Source: Mustelus asterias
Taxonomy: Eukaryota
Assembly: GCF_964213995.1 (NCBI RefSeq)
Contig: NC_135818.1
Location: 76,694,001 to 76,758,000, forward strand
Direction of reading: 5' to 3'
DNA length: 64,000 bases
The notes beneath the pieces were generated by a model. That model saw only the letters and a list, made by a program, of their open reading frames with translations. It ran no database searches and had not been told where the DNA came from. How positions within the stretch are numbered: position 1 is the first letter of the stretch; every line of letters begins with the position of its first letter. Of this stretch, positions 1-64,000 are shown in pieces. The translations under genes were made by a program, and so were the position numbers.

Positions 1-394
1 TGGACCCACCCCCTGGGCATCTGCAGACCAGCCCCGACTGCAAGTTGCTAATGTGCCACGTTCAATGCATGTGAAAAGAAAGGGACTGCTGGGTACCAGC
101 AATTCAGTAAAGCCTGACTCAGAATGTGGGACACAAGGTCGAATTGCAGGGCTGTCCCGGAAAATCTGTGACAGTGAGTCACCCTGAGCTAGGTAGTGTG
201 TGGTTTGGTGGTGACTGTCTCCAGGAAATAGGGAAGGAGTGACGGCTACTGTTGCAGGTGATTTGTGGCTAAATCCATTAAGTGAGAGATCCAACACAGT
301 GAAGTTGGTAAGACAGTAAAATTGCACGTAGACCACATTTAAGCGAGGAGCAATGTGAATGCACCTCATCTTGTGAGCTAGTCTTTGTTGTTAT

Positions 395-589
395 AGTCCA
401 AAGATGTGCAGGTTAGGTTGATTGGCCATGCTAAAAATTGCCCTTAGCGTCCTGAGATGCGTAGGTTAGAGGGATTAGTGCGTAAATACGTAGGGATATG
501 GGGGTCGGGCCTGGGTGGGATTGTGGTCGGTGCAGACTCGATGGGCCAAATGGCCTCTTTCTGTACTGTAGGGTTTCTATGATTCTATG
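395..589 (+). mobile_element. HE1-type V-SINE, 5'-truncated, CR1-like tail
   Basis: gtccaaagatgtgcaggttaggttgattggccatgctaaa ... gggccaaatggcctctttctgtactgtagggtttctatg, as in the full copies in this window. Confidence 0.85.
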
Positions 590-665
590 TATCTGCTGTT
601 GCATGTGTAATTTATAATTTGTATGAACCATAATGTATCTGTTAATTCATGTTTGGCTTATGTTA

Positions 666-963
666 AGTTTTAAAGTTTATTTATTGTTGTCACAAGTGGG
701 CTTACATTAACACTGCAAAGAGGTTACTGTGAAAATCCCCCAGTCACCACACTCTGACACCTGTTCAGGTACACTGAGGGAGAATTTAACATGGCCAATG
801 CACCTAACCAGCACATCTTTTCAGACTGGGAGGAAACTGGAGCACCCACGCAGACACGGGGAGAACGTGCAGACTCCGCACAGACAGTGACCCAAGCCAG
901 GAATCAAACCGAGGTCCCTGGCGCTGTGAGGCAGCAATGCTAACTACTATGCCATCGTGCCGC
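666..963 (-). mobile_element. V-SINE with alternative (type B) tail
   Basis: Reverse complement of tRNA head + V-domain + tail ...cagtgttaatgtaagcccacttgtgacaacaataaataaacttta. Confidence 0.85.
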
Positions 964-1414
964 ACTAATCCTGATTCATGTTAAAGTAAAAACTCCAAAA
1001 TGTGAAACCTTCTTGTTAATTTCTTCATTTGGTGGTTATTTGGTAAATTTTAGTTATTTTTGGTTTGCAGTTCCTCCACGGGAACCATCACACGTGTGAC
1101 TGTGCAGTGTTGCCATACTATAGATGTAAACAGCTTCTTCATGTGTGTTTCTGAACCAGTTTTTGAATCTTCGGAACTCACTTCCTCAAAAGCCAGTGGA
1201 AAGAGGTTGGGGGGTGGTTTGTGGAGAAAGGGTTATCAGAGGGTGGGTGGTCGGCAGGCAGGAGGTTACACTAAGATCAGCCATTAGCCTTTAAATGGCG
1301 AAACAGGCCTGAAGGGCTATTTTGCTAAACAAAATGGCTGGTGGCATCAGTTATACTCGGGTGAGTTTTAGAAAATCCGAATTACTTAAGCTGCATGGTG
1401 GTTCTCTCTTCCAG

Positions 1415-1578
1415 CCACCAAGCCAGCCTTCAAGTGGAGTCCTTGCAGGAGCAACTTCAAACCATCGCAAAACAGCGAGATGAGGCGATGATGCAGTTGA
1501 ATGTGTCTCAGGAACAAGTGAAGCAATATGCAATGTCACTGACAAACCTGCAGATGGTGATAGAGCAATTTCAACAGG
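1415..1578 (+). CDS. TRIP11: TRIP11/GMAP-210 coding exon (probably equivalent to human exon 14), coiled coil: (S)[54 protein letters not shown]
   Basis: Pyrimidine tract plus CAG acceptor (AG 1413-1414); donor G|GTAAGC at 1578/1579; 164 nt. The peptide closely resembles the recalled human TRIP11 sequence [15 protein letters not shown]...QMVLEHFQQ. Confidence 0.95.
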
Positions 1579-2879
1579 GTAAGCAAATATCGAAAGTGAC
1601 TCTATATTTTTTGGGATGGATCTAGCCAGGCAGAAGTTTAACTAAGAAGTTATACTTGATTACTTCCCAGCTTTCCTTTCCACTTTCCCATTTAATGATT
1701 TTAAGATCATCTCACACAACAGACACTCTTCTGTTCAAACGAGTAAGACTGAAGTGCAAGTTGTCTGTTGTACACTTAAATCTGACACTAGGGGGCAGAG
1801 GCGGTATGTACGGAGCGATTCTCCAGTCTTCCCACGTCCTCAAATTAAATAATCCTAACTGAGCATCTCCCATGATGACCTCGCCATAATATGGAATTGC
1901 TGTGCCAGAGATGCAGATGTGACCCTGTTTCGTAGCATCCCCATGGCTTGGAGTGCATTGGTACACTCTTTTAAACCAAAGATAGCTTACCAGCATATAC
2001 GGAATAATCTGTAAACAAATGCCTTATTAATCCCTTCAGTGATGTAACCGGTGTTCAAAGTCCACTGACAGTATTCAGTCCTTATACTGTCGTCTTGATA
2101 ACGGGCATGAATGGTAAAATCATAAAGACTAACCGTGGAGCCAGAGTTGAAAAGCATTTGTTTCTGGCCATTGTTTCTGGAGACTAAAACGTTTTCCAGG
2201 AAGAAATACATTTTGATGATATTTCCGAATGTAGACTATACAGCCAAGATCGAGCTCAGTAGTTGGAATGGGTTGCTGAGAAGAACAGTTGAAGCCAGAA
2301 CACGAGACTCCTTTAAGCCACAGCTCGATGTGGTAACAGGAAAAACAGATTTGGCACTTTGGAAGTGTAAGATCAAATAACCTGAAGAGAGCCTCCTTCA
2401 GCCCAAACTATTGCAATGAACTGCATGATTCATATGCTGCATGTATATGGAGTTGTAAGAGAAACTGGAAGAGGGCAAGTGATCATAGGGAAGCAAAATA
2501 CCTGCAAATCATCAACTTACCTCAAAATAACAATGTCTGGTGATGAATTATATGGAATTGACAGCTATGGCATAAAACTACTAGTTGACACTAAATAAAT
2601 ATATCGACTTGATACTTGTTTTTATTGGAATGCTCTTATTGGAATGTAGCATTTCAGAATACTCTGATGTTTTAATGGAGTATGAATTGAAAATGATCAA
2701 GCACCATTGCATGAGTAGGCTGTGTCACTTCAGCTTGTCACACTTTACTCCTCACTGCAGGCTTCATCCAACACCTTTCTCTCCCTCCCTAATTTGGTGC
2801 CAGGTCATTGTCATTGGGACGTCCCCGTCCCCCCTGCCCCATTTCTTCCCCTCTCTCTCTCTCTCTCTCCCCCCCCCCC

Positions 2880-3150
2880 CCCCCCCAATCCCCGTAACCC
2901 CACGCATTTATCCCACTAACCCCCCCCCCATCCCCGTAACCCCACGCATTTATCCCACTAACCTACACATCCTGGGACACTAAGGGGCAATTTAGCTAAC
3001 CTGCACATCTTTGGATTGTGGGAGGAAACCCACGCAGATACAGGGAGAATGTGCAGACTCTGCACAGACAGTGACCTAAGGCTGGAATTGAACCTGGGTC
3101 CCTGGCGCTATGAGGCAGCAGTGCTAGTTATTGTGCCACTGTGCCGCACC
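2880..3150 (-). mobile_element. HE1-type V-SINE with an internal ~41-bp tandem duplication next to a CT/C tract
   Basis: cccgtaaccccacgcatttatcccactaac occurs twice (about 2890 and 2932); V-domain and head are on the minus strand. Confidence 0.8.
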
Positions 3151-4547
3151 ACCACAACCCCCCCCCCCCCCGCCCCAAAGATGTTGAGTGGAATGGGTAA
3201 ATAGCAAGACTAAGTGCATAAAATCTAAAAAGTGCAAGTATAGATTGCTCAAACCATTTAAAACAAAAAAGAAAGCAAAGGATGACAAATTTATACAAAT
3301 CCTTGCTTAGGGCATACTTCTATATTGTAAAACGGGCATTAAACTAGTAGAGAAGACGACTACTGACTAGGGAGAAAAAGCAGTGAATGCTGAAGCTCAG
3401 CAAGTTAACATTTGCTATGTATAAAAAGAGATGATAGAATAAACTTTTTCTAAAGAGGGTTTTAGGAGTAGATATTGGCACAGCAAGTAGTTTGAGGCAG
3501 AAACATTGGGTATCTTGTAAGACAAAATTAGATGACTATATTAAGTGTGGGGGGAATAAAGGACTGTTGAGTGGGGGTATGAGAGTGAAATTTGTTTTGG
3601 ATTGCTCAGAACAAAGGTTTGGTACCGATTGAGTGCTGAATGATGTCCATCTCTGCTGTAAGCCTTTATTGAGCCTGTTACAGCCAGTACACTTTACACT
3701 GAGAATCACTGCAAACAGAAACCTCACTGGCTTTCTTCCCCCCCATTTGCTTTACCCTCCATCACTAATTTATGGGATATTGAGGAAAATGCAGCACATC
3801 CACAAACTCCCTGATTGTGATCAGATAACTTAAACTAAAATTTGAATTTTTGATGTTTAATGCTTATAGTCGATCAGGCAGAAGTCAGGCTGCATCTCGT
3901 GCTGCATTTATGTGTTGTAACTTTTACAGCTCATTTAACTTATCTATTTACATAAAGTCATAGGCAATGTTCCCCCACAGTGTATGATTCACTGTGCAAT
4001 TGCTTTTTATTTGTCTGCTGCACCCTGTGTTACTGATTACTAAATCCTTTACATCTATAATTGTCTATTTTATTACTAATCATTGAATGCAAACAGGAAC
4101 CTTTTGGTAACCAGTAGTATACACATATTGTAAATGCTTGTATTTATTGTTAACTTGTATTTGTTAAATTAATATTTAATTAAATGTCCGATAGATCCAA
4201 GGTGAAAAGCCAACTTTTAAAAATTCCATCCAAGCCTATTTCTGCTGCTGAATTTGTGCTCAGTTCCCCAATATGTCTTTCCATCCTCATCATTTTCGCA
4301 ACTGTCTAATATCCTTGTTTCTTAGCACTGTTGATAAAATACAGTGGCTGAATTTTCCGGTCTCGTGCACTCCACCACCGTTGCCAGCGGGACTGTAGAA
4401 TCCCCGCTGTGGGCAAGGTTGGAGATTTCCAACCATTGTCTTTATTAAATAGCCCATTTGCCCCTCAAGGTTATTTTTAAATGATCCTTCATTATTTAAT
4501 GGGTTTCCGTTATGATTTTTTTCTCGCTGCCTGCTATAACGGCTATG

Positions 4548-4890
4548 GGGTGGCATGGTAGCACAGTGGTTAGCACTGCTGCTTCACAGCTCCAGGGATC
4601 TGGGTTCGATTCCTGGCTTGGGTCACTGTCTGTGTGGAGTTTGCACATTCTCCTCGTGTCTGCGTGGGTTTCCTCCGGGTGCTCCGGTTTCCTCCCACAG
4701 TCCAAAGATGTGCGGGTTAGGTTGATTGGCCATTCTAAATTGCCCCTTAGTGTCCTGAGATGTGTAGGTTAGCGGGATTAGTGGGTAAATATGTAGGAAT
4801 ATGGGGCTAGGGCCTGGGTGGGATTGTGGTCGGTGCAGACTCGATGGGCCGAATGGCCTCTTTCTGTACTGTAGGGTTTCTATGATTGCT
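4548..4890 (+). mobile_element. Full-length HE1-type V-SINE
   Basis: A box TAGCACAGTGG, B box GGTTCGATTCC, V-domain (gtgtggagtttgcacattctcc...gggtttcctccgggtgctccggtttcctcccacagtcc), CR1-like tail. Confidence 0.9.
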
Positions 4891-4956
4891 ATGATGATAA
4901 CTCACTTTGGATCTTTAATTTTATTTCAATGGTAGGCACGCGACCTTGATTAGGAT

Positions 4957-5552
4957 GCAGTAGCATGGTGGTCTTGTTACTCATAATCCAGAAACATGAG
5001 AACAAAGAAAATTACAGCACAGGAAGAGGCTCTTCGGCCCTCAAAGCCAGCACCGATCATGCTGCCCGACTGAACTAAAATCCCCTACCCTTTTGGGGAC
5101 CATAATCACTCTATTCCCATCCTATTCATGTATTTGTCCAGACACCCCTTGAAGTCACGAAGTGAGTTCAAATCCTACCACAGCAGTTGGGAATTTAAAT
5201 TTAGTTAATTAATTAAATCTGTAATAAAATCAGTAATGGAGACCATCAAGTACTCGGTTGTCATAAAAACCTAGCTGGTTCGTTAATATCCATGATAGGG
5301 AGAAGTAAACCTATCATTCTTACCTGGTCTGGCCTGTAGATGACTCCAGATCCTACAATAACCTGGTTTACTCTTAGCTGTCTTCTGAGATGTTCTTACA
5401 AGCTAGTCAGTTGTATTAAAAAGCTGAAATGGAAAGCTTTGAGCCACGTGAACATCAGTGGTTGCACATCCTGCTTCCCGAATGGCTAGCTTGAATGGAC
5501 AATCAGTTTTGGCCCTCCCAGCAACCCCCACTTTGTGTGAATGAGTTTTTAA
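4957..5552 (+). mobile_element. Old tRNA-headed bipartite SINE interrupted by an antisense CR1 3' fragment (about 4998-5162)
   Basis: Diverged match to 54877-55200 (ctggttcgttaat...cttacctggtctggcc...tcagttgtat) and to the LINE 3' end at 42240-42330. Confidence 0.6.
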
Positions 5553-5671
5553 AAAACCACCTAAATTAAAGTAGTAAATTTCAGGTTACTTATGGAGATA
5601 AACATTATTAATTTTATTTGATTTAATTAGCACTTGTATTTTTTTTGTGACAATTCATATTGTCTGTGTAG

Positions 5672-5775
5672 AGGAGAAAGCAATGTATGCAACTGAGTTG
5701 GAGAAGTATCAGAAGGACATTGCAGAGTGGAAGAAGAAAGCATCAAGTCTTGAGAAAACCGTCACAGAATTAGAG
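5672..5775 (+). CDS. TRIP11: TRIP11 exon (about exon 15): EEKAMYATELEKYQKDIAEWKKKASSLEKTVTELE
   Basis: tgtgtAG acceptor 5670-5671, GAG|GTAAGG donor; 104 nt. Phase 1 join (G+AG=Glu) with the previous exon; resembles recalled human EEKAMYSAELEK...IAEWKK. Confidence 0.95.
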
Positions 5776-6065
5776 GTAAGGAGAACATTTCCTTTAGTTT
5801 TCTAGCCAGGGATGCGAATCAGTGGATAGTGAATCTTTCTGTAATTTGCCATTCAAAAAAACTCTTACCACTGAAGTTTTACATCGGTGATATCCTGTAG
5901 GGTCCTATATTGTATTGGTTATTTTTCTTTGCTTCGATAGCCGAGGGCCCTATTTTACCATTTTGATTCTAAGTGCTGGGTCGATTTGAAACTGGGAGTA
6001 TTTCTTAGAAATCTTAGAATCTTAGAATCCCTACAGCACAGAAAGAGGCCATTCGGGCCATCGAG

Positions 6066-6360
6066 TCAGGCAGAGTGGCAGCAGACCCCCCCTTCCCCTC
6101 CCCTGATCTCAGGCAGAGTAAGAGTTTTAACAACACCAGGTTAAAGCTTTAACCTGGTGTTGTTAAAACTCTTACTGTGTTTACCCCAGTCCAACGCCGG
6201 CATCTCCACCTCAGGCAGAGTGGCAGTGGACCCCCCTTCCCCTCCCCTGATCTCAGGCAGAGTGGCAGCGGACCCCCCCCCCTTCCCCTCCCCTGATCTG
6301 AGGCAGAGTGGCAGCGGTCCCCCCTTCCCCTCCCCTGATCTCAGGCAGAGTGGCAGCGGA
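6066..6360 (+). repeat. Minisatellite, about 4.5 units of TCAGGCAGAGTGGCAGCGGACCCCCCTTCCCCTCCCCTGATC
   Basis: Direct tandem units seen directly; interrupted at about 6120-6209. Confidence 0.9.
6117..6209. mobile_element. Penelope-like terminal fragment forming a perfect 60-bp palindrome
   Basis: 6117-6176 is self-complementary; the tail ctgtgtttaccccagtccaacgccggcatctccac matches the copy at about 32375-32410; flanked by the direct repeat ctcaggcagagt. Confidence 0.75.
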
Positions 6361-8249
6361 CCCTCCTTCCTGCTACCTAGCCCACCAACCTGTGGCTTCT
6401 CGGCACTGTGCGATAGCTTTAGAGTTTTTGGGGCAGCTGAATTTAGCTCTCTGAAATCTATCTGTTTCGGAGATTTCAACAGCTTGGTTCTCTGCTGATT
6501 GCAGTTTTGCTGTTAAACTAGCTGAATGTTTTCCTGACTCCTGCCCTGATACTACTTCTGAAAAGTGTCTGTACTAAAAGCCTTGAATGTTTATAATTAG
6601 CTTTACATCTCTGGGATGAAGCCATCTATTTACATAGGGTGAGAAGTCTTGACATCTGCTAAAAGCCTAGATTGTCTCAATCAAGTTAACAGTAATCAGA
6701 AAAAGCAGCGTGCTTAGCATCAATTATTTGGAGGCATAAAATGCCAGCATGAAATTTGGGCCAACTATTATAGTAATTATAGTAACTTAGAAAATATACA
6801 AACTCCATTAGAAGATGTTGCAGCCAAAATGAACAAAAGTGAGTCTGCATCACACTTGTTTTCAATCACTCCCAGTATATATTTTGGTTTTAAGTACTGT
6901 AAGTTCTCACTTAAAGTTGTTTCTGAAAATTGTAACTTTAAGTGGAATATGGATTCCCTTAGGAGTTAACATTAAAAGTGGGATAGGTTCTGTAGGACTT
7001 CCTTTGTCAGAAAGAAAACACTCAAAACACCCTGCATGTAAGTTAAAGTACTTTACATTGCTACATTACTACGTTGGTGAATGGAATAATTTTGAAAGCA
7101 AAATTAAATTTAAAAACTTAGAGGAATTATTTGAGGTTTATACTTGCACTACTTTCTGCTCACCGCCAATCCCACTTCCTGAACTTCTAATTTCCTGATT
7201 CTCCTGGTCGCAGGTCCTTCCCCTCCCTGACCCTCTGACTTGCAGCCTCTCCCAATCCTGACCGTCTGACTTGAGGTCTCTCCCGTGATAATCCCACTCC
7301 TTGACTTGCCCTCTCCTCGTCTCCCTTCCTGAACCTGTGTCTCTGTTCAAAATCCGGATCTAATCCAGATTTCAGGAGTTGTTGGTGTGTGTCAAGATGA
7401 TGCAAAAATGCGGAGCTGGGATCTTATAATCCGTATTTTTTTTTAAATGCACCTGCTTGCTGCTTCTCTCTCCTGAACCCTCGCTGCAGATGAATGGAGA
7501 GAGACAAGAAGAGCAACTTAAATGGTCATTTGCGAAAAAAAGGATTATGAAAGACTCAGTTGAGCACTTCTGCACCGTTGGGACTTGCACCTTGAAAACC
7601 ACAGAGCTCCGGCAGATCAGAGCTGGGTTTTGAGCTAGAATGCAGGTTCAGGAGTGGAAAAAGATGAGTTGAGGAGCAGGAGGGTGGGTCTGGCACAAGT
7701 CGGAGATCCAGGAGGTGAAAAGGACACGAGTTCGAGGGTCAGGCAAGGGGAGAAGCCTTAAGCTAAGGATCGGGCATGGGGATAGGTCACATGTTGAAAG
7801 ATCAAGCAGAGGCTGCAAGTCTGAGGGTTGGGCGTGGAGAAAATGACAGGGTCTGGCACTGGGAGAGGCCACAAGTCACATTGTCGAGCACAGAGAGGCC
7901 ACAGGTTGGTGGGTTAGGTGGCAGGGGAGGCTGCTCCAAAGTGGCACCAATAGGGCATTGTGGGAACTGATGCGAAAACAAATCTCTCAATGCTCAACAA
8001 GATGATGGGCCGCCTCCTCCATTAAACTACCAACATTAAAGCGAAACAACATTAAATGGGGACTTGGTAATATGTTGCAATTTTGTTTGCATTTGGATTC
8101 CATATAGAGTGAATTTAATTGGTGATCAGGCAACTTTTCCTACCGACACTTCAGCATATCTACAGCACCAATTCTCAGCACCCATTAGAAATTATTCTTT
8201 TTTTCCCACCCGTATTTTACGATTGATAACTGCTTTCCTTCTGTTACAG

Positions 8250-8349
8250 CAACATTTGAAGGAAGCAAATGATGCTCTAGATTCTGCATCAAGACTAACT
8301 GAACAGTTGGATCTTAAAGAGGAGCAGTTGGAAGATCTTAACAAACAAG
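8250..8349 (+). CDS. TRIP11: TRIP11 exon (about exon 16): [33 protein letters not shown]
   Basis: ttccttctgttacAG acceptor, AAG|GTAATG donor; 100 nt; [13 protein letters not shown] motif as in vertebrate TRIP11. Confidence 0.95.
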
Positions 8350-8500
8350 GTAATGCATTGCTTTGCGAGTGTAACTGGTTAATTAAAAAGGTAATAACAA
8401 GAGTTTGGTATTCCACCATCTTCCCCTCAAACTCATTTGTGATTTTAGCCATTTTGGTGCTGAACGGACTCAAAGATGGAATTATAGAAAAGGTGGGCGT

Positions 8501-8670
8501 TGATTTGATTTATTAGTGTCACATGTATTAGTATACAGTGAAAAGTATTGTTTCTTGTGCACTATACAGATACAGCATACCGTACATAGAGAAAGAAAGG
8601 AGACAGTGGAGAATGTAGTGTTGCAGTCATAGGTAGGATGTAGAGAAAAATCAACTTAATGCGACATGGT
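8501..8670 (-). mobile_element. Rex1/Babar-like LINE 3' end fragment
   Basis: Matches 56557-56720 (tgatttgatttatt..gtcac..atacagtgaaaagtattgtttcttg). Confidence 0.8.
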
Positions 8671-9947
8671 AACAACAACGCATTTACAGATTTTGGAGGG
8701 GGAAAGTGGAGGTTGGAAAGGAGACAGTAGTTTGTAGAGGGGTCCAGGATTGAGTTTTGAGGAGCTGGGTGATGACAGCAGATTTGAAGGAGAATGGGAC
8801 AAAAGTCTGAGAAAGCCATTAACAATATCAGCTTAAATGGGAGTCATTAGTTTCATGTACAACAGAAATAACTATAATCTTAAATGAGGACTATGACTTA
8901 AATGATCTATGGAGAAAGAGGTCAAGGGGAATAATATTGGCTATAGCCATACAGGGCCATTAACGAACATTTGAGTTAAGTGGACTGTATCCATCAGTAT
9001 CTAAAGATACAGTTATCTGTGCAAGTTTATATCTTGTAGCACTCTCTGACTTGGTAAATCCTAAGAAGAAACATTTGCTAGTTGAATAAAACCACACACT
9101 ATGCTTATTTTGTTACCTAAACTCTTATGAAAATATTTCATATGGATCCCTACGCAGACTCGCATGACACTCATTTCACTTACTGTTTTAGATTGTGTTT
9201 TACAAACAAAATCTGCATATGTGTTTTTTAGACTGTTGGAGCAACTTGTGCAACATGCAATTAAAATGCGATTTGGCATTTGACTCAAATAGGGGCCAGA
9301 ATGTGGCGACCAGGGGAAATTTCACAGTAATTTCATTGTAGTATTAATGTAAGGCTTACTTGTGACTAATAAATAAACTTTAACTTTAAACGATCCTCTT
9401 TTTGATGATCCTCTAATTTCGTGATCCAGTGCAGTTATCGGAAGAGTTCATTGGTGACTTGGAGGCAAATGATCAACAGATGAGACCAGAATGATTTGAG
9501 TGCAGAGAAAAGTTTTTCCCTAATAGAATAATGAATGCGAGGACTAGCCCCTGTTCAAGTGGTTCATGCTGTGTCAATTAACATTGAAAACAAAAATCTG
9601 GACGCGTATCTGATTAGTAACAAGATTTAAGATGATAAGGATAACCGCTGATGCTGATAGTTAAGCCCTGTGTGGAACATGATTGCAATCTAAGATGTAG
9701 GGGCCATACGAATCCCATGCTAAGAAAGAATTAGTCTAAGATATATAATGCAGTATAAAACTAGATAGTTATTCAGGATGTTACTTCATTAATCTTGTTG
9801 ACGGGATGATGCTTTCTTTAGGTGACTGTGCTGGTTAGAGTCTGTGATGCACAAATTATTGCATGGTCTCTGAAAGGGATGAATTTGATGGGCCAATTGT
9901 CCTCTATACATTCAAACTTCTCTGTGCTTTTACAAAGAGCGATAAGG

Positions 9948-10235
9948 GTGACACAGTGGTTAGCACTGGTGCCTCACAGCGCCAGGGACCCTGGTTTGAT
10001 TCCCAGCTTGGGTCACTGTCTGTGCAGAGTCTGCATGTTCTCCCACTGTCTGCATGGGTTTCCTCCGGGTGCTCCGATTTCCTCCCACAGTCTGAAAGAC
10101 GTGCTGGTTAGGTGTATTGGCCATGCTTAATTCTCCCTCAGTGTAACCAAATAGGAGCTAGAGTGTGGCGACTAGGAGACACAGTAACTTCATTGCAGTG
10201 TTAATATAAGCCTAGTTGTGACACTAATAAATGAA
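9948..10235 (+). mobile_element. V-SINE, type B tail
   Basis: Head and V-domain plus ...cagtaacttcattgcagtgttaat..agcctagttgtgacactaataaa; a tail-only fragment also lies at about 9290-9390. Confidence 0.85.
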
Positions 10236-11619
10236 CTGAACTGAAGGGACTTAGTGTAACCTTTCATGTATGCAAATGTGTAAAAGCTTCAGCTACATTT
10301 GACTGCCATTGGAAAGCTAGATTGGTGTTATAAGTGATGTGGATTTGGTTTTGGATTGCTGGAAACAATCTGCTATGCTGCAAGGAACTGGAATGTTTTC
10401 AAATATTTTGAGGAGTTTTAATTATAAGCATGTCTTTCCTGATTCAGTGCATAATTTTGAATGAAGTTAAGGATCCATCATAGAAGTCACTATTTTTTGG
10501 TCTTTTGGATTACCTCTCTGCACCAAAATTTGGGTATTTTCTTTACCTGTGATCTGCAATGGGTTTGCATTAAGAGTCGATCTTCACTGGAGCGGGTGAT
10601 GCAACAGCAATATGACAGTTCAAACCCATGCTGCAGCAGAGGCAAAAGCTTTCCACATACAAGCTGCAAATCACTTTCTGGTATATGAATGAGGATGGAG
10701 GTAAGCACCATTTAAAGGATGAAGGGGAAGATAGTGGAACAAAACATGGTAAAATGCATTTATGATTGAGAAATTTACATGTGTTCCTAAAATAGGAAAA
10801 GCTGGTTTTGACCAGCCCCAGTTGTTTTGCTGTTTAATACAGTATTTTTCAGTACAGAAGTAGGTGAGCCAGCAAAGCTGACTTCAAGATTGCAGCAAAT
10901 TCTCCACACTGAAATGATCCAAAGCTAAGTTAAAATGTATGGATACTTCAAGGGAATGGTACAATCCAACTAGTTTTGTAATTTTGTAGAAACCAGCAAT
11001 GTCTTGATCACATTAATGTCAAACAGGTCAATGGCATTTGTCCACATCTTTGAACATGATTGAATACATATAGCTTCACTTCATCAGTGATAAATGTAGA
11101 TGTTTTGTGTGTTGAGGCACTCTGTTTGCCAGCGATGTTTCCTGCATAACTTCATTCTTTCTTTCTACTTAATGTATTGGCTTATGTTCTGACCTTGATT
11201 ACTCAGTGGTAAAGTATTTGTTGAAACACAAACAGTTGACTAGCCAAAGAAAAGCTGAGTGGGTTGGGGGGAGTCAGGAAGGAGAGGAAAATATCGATTG
11301 AGAGTCAAAGCCAAGCTGAATATGGAGCTCAGAATGGAGCTGCTTGTCTTATTTAATTTGTATTGAACTGAGCCAGTCTAGTAAACTAAACCGTATCAAA
11401 TATACTCCAAATAATATGGTATTTCTCCCTTACCCCTTGCTGTTTACGGTTGACATGCATTTTGGTTTTCAGCACAAGTGAGAACTTTTCTATATTTTTC
11501 TCAGTATCTTACCTAACGTATATTCATTAATATTGCTGAAGCTTTGCATGCATTGTTTTTTTTTGGTTACTCAGACCAGCAAGTTCCTGTGGTTTATTTT
11601 TCTATTTTGGGGCACCAGT

Positions 11620-12430
11620 TTTTTACTTTAAGGGTTGTGGGCATTGCTGGTGAGGCCAGCATTTGTTATTGAGCCTTAATTACCCTTGAGAAGATAGTGG
11701 TGGGCTGCTTAAAAAAGTACCTGGATCTTCACCTTAAGTGCTGTAAGTTGCAGGGCTTTGGGCCATCTGCAGGAGGATGGGATTAGAAAGGGCACTTGGG
11801 TGTCTTTGGGTCGGCATGGACAAGATGGGCCAAATGGTCCCCTTCTATGCTGTATCATTTCTGTGGTTCTATGCCGCCTTGAATCACTGTCGTCCAGTTG
11901 GTGGAGGTTCAGTCTCAGTTCTCTAGAGGGAATTCCAGGATGTCTACCTAGCAATGGTGAAGGAATGATGATTTTGTCCTAATTCGGCATGGCCAGTGAC
12001 TTGAAGGGGAAGTTGCAAGCAGTGATGTTCCCATGGGTCTCCTGTCCTAGGTGGTGGAGATCACAGGTTTGGAAGTTGTTGTCAAATGAAGCTTGGTAAG
12101 TTGCTGCAGTGCACCTTGTAGACGGTGTGGGAAGCGCACTCATCCATGCAAGAGGCGACTATTCCATTACACTCTTTATGCCTTGGAGATGGTGGACAGG
12201 CTTTGGGAAGTCCTTTAGGGAAGAAAATCTGCCGTCCATACCTGGTCTGACCTACATATGACTCCAGAGCTGTAGCAATGTTGTTGACTCTCAACTGCCC
12301 TCTGAAATGGCCTAGCAAGCCATTCAGTTCAAGGGTGACTCGGGATGGGCAATAAATGCTGGCCAGGAGTTGAGTTTATCGCCACAGAATACCCAGCCTT
12401 TGACTTGTCTGAGCCACAGTATTTGTAACT
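11620..12430 (-). mobile_element. CR1-group LINE 3' remnant with a nested CR1 3' fragment (11709-11872, +) and a bipartite SINE fragment (12207-12365, +)
   Basis: The host matches the reverse complement of 42030-42330 and resumes after each insert. Confidence 0.7.
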
Positions 12431-13369
12431 GATCAAGTTAAGTTTCTTAAGGTGATTAATATCAGCAGAAAAAAAGCACTGAAGAAACTTAGAGGCTAAA
12501 AGAGACAGATCCCCAGAACATTGCCACCTCTTTATGTAAACATGGACTATTCTTTGAATGGTAATGTTTTAGAGGTATAACTTTTAGGTTGTATTAAAGT
12601 GATAAATGGATAAGTGGAAAGATCTGTGTTTGAGAAATTGGTAAGCACCCCTAAGAAAATTACTATTCAAAGGATAGTCCACGGAAGTCAAAGTATGAAA
12701 ATGCTAAATAATGGGCTATTTTTCCTGGGTTTCTTGTAAGTCCCAGATCAAAGACGTTAAAAGTACCTTTGTAGCAAAATAGTTTCTTGGCGGGCTCGCC
12801 AGGTCCGGAGAGAGGGCAGTTAATTGTGATGTGAATTCTTTGTGTGCGTCCCAGAATCAGAATTGTTTTGACGGCAGGTGATAATCAGTCTAGATTTGTG
12901 TTGGAAGCATCTCAAGGGTGCCACGTTACCATGGAGGTGAACGTTATGGATTAGTTTTAATTTGCTTTTTATTTAATTTATCTGTGTGTGTACACTCATA
13001 GAAACAAGCAGTTCAGCTTTGGTCTGGTGTAGTTTGTAGTTCACTGAGTGTTGAGGGAGCAAAAAAAGAGTCGGGCAGAGACCTTGAGCAGAGAAAATAC
13101 TAACTTTTAGTAAAAAAAAGAATTTATTATGCTAAATCTTTGACAACTCCAGATGGTATCAAGCATCCAGGTGGGGATGCATCTGTAGCATTGGATTTCA
13201 GTTACCGAGGCACATTGGTCTTTTGCGTAACTTGTGATTGCCAGATTTTCAGGCGTACCGGTGTATAAATTAAATCAATTTAAATCTGTGCTTATGTGCA
13301 TGTTCTTTGAATAAAAATGAGGGTAGATGATGCAATGAAACCTAACTGGAGAGGCTTCGAAAATCCCCA

Positions 13370-14075
13370 TTACCTATCGCTCTTGAACATTGGTTCCAAG
13401 TCCCATATGTCTCGATTTGAACTTTCTCCTCCCACTGTTAAAACCCCAGAGGGCATTCCTCTGACTCTGGCCTTGTGCATATTTATTCTTTGCCCACCAT
13501 TGGCAACCCTGTCTTCAGTTCCAGAATCCCTTCCTAAATCTCTCCACCTTGCTGTTCTCCTTTAGGACCATTGTTTAAACCGGTGGTATGGTGGCACAGT
13601 GGTTAGCACTGCTGCTTCACAGCTCCAGGGACCTGGGTTCGATTCCCGGTTTGGGTCACTCTCTGTGTGGAGTTTGCACATTCTCCCCGTGTGTGTGTGG
13701 GTTTCCTCCGGGTGCTCTGGTTTCCTCCCACAGTCCAAAGATGTGCGAGTTAGGTTGATTGGCTATGCTAAAATTGCCCTTAGTGTCCTGGGATGCGTAG
13801 GTTAGAAGAATTAGTGGGTAAATATGTAGGGATATGGGGATAGGGCCTGGGTGGGATTGTGGTCGGTGCAGACTCGATGGGCCGAATGGCGCCTCTCTGT
13901 GCTGTAGGATTTCTAAGATTTCTAAGAAACCACTTCTGACTACACATTGTCACTGCTCCCGATTTCCCTTCCTTAAACTCGGTGTTCTTTTTTTGTCGAA
14001 TTATGTTGCTGTGATGAGCCTCAGGATGTTTTTCTATGTTAAAGGTGCTATATGTGTACAAATTAATATTGTTAA
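13370..14075 (+). mobile_element. L2-like LINE 3' remnant interrupted by a HE1 SINE
   Basis: Ends gtgatgagcctcaggatgtttttctatgttaaaggtgctatat, an L2-type tail; a related antisense copy lies at about 33998-34310. Confidence 0.6.
13582..13926 (+). mobile_element. Full-length HE1-type V-SINE
   Basis: A/B boxes, V-domain, CR1-like tail; flanked by the direct repeat AAACC (13577-13581 and 13927-13931). Confidence 0.9.
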
Positions 14076-14764
14076 AGTTACTCTCAACATATTCCACTTG
14101 GTACAAAAGCAGTAACTGCCAGGAGAGTTAGTGTATGTATAAGATGCAGATCAGTTTGATAAAGTTGCTATTAAAAATGTTAATAGCGCAGAAGAGAAAA
14201 AGGATTGTCGGCTGATTCAGTAGTAATGCTAAAGCTTTATCAGTTAGTTCAGGAGCCAGACAAATAATTCAGTACCAGGGAAGTCCTTTGAGAAATTTAG
14301 CTGGACACATTAAATATTAGGAGGGCCGGATAGACATGAGAATCCGAATATGGGCGAAGTGTTAAGTGCATTGGTTTTCAATACTCAAGGTGACAGTGAT
14401 CCCAGATCAGAGTGCTGGTAAAACTGATTCCACAGGGATAAATGCAGCAATTGTCTTGGTTAGGATTAAAGCATTCAAGGCTCATGGAATGACTGGACTC
14501 TTGCCATTTACTCCAGAGTGCTTAAGAAATGGGAGGTGAATTATGCAAAACACTAATAGTTCTTTTAGGACCTGGACCAGTTCCAGTGTGATGAAGGAAG
14601 GCATGTATTGTGATCCTAATATTTTGAGGAGGGAATGAAATCAAACGCCCGGAGTTATAGGTCTGTAAGTTGCAAGAAAGTTTCTGGAATGCATTACAGA
14701 GATGTGATTTATGTGATTATGGTAGAACTGACAGTTATTGGAGGATCCCAGCACAACTTTAATA

Positions 14765-15620
14765 AACAGAAGCAGCAACAGAAAATGCTGAAAAATCTCA
14801 GCAGGTCTGACAGCATCTGTGGAGAAAGAATAGAGTTAATGGGCCCGATTGTACCAAAAACATTCTAAGTGCTAAATTGGCGAGAAAAATGGTGTAAATC
14901 ACGATTGTTTTTTCAGTGGGAGTTCAGACTCTGATCTCCCACACTCTGTGCACTGCAGAGGTCACAATTGAGAATATCATTAAAAGCTCAGGGGGCGGGG
15001 CCTATTCATGCCCAGAATCTGACAGCCCCGGGTCTCTGCGCATACGCAGTGGCCCCGACCTGTCAGACTGCAGTTTGTATTGCCCAATGCCCGGTGGGCA
15101 TGGCCAAGGTGCCCCCGGGCGTGGGCTCTTTGCCCCTTGGGCAGTGCTGGGGGCACAGGCTGGCACTGCCAGGGTGCCCATGCCCAAGGGGCACCACCTC
15201 CCTGTCGCCCGACCCCCTGGGAGGACCCTGATTGTGCCCCCCCCTTCACTCTGGCGGGTGACCCCGCCAGTTCCCTGCAAGTGGGGAGCTACTCTAAACC
15301 CCGCTGGAGTGAAATACTCCTGGCGGAGTGGGAGATGCTATCGGGCCCGGAGAATTACATGCCAGGCTTGATAATGACATTTTAAAATACATTAAAAACA
15401 GATTTAAATCACTTGCCTGTCTTCACTTTGGTTTCCAGTGCGATCCCGACTGAACCTGCTCTCCGGCTGTGGGAGACACGCATGCGTCGGGAACACATGT
15501 GCGAATCCCGCAATATGGCCGACGCACATCTCCCATCCCGACGCACCAAAAAAACGTGCGCATCGGGATGTGAGAATCGGGCCTAATGTTTCAAGTCTGG
15601 ATGACCCTTCATCACAGCTC
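14765..15620 (-). mobile_element. Penelope-like terminal fragment (family B) split by a DNA transposon
   Basis: gaaaatgctgaaaaatctcagcaggtctgacagcatctgtggag...gagttaat | gtttcaagtctggatgacccttcatcac; same family as 41148-41300. Confidence 0.65.
14841..15584. mobile_element. Non-autonomous PIF/Harbinger-type DNA transposon (744 bp, GC-rich)
   Basis: TIRs GGGCCCGATT / AATCGGGCCT; 3-bp TSD AAT (14838-14840, 15585-15587); the host element rejoins cleanly across it. Confidence 0.75.
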
Positions 15621-15955
15621 AACTGAGTTAATAAATGGAAGCTTTGCCTCCCTAATCTGATTGAATTCTTTCAGACCGAGGCCAAATTAGCAATGGTTAT
15701 ATTTTAAAATCCTCATTCCCATCGTCAAATCCATGGCCCAATCCTTGGAATATTTCACTGGCACGCGACTGCATTGCTGGAAATGTTGAAACCAAACAAA
15801 GCGGAGTGGAGAAGATGTGGGTTACGTGTAGGGCTGAAGCACGTGGGCTGTTCTGGGCTGCTCTTCATTAAATGGCATTCCCTCTTCATAACAAGTGACT
15901 ATCTTCTAACCCAAAGGAAACCTCCCTCCATGATTCTTTTGTATTTCCTTTATAG

Positions 15956-16037
15956 TGGTGGCTCAGCAGGACATGTTGGACGACGCTCAGAAAAAACTAC
16001 TGAACCTGGTCAACAACAGTGAGGGTAGAATTGACAA
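15956..16037 (+). CDS. TRIP11: TRIP11 exon (about exon 17): VVAQQDMLDDAQKKLLNLVNNSEGRIDK
   Basis: tttcctttatAG acceptor, CAA|GTAAGC donor; 82 nt; phase 1 in, phase 2 out; resembles recalled human [23 protein letters not shown]. Confidence 0.95.
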
Positions 16038-16309
16038 GTAAGCACTGATGTTCTTTTGATGTTCAATGTATGAACATTTTCTTATTGAAAGGAATAGATT
16101 GTTTGCAGTCCTAAGTCCCTGCAGTGCTCCAGCAGCATCACAAATGAATAATTTTGAGTCATGTCATCCAATAAAAGGAGATTTCTGGTTATTCAGAATT
16201 GAATTAATTCAACAAGCTATCAGAAAACAAAACGTAAGGAAACATTTGATGTTCAGTGATACATATTTGAGCAACTGTTGCACCCTACTCTATACCTTGT
16301 TTCTTGACC

Positions 16310-16545
16310 ATTATGATCATCTTTTGCCTTTCCCTTGTGACTCTTGATCTCTCTTGCCTTCCACCCTGCCACAGACCGCCTCTATTTTTTTCCTTTCCTC
16401 TCCATCTCTGCTTGAACTCATTACATCTCTAACTTTATTCCAGTACTGACAAAAGGTCGTTGACCTGAAATGTTAGTTTTATTTTTCTCTTTCCGCAGAT
16501 GCTGCTTGACTTGCTGAATGTTTCCTGCATTCTCAGTATTTAACT
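16310..16545 (+). mobile_element. Penelope-like 3' terminal remnant with a decayed hammerhead motif
   Basis: ctgacaaaaggtcgttgacctgaaatgtt followed by ...cagatgctgcttgacttgctgaatgtttcctgcattctc. Confidence 0.55.
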
Positions 16546-16587
16546 TTTGTAACAACCTCGAGTTTTGCCTGAGCTTTTTGTCCTAGG

Positions 16588-17190
16588 ATTATTTATTTAT
16601 TTACCGAATGCAAAGTCCCTAAGCCAAGCAGTTTCTTCTGGTCCTGCTGTGTTCAGTGCGGATAGGCCTCCGCTGAGTCTGTGGATTGGACACTCTTCTA
16701 TGATGTTGCGTATAGTCTGCTCTCTCCCACAGGCACATAGGGGGCTGGCACTCATGCACCATCTGTGGAGGTTGGCCAAGTAGGGACCGTGGGCAGTCCT
16801 GAATCTGTTCAGGGTGGATCACTCTTTCCTTGGAAGGTTAACACCAGACAGCTATGGGGTTGGGTTTGAGACCAGGTACTTGTTTGTTGTGTCCAATGAT
16901 TCCCATTCATTTGTCCAGGTGGAATTTGCATTGCAGTCCTGTGTGGGAGTGTTTTTCCGGATGGGCCTGCTTGATGGGAATTGTACCTTGAGGGGGGTGG
17001 GCTGAATAGATCAACACGAAGTGGGAGGTAGAGCCATTGCAAACTTTTTCTATCATTTTGTGGGTTTTGGAAGTCGGTGGATATATGGAGAAGTGATGTT
17101 TGCCAGGACAGAGAGCCAAGCGAGTGGTGTTCCAGTAATGATACGTGTGGTAGAATTCAGCTGGATGTCAACTGTGTGCGTGCGTGTTCT
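16588..17190 (-). mobile_element. Vingi/Ingi-like (I-group) non-LTR retrotransposon 3' remnant, frameshifted
   Basis: Minus-strand peptides VDIQLNSTTRIITG-TPLAWLSVLANI, LPRKEWSTLNRFRTAHG and SPLCACGREQTIRNIIEECP (C-terminal zinc-knuckle-like), with a (TAAA)n tail beginning at the stop. Clade assignment is from memory. Confidence 0.6.
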
Positions 17191-18583
17191 CTCGGAAAGG
17201 TCAGTGTCCTATCTAAGGTCACTTTGAGGTATGATGGATTTGGATGGTGCTTTGCCCTGGGACTAAAGTGTGATATTTGCACTTTATAACGTTCTGAATC
17301 TTTGTTGTCAACTTATGAATTTATTGGCTAATCTTCTGTTCAATTTTGGTTTGAAACTCTCATTTTGGTGGGGGCCCGTCACTCATGTCAAGCTTTTTTA
17401 GATAATTGAAAACCGAACTCTGAGATCATCTGAACCCTACTGACCCCACCATGGTGTTTTTTGTGCTTCCAACACAATCCATATCCCTGACCTTGACTAA
17501 GGGTACATCTTATGGTGACCAATAACTCGTTGATAAATAGCTATTCTCAATGAATGAGTTTGGCAATATTTTTTCAGTAGAATGGTTCACTAGAGATCAT
17601 CAGACCCAAGCCCAAACCTGCGCCTGTTGGATGTCTACATGCACGTTTTTTCCAGTAATCCATTGAATGATACTCAAGTAAAGGATCCTTAATTGTTCCC
17701 TTCAATCTCTCTCAAATCTGTGGGTTATCAGGCCATTTTAGTATTATCTTAGCTAAACCAGGCATGGGCCAGAGGAGTGAACTTAAGATTAACTTGATTT
17801 GTATTGCTCAGTCCCACATCGTTTGGTGCATGTTCTCATTGAAACAATGAAGAGCATTTTCTATCACTTTACAATATGGGCAAATACAGTGATCTAATAA
17901 AAAACATTATTTTGTTGCATTTCCAATATCCTGATGGTCCTGACTTACTGAGATGTGATTTTGTAGTTAACTGCACTCTGTGTTACCTAATTCAAGCAGC
18001 CAGTCTCTCTTTGTGAACCCATGCAGTGATTGCCAATTACGATTAACCTCTGGGGATCAGTACATTCAAGCTAAATCCTGATGTCACCTAATATTCGCGC
18101 CTTCATACTTTAAAGCAAAGGTCAAGGACAGTCATTATGTGTGAATTCAGGCTAATTTCTTGCTTCCCACCGTTGCACACCCTACATTTCACACCGGTGA
18201 TTGTGAGGCCAGTTGTTATACCTCTGTTGTTGCCTCGTTTGAGATCAGTTAACTTCTAACAACTTGCAGGGATGTTAAAATGGTCAGCAGTTAGCCTCAC
18301 ATTCCACACAGCTGGAGAATATCTGCTAAAAGTTGATTCTCTATGTGTTCAAAAGCAAATATTGAAGAGTGGATGAAGCAGATAATCATTAAACAAAATT
18401 TTGATCACTTTAATTAAAAACATTTAATGTTCTTGCCCTGAATTCATCAGCTCAATTTACAGTGTCTTGGAATGTGTTTTTTAAGAAGTGCCATTGTAGG
18501 TCTTGCTACCCTGCATGCCAATTAATCCAAGTATGGTCATTTATTGTGTTCACGTTACTAAGCCATTCCCTTTTCTTTTAAAG

Positions 18584-18698
18584 GGTCCTGATGCGAAATT
18601 TGTTCGTGGGTTACTTCCATACTCCAAAGAACAAACGTAATGAAGCAATGCGGCTGCTGGGAAGTGTTCTGGGGCTAAAGAGAGAAGAGATTAGTCAG
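18584..18698 (+). CDS. TRIP11: TRIP11 exon (about exon 18), GRAB (GRIP-related Arf-binding) domain core: [38 protein letters not shown]
   Basis: cttttcttttaaAG acceptor, CAG|GTATGA donor; 115 nt; the DKVLMRNLF..FHTP signature spans the junction. Confidence 0.96.
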
Positions 18699-19327
18699 GT
18701 ATGACAAAATGGTCACCGCTATTTCCAAAGCAATTAGTAAAATTGCAAGGACTTTCTAATAATTTGCTTTCTTGAAGCTAAAAATTCCATCTCGGCTACT
18801 GCCCTCTCCATGTTTTCTTGTAATATGTCTCCTGCTAAAATAATGCAAACTATGACCTCTTTAACTTTAATTTTCATTGTATTCCAAATCTTCAATAATG
18901 CAGTATTTTCTATTTTTCTCCTCTTCCTACGAATGTCAAGTTTGTGAAAAGTCTGATTGATTTTACTTCTCTTTGAATTTGGAATTCTCCATAAACTAGC
19001 CTCAGCAGGTATTAGAAATACTATCAGCAACACCATAACTACATTTCAATGTGGCAAACAGAGGAGTTGTGGCTTCAGCCTATGCTGAGAATCAGGCGGC
19101 AGTTCTTGAGCAGTATATACCTATATTGTGTCAGAATTTAAAAGGATTCAAAGAACAAAACTTTTCTTTTCTTTTGCACACAGCAGAAATCAACACATTA
19201 CAATATCTAGGCAGTAATCTACAGTTCCAAACAGATCACATTTCATTGGAGAGAGTAGCATTCATTGTCTACCTTTTCTCCAGTTTCTTTAGCCAAATAT
19301 GTGTTTCACTCCTGCCACCAAACCACA

Positions 19328-19625
19328 GGGCGGCATGGTGGCACAGTGGTTAGCACTGCTGCCCCAGTGCCAGGGACCCAGGTTCGATTCCCAGCTTGGG
19401 TCACTGTCTGTGCAGGGTCTGCACATTCTCCCCGTGTCTGCGTGGATTTTCTCCGGTTTCCTCCCACAGTCCGAAAAACATGCTGGTTAGATGCGTTGGT
19501 CGTGCTACATTTTCCCTCAGCGTACCCGAACAGGCGCCGGAGTGTGATGGCGAGGGGATTTTAACAGTAGCTTCATTGCAGTGTTAATGTAAGACTACTT
19601 GTGACACTAATAAATAAACTTTAAA
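19328..19625 (+). mobile_element. V-SINE, type B tail
   Basis: Head, V-domain, tail ...gtgacactaataaataaacttta. Confidence 0.88.
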
Positions 19626-19956
19626 AAAAGTATTCATTATCGATCTTTTACAGGCAATTGCAATTGCTGATCTGGCTCATAAGTTTGTTATTAATCACCA
19701 GCCCTTCCTTGAGACTCTGTTCGTATCGTGGTTCTGCTCACACATGCAATCTACACTTCAGAATTACTCAAATTACTGTATTTCTAAAACTGCCTTGAGT
19801 TACCGCAACTTTAAAATTACTCATTACTGCATTCTCAAAAAAAGAGTTCTGTCCCTCAACAATATTTCAACAAATAAATCTGTAAAATCATAATTATCCA
19901 ACATATTAAGGAGACGAAACTCTTCACACTGATTCCTCGATAACAGGATATATTAG

Positions 19957-21024
19957 TGTTATGACCACAGCTTATAATTCCTGGGCAAACCAAATCCCGG
20001 ACGTAATCTGGCTTCTGGGCTGTACCATTTTTTGGTATTCTGAAAATGAGAAGAAAAGGTACTGATCTCAACAGCAAGAAGCCCGGTAACACTTTTGGGA
20101 TTTTAAAAATTAAACTTAAAATATGTTTTAATGAGAAGAAAGGAAAACTTGAGCACACAAGATTATAGTTACACTGTTAAAATTAGTTTTAAAAACATCC
20201 CCTTACTATTTGGTCAGACTCACAAGTAAACGCCATCCAGGCAAAAATCTCTTGTAGATGTTTAACTATAAAAATGCAGTAATATTACCCAAGACAAACT
20301 GCTGTAGCTTCAATAAGGTAAACCACACAACCTCTCAGGCTCACTTCCACTCTGCTGTGGAAATCCAAGAAACCTTAAGAAACAAAACTGCAGTCCAAAA
20401 CCTTTCTGGCGTGATTGGGTGGCTGATTTGAACTTATCCTCTCTCCGCCCTGAGCTGTTTCCTCAGACAGGCAACCCCAATTTCTCTCAACACTTCTTAA
20501 ATATTCTTTTCCCCTTGCATCCACAACTCCAATGTCCCCAGCACTTCTTTGAATTCAACTTTTCCAGTATAGATCAAAATCTTCCATATCCTTTCTATTG
20601 CCCCCACTTTTGGGACTAAATAAAATTTAATAACCTTCCCTTGTTTATTTATGAAACCTTTGCGAGCTGTAAAAGCATTTTGAAACTTAACAACTGAAAA
20701 CAACACATCTTGTATTTCCTAATGCAAATTTCAAAGCCTAGCCTATTTACTTATGAACCACTTTATAGAACAGGAAAGCCTCATTACAAATGCATGCTTC
20801 GAGCGTCTTTACTTCTTTTCTCTCAACTCCTCCAGAAAAATGGTTTTCATTAATCTTTTTCCAGCTTAACTAAAACATGTACACCAACACACAGCCGCCT
20901 TTAAAGAATAACACAGCATTCCCCAAACATCTTTTTAAAAATAACATCCATTCTCACTTCAGTCCACAGCTCCACATTTTGCAGTCATCCACATTGGATA
21001 TATCCTCACTTATTCCGCATAACA
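19957..21024. mobile_element. Candidate solo LTR (1068 bp)
   Basis: Termini TGTTATG ... CATAACA (7-bp inverted, TG...CA), composition skewed to A/C, no ORF; the TSD is imperfect. Confidence 0.55.
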
Positions 21025-21229
21025 ATTTAAGTGTAATTTATTCATATACACGGTACTAAATACTTGTTATTTAAATTAAGGAGAGAACTTCTTCCATGCT
21101 CCTACAATTCACAATGAGATAAATCAAATGTTAAGCCTTGCAACAGGTAAAGTTGATGTTACGTTTTCTGTAGTTCAGTTGTAATAGTTTTATGTTAAAA
21201 ATATAACTTGTGTGCTATGTCTTTGCTAG

Positions 21230-21358
21230 CTCTTGGATGGTGAGCATCGTGGTGTTACTGGATGGGTAACCAGTTGGCTTGGTGTTAATCGAGCTAGTGG
21301 AACCCAAAGTTTCCCAAGCACCCCCCAGAGGCCAAACCAGCGCACAATCTTCAACAGT
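21230..21358 (+). CDS. TRIP11: TRIP11 exon (about exon 19): LLDGEHRGVTGWVTSWLGVNRASGTQSFPSTPQRPNQRTIFNS
   Basis: ctttgctAG acceptor, AGT|GTAAGT donor; 129 nt, phase 0/0; GVT.W.T.WLG motif. Confidence 0.93.
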
Positions 21359-21834
21359 GTAAGTTCTGCCCTCTTTTCATACGTTCTCATTCATTGCTAA
21401 TTTTAAAAATGTACAACATAGGGACCAAAGGATATACTAGATCAATTCAGCCTAATCTGGAGAGCTAAATCCAGTTCTGGACACTGTGCTTTAGAAAAGA
21501 TGTGACGTTTGAGAAGGTGCAGAAAAGATTCACGTGGTTTCAGGAATGAGAAATTTCAGTTGCGTAGAAAGATTTGAGAAGTTGGGTCTGTTTGCTTTCT
21601 TGAACCCTTGGAGTAAGGCATAGCCTGTGACCATTCTTCATTCAAAATGTTTCTTTTTATAGGACACCATGAAATTCATATGAGTCATTTTATTGTGTTT
21701 ATGGGGGTTTCGTGTTATATAACAGTCAAGGTGCTGCATTCAGCTGATACAAGGGAACAATTTTAATAAGTGTCGCATGTTGGCACAGTGCATTATTTTC
21801 TGGCAGCAATAAAATTATAAAGTGTCAACTCGGC

Positions 21835-22322
21835 TTGGTGACAAGGTTTAAGTCCAATTCCAGACACTTGAACAGAAAGTCCAGGCTGATACTGCAGCAT
21901 GCAGTGCAGAGGCACTCCGTTGTTGAAGCTGCAGTAATCAGGTAAGAAGTTTAACCAAAGCCTTGTTGGCCCTCACAGGTGGATCATAATAGATCTCCCC
22001 TCATTTTGTACTTTGGAGACATTATACAGTCGCAGGTCACTGTGGTAGTTTGTGGTATGCATTCCATATTGTAATAAATCTTAACTTTCTTGGCACTTTC
22101 CAAGGAACAGTAGGAATCTTGTCCACGGTGTCCTGGCCGACATTTATCCCTCATTGAATATCGCTAAAAGTAGGATTATTATTTTGTTACTACCTTTCTT
22201 GTTGGGAGTGCAAATTTGTGCCTATTCATCTCCAGTGACTACACTTCAAAAGTATTTAGCTGTGAAAGCACTTTGGAATATCTAAATTGATGAAACACTC
22301 GATATAAATGCAAGTCCTTTCA
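21835..22322 (+). mobile_element. Old Deu-domain SINE (SacSINE1/AmnSINE1-like)
   Basis: ggtgtcctggccgacatttatccctca...gtgactacacttcaaaagta...gatataaatgcaagtc matches the recalled DeuSINE core and tail. Confidence 0.7.
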
Positions 22323-22334
22323 TTTTTGTAACAT

Positions 22335-22662
22335 AGAGAATCATAGAATCCCTACAGTGCAGAAGGAGGCCATTCGGCCCATCGAGTCTGCACCGACCAC
22401 AATCCCACCCGGGCCTGATTCCCGTAACCCCACATATTTACCCCGCTAATCCCCTGACACGCGGGTCAATTTAGCATGGCCAACCAACCTAACACACACA
22501 TCTTTGGCCTGTGGGAGGAAACCAGAGCACCCGGAGGAAACCCATGTAAACACGGGGAGAATGTGCAAACTCCACACAGACAGTGACCTGAGGTTGGAGT
22601 TGAACCCAGGTCCCTGGCGCTGTGAGGCAGCAGTGCCAACCATTGTGCCACCGTGCTGCCCA
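22335..22662 (-). mobile_element. Full-length HE1-type V-SINE
   Basis: Reverse complement of head, V-domain and CR1 tail; a tail-only minus copy lies at about 23568-23738. Confidence 0.9.
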
Positions 22663-23891
22663 AATTGTATAAGCACAAATTTTTTGTTGAACTTTCCATC
22701 ATTGTAGTTTGATTGTATTTATCTGTGACACTCAGATTCACTTGTTTATTTTTCTGGACTCTTTGATTGCATTTCTCAAGATTAGCATTTTCCCATAGCT
22801 GATGCAGTAGTTACTCATTTATCTCTGAATCCTTATAGCTGCATCTTCAAGATAAGTGGCGGTGTTCCTCATTGAAAACCCATCTTGGGTCCACTGGAAT
22901 TTCTTTTTAGCATCTGCAGTAATCACCAATCCAAGCAATAGATTCCACAATGGCTCGATGGAGCCCTCTGCTGAATGTTGTCAAGGGCAGTCTTCAATGA
23001 TGTGCATCATTGATTCGAGTTCACCACAACTACAGTCCGAGTTCCCTGCAAGACCCCACTTGTGCCAATACTGGAAATGGACCACAAACCTAATGCTGAT
23101 CCCTTTTTCTGAGCTGTTGCCATCTCCTCTCTTTTTATCTCTTGTTTCATCCCTTCACTTGCCTCCTGCTCTTCTCCCTACCACCGCAGATCTACTGCTC
23201 AGGAAATTCCAGGGAAATGTTGTGTGCATCTCGCTGAATTTTTTAAAGCTAAGACTTTTTACAATTTAGAATCCACTGCCATAATGAATTGGGATTGTAT
23301 AATGGCTCTAACAGAAAATGCAGAAAACCAATGGAAAGAGCTGAAAGGCTGGTGCTGAGCCATTGTTGGGAGAAATAGGAGAGCTGATTATCAATCTGGT
23401 TAAAAGGATGGATCTTAAAAGTTTTTCAAGGGAGAGAGAGATGTGCAAGAGTATCAGGAGAGAATTCAAGAAAGTAAGACAAAAGCAAAATTACAAGTAT
23501 GGAAAGAGCTTCGATTTATGTGGTGTCTTTCTTAGCATCACAATGTCCCAGGATTATTTGCTGCCATTGAATCATAGGATCCCTACAATGCAGAAGGAGG
23601 CCATTTGGCCCATCAAACCTGCATCAACAACAATCGCACCCAGGCCCTATCCCATAACCCCAAGTATTGACTCTGCTAATCCCCCTGACACTAAGGGTCA
23701 ATTTAGCATGGCCAATCCTCCTAACCGGCACATCCTTGGAGTGGAATACCAGTGGAATACTTTTTATAATTTACTCATTATTATGTGGATATCCGAGTCA
23801 AACCTGATGTTTGGGAAGGAATTATGTTAATACATCAAGAAAAATATTAAGCGACGCAGGGACAGAATGAAAATGGGATTAATGTAGATAA

Positions 23892-26025
23892 CAGATATGG
23901 GAACAGAAACTGTCAGGGAAAGGCACTGATGAAAAGTGGAACTTTTTCAAGGAACAAATACTGGGTGTCCTTGATAGGTATGTCCCTGTCAGGCAGGGAG
24001 GAAATGGCCGAGTGAGGGAACCGTGGTTCACAAAAGAGGTGGAATGTCTTGTGAAAAGGAAGAGGGAAGCTTATGTAGGGATGAGGAAACAAGGTTCAGA
24101 TGGCTCGACTGAGGGTTACAAGTTAGCAAGGAACGAGCTGAAAAAGGGGCTGAGGAGAGCTAGGAGGGGACATGAGAAGTCCTTGGCGGGTCGGATCAAG
24201 GAAAACCCCAAGGCTTTTTACTCTTATGTGAGGAATAAAAGAATGACCAGGGTGAGGTTAGGGCCGGTCAAGGACAGTGGTGGGAACTTGTGTATGGAAT
24301 CAGTAGAGATAGGCGAGGTGATGAATGAATACTTTTCTTCAGTGTTCACCAAGGAGAGGGGCCATGTTTTTCAGGAAGAGAAGGTGTTACAGGCTAATAG
24401 GCTGGAGGAAATAGATGTTCGGAGGGAGGATGTATTGGCAGTTTTGAATAAACTGAAGGTCGATAAGTCCCCTGGGCCTGATGAAATGTATCCTAGGATT
24501 CTTTGGGAGGCGAGGGATGAGATTGCAGAGCCTTTGGCTTTGATCTTTGGGTCCTCGCTGTCCACGGGGATGGTGCCAGAGGACTGGAGAGTGGCAAATG
24601 TTGTTCCTCTGTTTAAGAAAGGGAATAGAAATGACCCTGGTAATTATAGACCGGTTAGTCTGACTTCGGTGGTTGGTAAATTGATGGAAAAGGTCCTTAG
24701 GGATGGGATTTACGACCATTTAGAAAGATGCGGATTAATCCGGGATAGTCAGCACGGATTTGTGAAGGGCAAATCGTGCCTCACAAATTTGATAGAATTT
24801 TTTGAGGAGGTAACTAGGTGTGTTGATGAAGGTAGGGCGGTTGATGTCATATACATGGATTTTAGTAAGGCGTTTGATAAGGTCCCCCATGGTCGGCTTA
24901 TGATGAAAGTAAGGAGGTGTGGGATAGAGGGAAAGTTGGCCGATTGGATAGGTAACTGGCTGTCTGATCGAAGACAGAGGGTGGTGGTGGATGGAAAATT
25001 TTCGGACTGGGGGCAGGTTGCTAGCGGAGTGCCGCAGGGATCGGTGCTTGGTCCTCTGCTCTTTGTGATTTTTATTAATGACTTAGAGGAGGGGGCTGAA
25101 GGGTGGATCAGTAAATTTGCTGATGACACCAAGATTGGTGGAGTAGTGGATGAGGTGGAGGGGTGTTGTAGGCTGCAAAGAGACATAGATAGGATGCAAA
25201 GCTGGGCTGAAAAATGGCAAATGGAGTTTAACCCTGATAAATGTGAGGTGATTCATTTTGGAAGGACTAATTTAAATGTGGATTACAGGGTCAAAGGTAG
25301 GGTTCTGAAGACTGTGGAGGAACAGAGAGATCTTGGGGTCCATATCCACAGATCTCTAAAGGTTGCCACTCAAGTGGATAGAGCTGTGAAGAAGGCATAT
25401 AGTGTGTTAGCTTTTATTAACAGGGGGTTGGAGTTTAAGAGCCGTGGAGTTATGCTGCAACTGTACAGGACCTTGGTGAGACCGCATTTGGAATATTGCG
25501 TGCAGTTCTGGTCACCTCACTATAAGAAGGATGTGGAAGCGCTGGAAAGAGTGCAGAGGAGATTTACCAGGATGCTGCCTGGTTTGGAGTGTCGGTCTTA
25601 TGAGGAAAGGTTGAGGGAGCTGGGGCTGTTCTCTCTGGAGCGGAGGAGATTGAGGGGAGACTTAATAGAGGTTTATAAAATGATGAAGGGGATAGATCGA
25701 GTGAACGTTCAAAGACTATTTCCTCGGGTGGATGGAGCTATTACGAGGGGGCATAACTATAGGGTTCATGGTGGGAGATATAGGAAGGATATCAGAGGTA
25801 GGTTCTTCACGCAGAGAGTGGTTGGGGTGTGGAATGGACTGCCTGCAGTGATAGTGGAGTCAGACACTTTAGGAACATTTAAGCGGTTATTGGATAGGCA
25901 CATGGAGCACACCAGGATGGTAGGGAGTGGGATAGCTTGATCTTGGTTTCAGATGAAGGTCGGCACAACATCGTGGGCCGAAGGGCCTGTTCTGTGCTGT
26001 ACTGTTTCTATGTTCTATGTTTCTA
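23892..26025 (+). mobile_element. Young 5'-truncated CR1 (HER1-like) LINE; uninterrupted ORF2 remainder (RT domain) in the TRIP11 intron before exon ~20
   Basis: Frame open from 23892 to 25940 (682 codons plus stop). Motifs KSPGPD, NYRPVSLTS, DFSKAFDKV, GVPQGSVLGP, FADD, RPHLEYC; 3'UTR hairpin gggccgaagggcc and a ttctatg repeat tail. No endonuclease domain is present. Confidence 0.95.
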
Positions 26026-26240
26026 AGTTAATGCAAAGCATGGTAGGCCAGATGGCCTCCTGCACAATCCAATTCTCTGGTTGTTGTGATTCTGATGCAT
26101 GGCCCTCTGTTACAAATCAAAGTAAATCTTCAGGTGGGCAAACTGGTTAAAAATGATCAGCATTATATGTTTTATTGGAGGTTTCAGTAATGATGAAGTA
26201 CGTTATCGTATCAGGTAATTCACTGCAATTTTCCCGACAG

Positions 26241-26388
26241 TCTTTTTCAGAAATGTTTGTGAAGTTCCTGGAAGTGGAATCTCGACCTTCCCTTCCTCCT
26301 CCAAAGCTTCCAGTTTACGATATGCACTCAATCGGAGCCACCTCTGGAAGCGGCCAACCATCCAGTAGCTTTTCTGGCCATTCTGCAG
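26241..26388 (+). CDS. TRIP11: TRIP11 exon (about exon 20), GA1-like motif: [49 protein letters not shown]
   Basis: ttttcccgacAG acceptor, CAG|GTACAG donor at 26388/26389; 148 nt; SFSE.FVKFLE.ES motif. The 3' boundary is less certain because there is a second in-phase GT 6 nt downstream. Confidence 0.9.
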
Positions 26389-26799
26389 GTACAGGTCTCC
26401 ATAGTGTTACATTCTGTATTTCTTCTGCAATTAATATTAAAATGCAGAGGGGTACAGATCCTCCAATAACTACAAGTATCAATGTTGGGTAATACTTGGA
26501 CTTTGTTTCGTATGGGACTGGAGGAACAATGAGAATCAAGACTCCTCCACCGGCCCTAGTCCATCTTCTTTTGCCGCAGCCCAGCAGGTGTCCCATTCTT
26601 GGAAGTCCTCCTCCAATGTACTTCACCAGGACGTCTTTGACCAGCCCCATCATCATCTTTAGCCCGATTTGAAAAGTGCAAAAAAAAACAGCACTGGTGT
26701 TCTCTAGAGAAGGAGAATTTCTATGCTTTTCAATTCTCTTAAAGTTTTATTAAACCTTGGTTAGATCGCAATGGGTACCTTGAATAATTTTGATCTCCA

Positions 26800-27570
26800 T
26801 ATTATAAAAATGGGATGGAGAGGCACTGGGGAAAACTAAGGATTTACAAGCATGACACCATAACTGAGAGATTATACTTAGCGGGAAGAAAGGCCTTTTC
26901 TCTAGAAAAGGGAAGACTAAAGAGTGATATGATGAGGTTTTATAAATTACGAGGGAATTTGATGTTGCATGGAAGAGGTAGATGTAGAGAAAAAGTTTCC
27001 ACTTGTGGGAGAGACCGGAACCAGGGGCCATGAGTATAAAATCAACCATCAATCCATTCAAGAATTCAGGAGATCCTTCTGGTAGGAATTTGGAACTCAC
27101 CACTTCATGGAGTAGTTGAAGCAAATAGTACAGATGCATCTAAGGGGAAGCTAAGCAATTATGAGAGTGAAAAGAATAGAATAGGTAGGATTTGGTGAAG
27201 AGAGGTGGAAGGATGCTCCTGTGAGCTGAATGTCAATTTCTTAACTCTATATCCTATGCAATATGGGCACACTCTGAAACCAGCCCTTGAAATTCATCAG
27301 TGTTCGTTACAGCATGCATGTATATTTGCGAAGGAAAGATTTCCAGGTATTGGGGAAAAGAGCAGGGACTAATGGGATAACTCTCTCAAAGAACTGGCAC
27401 AGTCAGTGAGTGGGATTTTCCCATCCTGCCAACCACAGGAATCGTAGCAGGCGAGGCATGGGCCATGCGAAGGTCCGTTGACCTCGGGCGGGATTTTCCG
27501 GTCTTGGAGCGAGCGTGGCTGGAAAAACCCGCCCAGTGAGTTTGAATGGCCTTCTCTGCCATTTCATTCC
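26800..27570 (+). mobile_element. Old CR1 3' remnants
   Basis: Degenerate ...tctagaaaagggaagactaaagagtgatatgatgaggttttataaa...ggaactcac...gtagttgaagcaaat...; no open frame. Confidence 0.6.
27408..27534. mobile_element. Harbinger-type MITE (127 bp)
   Basis: TIR gagtgggattttcc / ggaaaaacccgccc; TSD AGT on both sides. Confidence 0.7.
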
Positions 27571-28068
27571 GTGCTTTCTTTCAAATGATTTGAATTCCTC
27601 CTTTATTTAGTTGACCAACTGTTTATAGGGAAACGATTTGCCATGTAAATCCAGATGTTTTTGTGTCCTTACAGTGCAGAAGATGAATGCAGAGAACTTT
27701 GTTTTTAACTTTGTGTATATGGATGATGTCCGCTGATAAAATAAAGCCATTTACCAGAATGTTTCATTCCCAAACAGAAAGTTTTAAGAAAAGCCCTGGG
27801 AGCTTCCACTTTGACCTTTTCCTTATTATACTGGCCAGCCTGCATTAACTGGACTTGTGCCATTTTGGAGCGCAGAGCTCAGTGTCAGTATACAGTCACT
27901 TAAGTGTTTGAAAATATTTGTAGAGTAATGAATGTTCATATTACTGTAATCCCAATTAGTGAACAGCAGCAGCTGGATATACAGTACAAATTATTTCTGC
28001 ATTCAGTATCTTATTTAATTGGCATAGTAATTATTATCATGAATAATGCTGTTGAATTTTATTTGCAG

Positions 28069-28289
28069 GTCTATCAGGAGAAGGTCCAGTGAAAAAATCT
28101 GACTCCAATCCTTTCTTGGCTCCGCGATCTGCCGCCATCCCCCTCATCACATCGACAGTCACTAGTGGCGCTGGGACCCCCCATCTCCTCATGAAACCAA
28201 TCTCCAACGCCCTTCCCACCTTCACGCCTCTACCAGTGTCTCCAGATTCCAGTGCTGGGGCTGTACTTAAAGACCTCCTCAAGCAGTGA
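28069..28289 (+). CDS. TRIP11: TRIP11 terminal coding exon: [27 protein letters not shown]...[35 protein letters not shown]
   Basis: ttttatttgcAG acceptor; [10 protein letters not shown] and VLKDLLKQ-stop match the recalled vertebrate GMAP-210 C-terminus; TGA at 28287-28289. Confidence 0.96.
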
Positions 28290-30644
28290 AAATAAAACTG
28301 GAGCAACCTACTACAGCACTTTAAAGTGAAATGACACTATAGACTACTCTAGCACAGAGAGGCCTTCTGCAGTGTGCGCAAAGTCCCCCAAGTGTTATTT
28401 ATATCTTGTAAATGCGCTTCCTTCGGTTAGACAAGCTAAGCCCACAAAGGTTGCAAGGACGCCAGCCCACAATCCACTTGGGGAAGGATTGGCTCAAAAT
28501 GTAGAACATTTGCCATCTCTCAAAAAACATAATTCCGCGTTCTAGTACTAAGCACGCAAGGTGAGCTTAGGATATCTGGCAGTTAACAGTGATCTGTGTT
28601 GGGTAATCACAGTTCAAAATAAATGTACAGATGCTGCTGAGTTTCAGTATCCCTTCACAATCCTAATGGGATTTCTATCATTGCAAGCTGTACACACTAA
28701 TAGATTTCCATATAATCCTCTCTTAGGGGGGAAAAAAAATAAAATCTCTTCAATAGAGTTCCAAAGAAATACAATTGCAGTGTTGCATACTTGAAGCCTA
28801 CTATAACTGGACTGCCTCTTGTAAGTTGTTGTACTGTTGTATGTGGTACCTGCCATGGTAGTAAATGGTTTCTCTTGCTCTTTGTTGCTGCATTTAATCA
28901 CATGACCAGAATAGCACCAGTGGTGGCCAAGCTTCACTATGGCTCTTTTTTTGACTTTATTTAGGGACAAGAATGAAGTGATTAACTCTGCCTCCCACAC
29001 CCCTTCAAACTCCAGGAGGATCGAGAGATTTGGAGACAAAGCCCCTTAATAAAAAAACAAGTCTGCTAAGCAGTTGTGAATCTAAATATAAATTAAAACA
29101 TTGGTTTAATAAGGGAGTTTTTACTTTTCCTTAGACATATCCCACGATTGTAAAGCCTTGTAATAACCCATTAGCATTTTTTGTTATAGTTTTGAATTGT
29201 CAGGAATTTGGTTGTAAGATGCTTGTTTGAAATTAATGTTCTTATTTGATGGTGGAGTCATCTCAGCCCAAGATGTGCCTCCAAGGTTGTTCTTTTTTTC
29301 ATTTGCTGAGTGGGTATGTTTTGAGCATTTCTAGTTGCCCGATGTTCAGAAGCACAAGAGACTTTTCAGTTGAATCCCAGAGGTACAAAAGATTTCATTG
29401 AGCACTAAAATTGGAATAAATAACTTGGGCAGATACTTCAGCTGCATGAATAAAGAGTAGCAATCTTAAATCATGCCTGGAGAGTGTAATCTTAATGTGC
29501 TTGATGCAGGTTAGTGCCAAGAGATCTATAATTTGTGTGCAGATGATGTTGGTCTGATGATCTATCACGTTTTGTATTATGTTTCTATTGAAATAATTTG
29601 TACGTTTCTGGACCTCAGACTGTGGAGTCACTCCAGGTCATTCTGTTGTACATTATCCTAGTTGCATCTCGCTGTATCAGTGAGAGAGGCCACAATCACC
29701 AGCTTACAACAGAATCCTTTGTATAAATTATTTGCTGTTTTCACAACTTGTGTTCCATCTGAGATGCATCTACAGATTTCTCTCAACTGTTTGAGTTCTA
29801 AGTTATCCGTCATTGAATTAATGGATTGACATCTGGTGTGTAATGTGGTTAGCCTAAGCAGTAATATCTCTTGGATATATTAAAGTTCAATACAGAAACT
29901 TAATTTTGTCAACAATATTCAGGTTTTTTTATTAACATGACTTGGGAGTTTGTGTGTATGCGTCAAAATGCAAAACATGATCAAAACTGGAATCCTCAGT
30001 CTTGGGGTTGGCTATTTTTTCTGTATTTTGCAGCTGAGTTATTTAACATTATAAAAGACCCTGATTTGAGAATAGACATGATAAACTTCGCAGACTTCTG
30101 AAGAGCGATGAAGCTAAAGTAGTAATCTGCAAACTCAACTTCTCCAAAACTTATTTGTGACTCGAATAATGCAAACTAATTTTATTTTCCTGTTTGAGGT
30201 TCTAAGTTTATTTTTCTCCATTTTTCCTGAAAGTGGTGACTGGTTTTTCTGGGTGTCATTCCATGGCTGTGGGAGGCTTTCACTTATCTGGGTCAAGTGT
30301 CTGTTGTTCTATTGTAAGTGAATATGGTGACTCCGTAGGGTGGTTACACGCCAGCAGTACCACAGCTCTCCCAGAACTGTCCACGCATTCCACCTGGGGT
30401 TAGAATCCTGGTTGGGTTTATAGATTGGAATTTTAAATCAAATTAGTGCAAGTGAAGAGCATCATCGGCCCCACAAAATTTGCACTACTTTCCTTAGATT
30501 AGATCATTGAAGATAAGAAGACAAAATTAAATAAATGATTGAAATGGTTAAAACTATTGCTTTAGAAATGTTAGTATCAATGCAGCTACCCAGAAGGGTG
30601 ATGTGATGTTTGACTTTTTGTATAAGCCTTATTTGTTTGAGGTG

Positions 30645-31490
30645 GTGTCAACTTTGGATTGCATCTTAAGTCAGAAGAAAGACTTGCATTTCTAAAACAC
30701 CTTGCATGACCTCCGGGCTTCCCATGAGGTTTTACAGCCAATGCAATACTTTTGAACTGTACTCACTGTTGAATTTCAGAAAACAACTGTGGCCAATTTG
30801 TGCTCGGCAAGCTCCCACAAACAGCAAATGTTAATGACTCGATAATCTGTTTTCCGTTTGAGTTATTGATCAAAGGCTCTATGGTGGCCAGGACAGAGAG
30901 GATAATAACTCCCGGTTCTTTGAAGTAGTATCATGGGGATATTTTTTGTTCACTTTAGAAAGCAGACAGAGCCTTGGTTTGATGTTTCATCTGCACCTCT
31001 GGCAATGCTGCACTCCCTCACTAGTGCACTAGAATATCAGCCCAGATTTTTGTACTCCCAACATTTGGAGTGGAACTTGAATCCACAGCCTTCAGGTGAG
31101 AGACCTACTGACTGAATGTTGGCTAACACTTTGAAGATTTAAACTCCACTCCAGCATTTATTCTAAGCTAACTTTTCAGGGCATTGCTGGAAGAGTACTG
31201 TACTGTTGGAGGTGACATCTTTCAGATGAGATGTTAAACTTCTATTCTCTTGTTCATAGTTCTATTCAAAATAGTCAGGAGTTTTCAAGATGTTCTAGCC
31301 AATATATATCCCTCAGCCAAGCTGTGCACCCAAATCCTTTGTCTCATTACTGCTTTTGGTGCACTGCTGTGTACGCATTGGCTGTTGGATTTTCTACATT
31401 ACAACAGTGAATCCAATTCAGAAAAGCATCCCATTGACTTAACACTTGAGATGTGCACAGATCATGAAAGGTGTTTTTCAGTGCATGTTG
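30645..31490. mobile_element. Two Deu-domain SINEs: a minus copy (about 30677-31125) apparently inserted into the head of a plus copy
   Basis: The minus copy begins aagaaagacttgcatttcta; the plus-copy head ...aagtcagaag resumes at about 31130 (aaactccactccag...tgttggaggtgacatctttcagatgagatgttaaac). Confidence 0.65.
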
Positions 31491-32213
31491 TTTAATTTCT
31501 TAGCTCCCAATGTTGGATGTAACATATCTGTACACTTGGACTCTCAAATCTGTAAAGTTGAAACACTCAATCAGTGACCCATCCAGAAACTCTCTGGTAA
31601 CTTTTGTTGAAGATAAGATGGTAAGCATGCTGGATGTTGCAACACTATTCTGCATTTTCATGTAAAGCATTGCATCAGATGCTTTTAATTCCAGTGTAGC
31701 ATAGGTCATGCTCAGAATAAATCTGTGTCTCAACAATGGAACTTAATTTCAGAAGACTAGTTATATTATTTGATCTGTTTCTGCTCCAACCATTCTAGCA
31801 GCTTCTCTGTGAGACTGCCATTGCTTTCACTACACCTTCTGATCAGAAAGCATTGCATCTCATCTTGACAGTTAAACATGCAGAAACTTGGACAATGCAT
31901 TCATGTTTATTTGCGAGGCTGGAGAATTTAGATAAAGGATGACTTGTCAAGAATGTGCATGATGCAAAGAATATCTCCCTTGCTGGATCTACATTAGAAA
32001 CCAGTGCTAACTCTTGAGACTGAAGTTACCTTCTATTGACTGAGTGACCTCACTTTCATGTACGTGCTTTTTTACTCAAAAATACCCATCCTTTCCTACT
32101 CATAATTTAGTATTATCTTCACTCTTAATGACCAACAAGAATAGCTGAGGCTTTAGAGAAACGAATGCTTCAGTTAGAATAAGGTACTGGATGCTTCAAT
32201 GAAGGTGGGCACA

Positions 32214-32414
32214 GGAAGAATCCTCACAACACCAGGTTAAAGTCCAACAGGTTTATTTGGAATCACAAGCTTTTCCGAGCGCTGCTCCTTCATCAGGTGA
32301 GTGGAGCAGCGCTCCAAAAGCTCGTGATTCCAAATAAACCTTTTGGACTTTAACCTGGTGTTGTGAGACTTCTTACTGTGTCCACCCCAGTCCAACGCCG
32401 GCATCTCCACATCA
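32214..32414. mobile_element. Penelope-like inverted pseudo-LTR with a minimal hammerhead motif
   Basis: Inverted arms of about 75 bp; the minus strand of 32263-32300 reads TCAC-CTGATGA-AGGAGC-AGC-GCTCG-GAAAAGCTT-GTGA. Confidence 0.8.
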
Positions 32415-32856
32415 TTTCTGAAGGGTTATTGACCAGAATTGAAACAGCTTTAGAAATGTGTAATTAAACTCTCGGAGCTATGTAGTGAAGTGAGTGAAGT
32501 TGGACCAGTGTTCAAATAACAGGCTCGGATGCTGCTGCTTGAATTGAGTATTTACACTATGTTGAGTGTAATGCTGTTGTCAAGCCTTAGAGCTGAACAT
32601 TTTTTTGAATGGATCAATGAATAAATTGCACTAAATAATGTAGTGCTGAGCCATGCAGGTCCAAAAGACCCAGATTTGATTGGTGCCGGGCTACAATTGG
32701 CCTCAATATTTCTGGCCCTTAGTGAAAGTGTGCATGTTGGTCAGGTCATGATTGGGTTTAACTTGAAATTCCACACCAGCCCCACATAATTTACTCATCT
32801 GCTGACATTGATGCCAGTGCTGACACAAGAACAATGCCCACTCAGATGAGACGGTA

Positions 32857-33205
32857 GGGCGGCACGGTAGCACAGTGGTTAGCACTACTGCTTCACAGCT
32901 CCAGGGACCTGGGTTCGATTCCCGGCTTGGGTCACTGTCTGTGTGGAGTTTGCACATTCTCCTCGTGCCTGCGTGGGTTTCCTCCGGATGCTCCGGTTTC
33001 CTCCCACAGTCCAAAGATGTGCGGGCTAGGTTGATTGGCCATGCTAAAAATTGCCCCTTAGTGTCCTGAGGTGTGTAGGTTAGAGGGATTAGTGGGTAAA
33101 TATGTAGGGATATGGGGGTGGGGCCTGGGTGGGTTTGTGGACGGTGCAGACTCGATGGGCCAAATGGCCTCTTTCTGCACTTGTAGGGTTTCTATGGTTT
33201 CTATG
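32857..33205 (+). mobile_element. Full-length HE1-type V-SINE
   Basis: A/B boxes, V-domain, CR1-like tail. Confidence 0.9.
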
Positions 33206-33997
33206 AGACAATAAAAGGGCATCAAAACGTTGATCAAGATTGAGGTGCAGTCATAATAGAGAAGAGGAGGGTCAATCAGAGTTTAAATCTCAAATGTACA
33301 ATTGTTTTTCAGTGCGTTTAGTAGGAAAGTGAATGTGTCTCTCAATTTTATTTCTTCTTTACACGCCACTTTACTTTGTCTCTTCAGTTTCCCTGTTACA
33401 AATTAATATAGCTTTGTACTTTGTAGTTCCTTTATGAACATGTTTGCAACACCTGTCATTGTCAGTAGTAAGCTGTTTTTATTGTCCCTGATGATTGTAC
33501 CTTACAGCAGAATTTGTGCTTCCAGCAAATTAGAAAAACATTCATTTTGCCTCATCTGTACAAAGGAATGTGAGACAACGACTGATTTTTTTTAAAAAGC
33601 ATATATTTACTCTTCAACTGTTGAGATATGTTTAATATTGTTACAATACAGGTTGTTGGAAATAAGTGTTAAAATGTTTGCTATGTTCATTCAAGTCAAC
33701 CTTTCTCTGTCAATTTCTCTCTCTCAATTCTATTAAGCTCCATAATGTCAGTTTTTTTAAATCCTGGGGTGCCTCTGTCTACATAGAGTGCATATCAAAC
33801 TAGCTAGTGTGAAAAATCCAAAGAAATGTGTGCAATACCATGAATGCAGTGTTGCAGTTGCTGTGGGCATTGACTGGGGCACACGCTGAGCCAAATAATG
33901 TCATTATTATGTGTAAGTTGAAGGCCAAATGAATGATAATGATTGGATTAAATTCAGGCAAAGACTGAGTAGGATGGAACACCCCTCTCACAATTGG

Positions 33998-34310
33998 CGC
34001 AACTTGTATTTATATAGCACCTTTAATGCAGTAAAACATCCTAAGGCATTTCATAGGAGTGTTATTAAACACAATTTAATCCCAAACTACATAAGCAAAC
34101 AAAGGTGAGAAAACCCTTGGTCCAAGAGTTAGGTTTTAAGGAGCATCTTAAAGGAGAGAGAAGTGGAGGGGTGTAAAATGTGGATTTCAGAGCTTCAGGT
34201 TTGAAACAGCTGAAGGTATGGATGCTACTGATGGAGTGATTAAAATCGGTGATGTGGCAGAGGCCAGAATTAGAGGAAAGCAGAGGTCTCAGGGCTGTAG
34301 TGGTGGATAC
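33998..34310 (-). mobile_element. L2-like LINE 3' remnant
   Basis: caacttgtatttatatagcacctttaatg...aaaacatcctaaggc is the reverse complement of an L2-type tail (compare 14020-14075). Confidence 0.6.
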
Positions 34311-34915
34311 AATTTGAAAGTCTCATCTCAGGCAGATGTTGGGGAGCCTGTGTTCAATTTCTATAACCTGCATGTTCACAGCACAAGAGGCTTGGTATGG
34401 GAAATGGAAATCATCACTGGTGCAGTGGAGGGATTTTTCTGAACTTTGTATTTAAAAGGGAAGCAAACTAGGGAATAATTAACAATGCAAAATAATTCCC
34501 ACTTGTGCACTTTAATCATAAAGCTCAAATGGGGGAAGCACTATGTTGAATCATCACAGCAGAGGGTCAATGGTTTTAATCAAACGTGAGCCATTTTAGC
34601 TGCTCGACAGGTGGATGTACAGATTCATTCGGGTCCTGGGTGTTGAACTGAAGCAACCAGACATTTTAAAAGGTATCTACTACCTGAGTAACGCCCAAAC
34701 ACGTGAATCATTGCTTGTATTAATTTGACTGAGACCAGTTGGGCAGCTGTAAAAACAAAGTCTTGCTTTTAATGCTAATAAGACATCGATCACCTTTTCC
34801 CTTGCTTCCACATTGAGCTTCCAGCAAACTTAGAAAGGAAAGGGCCAATGACTGTTTCCCACAAAAATAAATTTATAGGACAGTGAGATTTTAAAATATT
34901 TATTATTTGATGTGC

Positions 34916-35200
34916 AGGTCAGGTATCCTGTATCCAAAACCCTCGGGGCCGATTGCATTTTGGATTTCAGATACTTCTGATTTCCGATATGAACTTGTAT
35001 CGCCATAACCTAAACTTAGACTTGCTATAGTCTAAAAGTAAAGAAAATGGCTTGAAAAGTAAGACTTATCACTGAATAATAAATGCTGAGTACTTGTACA
35101 TACAAACAACTAAACTTCCCCCACTAAAGGTCGATGAGGTTCAAAAAAAAGTTTTTTCGGATGCATTCAGTGTTCGGATTACAGACCATATTGACTTGAC
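34916..35200. mobile_element. Degenerate Tc1/mariner (Tigger-like) MITE
   Basis: caggtcaggtatcctgtatccaaaa...ttggatttcaga; the right end is ttcggattacagaccatattgacttg; resembles recalled Tigger4/MER46 termini. Confidence 0.4.
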
Positions 35201-37516
35201 CTCTAATTGTACCTGGCTTCTGTGTTGCATTTCCAGCAAAGTTTTTTAAAAAAGTTTAATGTTGATCCATATAAATGAAATTGTGGGAAGGTTACTTTTT
35301 TAAATTGTTTATACAAGTATATTTAACTCCACCTCAAAGCTTGTTCAGCACTCAGCCATTATGGCGTATATCATACTTGCAACGACTGTTTGTGTTAAAA
35401 GTTATTCAATAGTTGATTCCTCTTTAGCTCTTTCTCACAGAGCAACCTCTGTTTTTATAGAAGTTAGCCAGTATACCAATAGGGATCTCCACGGTAGAAA
35501 AGTCTAGCAACAGCCTAATTCAAAATGGTAGGTTTCCACTGGGAATGAGCACCTCAGACTTCTGTTCAATTGTTAATAAGTTAATATAAAAATTAAATTA
35601 AAAGTTTAAATTGTGAAATGATCGAAGTTCGTAGGTGGGTTGTACTTCATTGTGCACCCTTCTGTTTCAGTGCATGTTGTTGGGGCTTGAGAAAGTGAAA
35701 GAGGGACACTGGTAAATGTTGGTGTTCAGGTTGATTTGGAGGACTTTGTTGCCCACAGTGACAGAACTCTTCCATTTCCCCAAACAAATGCCTTGCTTCA
35801 ACAAGCACAAAAAATTACTTTGTTAATTTGTGCTTCTGCAATACTAACCATTTTAACATATGCAAGCTCTTGTATTTTGACCAGCTTACATACAGTATTA
35901 AATCTTAATTTAATGCTTTAAAAGGGATTAGACTTTATGCTTTTTTTGATCTGGTGGGCAAGGAATGCATTACCGTTATAGATTCAATGTTATGCAATGA
36001 TAGCATAGTGCGATGAAACATGTGAAACATTAAATTAGCTTGAGTGTTAGTGGTTTTATCACCAGATTGGACTGGAATTCCAGTGATATTGTTTAATGCT
36101 AACATGCTAAACATTCATATTGGGGGATTGCGGGACGTGGACATAGACATTTTCAATAAATGATGTTTTTACATTACTGCCATTTTTGTTGTTTTGCCCA
36201 CTGTTTGACAAGTTCTTGGTGTGTGGTGCCATGGGCTATTTCTGATCATTGTGTTCTTGGAATGATGCATAATCTGTTCTAAGTGGTACCTGAAGCAACG
36301 GCTGTTGCCATTCTATGAAGAATGTATATAATATATTAAATATTAATTTGCATAGTATTGCCTGTATCTGCCTCTGTTTTCTGAATATTTTGATGCTGAC
36401 AATATTTTTGTATAGAGCTGGAAGTTGGCTGTAGATACAGAATGACTGGGAGCTCTAATGGGCCAGTGGTGACATTTTAAAATGCAAATACAACAATGAG
36501 AACTATTTTTTAAAAAATTGTTTGCTTTCTATCTTTTTATAGATCTCTCACTAAATTAAAATAATGAATGAAGTATTGTCTGTCCCTCGCTCTTCAGTTA
36601 TTTTGAAAGCCTGTGATGGTGAGATGTCCTTTTATGGGAATAGCTTTTATCTGATTTAGAAACTGGCAAAGAAATACTGTGATCTAACTAGTCAGTCTGC
36701 AATTCTTTTGGGGGAAACAAAAACTATATTTAGGAGACCAGGAATGTGTAAGACTGGGAAAGACCACCACGCTCCATCTGGCCAGCTGAAGATAAGCCTA
36801 GTCTTATGTAAATGTGCAGGAATGTCTCAAAATGATTGTGCAGGTCACTAAACTCCAAAGAACTGATCCATAGATATGGTGGTGACAGGCTGTGTCAGGG
36901 TTGCTCTATGATGTATACAATTAAATGCTTTTCACACACTCAATTAGACTTGTCTTGCAATGTATAGTAATGAAAGATACCAGATGTGTTTTGATAAACT
37001 AATTTACCTGGAAAAGTTTTTTTTTAGTGTATATTCACACCCACACTTTTTTACTGTTTTGGGGAATTATGAGGGGGGAAGTGGTGGAAGAATTCCTGAG
37101 CCGAATATCAGCCCATTGAATCACATTGAACGCTCCTTCTCTAGCCAGCAAGTCTTGGCATTGAACTCAAACCTGGAGCTTCTGGCCTAGTGGTAGGGGC
37201 ACTACCACTGTGCCATGAGGCCTCCTAGAAATTTGGTGAACCGCAGCGATAATCTTTTTGCTAAATATTTAGGATAGTCTATATTTTGAATGCTTTTTGC
37301 TTCTCCTTACATATGGTCCTTCCCCATGGGATTGTGGAATGTGTTTAAGTCAGAAAATGTTGGCTCTTAAATATGGCATACAAGTAATGCACTGAAAACA
37401 TGAATGATGCTTGCTGGGAATCGTGTTGCTCTGTACACTATTTTGAGGCGTTCCGCACTTAATTGGAATTGAAAAATGATTAATTCCTTTAAATAACGCA
37501 ATTGCTCAACTTCATA

Positions 37517-37970
37517 TTTTATTTATTATTGTCACGTGTATTAATATACAGTAAAAAGTATTTCTTGCATGCTATACAGACAAGGCTGTTAATAGAGAAG
37601 GAAAGGAGAGAGTGCAGAATGTAGTGTTACAGTCATAGCTAGGGTGTAGAAAAAGATCAACTTAGTGCGAGGTAGGTCCATTCAAAAGTCTGACAGCAGC
37701 AGGGAAGAAGCTGTTCTTGAGTCGGTTGGTACGTGACCTCAGACTTTTGTATCTTTTTCCCGATGGAAGAATGTGGAAGAGAGAATGTCCGGGGTGCGTG
37801 GGGTTCTTGATTATGCTGGCTGCTTTTCCGAGGCAGCGGGAAGTGTAGACAAAGTCAATGGATGGGAGGCTGGTTTGCGTGATGGACTGGTCTTCATTCA
37901 TGGTTTCTTGTGGGTGTTGAGCAGAGCAGGAGCCATACCAAGTTGTGATGAAACCAGAAAGTATGTTTTC
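37517..37970 (-). mobile_element. Rex1/Babar-like LINE 3' fragment
   Basis: Peptide AASIIKNPTHPGHSLFHILPSGKRYKSLRSRTNRLKNSFFPAAVRLLN. Confidence 0.88.
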
Positions 37971-38682
37971 TATTTACATTTCTCAGATTTATTGTCTTGA
38001 TATTTCTTTTTTCCCATGATTTATGCCTATACCAGGGTTAGACAGCAAAATGCAGATCTTTATGTTCATTTAAAACCATTTTGTTATTTTCTTTCCTTCA
38101 GTGATGCGAGACTTTAAACAAGTATTTTGTCCCTGTCTTCACAAAAAACACACGGGTTTCCAAGAATATTGAAAAAACTGGTGTCAAGAACTTTGCAAGA
38201 ACTTAAAACAGTCACGATCAAGAAAAAGTACAAGTAAAACAGATGGGACGAATACAGCGCTTGTGCTGTGGGCCCAGAGTGAAAATTTGGGGAAGTACGA
38301 GAGATGTTAGCAAGATTGGATTGGCCTTTAGTTGTTAGGTGCCAGAATAAGCAAAACAGTGGGATAGTAGCTTTTACTTATTGAAGTGCACACGAATACA
38401 CGAAAGTCATGTGTTTTTAAATTTAACATTTTCACAAATTTTTTTATCTTGCTTACTGGTCCTAATGGCACAGTGTGACCCCCTTCCCCATTTTCTGATC
38501 TTCCTATGGGGATTCCTATTGATAGGTGTGACCCTGTTCAGTGTCGGGTCACTTGAGTGTTCACATCCATCCCCCTCCCAGCAATCTTTAAGCCTGCTGT
38601 ATACTAAAGTGGTCAACTCACTGAATGAAAAGGTTACCACACAGTGGGTTGTTTAACCAATTTGTGGAGCTTCATTAAATAG

Positions 38683-39453
38683 GTACAAGAAAGAGATAGA
38701 AAATCTGGTGAACTGGTGCCATGACAATCTCTCCCTCAATGTCAGTAAAATGAAGGAGATAGTCATGGACTATAGGAAGCATAGTGGAGGACGTGCCCCT
38801 GTCGACATCAATGGGGATGAAGTGGAAATGGCCGAGAGCTTCAAGTTGCTAGGTGTCCAGGTCACCACCGTTCTGTCCCGGTTCCTCCACGCTGACGTAA
38901 TTAAGAAAGCCCACCAACACCTCTACTTTCTCAGGAGGCTAAGGAAATTTGGCATGTCTACTGCGACTCTCCAATTTTTACAGATGCACCATAGAAAGCA
39001 TCCTTTCAGGATGTATCACAGCTCCTGCTCTGACCAAGACTGCAAGAAACTGCAAAGGGTTATGAATTAAGCCCAGTCCACCACGCACACCAGCCTCCCA
39101 TCCTTTGACTCTGTTTCCACTTTCTGCTGCCTCAGAAATGTAGCCAGCATAATCAAGGACTCCACGCACCCCAGGTATACTCTCTTCCGCCAGGAAGAAG
39201 ATTTTTAAAAGTCTGAGATCGCGTACCAACCGACTTGAGAACAGCTTCTTCCCTGCTGCCATCAGACTCTTGTTTGGACCTACGTTCTATTAAGTTAATC
39301 TTTCTCAACACACTGGCTATGATGTAAAACTACAGTCTATACCACCTTCTTCTCCTCTATGTACTCTACAAATGGAATGCTTTGTCTGTATAGTATGCAA
39401 GAAGCAATATTTTTCACTATACCAATATATGTGAAAGTAATAAATCAAATCAA
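38683..39453 (+). mobile_element. Rex1/Babar-like LINE 3' fragment, frameshifted
   Basis: NWCHDNLSLNVSKMKEIVMDYRK...KKAHQHLYFLRRLRKFG; tail taataaatcaaatcaaa. Confidence 0.88.
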
Positions 39454-39739
39454 AGGCGTAGCTTGCTTACAGTCCAGGGTGGAAGAGGCGGAAAATCTCC
39501 CAAATGCTTCTGATTATGTCACCACGTAGTCATTGGGGTACTCTACTCCGAGGTGCATTGGTTTTCAATACATAACAGCCAAAACAAAATTGGATGTGTG
39601 TATCATGAGACCTCAGAGCTGGTCCCAGATTTTTCTGACAGTCTCTCAACCTCACAGCTGACATTGCAGCCTCGGACCTTGCAATGCCAAAATCTTGCCC
39701 AGGGGTCATGACCCATGGTGTGACAACCCCCTGGAATAA

Positions 39740-40830
39740 AAGCTGCTGTCCTGGACCTGATGACATGCGTCCTAGAATCTTAACAGAAATGGCTGTCACG
39801 ATGGTGGATGCATTAATTGCAATCTTCCAAAGTTCCCTATATTCTGGAAAGGTCCCGGCAAATTAGCAAATAAATGTAACACAGCTATTCAAGAAAGGAG
39901 AAAGACAGAATGTAGGAAACAATAGGCCAATTTTCATAGCAGGTCATTTAGAAAATCATAATACAATCAGGCAGAGTTGCCATGGTTTTCTGAAAGGGAA
40001 ATAGTGTTTGACAAATTTATTAGGGTTCTTTGAGGATGTAATAAGCAGGTGGATAAAGGAGAACCAGTAGATGTAGTGTATTTGGATTTCCAAAAGGCAT
40101 TTGATAAGGTGCCATATAAGTTACTGCACAAGATAAGAGCTCTGTTATGCGGTGATATATTAGCATAGGTAGAGGATTCGCTAACTAAAAGGAGTCCGAA
40201 TAAATGGGTCACTTGCAGGTTGGCAAACTTAACTAATGGAGTGTCACACAGATCAGACCTGGGGCCTCAACTATTTATGATTTGCTTTAATGACTGCATG
40301 AAAGGACAGATTGTATTGTAGCCACATTTGCTGATGATACAAAGATAAGTAGGAAAATGAATTGCAAGGGGGATACAATGAGTCTGCAAAGAGATATAGA
40401 TAGCTTAAGTGAGTGGGGAAAATTTGGCAGATGGAATATAATGTAGAAAATCTGAGGTTGTCTACTTTTTGCAGAAGAGTAGAAAAGCTGAACATTTAAT
40501 TGGGGGAGATTGCAGAATGGTGCTGTACGAAAGGATCTGGGTGTCTTTGTACGTGAATCACAAAGTTAGCATGGAGGTACAGCAAGTAATTAGGAAGGCA
40601 AATGGAATGTTGTCCTTCATTGCAACGAGGGATGGAGTATAAAAGTCGGGAAGCCTTGCTATCGTTGTACAGGGCATTGGTGAAACCCCACCTAGAGAAC
40701 TGTGTACAGTTTTGGACTCCTAACCTGAGGAGGGCTATGCATTCCAGAGAAGGTTCACTAGTCCAATTCCTGGGCTGAAGAAGTTAGGTTGGAGTTTAGG
40801 AGAATGAGGAGGCTTGACAGGTTAGATCAG
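39740..40830 (+). mobile_element. Old CR1 RT remnant
   Basis: Degenerate PGPDDMRPRIL, DFQKAFDKVP, FADDTK and KPHLENCVQFW motifs with stops and frameshifts. Confidence 0.85.
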
Positions 40831-41147
40831 GCTTCCAACAGAAGCTGTATAGATGGGGCCAGGTGCTCAACCTGGGGAGAGCTCTTTTCAGTGTGGGCTG
40901 CTAGGCAGATGTTAGAGGCAGACTGAGCTGTGCAATTCAGCAAAACAATGTTACCTGTTCCAAAAGTCAGAGGTCTAAGTCATGTGATCCTCACCTCTTC
41001 ACCAAAGGATGTTTCTTCTTCATCTGGGATTCCGCTGAGTCTCGATGGTTAAACGTTCCAGCCAAAGGAATGCTCGAGGGGCCTTGTGTCTTAGCAGATC
41101 CTCTGTTTCCTGGCCAGCCTGGGTTATCAAATGCAAATGATCTTTAT

Positions 41148-41300
41148 AAAAGCAAATTACTGTGGTTGCTGGAATCTGAAACCAACAGAGAAAATGCTGG
41201 AAAATTGCAGTAGGTCTGGCAGCATATGTAAGGAGAAAAGAGCTGATGTTTCAAGTCCAGATGAAGCTTTGACAAAGGGTCATCTAGATTCGAAACGTCA
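41148..41300. mobile_element. Penelope-like inverted terminal fragment (family B) with TSD
   Basis: Flanked by GCAAATGATCTTTAT (41133-41147 and 41301-41315); internal inversion; decayed hammerhead ttgacaa-agggtc-atcta-gattc-gaaacgtc. Confidence 0.75.
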
Positions 41301-42029
41301 GCAAATGATCTTTATTTGGTCCTCTTTGAAGTTGGTCTCCAGGCAATCATTAGTGACTCCTCAGAGATAACAAGGTTGAGTTTTCCTGAAGCTGCAAAGT
41401 GGCTTCTTTTGTTCTGGGATCACAGATAGATATTAGGTTCGCTATTTTAAGGATCATGTTCAGCCAAAGTCCTGTTGTAAAACTTAGAAATAACATTGAA
41501 TATATAGATAGGGGTGTGGCGTGAGCGGATAACCCCATCCGGGGTTGCAAAATCCAAATCCCTGGATGATAGACACCAAGCACTGACAAACAGCTGCCTC
41601 CGGTTCTGCTCTCTAGACGGTGGTAGCCCTGCCCTGCTCCATCCTGATGGTTCCATTAACAGAGGCATGTGCTTTAACCCCAGGCCCATGGCCACACACC
41701 CTGTGCCAGTTTCCTTCCTTCAGAAGTGCTGAATCCCCTGCCGGCTGACACCGCACTCAGCCCAACTGAGAGAAACAGGCAGGGGAGCAAGCAGCGATGC
41801 CCGTGAACTCAATGGGCAGTTCAGTGATTCCACCACCCCTCCCCCATGCGTGGGTTTCCTGGCAGCAGAGACAGCTCACCATTGGCCACTGGCTGGATCC
41901 CGCCAAAGTCAATGGCCAATTGTATTGCTCGCTGGCCACACCACCAGGGAGCCTGCTACGGGAGGTCACCTTGGATGGGACCGGGAGATCCATCATGTGG
42001 GAAAGGTTGGAAAATTCCTTAAGCAACAC

Positions 42030-42330
42030 CTTCCAAACACAACAGCTACCAACTAGAAGGACAAGGACAGCAGATACATGGGAACGCCACCACCTGTAAG
42101 TTCCCCTCCAAGCCACTCACCATCCAGACTTGGAAATATATCACTGTTACTTCATTGTCTCTGGTCAAAATCCTGGAATTCCCTCACAGCACTGTAGGTG
42201 TGCCTATATCGTATGGACTGCAGCAGTTCAAGAAGGAAGCTCACCACCACCTTTTCAAGGGCAATTAAGGATGGGCAATAAATGCTGGCCTAAGTACTGA
42301 CACCAACCTCCCATAAATGAATTTTTAAAA
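42030..42330 (+). mobile_element. CR1-group LINE 3' end (tail donor of the bipartite SINEs)
   Basis: Peptide-like ...SKSWNSL...GLQQFKKEAHHHLFKGN; tail aagggcaattaaggatgggcaataaatgctggcc. Confidence 0.7.
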
Positions 42331-44199
42331 ATAGTGTATAGTGGTAAATGGGCGTGGAAGTACCATTTGACGGGTGAGTGGCAGCATACCTTTGCAAAGG
42401 GGCATCAGGTCATTTGGGGATAGGAGGGGCCAATGGGGTTTGTTGGGATTGGGGAGGGGGGGGTGGTAGCTCGCCTTAGAATGGGAGGGGCATGAGGAGA
42501 ACCTTTTGAACTTGATTTCCCTCATGCAGACCATGGCTTATGACATTGCCGAGGTACCGTGAACCTTAACTCTTAACAGCTGCCCTGTCACCATGATAAT
42601 CACAGAGACCTCGGACATGTCCATCCCTGCAACAGGGCAGGAATGATGGAGTAGTCTGGTTACCTGAATCGGCCCAAGTCCTTAAAAGGTACCCGGAAAA
42701 ATTGGAAACATCAGGAATGGTGGTCAGGAACCTGGAATTGGGACCTACCTTATTCTCAAAGGGTTCCTAAGTCACCCTGAAGCGACAGAAATCCAGCTCG
42801 ATATCTCCATTGTGGCGCTGGGGTTAGCAGAAGCTCAGTGGGCCGAATGGCATTGCTCTGCTTTGGAATTTCTATGCTCCTTCTTCAAAAGAAAACCCAT
42901 AATATTCCATCAAGAACATTGGCCAAGAAACTGTAACCAGCTCCCCTTAGCAGCAAGCAATTCTCACTGGACGGCAGTCCTGGGACCATAACCCCTGTGA
43001 CCAGTTGTTTTTATGGGAGCCAGATAATCCACCAGCTGTGTTACCCAAAAGAGCTTTAGGCACAGCTTCCAAAACCATGAAGCAATCTTTTTGCTCAACA
43101 CTGTCAAAAGCAGCAACTTCCAGCAGCTCTTGCACCTAATCAGTAGCATCAGCCTTCAAACCAAATCAGGATGAATGGACACCCAGGTCCAAGCACAATT
43201 TTGACACAAGGCCTTAGCTCTTAGCGCACGCTTCATTTTCCAGTCAGTCCCATGGTACAGAAACTCCAATCCAAGCATGCTACGTCTGTGCCTTTAATTC
43301 TATTTTAATTTGAAACTTCATGTTAAGGCTATGCTTTGCAATATCTGCTCTTAAGAGTGTTGCAGGGGATGAACACACTGTTACCATTAAGTTAATAAGA
43401 GTATACCAGTGTGTACTGTAGTTAATGCACAATAAGGTGTTTTGTGTATTATTGCAAAGCGTGTAAAATACTTAATGTACGGAAAAAGATCCTTATCTGG
43501 CCATGACTCTGAATTTCCTGGCAAGTCAGTTTTTGGATTAACAGGCTCCAACTGGATAAATTGTTGCATTGAGACACTGTCTAAGGCGTCATTGCCTGAA
43601 ATTGGCTGCCTATCAGTTCCCACATTGTGTTAAAATCAAATGTTACTGACTTTTCCTATTCTGACAAATTTCATCTGGCATTGCTAATACAGCTGAGAGA
43701 GTCTTGCGGCTGTGAATGCCAAGATTGATTCTCATGTAGTATGTATAAGAAAGAAAGCACTTACATTTATATAGTGCCTATCATGACCTGGGAATATCCC
43801 AAAGCACTCGACACTCTTTGAAGTGTAGTCGCTGTTGTCGTGACACAGCAGCCAATAGATGCACAGCAGGGCTGAAATTTGTTGGGGCACTTGGCTCCTA
43901 TAGGCCAGGGACGAGCCTACCTCAGCCCTTTCAGAAAGCCCTGATTTTATTCGTTCGATGTGAGCGTCGCTGGCTGGGCCAGCATTTATTGCCCATCCCT
44001 AACTACCCTCCATTCCAGAGGGCATTTGAGAATCGATTGCGGCACAGTGGTTAGCACTGACCCAAGCTGGGAATTGAACCTGGGTCCCTGGCGCTGAGGC
44101 GCAGCAGCGCTAACCACTGGCCCACCGTGGCACCACAGGTGGAGGTGGAGGAGAGAGTTCATGCTCTGAAGTTGTTGAACTCAATCTTCAGTCTGGATT

Positions 44200-47190
44200 T
44201 AATTAAGGCTGACTTCAATGCGATGCGAGATGTCTTGTTCACCGAAAACTGAGCAAATCTGCTCATGATAAAAAGACACAAGATCATTGAGAGGTGTTCA
44301 AAATGGAATTTAATTAGATACAAAATCAGTTTATACCCCTAAGGGGCAAGAGATTCACTTGCCAAAAAAAAAGCAATGGATGGTGTGAGAAATAATGGAA
44401 ATATAAAAAAACGAAAAGAAAAAAAACATACAAAATGTAAAAAAGCCTGGATTTTAGTCGGGGGAGAGATTGCAGAAAGATGGGTGGCACAGTAGTTAGC
44501 ACTGCTGCCTCACAGCGCTAGGGACCCGCATTCGATTCCCGGTTTGGGTCATTGTCCGTGTGGAGTTTGTCCATTCTCCTCGTGTCTGCATGGGTTTCCT
44601 CCGGGTGCTCCGGTTTCCACCCACAGTCCAAAGATGTGCAGGTTAGGTTGATTGGCCATGCTAAATTGCCCGTTAGTGTCAAGGGGACTAGCTAGGGTAA
44701 ATGCATGGGGCTACAGGGATAGGGACTGGGTGGGATTGTGGTCAGTGCAGAGTCGATGGACCGAATGGCCTCCTTCTGCGCTTCTATGAAAAGGGACAAC
44801 TAAATTGTGTCAAAGAGCTAGAAGGAAGGAATACAAGAAGAAACTCTCAGAGATATTCAAACGATCGTACCAAACTTAGAAAAAAAAGAATAGGCAGGGA
44901 AACAGCTGACGATGGTGGTGTAATTGAAAATTAGTAAAATGCAGGCGTGTTCAATAATTACTTTGTGCCATTATTTAGATTAGATTAGAAGAAGAGAACA
45001 GCATGCTGCACTTCCCAAGGAAGCTAATACTGAATCCAGGGAAAGCAAAATAACAGGAATGAATAAAATAATGACAAGTTTAAAAAGTGACAAGTAGCCA
45101 GGACCAGATGGTTTCCATTCCAAGATTTTGGAGCACGTGTGAAGTGGAGGATTCTTTATGATGGTGGCCAAACTTCTTGCAAAACTTAAAATTGCTTTAA
45201 AAACTCTCAAAGGCAAGGCTCAAAAGACCCAAAATCTATTTAAAACACAAAAATCATACAAGACAAACAAACATTAACCTACGGCCGTGGGAGGCCTTCG
45301 GATGATCAAATAGCTCTGGTTCAGTGCTACAAGACCCCTCCAAAGATCTGAGGCGCTGAGCCAAAATACAGAACAATTCTGTTATCCAAGTCACACCTAA
45401 CTAGCTTAGATTCAATTTCATTCCATGTTGACCTGTCAGTCCAGTACAAGACAGATTACCTCAGCCAATTGCAAGAGGCTACTTGACATAATGATATTCT
45501 ATTTGTCCGTTTAATACCGGACATCTTCCCTTTGGCAAAACCCACTTCCTGTTTGCTATGTTGTTAAGGACGCTTCCACTGCTATTCCTTTCCCATAGAC
45601 TTATTGCTGAGACAATCAGATAAGCGCCTTCCCCATAAGAAAGACCTTTCTTCATGTCTGGACAATAGATGCCTCGATTCAATACATTATGTTTAAATAA
45701 CTGTCCTGGGATTTTGAAACGTCTAATGTTTACTCTGCTGATGAATGGATTCTAACTGCCGAATTCCATCATTATTTCTGCCGCATTCGCATTTTTGACT
45801 GAGGTGAACAAATACGTTTATATATTAAAAATACATTTAATATATTAAAATGCAGAATCACTTAATATTCCAATATATACTTTAAATCATGTCTCAGTCT
45901 TGTTAATACTGTTATTGCATTCACATATGAGCAAACTGTTAACACTATCTTGTTGGGTGGAATCATTTAACCCTAATCATTTAATCATTAAACCGGATCA
46001 CCTGGAGCAGACACAGGGAAAACGTGCAAACTCCACACAGACAGTGGCCCAAGCCGGGAATCAAACCCAGGTCCTTGGCGCTGTGAGGCAGCAGTGCTAA
46101 CCACCTAGCCACCGTGTCGCCCCGGGAACTGAGCACCCTGAAAATTTCAGCTCATCGGGATTGGTCAGGATGGACAAACCTGACCGACATGCTTGAAGAG
46201 GTGACTAATGTAGTAAAAAATGGAGAATGTCAATGGATAGTGTCTACACGGACTTCCAGACTGTTAGCTGAAGTTGAAGTGTGTGGAATTGAAGACAAAT
46301 GATTGGACTGTTAGGAGACTGGCTGAGCATCAGGAAACAGAGAAGAAATGATGGACAGGCTCTCTAATTGTAACTGATGGTGTCCCTTAAGGATCTGTGA
46401 AGGAGACTCAACTGTTTGTGTCATTAACAATTCAGATGATGGGATAGATTGACACCTATCCGAGTTTACAGGGGCACAAATAAAGATGTCATCGTAAGCA
46501 GTGTAGATGGAAGTATAAAATTACAATGATTATGAGATTATCTGAAAGGGCAAAGCTATAGTAAGTGTTTGTACAAATTTGTGGTCTTCACTGTAGATAA
46601 ATGTGAGGTCATCCACTTTGGACTTAAAAGCAACAGAACCCGGTACTCACTAAACGGTGAAGAGTTGAAACAATGGAAGCCCAAAGAAAATTTGGGAGTC
46701 CATGTACGTGAATCATTAAGATGTCAAGAACAGGTACAGAAAATTATTTAAAATAAAAACTAGCATAATGTTGACCTTTATAGTGAGAGGATTTGAATAC
46801 AAGGGAGTGCAAGTTATGTTTCAACTATACAAAGCACCAGGTAGACCACACCTGGATAATGTGAGCTTTATAAAGGAGAGGAATCTCAGGGAGTGCAGTT
46901 CAGATTTGCCAGAATGAGATCTGGGATCCAAGGGGTGAATTACCAGGAGAAGTTACAGAAACTGGGCTTGGATTTCCTGGACTTTAGTAGGTTAAAGGTC
47001 AATCTGACTGAAATTTTTAAGATAGGAAGGGAGCAGGCAGAATAAACTGAAGGAAATTATTTTGGCTGGATGGAGGATCTAGATCTAGAGGAAGTAATCT
47101 TTAAATTAGAGTTAGAAGTCAAATTAGAAAAGGGTTCCACACATGATGAGCAGTAGACATTGGTAATTTTCCACCACAAATTGCAATTGA
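44200..47190 (+). mobile_element. Old fragmented CR1 with nested insertions (HE1 44481-44790; unknown about 45140-46000; SINE head about 46005-46125 on the minus strand)
   Basis: CR1 motifs PGPDGFH, VDKCEVIHFG and RPHLDN in colinear order across the inserts. Confidence 0.7.
45744..45943 (+). repeat. About 200-bp AT-rich segment duplicated at 48175-48384
   Basis: aatggattctaactgc...ccatcattatttctgccgcattcgc...cacatatga.caaactgttaaca is present twice in direct orientation. Confidence 0.9.
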
Positions 47191-47191
47191 T

Positions 47192-47535
47192 CATAGAAAC
47201 ATAGAAACCCCACAGTGCAGAAGGAGGCCATTCGGCCCACCGAGTCTGCACTGACAACAATCCCACCCAGGCCCTGACCCCGTCACCCCACATATTTACC
47301 CCGCTAATCCCTCGAGCCGACACATCTCGGGACACTAAGGGGCAATTTAGCATAGCCAATCAACCTAACCCGCACACCTTTGGCATGTGGGAGGAAACCG
47401 GAGCACCCGGAAGAAACCCACGCAGACATGGAGAGAACATGCGGACTCCACACAGACAGTGACCCAAGCCGAGAATCGAACCCAGGTCAATGGTGCTGTG
47501 AGGCAGCAGTGCCAACCACTGTGCCACCATGCCAA
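47192..47535 (-). mobile_element. Full-length HE1-type V-SINE
   Basis: Reverse complement of head, V-domain and tail. Confidence 0.9.
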
Positions 47536-47959
47536 TTTGAGAAATGATTTCATTTATTTCAGATATTTTTGCATAGTTCCTATTATTCAACACTTTATCA
47601 GAGTTCACTAAGTTAGTATTAGTGGTTATAGTATATTTTAGAATAATCTATAATGCTTGTAGCAGATGGAAGAAGCATGTAGCAGAAAAGTCTTCAGTGG
47701 GTTTTACTGTGAAATCCTGATGAATGGTGAAGAAATATAGAAAGGCTGTCATTCACTGAACTAGTTGTGTAATTAGCAATTTCTGGTTGTCATTAGAGTC
47801 TGCTTTATTTCTCTATCGCTCAGATCATTTGGAACAGTGAACAGCTGCACAACCAGCTGTAGAGGCATTGCAAATCTGAAATGTTGTTACTTTAATGAAA
47901 TAGGCTTATCATTGTTATTTTTGTGAGGCGGTGTGATTTCGGAATTATTTTACAGCTGC

Positions 47960-48575
47960 TCTTTGTTAACTGTTACCATATCTTTTCTTAACCGGGGCCT
48001 TTAGCTTTAACTGGAGCTATCCCCCTTTTTTAACTGGATCAGTTGCCCTGTTGTTAACTGGAGGTTTCCCCCTGTTGGTAACTGGATCAGTTCCCCTGTT
48101 GTTAACTGGAGGTTTCCCCTTGTTGGTAACTAGAGCTGTCCCCCTTTGTAAACTGGAATTCTCCCCTGTTAACTAATGGATTCTAACTGCTGAACACCTG
48201 AACTCCATCATTATTTCTGCCGCATTCGCGTTTTTGACTGAGGCGAACAAATATATTTATATATTTAAAAATACTTTTAATATATTAAAAGGCAGAATCA
48301 CTTAATATTCCAATATATACTTTAAATCATGTCTCATTCATTTTAATACTGTTATTGCATTCACATATGACCAAACTGTTAACAATAGGGCGAAAGCTTC
48401 AGTTTACAAGATGGACAGCTCCAGTTAATAATGGGGAGAAAGCTCAAATAACAACAGGCGGACTGCTCCAGTTAACAACAGCTCTCTGCCTGTTGTTAAG
48501 TGGAACAGTCCGCTTGTTGTTATTTGAGCTTTCTCCCTATCGTTAACTGGAGCATTCCGCCTGTCGTTAACTGAC
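47960..48575. repeat. GTTAACTGGA-based tandem and inverted repeat element with a 63-bp-stem hairpin
   Basis: Units of about 23 bp at 47960-48175; arms 48418-48480 and 48491-48553 are reverse complementary (57/63 by manual count). Confidence 0.85.
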
Positions 48576-48829
48576 GTCTTTCTATCAAAGCTGAGGATGG
48601 TTGAGAGATCAAATAATGCTTCACTTTTTCAGAACATGGTCATTTCCAGGCCAGGTGTCACATGGGTTGAATGGTTTGAACCAATTCCCTTAAATGACAT
48701 ACACAAATACACTTCCAGCATGATGTCTATGTATTTTTACTTTTCACCCTCGGAGCTGACTCAGTCCATCTAATCGATTGTCCAGGATGAAGGATGCTCT
48801 GCAATGTATTTAAAGAATAGGCACTGATG

Positions 48830-49168
48830 AAATGGCACAGTGGTTCGCACTGCTGCCTCACAGTACCAGGGACCCAGGTTTGTTTCCCGGCTTGGGTCAC
48901 TGTCTGTGTGGAGTTTGCATGTTCTCCCCATGTCTCCGTGTGTTTCCTCCGGATGCTCCGGTTTCCTCCCACACTCCAAAGATGTGCAGGTTAGGTGGAT
49001 TGGCCGTGCTAAATTGCCCCTTAGTATCCAATGATGTGTAGGTTAGGGGGATTAAAGGATAAATAAGTGCGATTACAGGAAAGGGTTGGATGCTCTATCG
49101 GAGAGTTGGTGCAAACTCAATGGGCTGAATGGCCTCCTTTTGCGCTGTAGAGATTTGATGATTCTATA
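48830..49168 (+). mobile_element. HE1-type V-SINE
   Basis: Head, V-domain, CR1-like tail. Confidence 0.88.
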
Positions 49169-49254
49169 AAAGTACCAGTGATGAAACCCTGAAATATACC
49201 TCTTCTTCAAATTGTCCAAGAAACTCCATTATCTGAATCTGGCATTAACATCTT

Positions 49255-50330
49255 TTTCTTTTGTAGTCAGTCCCTCAGGAACAAGGATGACCTGCTTGCC
49301 CTCCGGTTCCATGGGTTCTGGGATGGCCGCAAAGTCCAATACATGATCTGCAGACTCTGCCAGCTGTGGGGCAGATTGTGCTTGAAGGCTTGAGTAGATG
49401 AGGTGTTTGGAGGTTTGTGCACGCCCTCCGATGCCTTCGCTTTGCCTCTGCATGTTTACAACAACATCTCCTGGTGTATTTGGTGCCTTAATGGCTGAAC
49501 CTTCTCCATTTTGGTCGAGCCATGAGCCATGAGTCCATGTCCTCTTCAGAGATTGAGGACATCCCGAGACCATCCCCGCTCTCCTCCTGGGAGTCTCCCA
49601 CTGTGACTGAGTAGAGCAGTTGTTTCAGCAGTCTGGTGTCATGTCCCACCCAGCGGGGCTGGGTTTCAGAATCACTGTCTCAACGTTAGGTATATTGGGC
49701 TTGGGCGAGAATGCTACCTTTCTCGTCATTAGATTTGGAGGATCTTGTGAAGGTGCAAGACTTGCAATACTTCTCCAGTGCCTGCTGTAGGTTGTCCAAA
49801 GTATGTAGGAGTGTGGGGATCACTGTTGCCTGGTAAAACATGACCTTAGTTTTAAAAACTTTATTCATGGGATTTGAGGATTACTGGCTGGGCCAGTGTT
49901 TATTACCCATCATGAATTGCCATTGAATTCAATGGCTTGCTAGACTATTTAAGAGTCTGTGGATCTGGAGGCCAGACCATGTCAGATTTCCTTTCTTCTT
50001 GAATCAGCTGAGATTTTATGACAATCATGGCTAGATTTTTAATTCCAGATATTTGTATTGAGTTCAAATTTCACCAGCTGCCTTGGAGGGATTTGAACTC
50101 GGGTCCCTGGAACATTATCCTGGGTCTCTAGGTTATTAGTCCAGTGACAATACCACTACGCCACCACCTCCCTTAAGTCTTGATTTTGTCATCCTGGTCT
50201 CTATTACTCAATACTTACTGGTTATATTGCACTGATACCGGCTCCATTCTCCCAGCAGAATCCGAACCACAGGAATGTTGGCTCCAACACACATCTTTGA
50301 TGTCCAAACGAGGACTAAAGAGAAACTTTC
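49255..50330 (-). mobile_element. RTE-clade (BovB-like) LINE 3' remnant interrupted by a tRNA-headed SINE
   Basis: KTKVMFYQATVIPTLL and the C-terminal TICPTAGRVCRSCIGLCGHPRTH motif on the minus strand. Confidence 0.7.
49855..50172 (-). mobile_element. Full-length tRNA-headed bipartite SINE
   Basis: Minus strand: gggaggtggtggcgtagtgg...gagttcaaatccc...gcaagccattgaattcaatggcaattcatgatgggtaataaacactggcc. Confidence 0.75.
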
Positions 50331-50698
50331 CTGAAGGTCCTCTGTAAATCACCAAAGGAAAATGTGCTATACTGGAGCAGCTCAGCTCACATGATGCAGA
50401 AACACCCAACCCATCATTGTGATGGCATGAAAATATTTAAGTATAAAATACTTCAAGTCTCGAAGTTGTTTTGCGATAATGGAACAAACTTTTCTGGTCA
50501 ATATCAAGCAAATAGTGCTAGCCCTTCATTGCACTTTCATTAGCCACACACATCTCTGTGAACCTTAGCACTGGAACTTCAATTAAAACTTAAAACCAGT
50601 GCGTTTCCCTGTGACAGGTGATGTGGGACATGTTTGAACTGGCCACATAAATGCAGCTCCTTGACTGATCAGAATTCAGAATCCTTTTGAGGCACTCA

Positions 50699-50921
50699 GA
50701 GTGGGATTTTCCAGTCGCGCTTTCCCCAAAACAGGAAAAGCCCACCTAAGATCAACGGATCTTTGCATGATTCTCCCCCCCCCCTCCACCCACTACAATT
50801 CCCGTGGCGGGCCAGATGGGAAAATTCCACCCTCAGAGCCTGCGAGAGGCGGACCATGGAAAGGTTCGTTGACCTCGGGTTTATATGGTTTCGGGACAAG
50901 CGAGGCTGTTAATTCCTGCCC
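50699..50921. mobile_element. Two adjacent Harbinger-type MITEs (50699-50832 and 50836-50921)
   Basis: Same family as 27408-27534; TCA at 50696, 50833 and 50922. Confidence 0.65.
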
Positions 50922-50982
50922 TCAGAGTCTGAACCAGGAAATATAAACTAGATGTGTAGATTAGAATAGTTGATTCAATAAA

Positions 50983-51422
50983 ATAAAGACTTGGATTTCT
51001 ATAATGTTTTTCACAACCTGCGAATGTCTCAAAGTCCTTTGTTGCCAATGACATACTTTTGAAACATAGCCACTGTTGGAGTGTAGGAAACTGTCAAGTT
51101 GCACATAGCAAACACCTCCGAGCGGCACTGTGGAATTAACCAGATCATCTGATTTGGTGATGTTGATTGAGGTATAACCATTTTCCAGGGGCAATTCTGC
51201 TGCTCTTCTTTGTGACAGTATGTGGGATCTTTTATGTCCTCCGCAGCAAGCAGATGGAGCCTCCATTTAACATTTTATCTGAAAAACAGCACCCTCTGAC
51301 AATGCAGCACTCCCTCAGAACTGCACTGAAGTGTTGGCCTTGAGCCTCGGAGTGCCTCTCGAATTCAGAACACCTCGTGAGTCAGAGGCAAAGGTGCTGC
51401 CAACCGGGTCAGGACTGGCACT
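50983..51422 (-). mobile_element. Deu-domain SINE
   Basis: aaagacttggatttctataatg...gcagcactccctcagaactgcactgaagtgt...gagtcagaggc; partial copies also at about 43748-43870 and 63790-63915. Confidence 0.7.
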
Positions 51423-51724
51423 GACAAATCCAAATGGTGGAAGGATTTATGAATTCCGCAACCCATGAAACCCATGGAGGCTGGTCCAGGCATCAATGGT
51501 GCTTCCTGGATGTCAGCATTCCACTGGATATCAAACCAAAATTAAGAGCTGGATCTCAGGTCTCCATTTAATTGCCATTTTGTCCCTCCGATACTTCCCT
51601 GCTCTCGGCTGGTCACCACTCCACCTTTGAGTCAGGGAATTTGACTTAAACTGCAAATGTAAACTTGCACACCCAACATTGTCCTGGGTGATCAATCACC
51701 ACGTTTACCTAGCATTTCACTGAA

Positions 51725-52428
51725 ATATAGAAGATAGGATCAGGAAGAGGCCATTTGGTCCTTCGAGCCTGCTCCGCCATTCATTAAGATCATATCTGAT
51801 CATCCAACTCAATAGCCTAATCCTGCTTTTTCCCCATAACCTTTGATCCCATTCACCCCAAGTGCTATATCCAGTCTTCTCTTGAATTCTTTCAATGTTT
51901 TGGCATCAACTACTTCCTGTGGTAATGAATTTCACAGGCTCACCACTCTTTGGGTGAAGAAATGTCTCCTCACCTCCGTCCTAAATGGTCTACCCTGAAT
52001 CCTCAGACTGTTACTCCTGGTTCTGGACTCCCCCACTATCGGGAACATCCTCCCTGCATCTACCCTGTCTAGACCTGTTAGAATTTTAAAAGTCTCTATG
52101 AGATCCCCCCACATTCATCTGAACTCCAACGAAAGCAATCCTAACCTAGTCGCGCTCTCCTCACACACCAGTCCCGCCATCCTCGGAATCAGCCTGGTAA
52201 ACCTTCGCTGCACTACCTCAAGAGCAAGAACATCCTCAGAAAAGGAGACCAAAACTGCACACAATACTCTAGGTGTGGCCTCACCAAGGCCCTGTATAAT
52301 TGCAACAATGTACTCAAAACCTCTCGCGATGAAGGCCAACATACCATTTGCCTTCTTTACCGCCTGCTACACCTGCATGCTTACCTTCAGCGACTGGTGC
52401 ACAAGGACACCCAGGTCCCGCTGCACAT
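51725..52428 (-). mobile_element. CR1 LINE 3' fragment
   Basis: GDLIETFKILTGLDRVDAGRMFP...FRTEVRRHFFTQRVV and [14 protein letters not shown]. Confidence 0.9.
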
Positions 52429-52499
52429 TGCAAAGGAGAATGACACCTCCGAATACTCCTTATATACACTGTCTCAGTGAGATCTGTGCAGATACTAAT

Positions 52500-53378
52500 T
52501 AAGACACCTCAGGATCATGAGGCCCAAAGTGGAGACTGTTTCAGCTCGACTCCATGGTGAAGGTGACAAATGACAATGGGCTGCCTTCGTTCCAAGGCAC
52601 CCGTGGTGAGAGCTGGACCTCTCTCTGCAACGCAATGTGTAGCTGCGAACATGCTTCACCGCCTCTGCACCCACCGCCTGTAAAAGGTGCAGTAACATTC
52701 CCCCAGACTCCCATCCATTCGAAGGAAAAAATTGGCACAAGTGTTCCGTATATCCCGTTTAAATTGGTACTGACTTTATAGCAAACATCAGTGTGTTGGC
52801 GCTTTTCCAGAATAATTTTAAACTAATACAAATTCAGATCCCATGAGCTAACGTAGAAAAGCAATGACCCATCAGATTTTGCAGTTTCAACACGCCGAAG
52901 GTTTCTAACTTTCCAAGAGGACGGAGCATTGAGCCTGAAACTGCCAAGATCCACAAGCTGGTTGTGGGAACTCACGCCAGTTGGTGCTTGGTAATTTGAA
53001 CCAGCTGTCAGCAACACACACAGACTCCCATTTGCGTTTTTAAGCGTACTTCCAGGGTGAAGTGTTCATTTTTAGCATTCTTTGTCCAATTGGTTTAACG
53101 CTGCATTGAAAGGGGGGCTTGAACGAGAACCAGGTGCTGCTCACTCCGAGACCAGTATCTCCGAGATAAGGTGGGGGGGCGGGGGGGAGAAAAAAAACTT
53201 GCGTGGAGGAAGGACCGTCAGCTTTTTACAAATTGAAATCCGGCAGCTACACAAATCTCAAAGGAGCCTATTAGAGAGAAAAGGGGAAATACAAGCAGTT
53301 CTGCCGAACATCTGTGCCCTGGAGTTTTAATTCTACTTTTCAGGGAAACACAACACTTGAATGAAAAAAATCAGGTAG
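52500..53378 (+). promoter_or_regulatory. Promoter-like unique region with a candidate short first coding exon (ATG AAA AAA ATC AG|GT, MKKI-R/S); possibly the 5' end of FBLN5
   Basis: No recognisable repeats, with scattered CpGs, CCAATTGG near 53086, a GC box near 53176, ATG at 53361 and tandem donors GTAGGT/GTGAGT at 53375/53379. The identity rests on recalled human synteny and exon structure only. Confidence 0.35.
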
Positions 53379-53565
53379 GTGAGTTCTGCAATAAACGACT
53401 GAGAACAGCTCATTCTCCAGGTTAACAGGGTACTCACCTTAGGAAGTGTGATTTTCTCTATAAGCTAGCCTATTGTATTAACATTGCTGGAGAATACATG
53501 TAAAATAGGGGTGTGGTGACATGGTAAATGATCTGTGTCAAACCCACAATTATCGTACCACGTAT

Positions 53566-53846
53566 TGTTTTAATCTCTATAATAGAGCGAGGGCAACTTG
53601 ATGAAGTTTCAACCATAAAGGCTTTATTGCCAATAGAATGTTTATATATATAAGATCATCAAAGTAAGACTAGACTAAAAGTGCGACTGCTCCTGTGTAT
53701 TCCCGGACAGCCACTCCTTGACCTGCGCTCTGCGCCCTCCTGCGGATTGCCTCGGCTTCCCGCCGGAGCAATCCATAGGATCCTCGCTGGTCATGTGGTC
53801 CTCGGAACATGCCCACCCCTCCCCCTTCAAAGGCCATGCTACTACA
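53566..53846 (-). mobile_element. Candidate short solo LTR
   Basis: Minus strand TGTAGT...TATATATA...AATAAAG...AAAACA; no TSD found. Confidence 0.4.
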
Positions 53847-53892
53847 ATCCTGATGATCAGAATATTATCAGATTCTGATCAGACTGAATGAT

Positions 53893-54132
53893 GGAATCCC
53901 TACAATGCAGAAGGAGGCCATTCGACCCATCGAACCTGCACCAACTCAGCATCTTAACCAGGTCCACACCATCCACTACAGCGAGGTTGGAGAGTTTGTC
54001 AGCCAGCCTATTCTCCATTCACTACCTGCCTGCCCAATCCCCGTAACCCCTAATCTACCTTGCCTACACAGCTTGGGACATTAAGGGGCAGTTTAGCAAG
54101 GCCAATCCACCTAACCTGCACATCTTTGGACA
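53893..54132 (-). mobile_element. HE1 SINE 3' part containing a 53-bp insert
   Basis: ggaatccctacaatgcagaaggaggccattcg...ccaatccacctaacctgcacatctttgga. Confidence 0.75.
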
Positions 54133-54465
54133 CAATTTATTTTATTCATTCAAGAAATATAGGCTTTGCTGGCTAGGCCAGTATTTATTGCCCATCTCTA
54201 ATTGCCCTTGAGGAGCTAGATTCACAATTAGTGAATCAAAAAATTATTTCCATATAAATTACTCCTGACACAAAATCAGGCTATAACTCTCATTTCTTGT
54301 ATACTTCAGCAGAAGACCTTAAATTTTTGAAATTGTTATTTAAAATTTTTAATCGGTTTGATATATTTTGGGCATTGGGCTTGACATTTTTCGAATAATA
54401 AAATTATTTCCGTAGATTGGCTTTTAATTTGCAAGAAAAAAATCAAATATTGTAATAAAAATGTC

Positions 54466-54601
54466 GGGTGCGATCTTACCTGCCGTTCACGCCACGCTCC
54501 CACTACAGCGAGGTTGGGGAGTTTGGCGGCCAGCCTATTCTCCATTCACTACAGTGAGATGGGAAAATCCCGCCGCCGTGAGCGGTGGTAAGATTGGAGT
54601 C
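54466..54601. mobile_element. Harbinger-like MITE
   Basis: gggtgcgatcttacc / ggtaagattggagtc imperfect TIRs; internal ggaaaatcccgcc motif shared with the other MITEs. Confidence 0.5.
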
Positions 54602-54654
54602 AAAGTATTGCAGAAAATGTGGAAAATAATGTGCATCCAAGTATAACATCTATT

Positions 54655-54785
54655 CAGAACAGAAAACGCTCGAAGTACTCAACGGGTCAGGCAGCATCTG
54701 TGGAGAGAGAAACAGAGTTAACGTTTTGAGTCGAATATGACTTTTTCGGAACACGGTATCAGGATCTGTTCTAAAGAAGGGTGTT
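54655..54785. mobile_element. Penelope-like terminal fragment (family B)
   Basis: acagaaaacgctcgaagtactcaacgggtcaggcagcatctgtggagagagaaacagagttaacgttttgagtc. Confidence 0.6.
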
Positions 54786-54876
54786 TGGTTGCACATTATT
54801 AATGAAAAAGCAGCATTCAGTGACCCATAGTTTAAACCTATCTCAGTGCTTCCTTAGTCAGCCAGAAAGCTGAGAT

Positions 54877-55530
54877 GGGGGGAGGTGATGGCCTAGTGGT
54901 ATTATCGCTAGACTATTAATCCAGAAACTCAGCTAATATTCTGGGGACCTGGGTTCGAATCCCACCACGGCAGATGGTGGAATTTGAATTCAATAAAAAA
55001 TAATCTGGGATTAAAAGTCTGTGATGAGCATGGGACCATTGTTGATTGTCGGAAAAACCCATCTGGTTCACTAATGTCTTTTATCGAAGGAAATCTGCCA
55101 TTCTTACCTGGTCTGGCCGACATGTGACACCAGAGCCACAGCAATGTGGTTGACTCTCAACTGCCCTTGAAATGGCCTAGCAAGCCACTCAGTTGTATCA
55201 ATCACTACGATGTCAATAAAAAGGAATGAAACCGCACAGACCACCTTGCATCGACCTAGGTACCGGAAAAGACAGCGGCAAAACAAACAGCCCCGTCAAC
55301 CCGGCAAAGTCCTCCTTACTAACATCTGGGGGCTAGTGCCAAAATTGGGAGAGCTATCTCACAGACTAGTCCAGCAACAGCCTGACAGTCATTTTCATGG
55401 AATCATACCTTACAGATAACACTCCATTGTCAACCCTGGATATGACCTGTCCCACTGGCAGGAGAGGCCCAGCAGAGGTGGCGGTGCAGTGGTTGACAGT
55501 CAGGAGAGAGTTGCCCTTGGAATCCGCAAT
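54877..55530 (+). mobile_element. 5' end of a tRNA-headed LINE: Pol III A/B boxes, 5'UTR and APE endonuclease N-terminus (frameshifted)
   Basis: A box TGGCCTAGTGG 54889-54899, B box GGTTCGAATCC 54952-54962; peptides LLTNIWGLVPKLGELSHRLVQQQPD / VIFMESYL / PGYDLSHWQERPSRGGGAVV. Confidence 0.75.
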
Positions 55531-56065
55531 GCTCTATGATATAGTTCAATCATTCCAAAGAGTTTGTGTGGTTTGACCTGCCTGGCGTTAGCTTGGAATT
55601 GCTGCCCTTATTCATTTTAAATTGTTATCATTTGTTCTGTCTTTCCTCATTGCGTAAGCCTGTTTATAATTCCCAGGACCACACTTCTGGCTGCTTGTAA
55701 AAATTGGAACGCTATTCATTCTCAGATTTCTGGCGCTATCGCTGGATTTAATGAGGCTTGAAAATATCCCACTGCAGGTCCAGTTATCTGAATATTCAAC
55801 CACTCCAGATTTTTTTAATGACCATTTTGTAACTAATCTCTGTGATCTCCAGGATTTTGCAAGCTGGCAAAGTGGCAGTCATGTGGAACCAAACAAATCC
55901 CCTTCCCGCTCGCCTACACATATGTCTCAGATTACAGAAAAGAGAGTCGTCAGTGATGCTATGTAACAGCAGGGATTGGAGGTCAGACTCTACCTTCAGA
56001 ATTGGCAGTGACATCGCAGGCATGGCTTATGGTTTATCAATTTCTTGAGAAATGCAACAAAGTTC

Positions 56066-58065
56066 ATCATGAACAGATGAATTAGGAGCCGGAGTAGGCC
56101 ATTCAGCCCCTCAAGCTTGCTCGCACGATGGCACAGTGGTTAGCGCTGCTGCCTCACAGCACCAGGGACTCCGGGTCAGTTCCAGCCTTGGGTCACTATT
56201 TGTGCGGAGTCTGCACGTTCTCCCCGTGTCTGCGTGGGTTTCCTCCAGGTGCTCCGGTTTCCTCTCATACTCTGAAAGACGTGCTGGTTAGGTGCATCGG
56301 CCATGCTAAATTCTCTCTCGGTGTACCTGCACAGGCGGCAGAGTGTGGCGACTCGGGGATTTTCACAGTAACTTCATTTCATTGTAATATAAGCCGACTT
56401 GTGACACTAATAAACTTTAAACTCATGGCTGAACTGATTGTGGCCTCTACTTTCCTATCTACCTCCTCCCCCCCCCATCTACCTTTGACTTCTTTGTCAA
56501 TCAAGAGTCTATCTAACTCAGCCTTAGAAATATTCAATGACCCTGCCTCCACTGCTTTTGATTTGATTTATTATTGTCACATATATTAACATACAGTGAA
56601 AAGTATTGTTTCTTGCACGCTATACAGGCAAAACATACCGTTCATAGAGAAGGAAACGAGAGAGTGCAGAATGTAGTGTTACAGTCATAGCTAGGGTGTA
56701 GAAAAAGATCAACTTAATGCAAGGTAAGTCCATTCAAAAGTCTGACAGCAGCAGGGAAGAAGCTGTTCTTGAGTCGGTTGGTACGTGACCTCAGACTTTT
56801 GTATCTTTTTCCCAAAGGAAGAAGGTGGAAGAGAAAATGTCTGGGGTGCGTGGGGTCCTTAATTATGCTGGCTGCTTTGCCGAGGCAGCGGGAAGTCAAT
56901 GGACAGAGTCAATGGATGGGAGGCTGGTTTGCGTGATGGATTGGGCTATATTCACTACCTTTTGTAGTTCCTTGTGGTCTTGGGCAGAGCAGGAACCATA
57001 GCAAGCTGTGATACAACCAGAAAGAATGCTTTCTATGGTGCATCTGTAAAAGTTGGTGAGAGTTGTAGCTGACATGCCAAATTTCCTTAGTCTTCTGAGA
57101 AAGTAGAGGCGTTGGTGGGCTTTCTTAACTATAGTGTCGGCATGGGAAGACCAGGACAGGTTGTTGGTGATCTGGACACCTAAAACCTTGAAGCTCTCGA
57201 CCCTTTCTACTTCGTCCCTGTTGATGTAGACAGGTGTATGTTCTCCTTTACGCTTCCTGAAGTCGATGACAATCTCCTTCATTTTGTTGACATTGAGGGA
57301 GAGATTATTGTTGCCACACCAGTTCACCAGATTCTCTATCTTATTCCTGTACTCTGTCTCATCATTGTTTGAGATCCGACCCACTATGATGGTGTCGTCA
57401 GCAAACTTGAAAATCGAATTGGAGGGGAATTTGGCCGCACAGTCATAGGTGTGTAAGGAGTATAGTAGGGGGCTGAGAACACAGCCCCGTGGGGCACTGA
57501 TGTTGAGGATGATTGTGGAGGAGGTGTTGTTGCCTATCCTCACTGATTATGGTCTGTGAGTTAGGAAGTTCAGGATCCAGTTGCAGAGGGAGGTGCCGAG
57601 GCCCAGGCCACAGAGTTTGGAGATGAGTTTCGTGGGAATAATAGTGTTGAAGGCTGAGCTGTAGTCAATAAATAGGAGTCTGACATAGGTGTCCTTGTTA
57701 TATAGGTGTTTCAGGGTTGAGTGCAGGGCCAGGAGGAAACCCACGCATTTGCTGTGGACCTGTTGCGGTGGTAGGCAAGCTGTAGTGGATCCAGTTAGTC
57801 CGGGAGGCTGGAATTGTTTCGCGCCATGACTAACCTTTCGAAGCACTTCATAATGATGTCCACTTCTGCAGAAGAGAATTCCACAAACCAACGACTCCCT
57901 TATAGACCAGAAAATTCCCCTCATTTACGTCTTAAATAGGAGACCACATATTTAAAACTAAGTCCTCAGGTTCTAGTCTCTCCCACAAGGGGAAACATCC
58001 ATCAGCACCTACCCTGTCAAGTCCCCTCAGGATGTCTCAATAAGATCACCTCGTATTCTTCTAAT
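56066..58065 (-). mobile_element. CR1 3' remnant hosting a V-SINE (56122-56420, +, type B tail) and a Rex1/Babar LINE
   Basis: The host pieces 56066-56121, 56421-56556 and 57859-58065 are colinear. Confidence 0.75.
56557..57858 (-). mobile_element. Rex1/Babar-like LINE, 5'-truncated RT region
   Basis: [49 protein letters not shown]; frameshifts and stops; approximate TSD tccactgct / tccacttct. Confidence 0.92.
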
Positions 58066-58452
58066 AGGGGGGAGGAGGGGTGGAGGGGAGGGGGGGGAGG
58101 AGGGGTGGAGGGGAGGGGGGGGTGGAGGGGAGGGGGGGTGGAGGGGTGGAGGGGAGGGGGGGGTGGAGGGGAGGGGGGGAGGAGGGGTGGAGGGGAGGTG
58201 GGGGGAGGAGGGGTGGAGGGGAGGGGGGGTGGAGGGGAGGGGGGTGGAGGGGAGGTGGGGGGAGGAGGGGTGGAGGGGAGGAAGGGGGGAGGTGGGGTGG
58301 AGGGGTGGAGGGGTGGAGGGGAGGGGGGGAGGGGGGGAGGAGGGGTGGAGGGGAGGGGGGAGGAGGGGTGGAGGGGAGGGGGGGGTGGAGGGGAGGAGGG
58401 GGGGCAGGGTGGGGTGGGGTGGGGGGGAGGAGGGGGGCGGGGTGGGGGGTGG
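58066..58452 (+). repeat. G-rich low-complexity repeat (GGAGGGGT/GGAGGGGA)n
   Basis: About 385 bp of almost pure G/A/T with G runs of 4-8. Confidence 0.95.
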
Positions 58453-59115
58453 ATGAGCGGTGGAAGAGCAGGAGGGAGTGGGGCCATGGAAGGCGAGAGA
58501 AATACCAACTAAGCGACAGCTGACAACTTCCCGATGTGAAAATAAAATTTAACAGATTACCTCTTTTTGCAGAAGCCGCAGCAATAGTGGGCACCGGGAA
58601 GGTGTCCAATGTTGCTATGACAGCGAAGGGACAGGAGTTTGAGGAAAGAGGAGGCTGTAGGGTTTTGATTTTAAATGGCTGTGTAGCCTGATAATGTCTA
58701 TCACAGAACAATGGATTGTAACAAGGTGGAACATAAAATGTTTTGTTGTTGATGTTACCTCCCTTTCCTCCTCCCCTGAGCCTGAAATGAACTACCTGGC
58801 TGTCCAGATATCGCTGGGAGACTGTCACTAATAGGTAAAAATCATTCTGATCCAGGATTCCTGCTGGATTGGAAAGTCCAACCTTTAATGTTAAATGTGT
58901 ACTTCCATTTTCATATTCTCCACAAAACTATGCAGTAACCTGGGGCAGGATTCTCCCATTTGTGATGGAGGGTGGCTCCGATGGTCCTCATCCCACTGAC
59001 CAGAATGGTGGGATCCAGCGTCAGATTCTGTGCTCGGAGCCTCATTAATTATGCACAGGCAGGTAAAATTCTGGCCACCTAGTTTCTGGAGTTTGTTAGA
59101 ACAATCACGTATAAG

Positions 59116-59418
59116 TGACATGGTAGCACAGTGGTTAGCACTACTGCCTCACAGTGCCAGGGACCTGGGTTCGATTCCCAGCTTGGGTCACTGCCTGTGT
59201 GGAGTCTGCACGCTCTCCTCGTGTCTGCGTGGGTTTCCTCCGGGCGCTCTGGTTTCCTCCCACAGTCTGAAAGACGTGTTGGTTAGGTACATTAGCCATG
59301 ATAAATTCTCCCTCAGTGTACCCGAACAGGTGCTGGAGTGTGTGACTCGGGGATTTTCACAGTAACTTCATTGCAGTGTTAATGTAAACCTACTTGTGAC
59401 ACTAATAAATAAAGTTTA
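59116..59418 (+). mobile_element. V-SINE, type B tail
   Basis: Head, V-domain, type B tail. Confidence 0.88.
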
Positions 59419-60769
59419 AATAGAGAGGTAACAAAAGCTTCGATAAGGACTCAGGAGTAGATCAGTTGATGCAAGGTTGTATCTGGTGATATTATAGAGG
59501 TGAAAAGAGACCATCTTGGTCATGGTGTGGCTTCTCAGGATCAAATATAATATTTAGGTTGAGGAAGCTTTTGGTCCAGCCTCAGGTAATTGCCATGGAG
59601 AGAGATAGAATTGGTTGGTAAAGGAATGGAGTTTGTGAGGAGGATCCTGTTATTTTATTAGAAGAGGTTTCGGTTCATCCAAGATTGGATGTCAGGAGAT
59701 CCACCATGAGCTGATACCCTCTCCAACTTTCTTCCACTTCTGGATTATTTCCCTCACTCCTATCATCTCTACTGCTATGTAATTCACACACTTGGACTCC
59801 GATTCTGGAACGTTCTCCTGCACATGCTCAATCATCTATAAATTGCAACTCATTTAATCTTCCACAATCCTGCCAGTCACCACTGTGAAACTCAATTGAT
59901 TCTTCCAACTGCAAGAAATGGATTCTCACTTTCCCTTTCGACCCACCCTATGACCTGACCTCGGTGAACTCCTCCAGCCTCCTTTCCCACGTCGTTCCGG
60001 TATTCTTTTGGCACTGAACAGTGGTTTATTCCTCACACCCCATCCACGTTTTCACTCCTACATTACAATATAGCAATGGTTGCAAAATATCGCAAAGTCT
60101 AAAATAATTAAAATAATCAAATCTACCCAAAGTATAAATGCAGGATGTGAAATCCACATGAAAAAGAAATGCAGGAGATACAAATCCACCCAAACATCAG
60201 TACAGGATATTCAAACAAATAACTTATAAAATTTATGCTAACAATCAAAGTATAAAACATGTCTTGTCTCTGCTACAAGGAGGTCTTATCTGAGACCTCT
60301 ACTCTCTGCTTGGTCAGGGATCGTAAGATCTGACATTAATGTTTGCCTACAGGTAAAATTTAAAGGAAGTCTTTTGCTTTAAGAATAAAATAATCATTCA
60401 TATTTGTTAGCCAGTTTTCAGCTTTCCTTATTGTCTTCTGACAATTCTTGAGAGTTAATCAATGTGTATGCGTGCAGGTATGTGGGTGTAGGCTTGTAAT
60501 GGGCAGTCCCAAGGTCTTGGCTTGCACCAAGCAATCTCAAAGCTAGCAACTTCTTTCTGGGTTTTATTTAAAGTTGTTTTCTACTTTGTTTTCCCCGGCA
60601 AATTCTTTATGAATTGGGTTAAATCCTTAACAGGCTCGCTGTAGAGCAATCTGGCTAATACCATTGACCCAATCTGTCCTTGTGATCCTGAAAGTTTATT
60701 CATCTTTCATGCCCATCCAATTTGAAATCATTGCTTGTCTCCACTTCCATCACCCTTGTTGGGTTTTGG

Positions 60770-61090
60770 GGTTGCACAGTGGTAAGCACTACTGTCTCTC
60801 AGCCCCGGGGACCCGGGTTCAATTCCCGGCTTCGATCACTGTCTGTGTGGAGTTTGCACATTCTCCCTGTATCTGTGTGGGTTTCCTCGGGTGCTCCAGT
60901 TTCCTCCCACATCTGAAAGATGTGTGGGTTAGGTGGATTGGCCATGCTAAATTGCCCCCTAGTGTCATGAGGACTGGCTAGGGTAAATGCATGTGGCTAT
61001 GGGGATAGGGCCCGGGTGGGTTATGGTCAATGCAGACTCGATGGGCTGAATGGCCTCCTTCTGCACTGTAAGATTCTACGATTCTATGTA
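60770..61090 (+). mobile_element. HE1-type V-SINE (followed by a minus-strand CR1 fragment at about 61105-61345)
   Basis: V-domain and CR1-like tail; the CR1 fragment encodes DRVYKIMTGLDKVDKEKLFP. Confidence 0.85.
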
Positions 61091-61864
61091 CTGAGTTCCA
61101 GGTCACGCACTGTGTAAAAAAAAGTTCTTCATGTTCCCCTGGCCCAAAACCTTAAACCTGCGCTCTTTAGCCATTGTACCGTCACCATATGGAAACAACT
61201 TTTCTTTGTCTACCTTATCTAAACCTGTCATGATCTTGTACACTCTATCAAATCTCCCCTCAATCTCCGTTACCCCAAGGAGAATAAGCTCAGTTTCTCC
61301 AGCCTTATGGCGACATTTCCTCATCCCCGGAATAATTCTTGTACATCAGATTGTCATTAAAAACTCCAAGTGCTCCGCTAGCTCTGTAAATGTGTTAATA
61401 AAACTCTTGCCTATTTCTGGTAGGTCTTGCACCAAGTTAAAGCTCTCCCGCTCAAAAACCATGGGGGCAGGAAGTTTGATTTTTAAAAAATAATTGTCGT
61501 ATCTCCACCATTACACTTTTATAAAGAAAATCAGGGTAATAGAACAATGAAATTTGGACCCCTCTCAGGTGATTTGTTGCTGTTTTATGAGCCAATCATG
61601 TGCATGTATCATGTAGGGTGAAAGGATGTGATACCTGAAATACAATAAGCAGGATAGGAGCTTGGAGAGTATTAATAGTTAATCTTCTCTGACATTGCCT
61701 AATACACAGTTGGCATGTGTCCCGCAAGGGTAGGGGAGGCATGTTAAATAGGAAGGGGCAGGTAAAGTGGTGTGGGCACCCACTACCCTCATAATACAGG
61801 GGGTGTGCAGGCATTGAAATTGCCAGCCCACTCACCATTTTTAAATGAACACGTAGTGGTCAAT

Positions 61865-62155
61865 TAGTTTGTTTATTAGTGTCACAAGTAGGTTTACATT
61901 AACACAGCAATGAAGTGACCGTGAAAATCCCCTAGTCGCTACACTCCGGCGCCTGTTTGGGTACACTGAGGTAGAATAAATGCACCTAATCAGCATGTCT
62001 TTCAGGCTGTGGGAGGAAACCGGAGCACCCCGAGGAAACCCACGCAGACACGGGGAGAACGTGCAAACTCCGCACAGACAGTGACCCAAGCCGGGAATCA
62101 AACCCGGGTCCCTGGCGCTGAGAGGCAGCAGTGCTAACCACTGTGCCATCGTGCC
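61865..62155 (-). mobile_element. V-SINE, type B tail
   Basis: Reverse complement of head, V-domain and type B tail. Confidence 0.88.
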
Positions 62156-62400
62156 TTCCTAAATAATTAAAAACTAATACAGGTACAAAAATAAGTTAAA
62201 ATATTGATCTTTAACTAAGTTGCAGAGTGGGGATGATGGTGGAGTACCAAAAGGAGGAAGTTATTCTTTAGATGTGTCGAGTCTTGGCCGGGTCCCATCG
62301 AGAGCACAGCATTCAGCTGTGGACACAAACCACAGGGAGGATATAGGTGTTATTTAAAGTTGTTTTTTACTTTGCTTTCCCTGCTCTTGGTAAATTCTTT

Positions 62401-62782
62401 GGGGCAGCACAGTGACACGGTGGTTAGCACTGCTGCCTCACAGCGTCAAGGACCTGGGTTCGATTCCCGGCTTGGGTGACTGTGCGGAGTCTGCACGTTC
62501 TCCCCATGTCTGCGTGGGTTTCCTCCCACAGTCCAGAAATGTGCGGGTTAGGTTGATTGGCCATGCTGAATTGCTTCTGAGTGCCGAGGGGATTAGCAGG
62601 TAAATATGTGGGGTTATGTGGGTAGGGCTTGGGTGGGATTGTTGTCAATGCAGGCTCGATGGGCCAAATAGCAGGGTAAATATGTGGGATTATGCGGGTC
62701 GGGCCTGGGTGGGATTGTTGTCAATGCAGGCTCGATGGGCCGAATGGCCTCCTTCTTCACTGTAGGATTCTATGATTCTATC
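62401..62782 (+). mobile_element. HE1-type V-SINE with a ~76-bp internal tandem duplication
   Basis: tagcagg(g)taaatatgtggg...caggctcgatgggcc is repeated (about 62594-62669 and 62669-62745). Confidence 0.85.
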
Positions 62783-63404
62783 TTGACCTTTCTGGGAGTG
62801 CAGCACTGATTTACCAGAATGATAATGGGGTTGAGAGGGTTACAGTGTGAGGATAGACTGCAAGGACTTGGCTCTCAACACCCATGTGCTATTTTGATAC
62901 GATTACAATGTCAGGAATGAAATCAACTGAGCTGATTGCGAGTTGTTCAGGTATCATTGATTCCATAAAACCGCTTAGATCCCCAATTTGTGTTTGTGGT
63001 GGCCAATCGCGGTTGCTCGCGTGTTTACTTAGCTCAGTATCAGTTTCTGTGGGAAAGAAAACAGTGAGGAATTTTTATTAAATTACCGCAGGAAACATTT
63101 AGAGTAAATTACTGTAACTAAACAATTGCAGCTGCCTCATGCCATAATCCTGCCTCATGCTGATAAATACCTGAACACTCAAATCCATTTGTACAATTAT
63201 CTTCCATTTATTAGGCACTTCTAAATGATCTAAGTGACATGTTATTAAATAAGCTTGCTCGCTACAAATAGGTGACATCCCTTATAGCAGTGAATTGCAC
63301 CCTCTCATAGAATCATAGGTAGAATCATAGAAACCCAACACATTTGTCACATTCTGGGTAAGAGTTTTTGGAATTTTATCATGTCTCACAGTTAAAAATT
63401 AGTT

Positions 63405-63728
63405 AGAATCGTAGAATCCCTACAGTGCAGGAGGAGGTCATTTGGCCCATCGAGTCTGTACCAACAATAATCCCACCCAAGACCTATCCCTGTAACCCCA
63501 CATATTTACCCTGATAACCCCCTTGATACTAAGGGGTAATTTAACATGGCCAATCAACCTAACCTGCACATTTTTCAAGTGTGGGAGGAAACTGAAGCAC
63601 CCAGAGGAAACCCACACAAATATAGGAAGAATGTGCACACTCCACACAGTCAACCGAGGCCGGAATTGAACGCAGGTCCCTGGAACTGTGAGGCAGCAGT
63701 GCTAACCACTGTGCCACCGTGCCACCCC
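63405..63728 (-). mobile_element. HE1-type V-SINE
   Basis: Reverse complement of head, V-domain and tail. Confidence 0.88.
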
Positions 63729-64000
63729 TTGAGCTAGGACAACTGTGAAAATCGTTTAAAAAAGGACTCTAGTTGTTCAACATCTGTCCAAGTGAGGCAG
63801 TATGGGTTGGGGTAATCTTAGTACCGTTAATAGCGCTCCTGTGTCTGACCCAGTAAGTTCAGTGGTCAAGTCCTACCCTAGACACTTAGCTGCAGTGATG
63901 AGGAACTGTAATAATTCTGGTTCACCTAAAATAACAACTATAGTGTTTATTTACACGTAACTATAACACAGAGGCTTGTAGCCCCATGGCTACCAGTCAA

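Follow-up and report, generated by a model that had tools for sequence, protein, structure and literature searches.

INTRODUCTION

The lepidopteran Persaeus SIDEs consist of both ends of a single-ORF Zenon LINE of about 3.3 kb and have several independent origins, and the loss of ORF1 and the existence of derivatives retaining both ends were thereby already known for Zenon (Wang et al. 2019, PMC6740152). In bivalves, SINEs borrow only the tails of Zenon (PMC11481361, PMC10294476). The combination of a tRNA head, a LINE 5' UTR, and a LINE 3' tail has been described in the bipartite SINEs of RTE and Vingi, where the head was added to a deleted, nonautonomous LINE (Kojima 2018, PMC5786205). Retroelements other than SINEs that carry a small-RNA-derived Pol III promoter are represented by TRIMp3 (Cassandra, Helenus, and Ajax), which are short, noncoding, nonautonomous elements of the LTR type, and whose autonomous partners, it has been argued, must use Pol II (Kojima 2024, PMC10886601). 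Abundant tRNA-headed SINEs are known from chondrichthyans as SacSINE1 and CmiSINE (Luchetti et al. 2017, PMC5499810). Zenon itself was reported from five elasmobranchs, the coelacanth, and hagfish, always lacking ORF1 and ending in poly-A (Stuart et al. 2026, PMC13343379).

Under the standard division, LINEs are coding Pol II transcripts and SINEs are short noncoding Pol III transcripts. The family described here, represented in a 64,000-nucleotide stretch of shark DNA (the window), bears sequence signatures of a break with that division, namely, a terminal tRNA promoter, a coding strand purged of T-runs, and no AUG. Unlike the RTE and Vingi SINEs, it carries the head on an autonomous CR1-Zenon element (PMC5786205), and it shares none of the short, noncoding, LTR-type, and nonautonomous character of TRIMp3 (PMC10886601). 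Neither tRNA homology nor a Pol III promoter is found in Persaeus (PMC6740152), whereas the short shark elements have a head with both boxes; because the parent shark LINE is itself tRNA headed, its deletion product is a SINE. Compared by description only, SacSINE1 and CmiSINE have a Deu- or CORE-domain and an L2-2_CM tail, whereas the shark SINE has the Zenon leader and tail (PMC5499810). Short body and tail motifs of the shark SINE were not found in the searchable supplements of PMC7245038, PMC4824008, and PMC5786205. Our literature search, which did not extend to Repbase, Dfam, or SINEBase, found no account of such a head on Zenon or of a Pol III-transcribed coding LINE, and no paper uniting elasmobranch Zenon, SINEs, and tRNA. 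The Zenon family is catalogued, and the head-on-LINE property is apparently unreported.

RESULTS AND DISCUSSION

Structure of the window copy and of the full-length element

The window copy, at positions 54879 to 55525 (+), is a decayed, 3'-truncated LINE that retains the 5' 660 nt of about 3.3 kb. It is 88.8% identical to positions 1 to 660 of a full-length majority sequence and ends, at 55525, at element position 660 of ~3,290. The 5' terminus of the element is a tRNA-derived head of the Ser/Leu long-variable-arm type (54879 to 54978, +), in which the Pol III A box TGGCCTAGTGG (54889 to 54899, +) and B box GGTTCGAATCC (54952 to 54962, +) are both exact, as the preliminary description of this locus had held. 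The head is followed by a conserved leader, or body, of ~215 nt (54979 to 55194, +), which is intact in all full SINEs and whose 3' end at 55194 is the main SINE deletion breakpoint. A basic N-terminal extension in the endonuclease frame then occupies 55204 to 55317 (+), starting at a codon that is GCT in the family and ACT in the window copy, and it is overlapped by a 36-codon upstream ORF (uORF) opening at a conserved out-of-frame ATG (55226 to 55228, +) that is shared by the published consensus starts (PMC13343379). In the window copy, a private substitution has created an in-frame ATG close to where the extension begins (55210 to 55212, +); the 11 other aligned copies lack it. The N-terminal part of the APE endonuclease runs from TNIWGL onward (55318 to 55525, +) and is frameshifted in the window copy. 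The APE motifs earlier said to follow the head were located: TNIWGL lies at 55318 to 55335, 439 nt downstream of the element start at 54879, and the later motifs are present, but they are out of register through private deletions of 2 nt and 10 nt.

The majority was derived from 15 uninterrupted full-length copies among 29 tail-bearing ones, with a mean divergence of 5.2%. It is 3,291 nt long and contains one long frame (positions 294 to 3230) with two TGA interruptions and no ORF1. The view that there is no room for ORF1 was thus upheld, since the majority has a single APE plus RT frame and the uORFs upstream are of at most 36 codons. The reverse transcriptase gave an RVT_1 match with an E value of 8.5e-37, and the Pfam Exo_endo_phos match, obtained with a fragment of copy L022, was weak (E value of 0.017) and below the cutoff. 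None of 39 copies was intact, the longest stop-free stretch being 482 codons. Most of the 29 tail-bearing copies finish with GAATGAAT followed by an A-run. AATAAA occurs at element positions 114 (just past the head), 3242, and 3284 (both in the tail) and nowhere in the ORF. These data confirm that the family represented at 54879 to 55525 is an ORF1-less LINE of ~3.3 kb composed of a tRNA-like head, a leader, a single frame for endonuclease plus RT, and a tail rich in A.

The head-ORF junction is a family trait

The host genome was searched with positions 54877 to 55530, the best 40 of 8,709 candidates were scored, and 8 kb was fetched around the 39 copies other than the query. These 39, drawn from the best 40 of 8,709, match the query at 85 to 87% over almost its full length. 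In 39/39 the head is the start of the copy and is joined to the same APE frame, the upstream flanks differ in the aligned copies, and the sequence common to the copies is ~3.25 kb long. A tail of the type seen at 42030 to 42330 ends 29 of the 39, and the other 10 stop earlier without a visible alternative shared end. No obvious target-site duplications were seen by eye in 29 flank pairs.

Since the first query contained the head, the search was repeated with ORF DNA alone, and 30 loci were kept, one of which was the query and five of which (query included) recurred from the first set. Twenty-one of the 30 extend to element positions 1 to 10, and 9 begin at positions 105 to 431, with upstream flanks that resemble neither one another nor the head. 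An alternative 5' end was not seen in any of these 30 loci, and older copies, at 70 to 80% identity, likewise have the head and the ORF. The head-ORF junction is therefore a trait of the family. Both proposals made beforehand, that the head would be contiguous with the APE frame beyond this locus and that the full-length consensus would end in the 42030 to 42330 tail, agree with these counts. A chance insertion of a SINE next to a LINE fragment at the window locus only would suit the fragmentary state of the window copy and the SINE density of the window, but the same colinear junction recurs in the 39/39 and 21/30 independent copies, contigs of other organisms span the leader-ORF joint (and also contain the SINE joint), and the junction is present in published consensus sequences of five species (PMC13343379). 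Such a chance juxtaposition is extremely improbable and was rejected.

Two independent copies, L063 and L076, are both 5' truncated at leader position 189, and in L076 an inverted piece of the 3' end lies immediately upstream of the truncation.

Identification as elasmobranch Zenon

The published rows comprise CarCar, HypSab, RhiTyp, and ScyCan Zenon-1 and SquAca Zenon-1 to -3 (PMC13343379). By eye, the first 400 nt of all seven match the head, leader, and ORF start of the shark element, and an exact 12-mer search of the same 400 nt matched 6/7 (PMC13343379). The likeness extends to the length (3,244 to 3,314 nt in the full consensus rows), the absence of ORF1, and the poly-A tail (PMC13343379). 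Based on the matching consensus starts, we identify the element as elasmobranch Zenon, which is already catalogued and for which lacking ORF1 is normal. In the first 400 nt of two hagfish rows and the coelacanth row there is no head and T-runs are present, the start of the coelacanth row being in low-confidence lower case (PMC13343379). The A box motif is found by eye in the seven elasmobranch consensus starts, with one letter group missing in some, and the B box is kept in most (PMC13343379). The head is likely to be older than the shark-ray split. The text passages of PMC13343379 contain nothing on a Zenon head, T-run depletion, a missing AUG, or derived SINEs, and the term "tRNA" occurs 0 times in its main text and searchable supplement; the count is also 0 in the preprint on the whale shark in which CR1-Zenon-like LINEs were first noted.

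Protein relatives are mostly of 930 to 1,000 aa at 33 to 40% identity, on contigs of 3 to 4.5 kb; they include a lepidopteran element. An RT tree of 32 rows, which included no named Zenon reference, placed the shark element with the lepidopteran (Chilo) element and unnamed homologues of single-ORF size (support 81/90) and apart from the bird and same-genome CR1; the loci of the same-genome control families used below were too short for this tree.

The tRNA-derived head

ARAGORN called no tRNA gene in the window and Rfam recognized no tRNA in a full copy, so the head is regarded as tRNA derived and not as a tRNA gene; a functional tRNA gene was rejected because neither program recognized a full cloverleaf. 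When compared with 47 unique host tRNA calls of 17 types, a partial tRNA set, the head gave its best matches with tRNAs having a long variable arm, Ser(GCT) (z = 7.8) and Leu(TAG) (z = 6.8), whereas Thr, Lys, Pro, and Val stayed at or below z = 4.9. Its first source may have been a tRNA or an older SINE. The top-scoring host call, an "Ile," is itself a related SINE head.

In invertebrate relatives, nhmmer found no significant match to the head or leader in 80 metagenomic loci (best E value of 0.091), and ARAGORN made no call in the 49 of the 80 loci scanned. This null result is a weak one, since the 5' end may be missing from many contigs and the shark head itself escapes ARAGORN.

The 95-nt "tRNA-Ile(aat)" called by ARAGORN at loci L200 to L259 is a related head of this SINE/LINE group; heads of this kind may raise the tRNA totals of shark genomes. 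The genome (G000) also has large tandem tRNA gene arrays, repeating every ~1.1 to 1.8 kb, at 97.2 to 98.6 Mb of C16 and 57.6 to 57.7 Mb of C13.

SINEs formed by internal deletion of the LINE

Short elements built from the two ends of Zenon are present in the window. The one at 49855 to 50172 (-), of an older subfamily, aligned as the head, a body with internal deletions, and the tail, and its junction is the one previously described. The element at 12210 to 12366 (+), which had been given as starting at 12207, has the expected body, junction, and tail (positions 198 to 317 joined to 3220 to 3257), but it is 5' truncated at position 198 and, contrary to the preliminary description, is headless. 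At 4957 to 5415 (+) there is an old head and body copy with an unrelated insertion inside its head, matching positions 75 to 320 at 71% in its 5166 to 5415 part; here the head and body were recovered, but no alignment joined its 3' part with the tail, so that the earlier statement of its retaining more of both ends found no support on the 3' side. The sequence at 42256 to 42320, taken from the outset to be the LINE 3' tail, belongs to a separate insertion at 42011 to 42322 (+), an older Zenon 3' end with the ORF end, 3' UTR, and A-rich tail that aligned to positions 2969 to 3286 at 81.5%.

The SINE is noncoding, is ~390 nt long, and comprises positions 1 to 317 and 3220 to the end, that is, a tRNA-related head with A and B boxes and a LINE-derived 3' tail. 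A search with the junction of the 12207 copy returned 40 matches, of which 30 loci were kept, and in 30/30 of these, which were selected for the structure by construction, the 5' part to position 317 is joined to the last ~75 nt. Exact 17-mers were then counted, giving 5,172 for the main junction, 1,412 for the LINE-type continuation, and 0 for the reversed controls. Among the first 30 loci with the main-junction pattern, 27 were scored as 317-3220 by script and the other three by eye. The first 30 loci with the LINE-type pattern consisted of 16 that continue into the ORF (66 to 95% identity), 11 that jump to the tail, and 3 that were unclassed. The seven clean junctions among the 11 were 323-3186, 324-3193, 323-3206, 319-3193 (three times), 337-3220, 319-3217, and 332-3207, and two loci have 51 to 59 unassigned bases at the junction; as any locus with this pattern has a 5' part extending at least to 319, breakpoints before 319 fall outside this sample. 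The SINEs are therefore internal deletions with at least eight different junctions, indicating that internal deletion happened repeatedly. The original suggestion that internal deletion made SINEs sharing both termini is supported as to the joining of the two ends, but this occurred many times, not once.

In a tree of 111 5' regions without support values, the young SINEs among the rows listed were mixed with young LINEs, and the old SINEs among them lay among old LINEs. A head variant found in 9/69 LINEs was present in 23/40 SINEs, and a variant found in 36 LINEs was present in 0 SINEs. The main junction was found with both old and young heads and also in other organisms, consistent with either one old deletion that exchanges heads or repeated use of the same site. 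As the promoter and the tail are at opposite ends of the LINE, any deletion in the middle would yield a complete tRNA-headed SINE in one step. If the proposal developed below proves right, the family would provide a path leading in a single step from LINE to SINE and would be a self-mobilizing SINE-LINE hybrid. It also serves as a present-day illustration of the idea that LINE 5' ends gave rise to SINE bodies.

Several other pieces of the family were observed in the window. An older Zenon 3' fragment at 11619 to 12212 (-), covering positions ~2738 to 3289 at 68 to 79%, hosts the 12210 to 12366 SINE in the opposite orientation; a decayed, shrunken SINE-like copy lies at 43946 to 44088 (-), and a lone decayed 3' tail lies at 54136 to 54215 (-), 660 nt upstream of the 54879 copy; the preliminary description had included neither of these two pieces. 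Another tRNA-headed SINE family, which we take to resemble the shark V-SINE HE1, is represented at 56125 to 56420 (+), and similar heads were seen near 13628, 19373, 32904, 59160, and 60807.

Depletion of T-runs on the sense strand

Transcription of the whole element by Pol III requires a sense strand without oligo-T terminators, the vertebrate Pol III terminator being four or more T. In the 3,291-nt majority, there are 0 runs of four or more T (T4+) against 4.5 expected (P = 0.013) and 5 runs of three or more (T3+) against 22.1 expected, a count reached in 0/2,000 shuffles; runs of A, C, and G occur about as often as expected. Single copies contain 0 to 2 T4+ runs and 11 to 18 A4+ runs. Most of the copies retrieved with an old copy as the query were young (76 to 80%), and the T-run counts are those of the young-copy majority. 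In the ORF, the 3 T3+ runs compare with 12.2 ± 2.7 when synonymous codons are permuted (0/2,000) and with 17.9 ± 3.1 under a third-position null, and the absence of T4+ is marginal under these codon-aware nulls (P = 0.095 and 0.045). The strong depletion signal thus lies at T3, which is shorter than the vertebrate terminator, and the absence of T4 is by itself marginal.

The depletion is visible at codon junctions, where T follows NTT in 0/47 cases (P = 0.0009) and precedes TTN in 1/29 (P = 0.009). Leu, Ile, and Val codons end in T in 0/26 cases before a T-starting codon and in 45/175 elsewhere (Fisher P = 0.0016). Phenylalanine makes up 1.84% of the protein, compared with 4.40 ± 1.16% in 110 homologues, the lowest of which has 2.19%. 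TT dinucleotides are somewhat low (103 versus 137), and C-ending codons are generally favored (TAT:TAC of 3:14).

Two LINE families of the same genome, with majorities built alike but short (1.3 and 1.1 kb) and with names assigned from RT translations, served as controls: the Rex1-like family has 15 T3+ runs against 14.5 expected and the CR1 family 16 against 14.2, with 6 and 5 T4+ runs, respectively. The Rex1-like control family is represented in the window by a young LINE fragment at 56560 to 57500 (-), with copies 94 to 95% alike, and one Zenon copy (L032) is inserted at the end of this family. All 80 of the 80 metagenomic relatives have at least two T4+ runs in the longest ORF, and most have T3+ counts at or above expectation; one relative, L128 (251 codons), is poor in T3 (5 versus 14.6 expected) yet has 4 T4 runs. 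Taking the A/B-box head of tRNA origin together with the near absence of sense-strand T-runs, we favor Pol III transcription of elasmobranch Zenon as the more plausible reading.

Translation start and leader

Pol III RNA has no m7G cap. Elasmobranch Zenon has no family-wide in-frame ATG before the endonuclease, and the first in-frame Met of the majority, residue 182, is past the endonuclease start. The basic extension comprises 38 codons ahead of TNIWGL and begins at the GCT, 8 nt past the last hairpin. The distance from GCT to TNI is 114 nt in 18/23 scorable copies and 113 nt in 5/23. By eye, the segment from GCT to the out-of-frame ATG measures 22, 22, 22, 19, and 22 nt here and in four published consensus sequences, keeping the endonuclease frame, whereas ahead of GCT the spacing is either 8 or 9 nt, a difference of one base; SquAca_Zenon-1 is an exception to the GCT frame, and in the remaining two SquAca rows this region is garbled (PMC13343379). 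The frame being kept from GCT onward while the upstream spacing varies, a start at or near GCT is suggested. Homologues have a similar basic extension, as in MATKKNAK of P0005 compared with IATKSQQR of the shark element, and the latter is likely to be translated without an AUG.

The leader, or body, is nearly alike in old and young copies and in the shark and ray consensus sequences (PMC13343379). Its folding is no better than that of shuffled sequences (z of -0.4 to -0.8). No Rfam IRES or ribozyme match was obtained at E values of ≤10 in copy L044, and a known IRES or self-cleaving ribozyme family was accordingly set aside. Covariation is uninformative because the sample has 7 older copies and few sites distinguish the old majority from the young one.

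Proposed transcription and translation of elasmobranch Zenon

From these features, elasmobranch Zenon is probably transcribed by Pol III from end to end, beginning at the head, and its protein is predicted to be made without a cap or an AUG. TFIIIC and Pol III would start at the head, and, as with Alu-type SINEs, transcription would continue past the A-rich tail until it meets a T-run in the flank. Selection would have purged the ORF of oligo-T terminators even where this meant losing phenylalanine, the conserved leader would recruit ribosomes to a start near the GCT codon, and the protein would copy its RNA by target-primed reverse transcription via the 3' tail. The full proposal, that an autonomous LINE has been transcribed by Pol III over 3.3 kb since before the shark-ray split, giving an uncapped RNA with a structured leader and a non-AUG start at GCT (Ala), is put forward tentatively and with less than even confidence; if true, it would represent a natural 3.3-kb Pol III messenger and a candidate compact cap-independent leader.

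The length of 3.3 kb counts against the Pol III reading, as it is far beyond the range of SINEs, which are 100 to 700 bp, a limit ascribed to weak Pol III processivity (PMC10886601). LINEs are generally Pol II transcripts (PMC10886601, PMC5786205), and Zenon might likewise be transcribed by Pol II, from its leader or by host read-through, with the head as a SINE passenger acquired by template switching and refreshed by recombination with SINEs, which are far more numerous. The interleaving of young SINE and LINE heads and the occurrence of the main junction with old and young heads do suggest exchange, which could also be what keeps the A and B boxes conserved, and a tRNA-like stretch in RTE-1_DAn was noted without a Pol III claim (PMC5786205). 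A passenger head, however, leaves unexplained a depletion that is T specific, strand specific, and evident at codon junctions over a 2.9-kb ORF and that is absent from two LINE families of the same nucleus and from invertebrate relatives. The scarcity of T-runs would then need another cause, such as avoidance of U-rich processing signals or of RT slippage. In addition, the AATAAA at position 114 would be awkward in a Pol II unit, and no copy with another 5' end was found among the 30 loci of the ORF search. Pol II transcription with a passenger head is accordingly considered an unlikely, though serious, competitor.

Pol III transcription might instead be combined with a conventional AUG, either through a -1 frameshift or reinitiation after the out-of-frame ATG at position 349 or through an AUG in occasional capped Pol II read-through transcripts. 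Nearly all aligned copies have the ATG at position 349, as do six of the seven published consensus starts, and in SquAca_Zenon-1 it is, by eye, in frame with the GCT codon (PMC13343379). However, the preservation of the endonuclease frame between GCT and this ATG, next to a variable spacing before GCT (PMC13343379), and the similar basic extension of the homologues count against an AUG start, and inspection by eye revealed no canonical slippery heptamer. We therefore consider an AUG start rather doubtful and prefer initiation near GCT. The loop of the last hairpin could possibly pair with the GCTA start region, and this candidate pairing is invariant.
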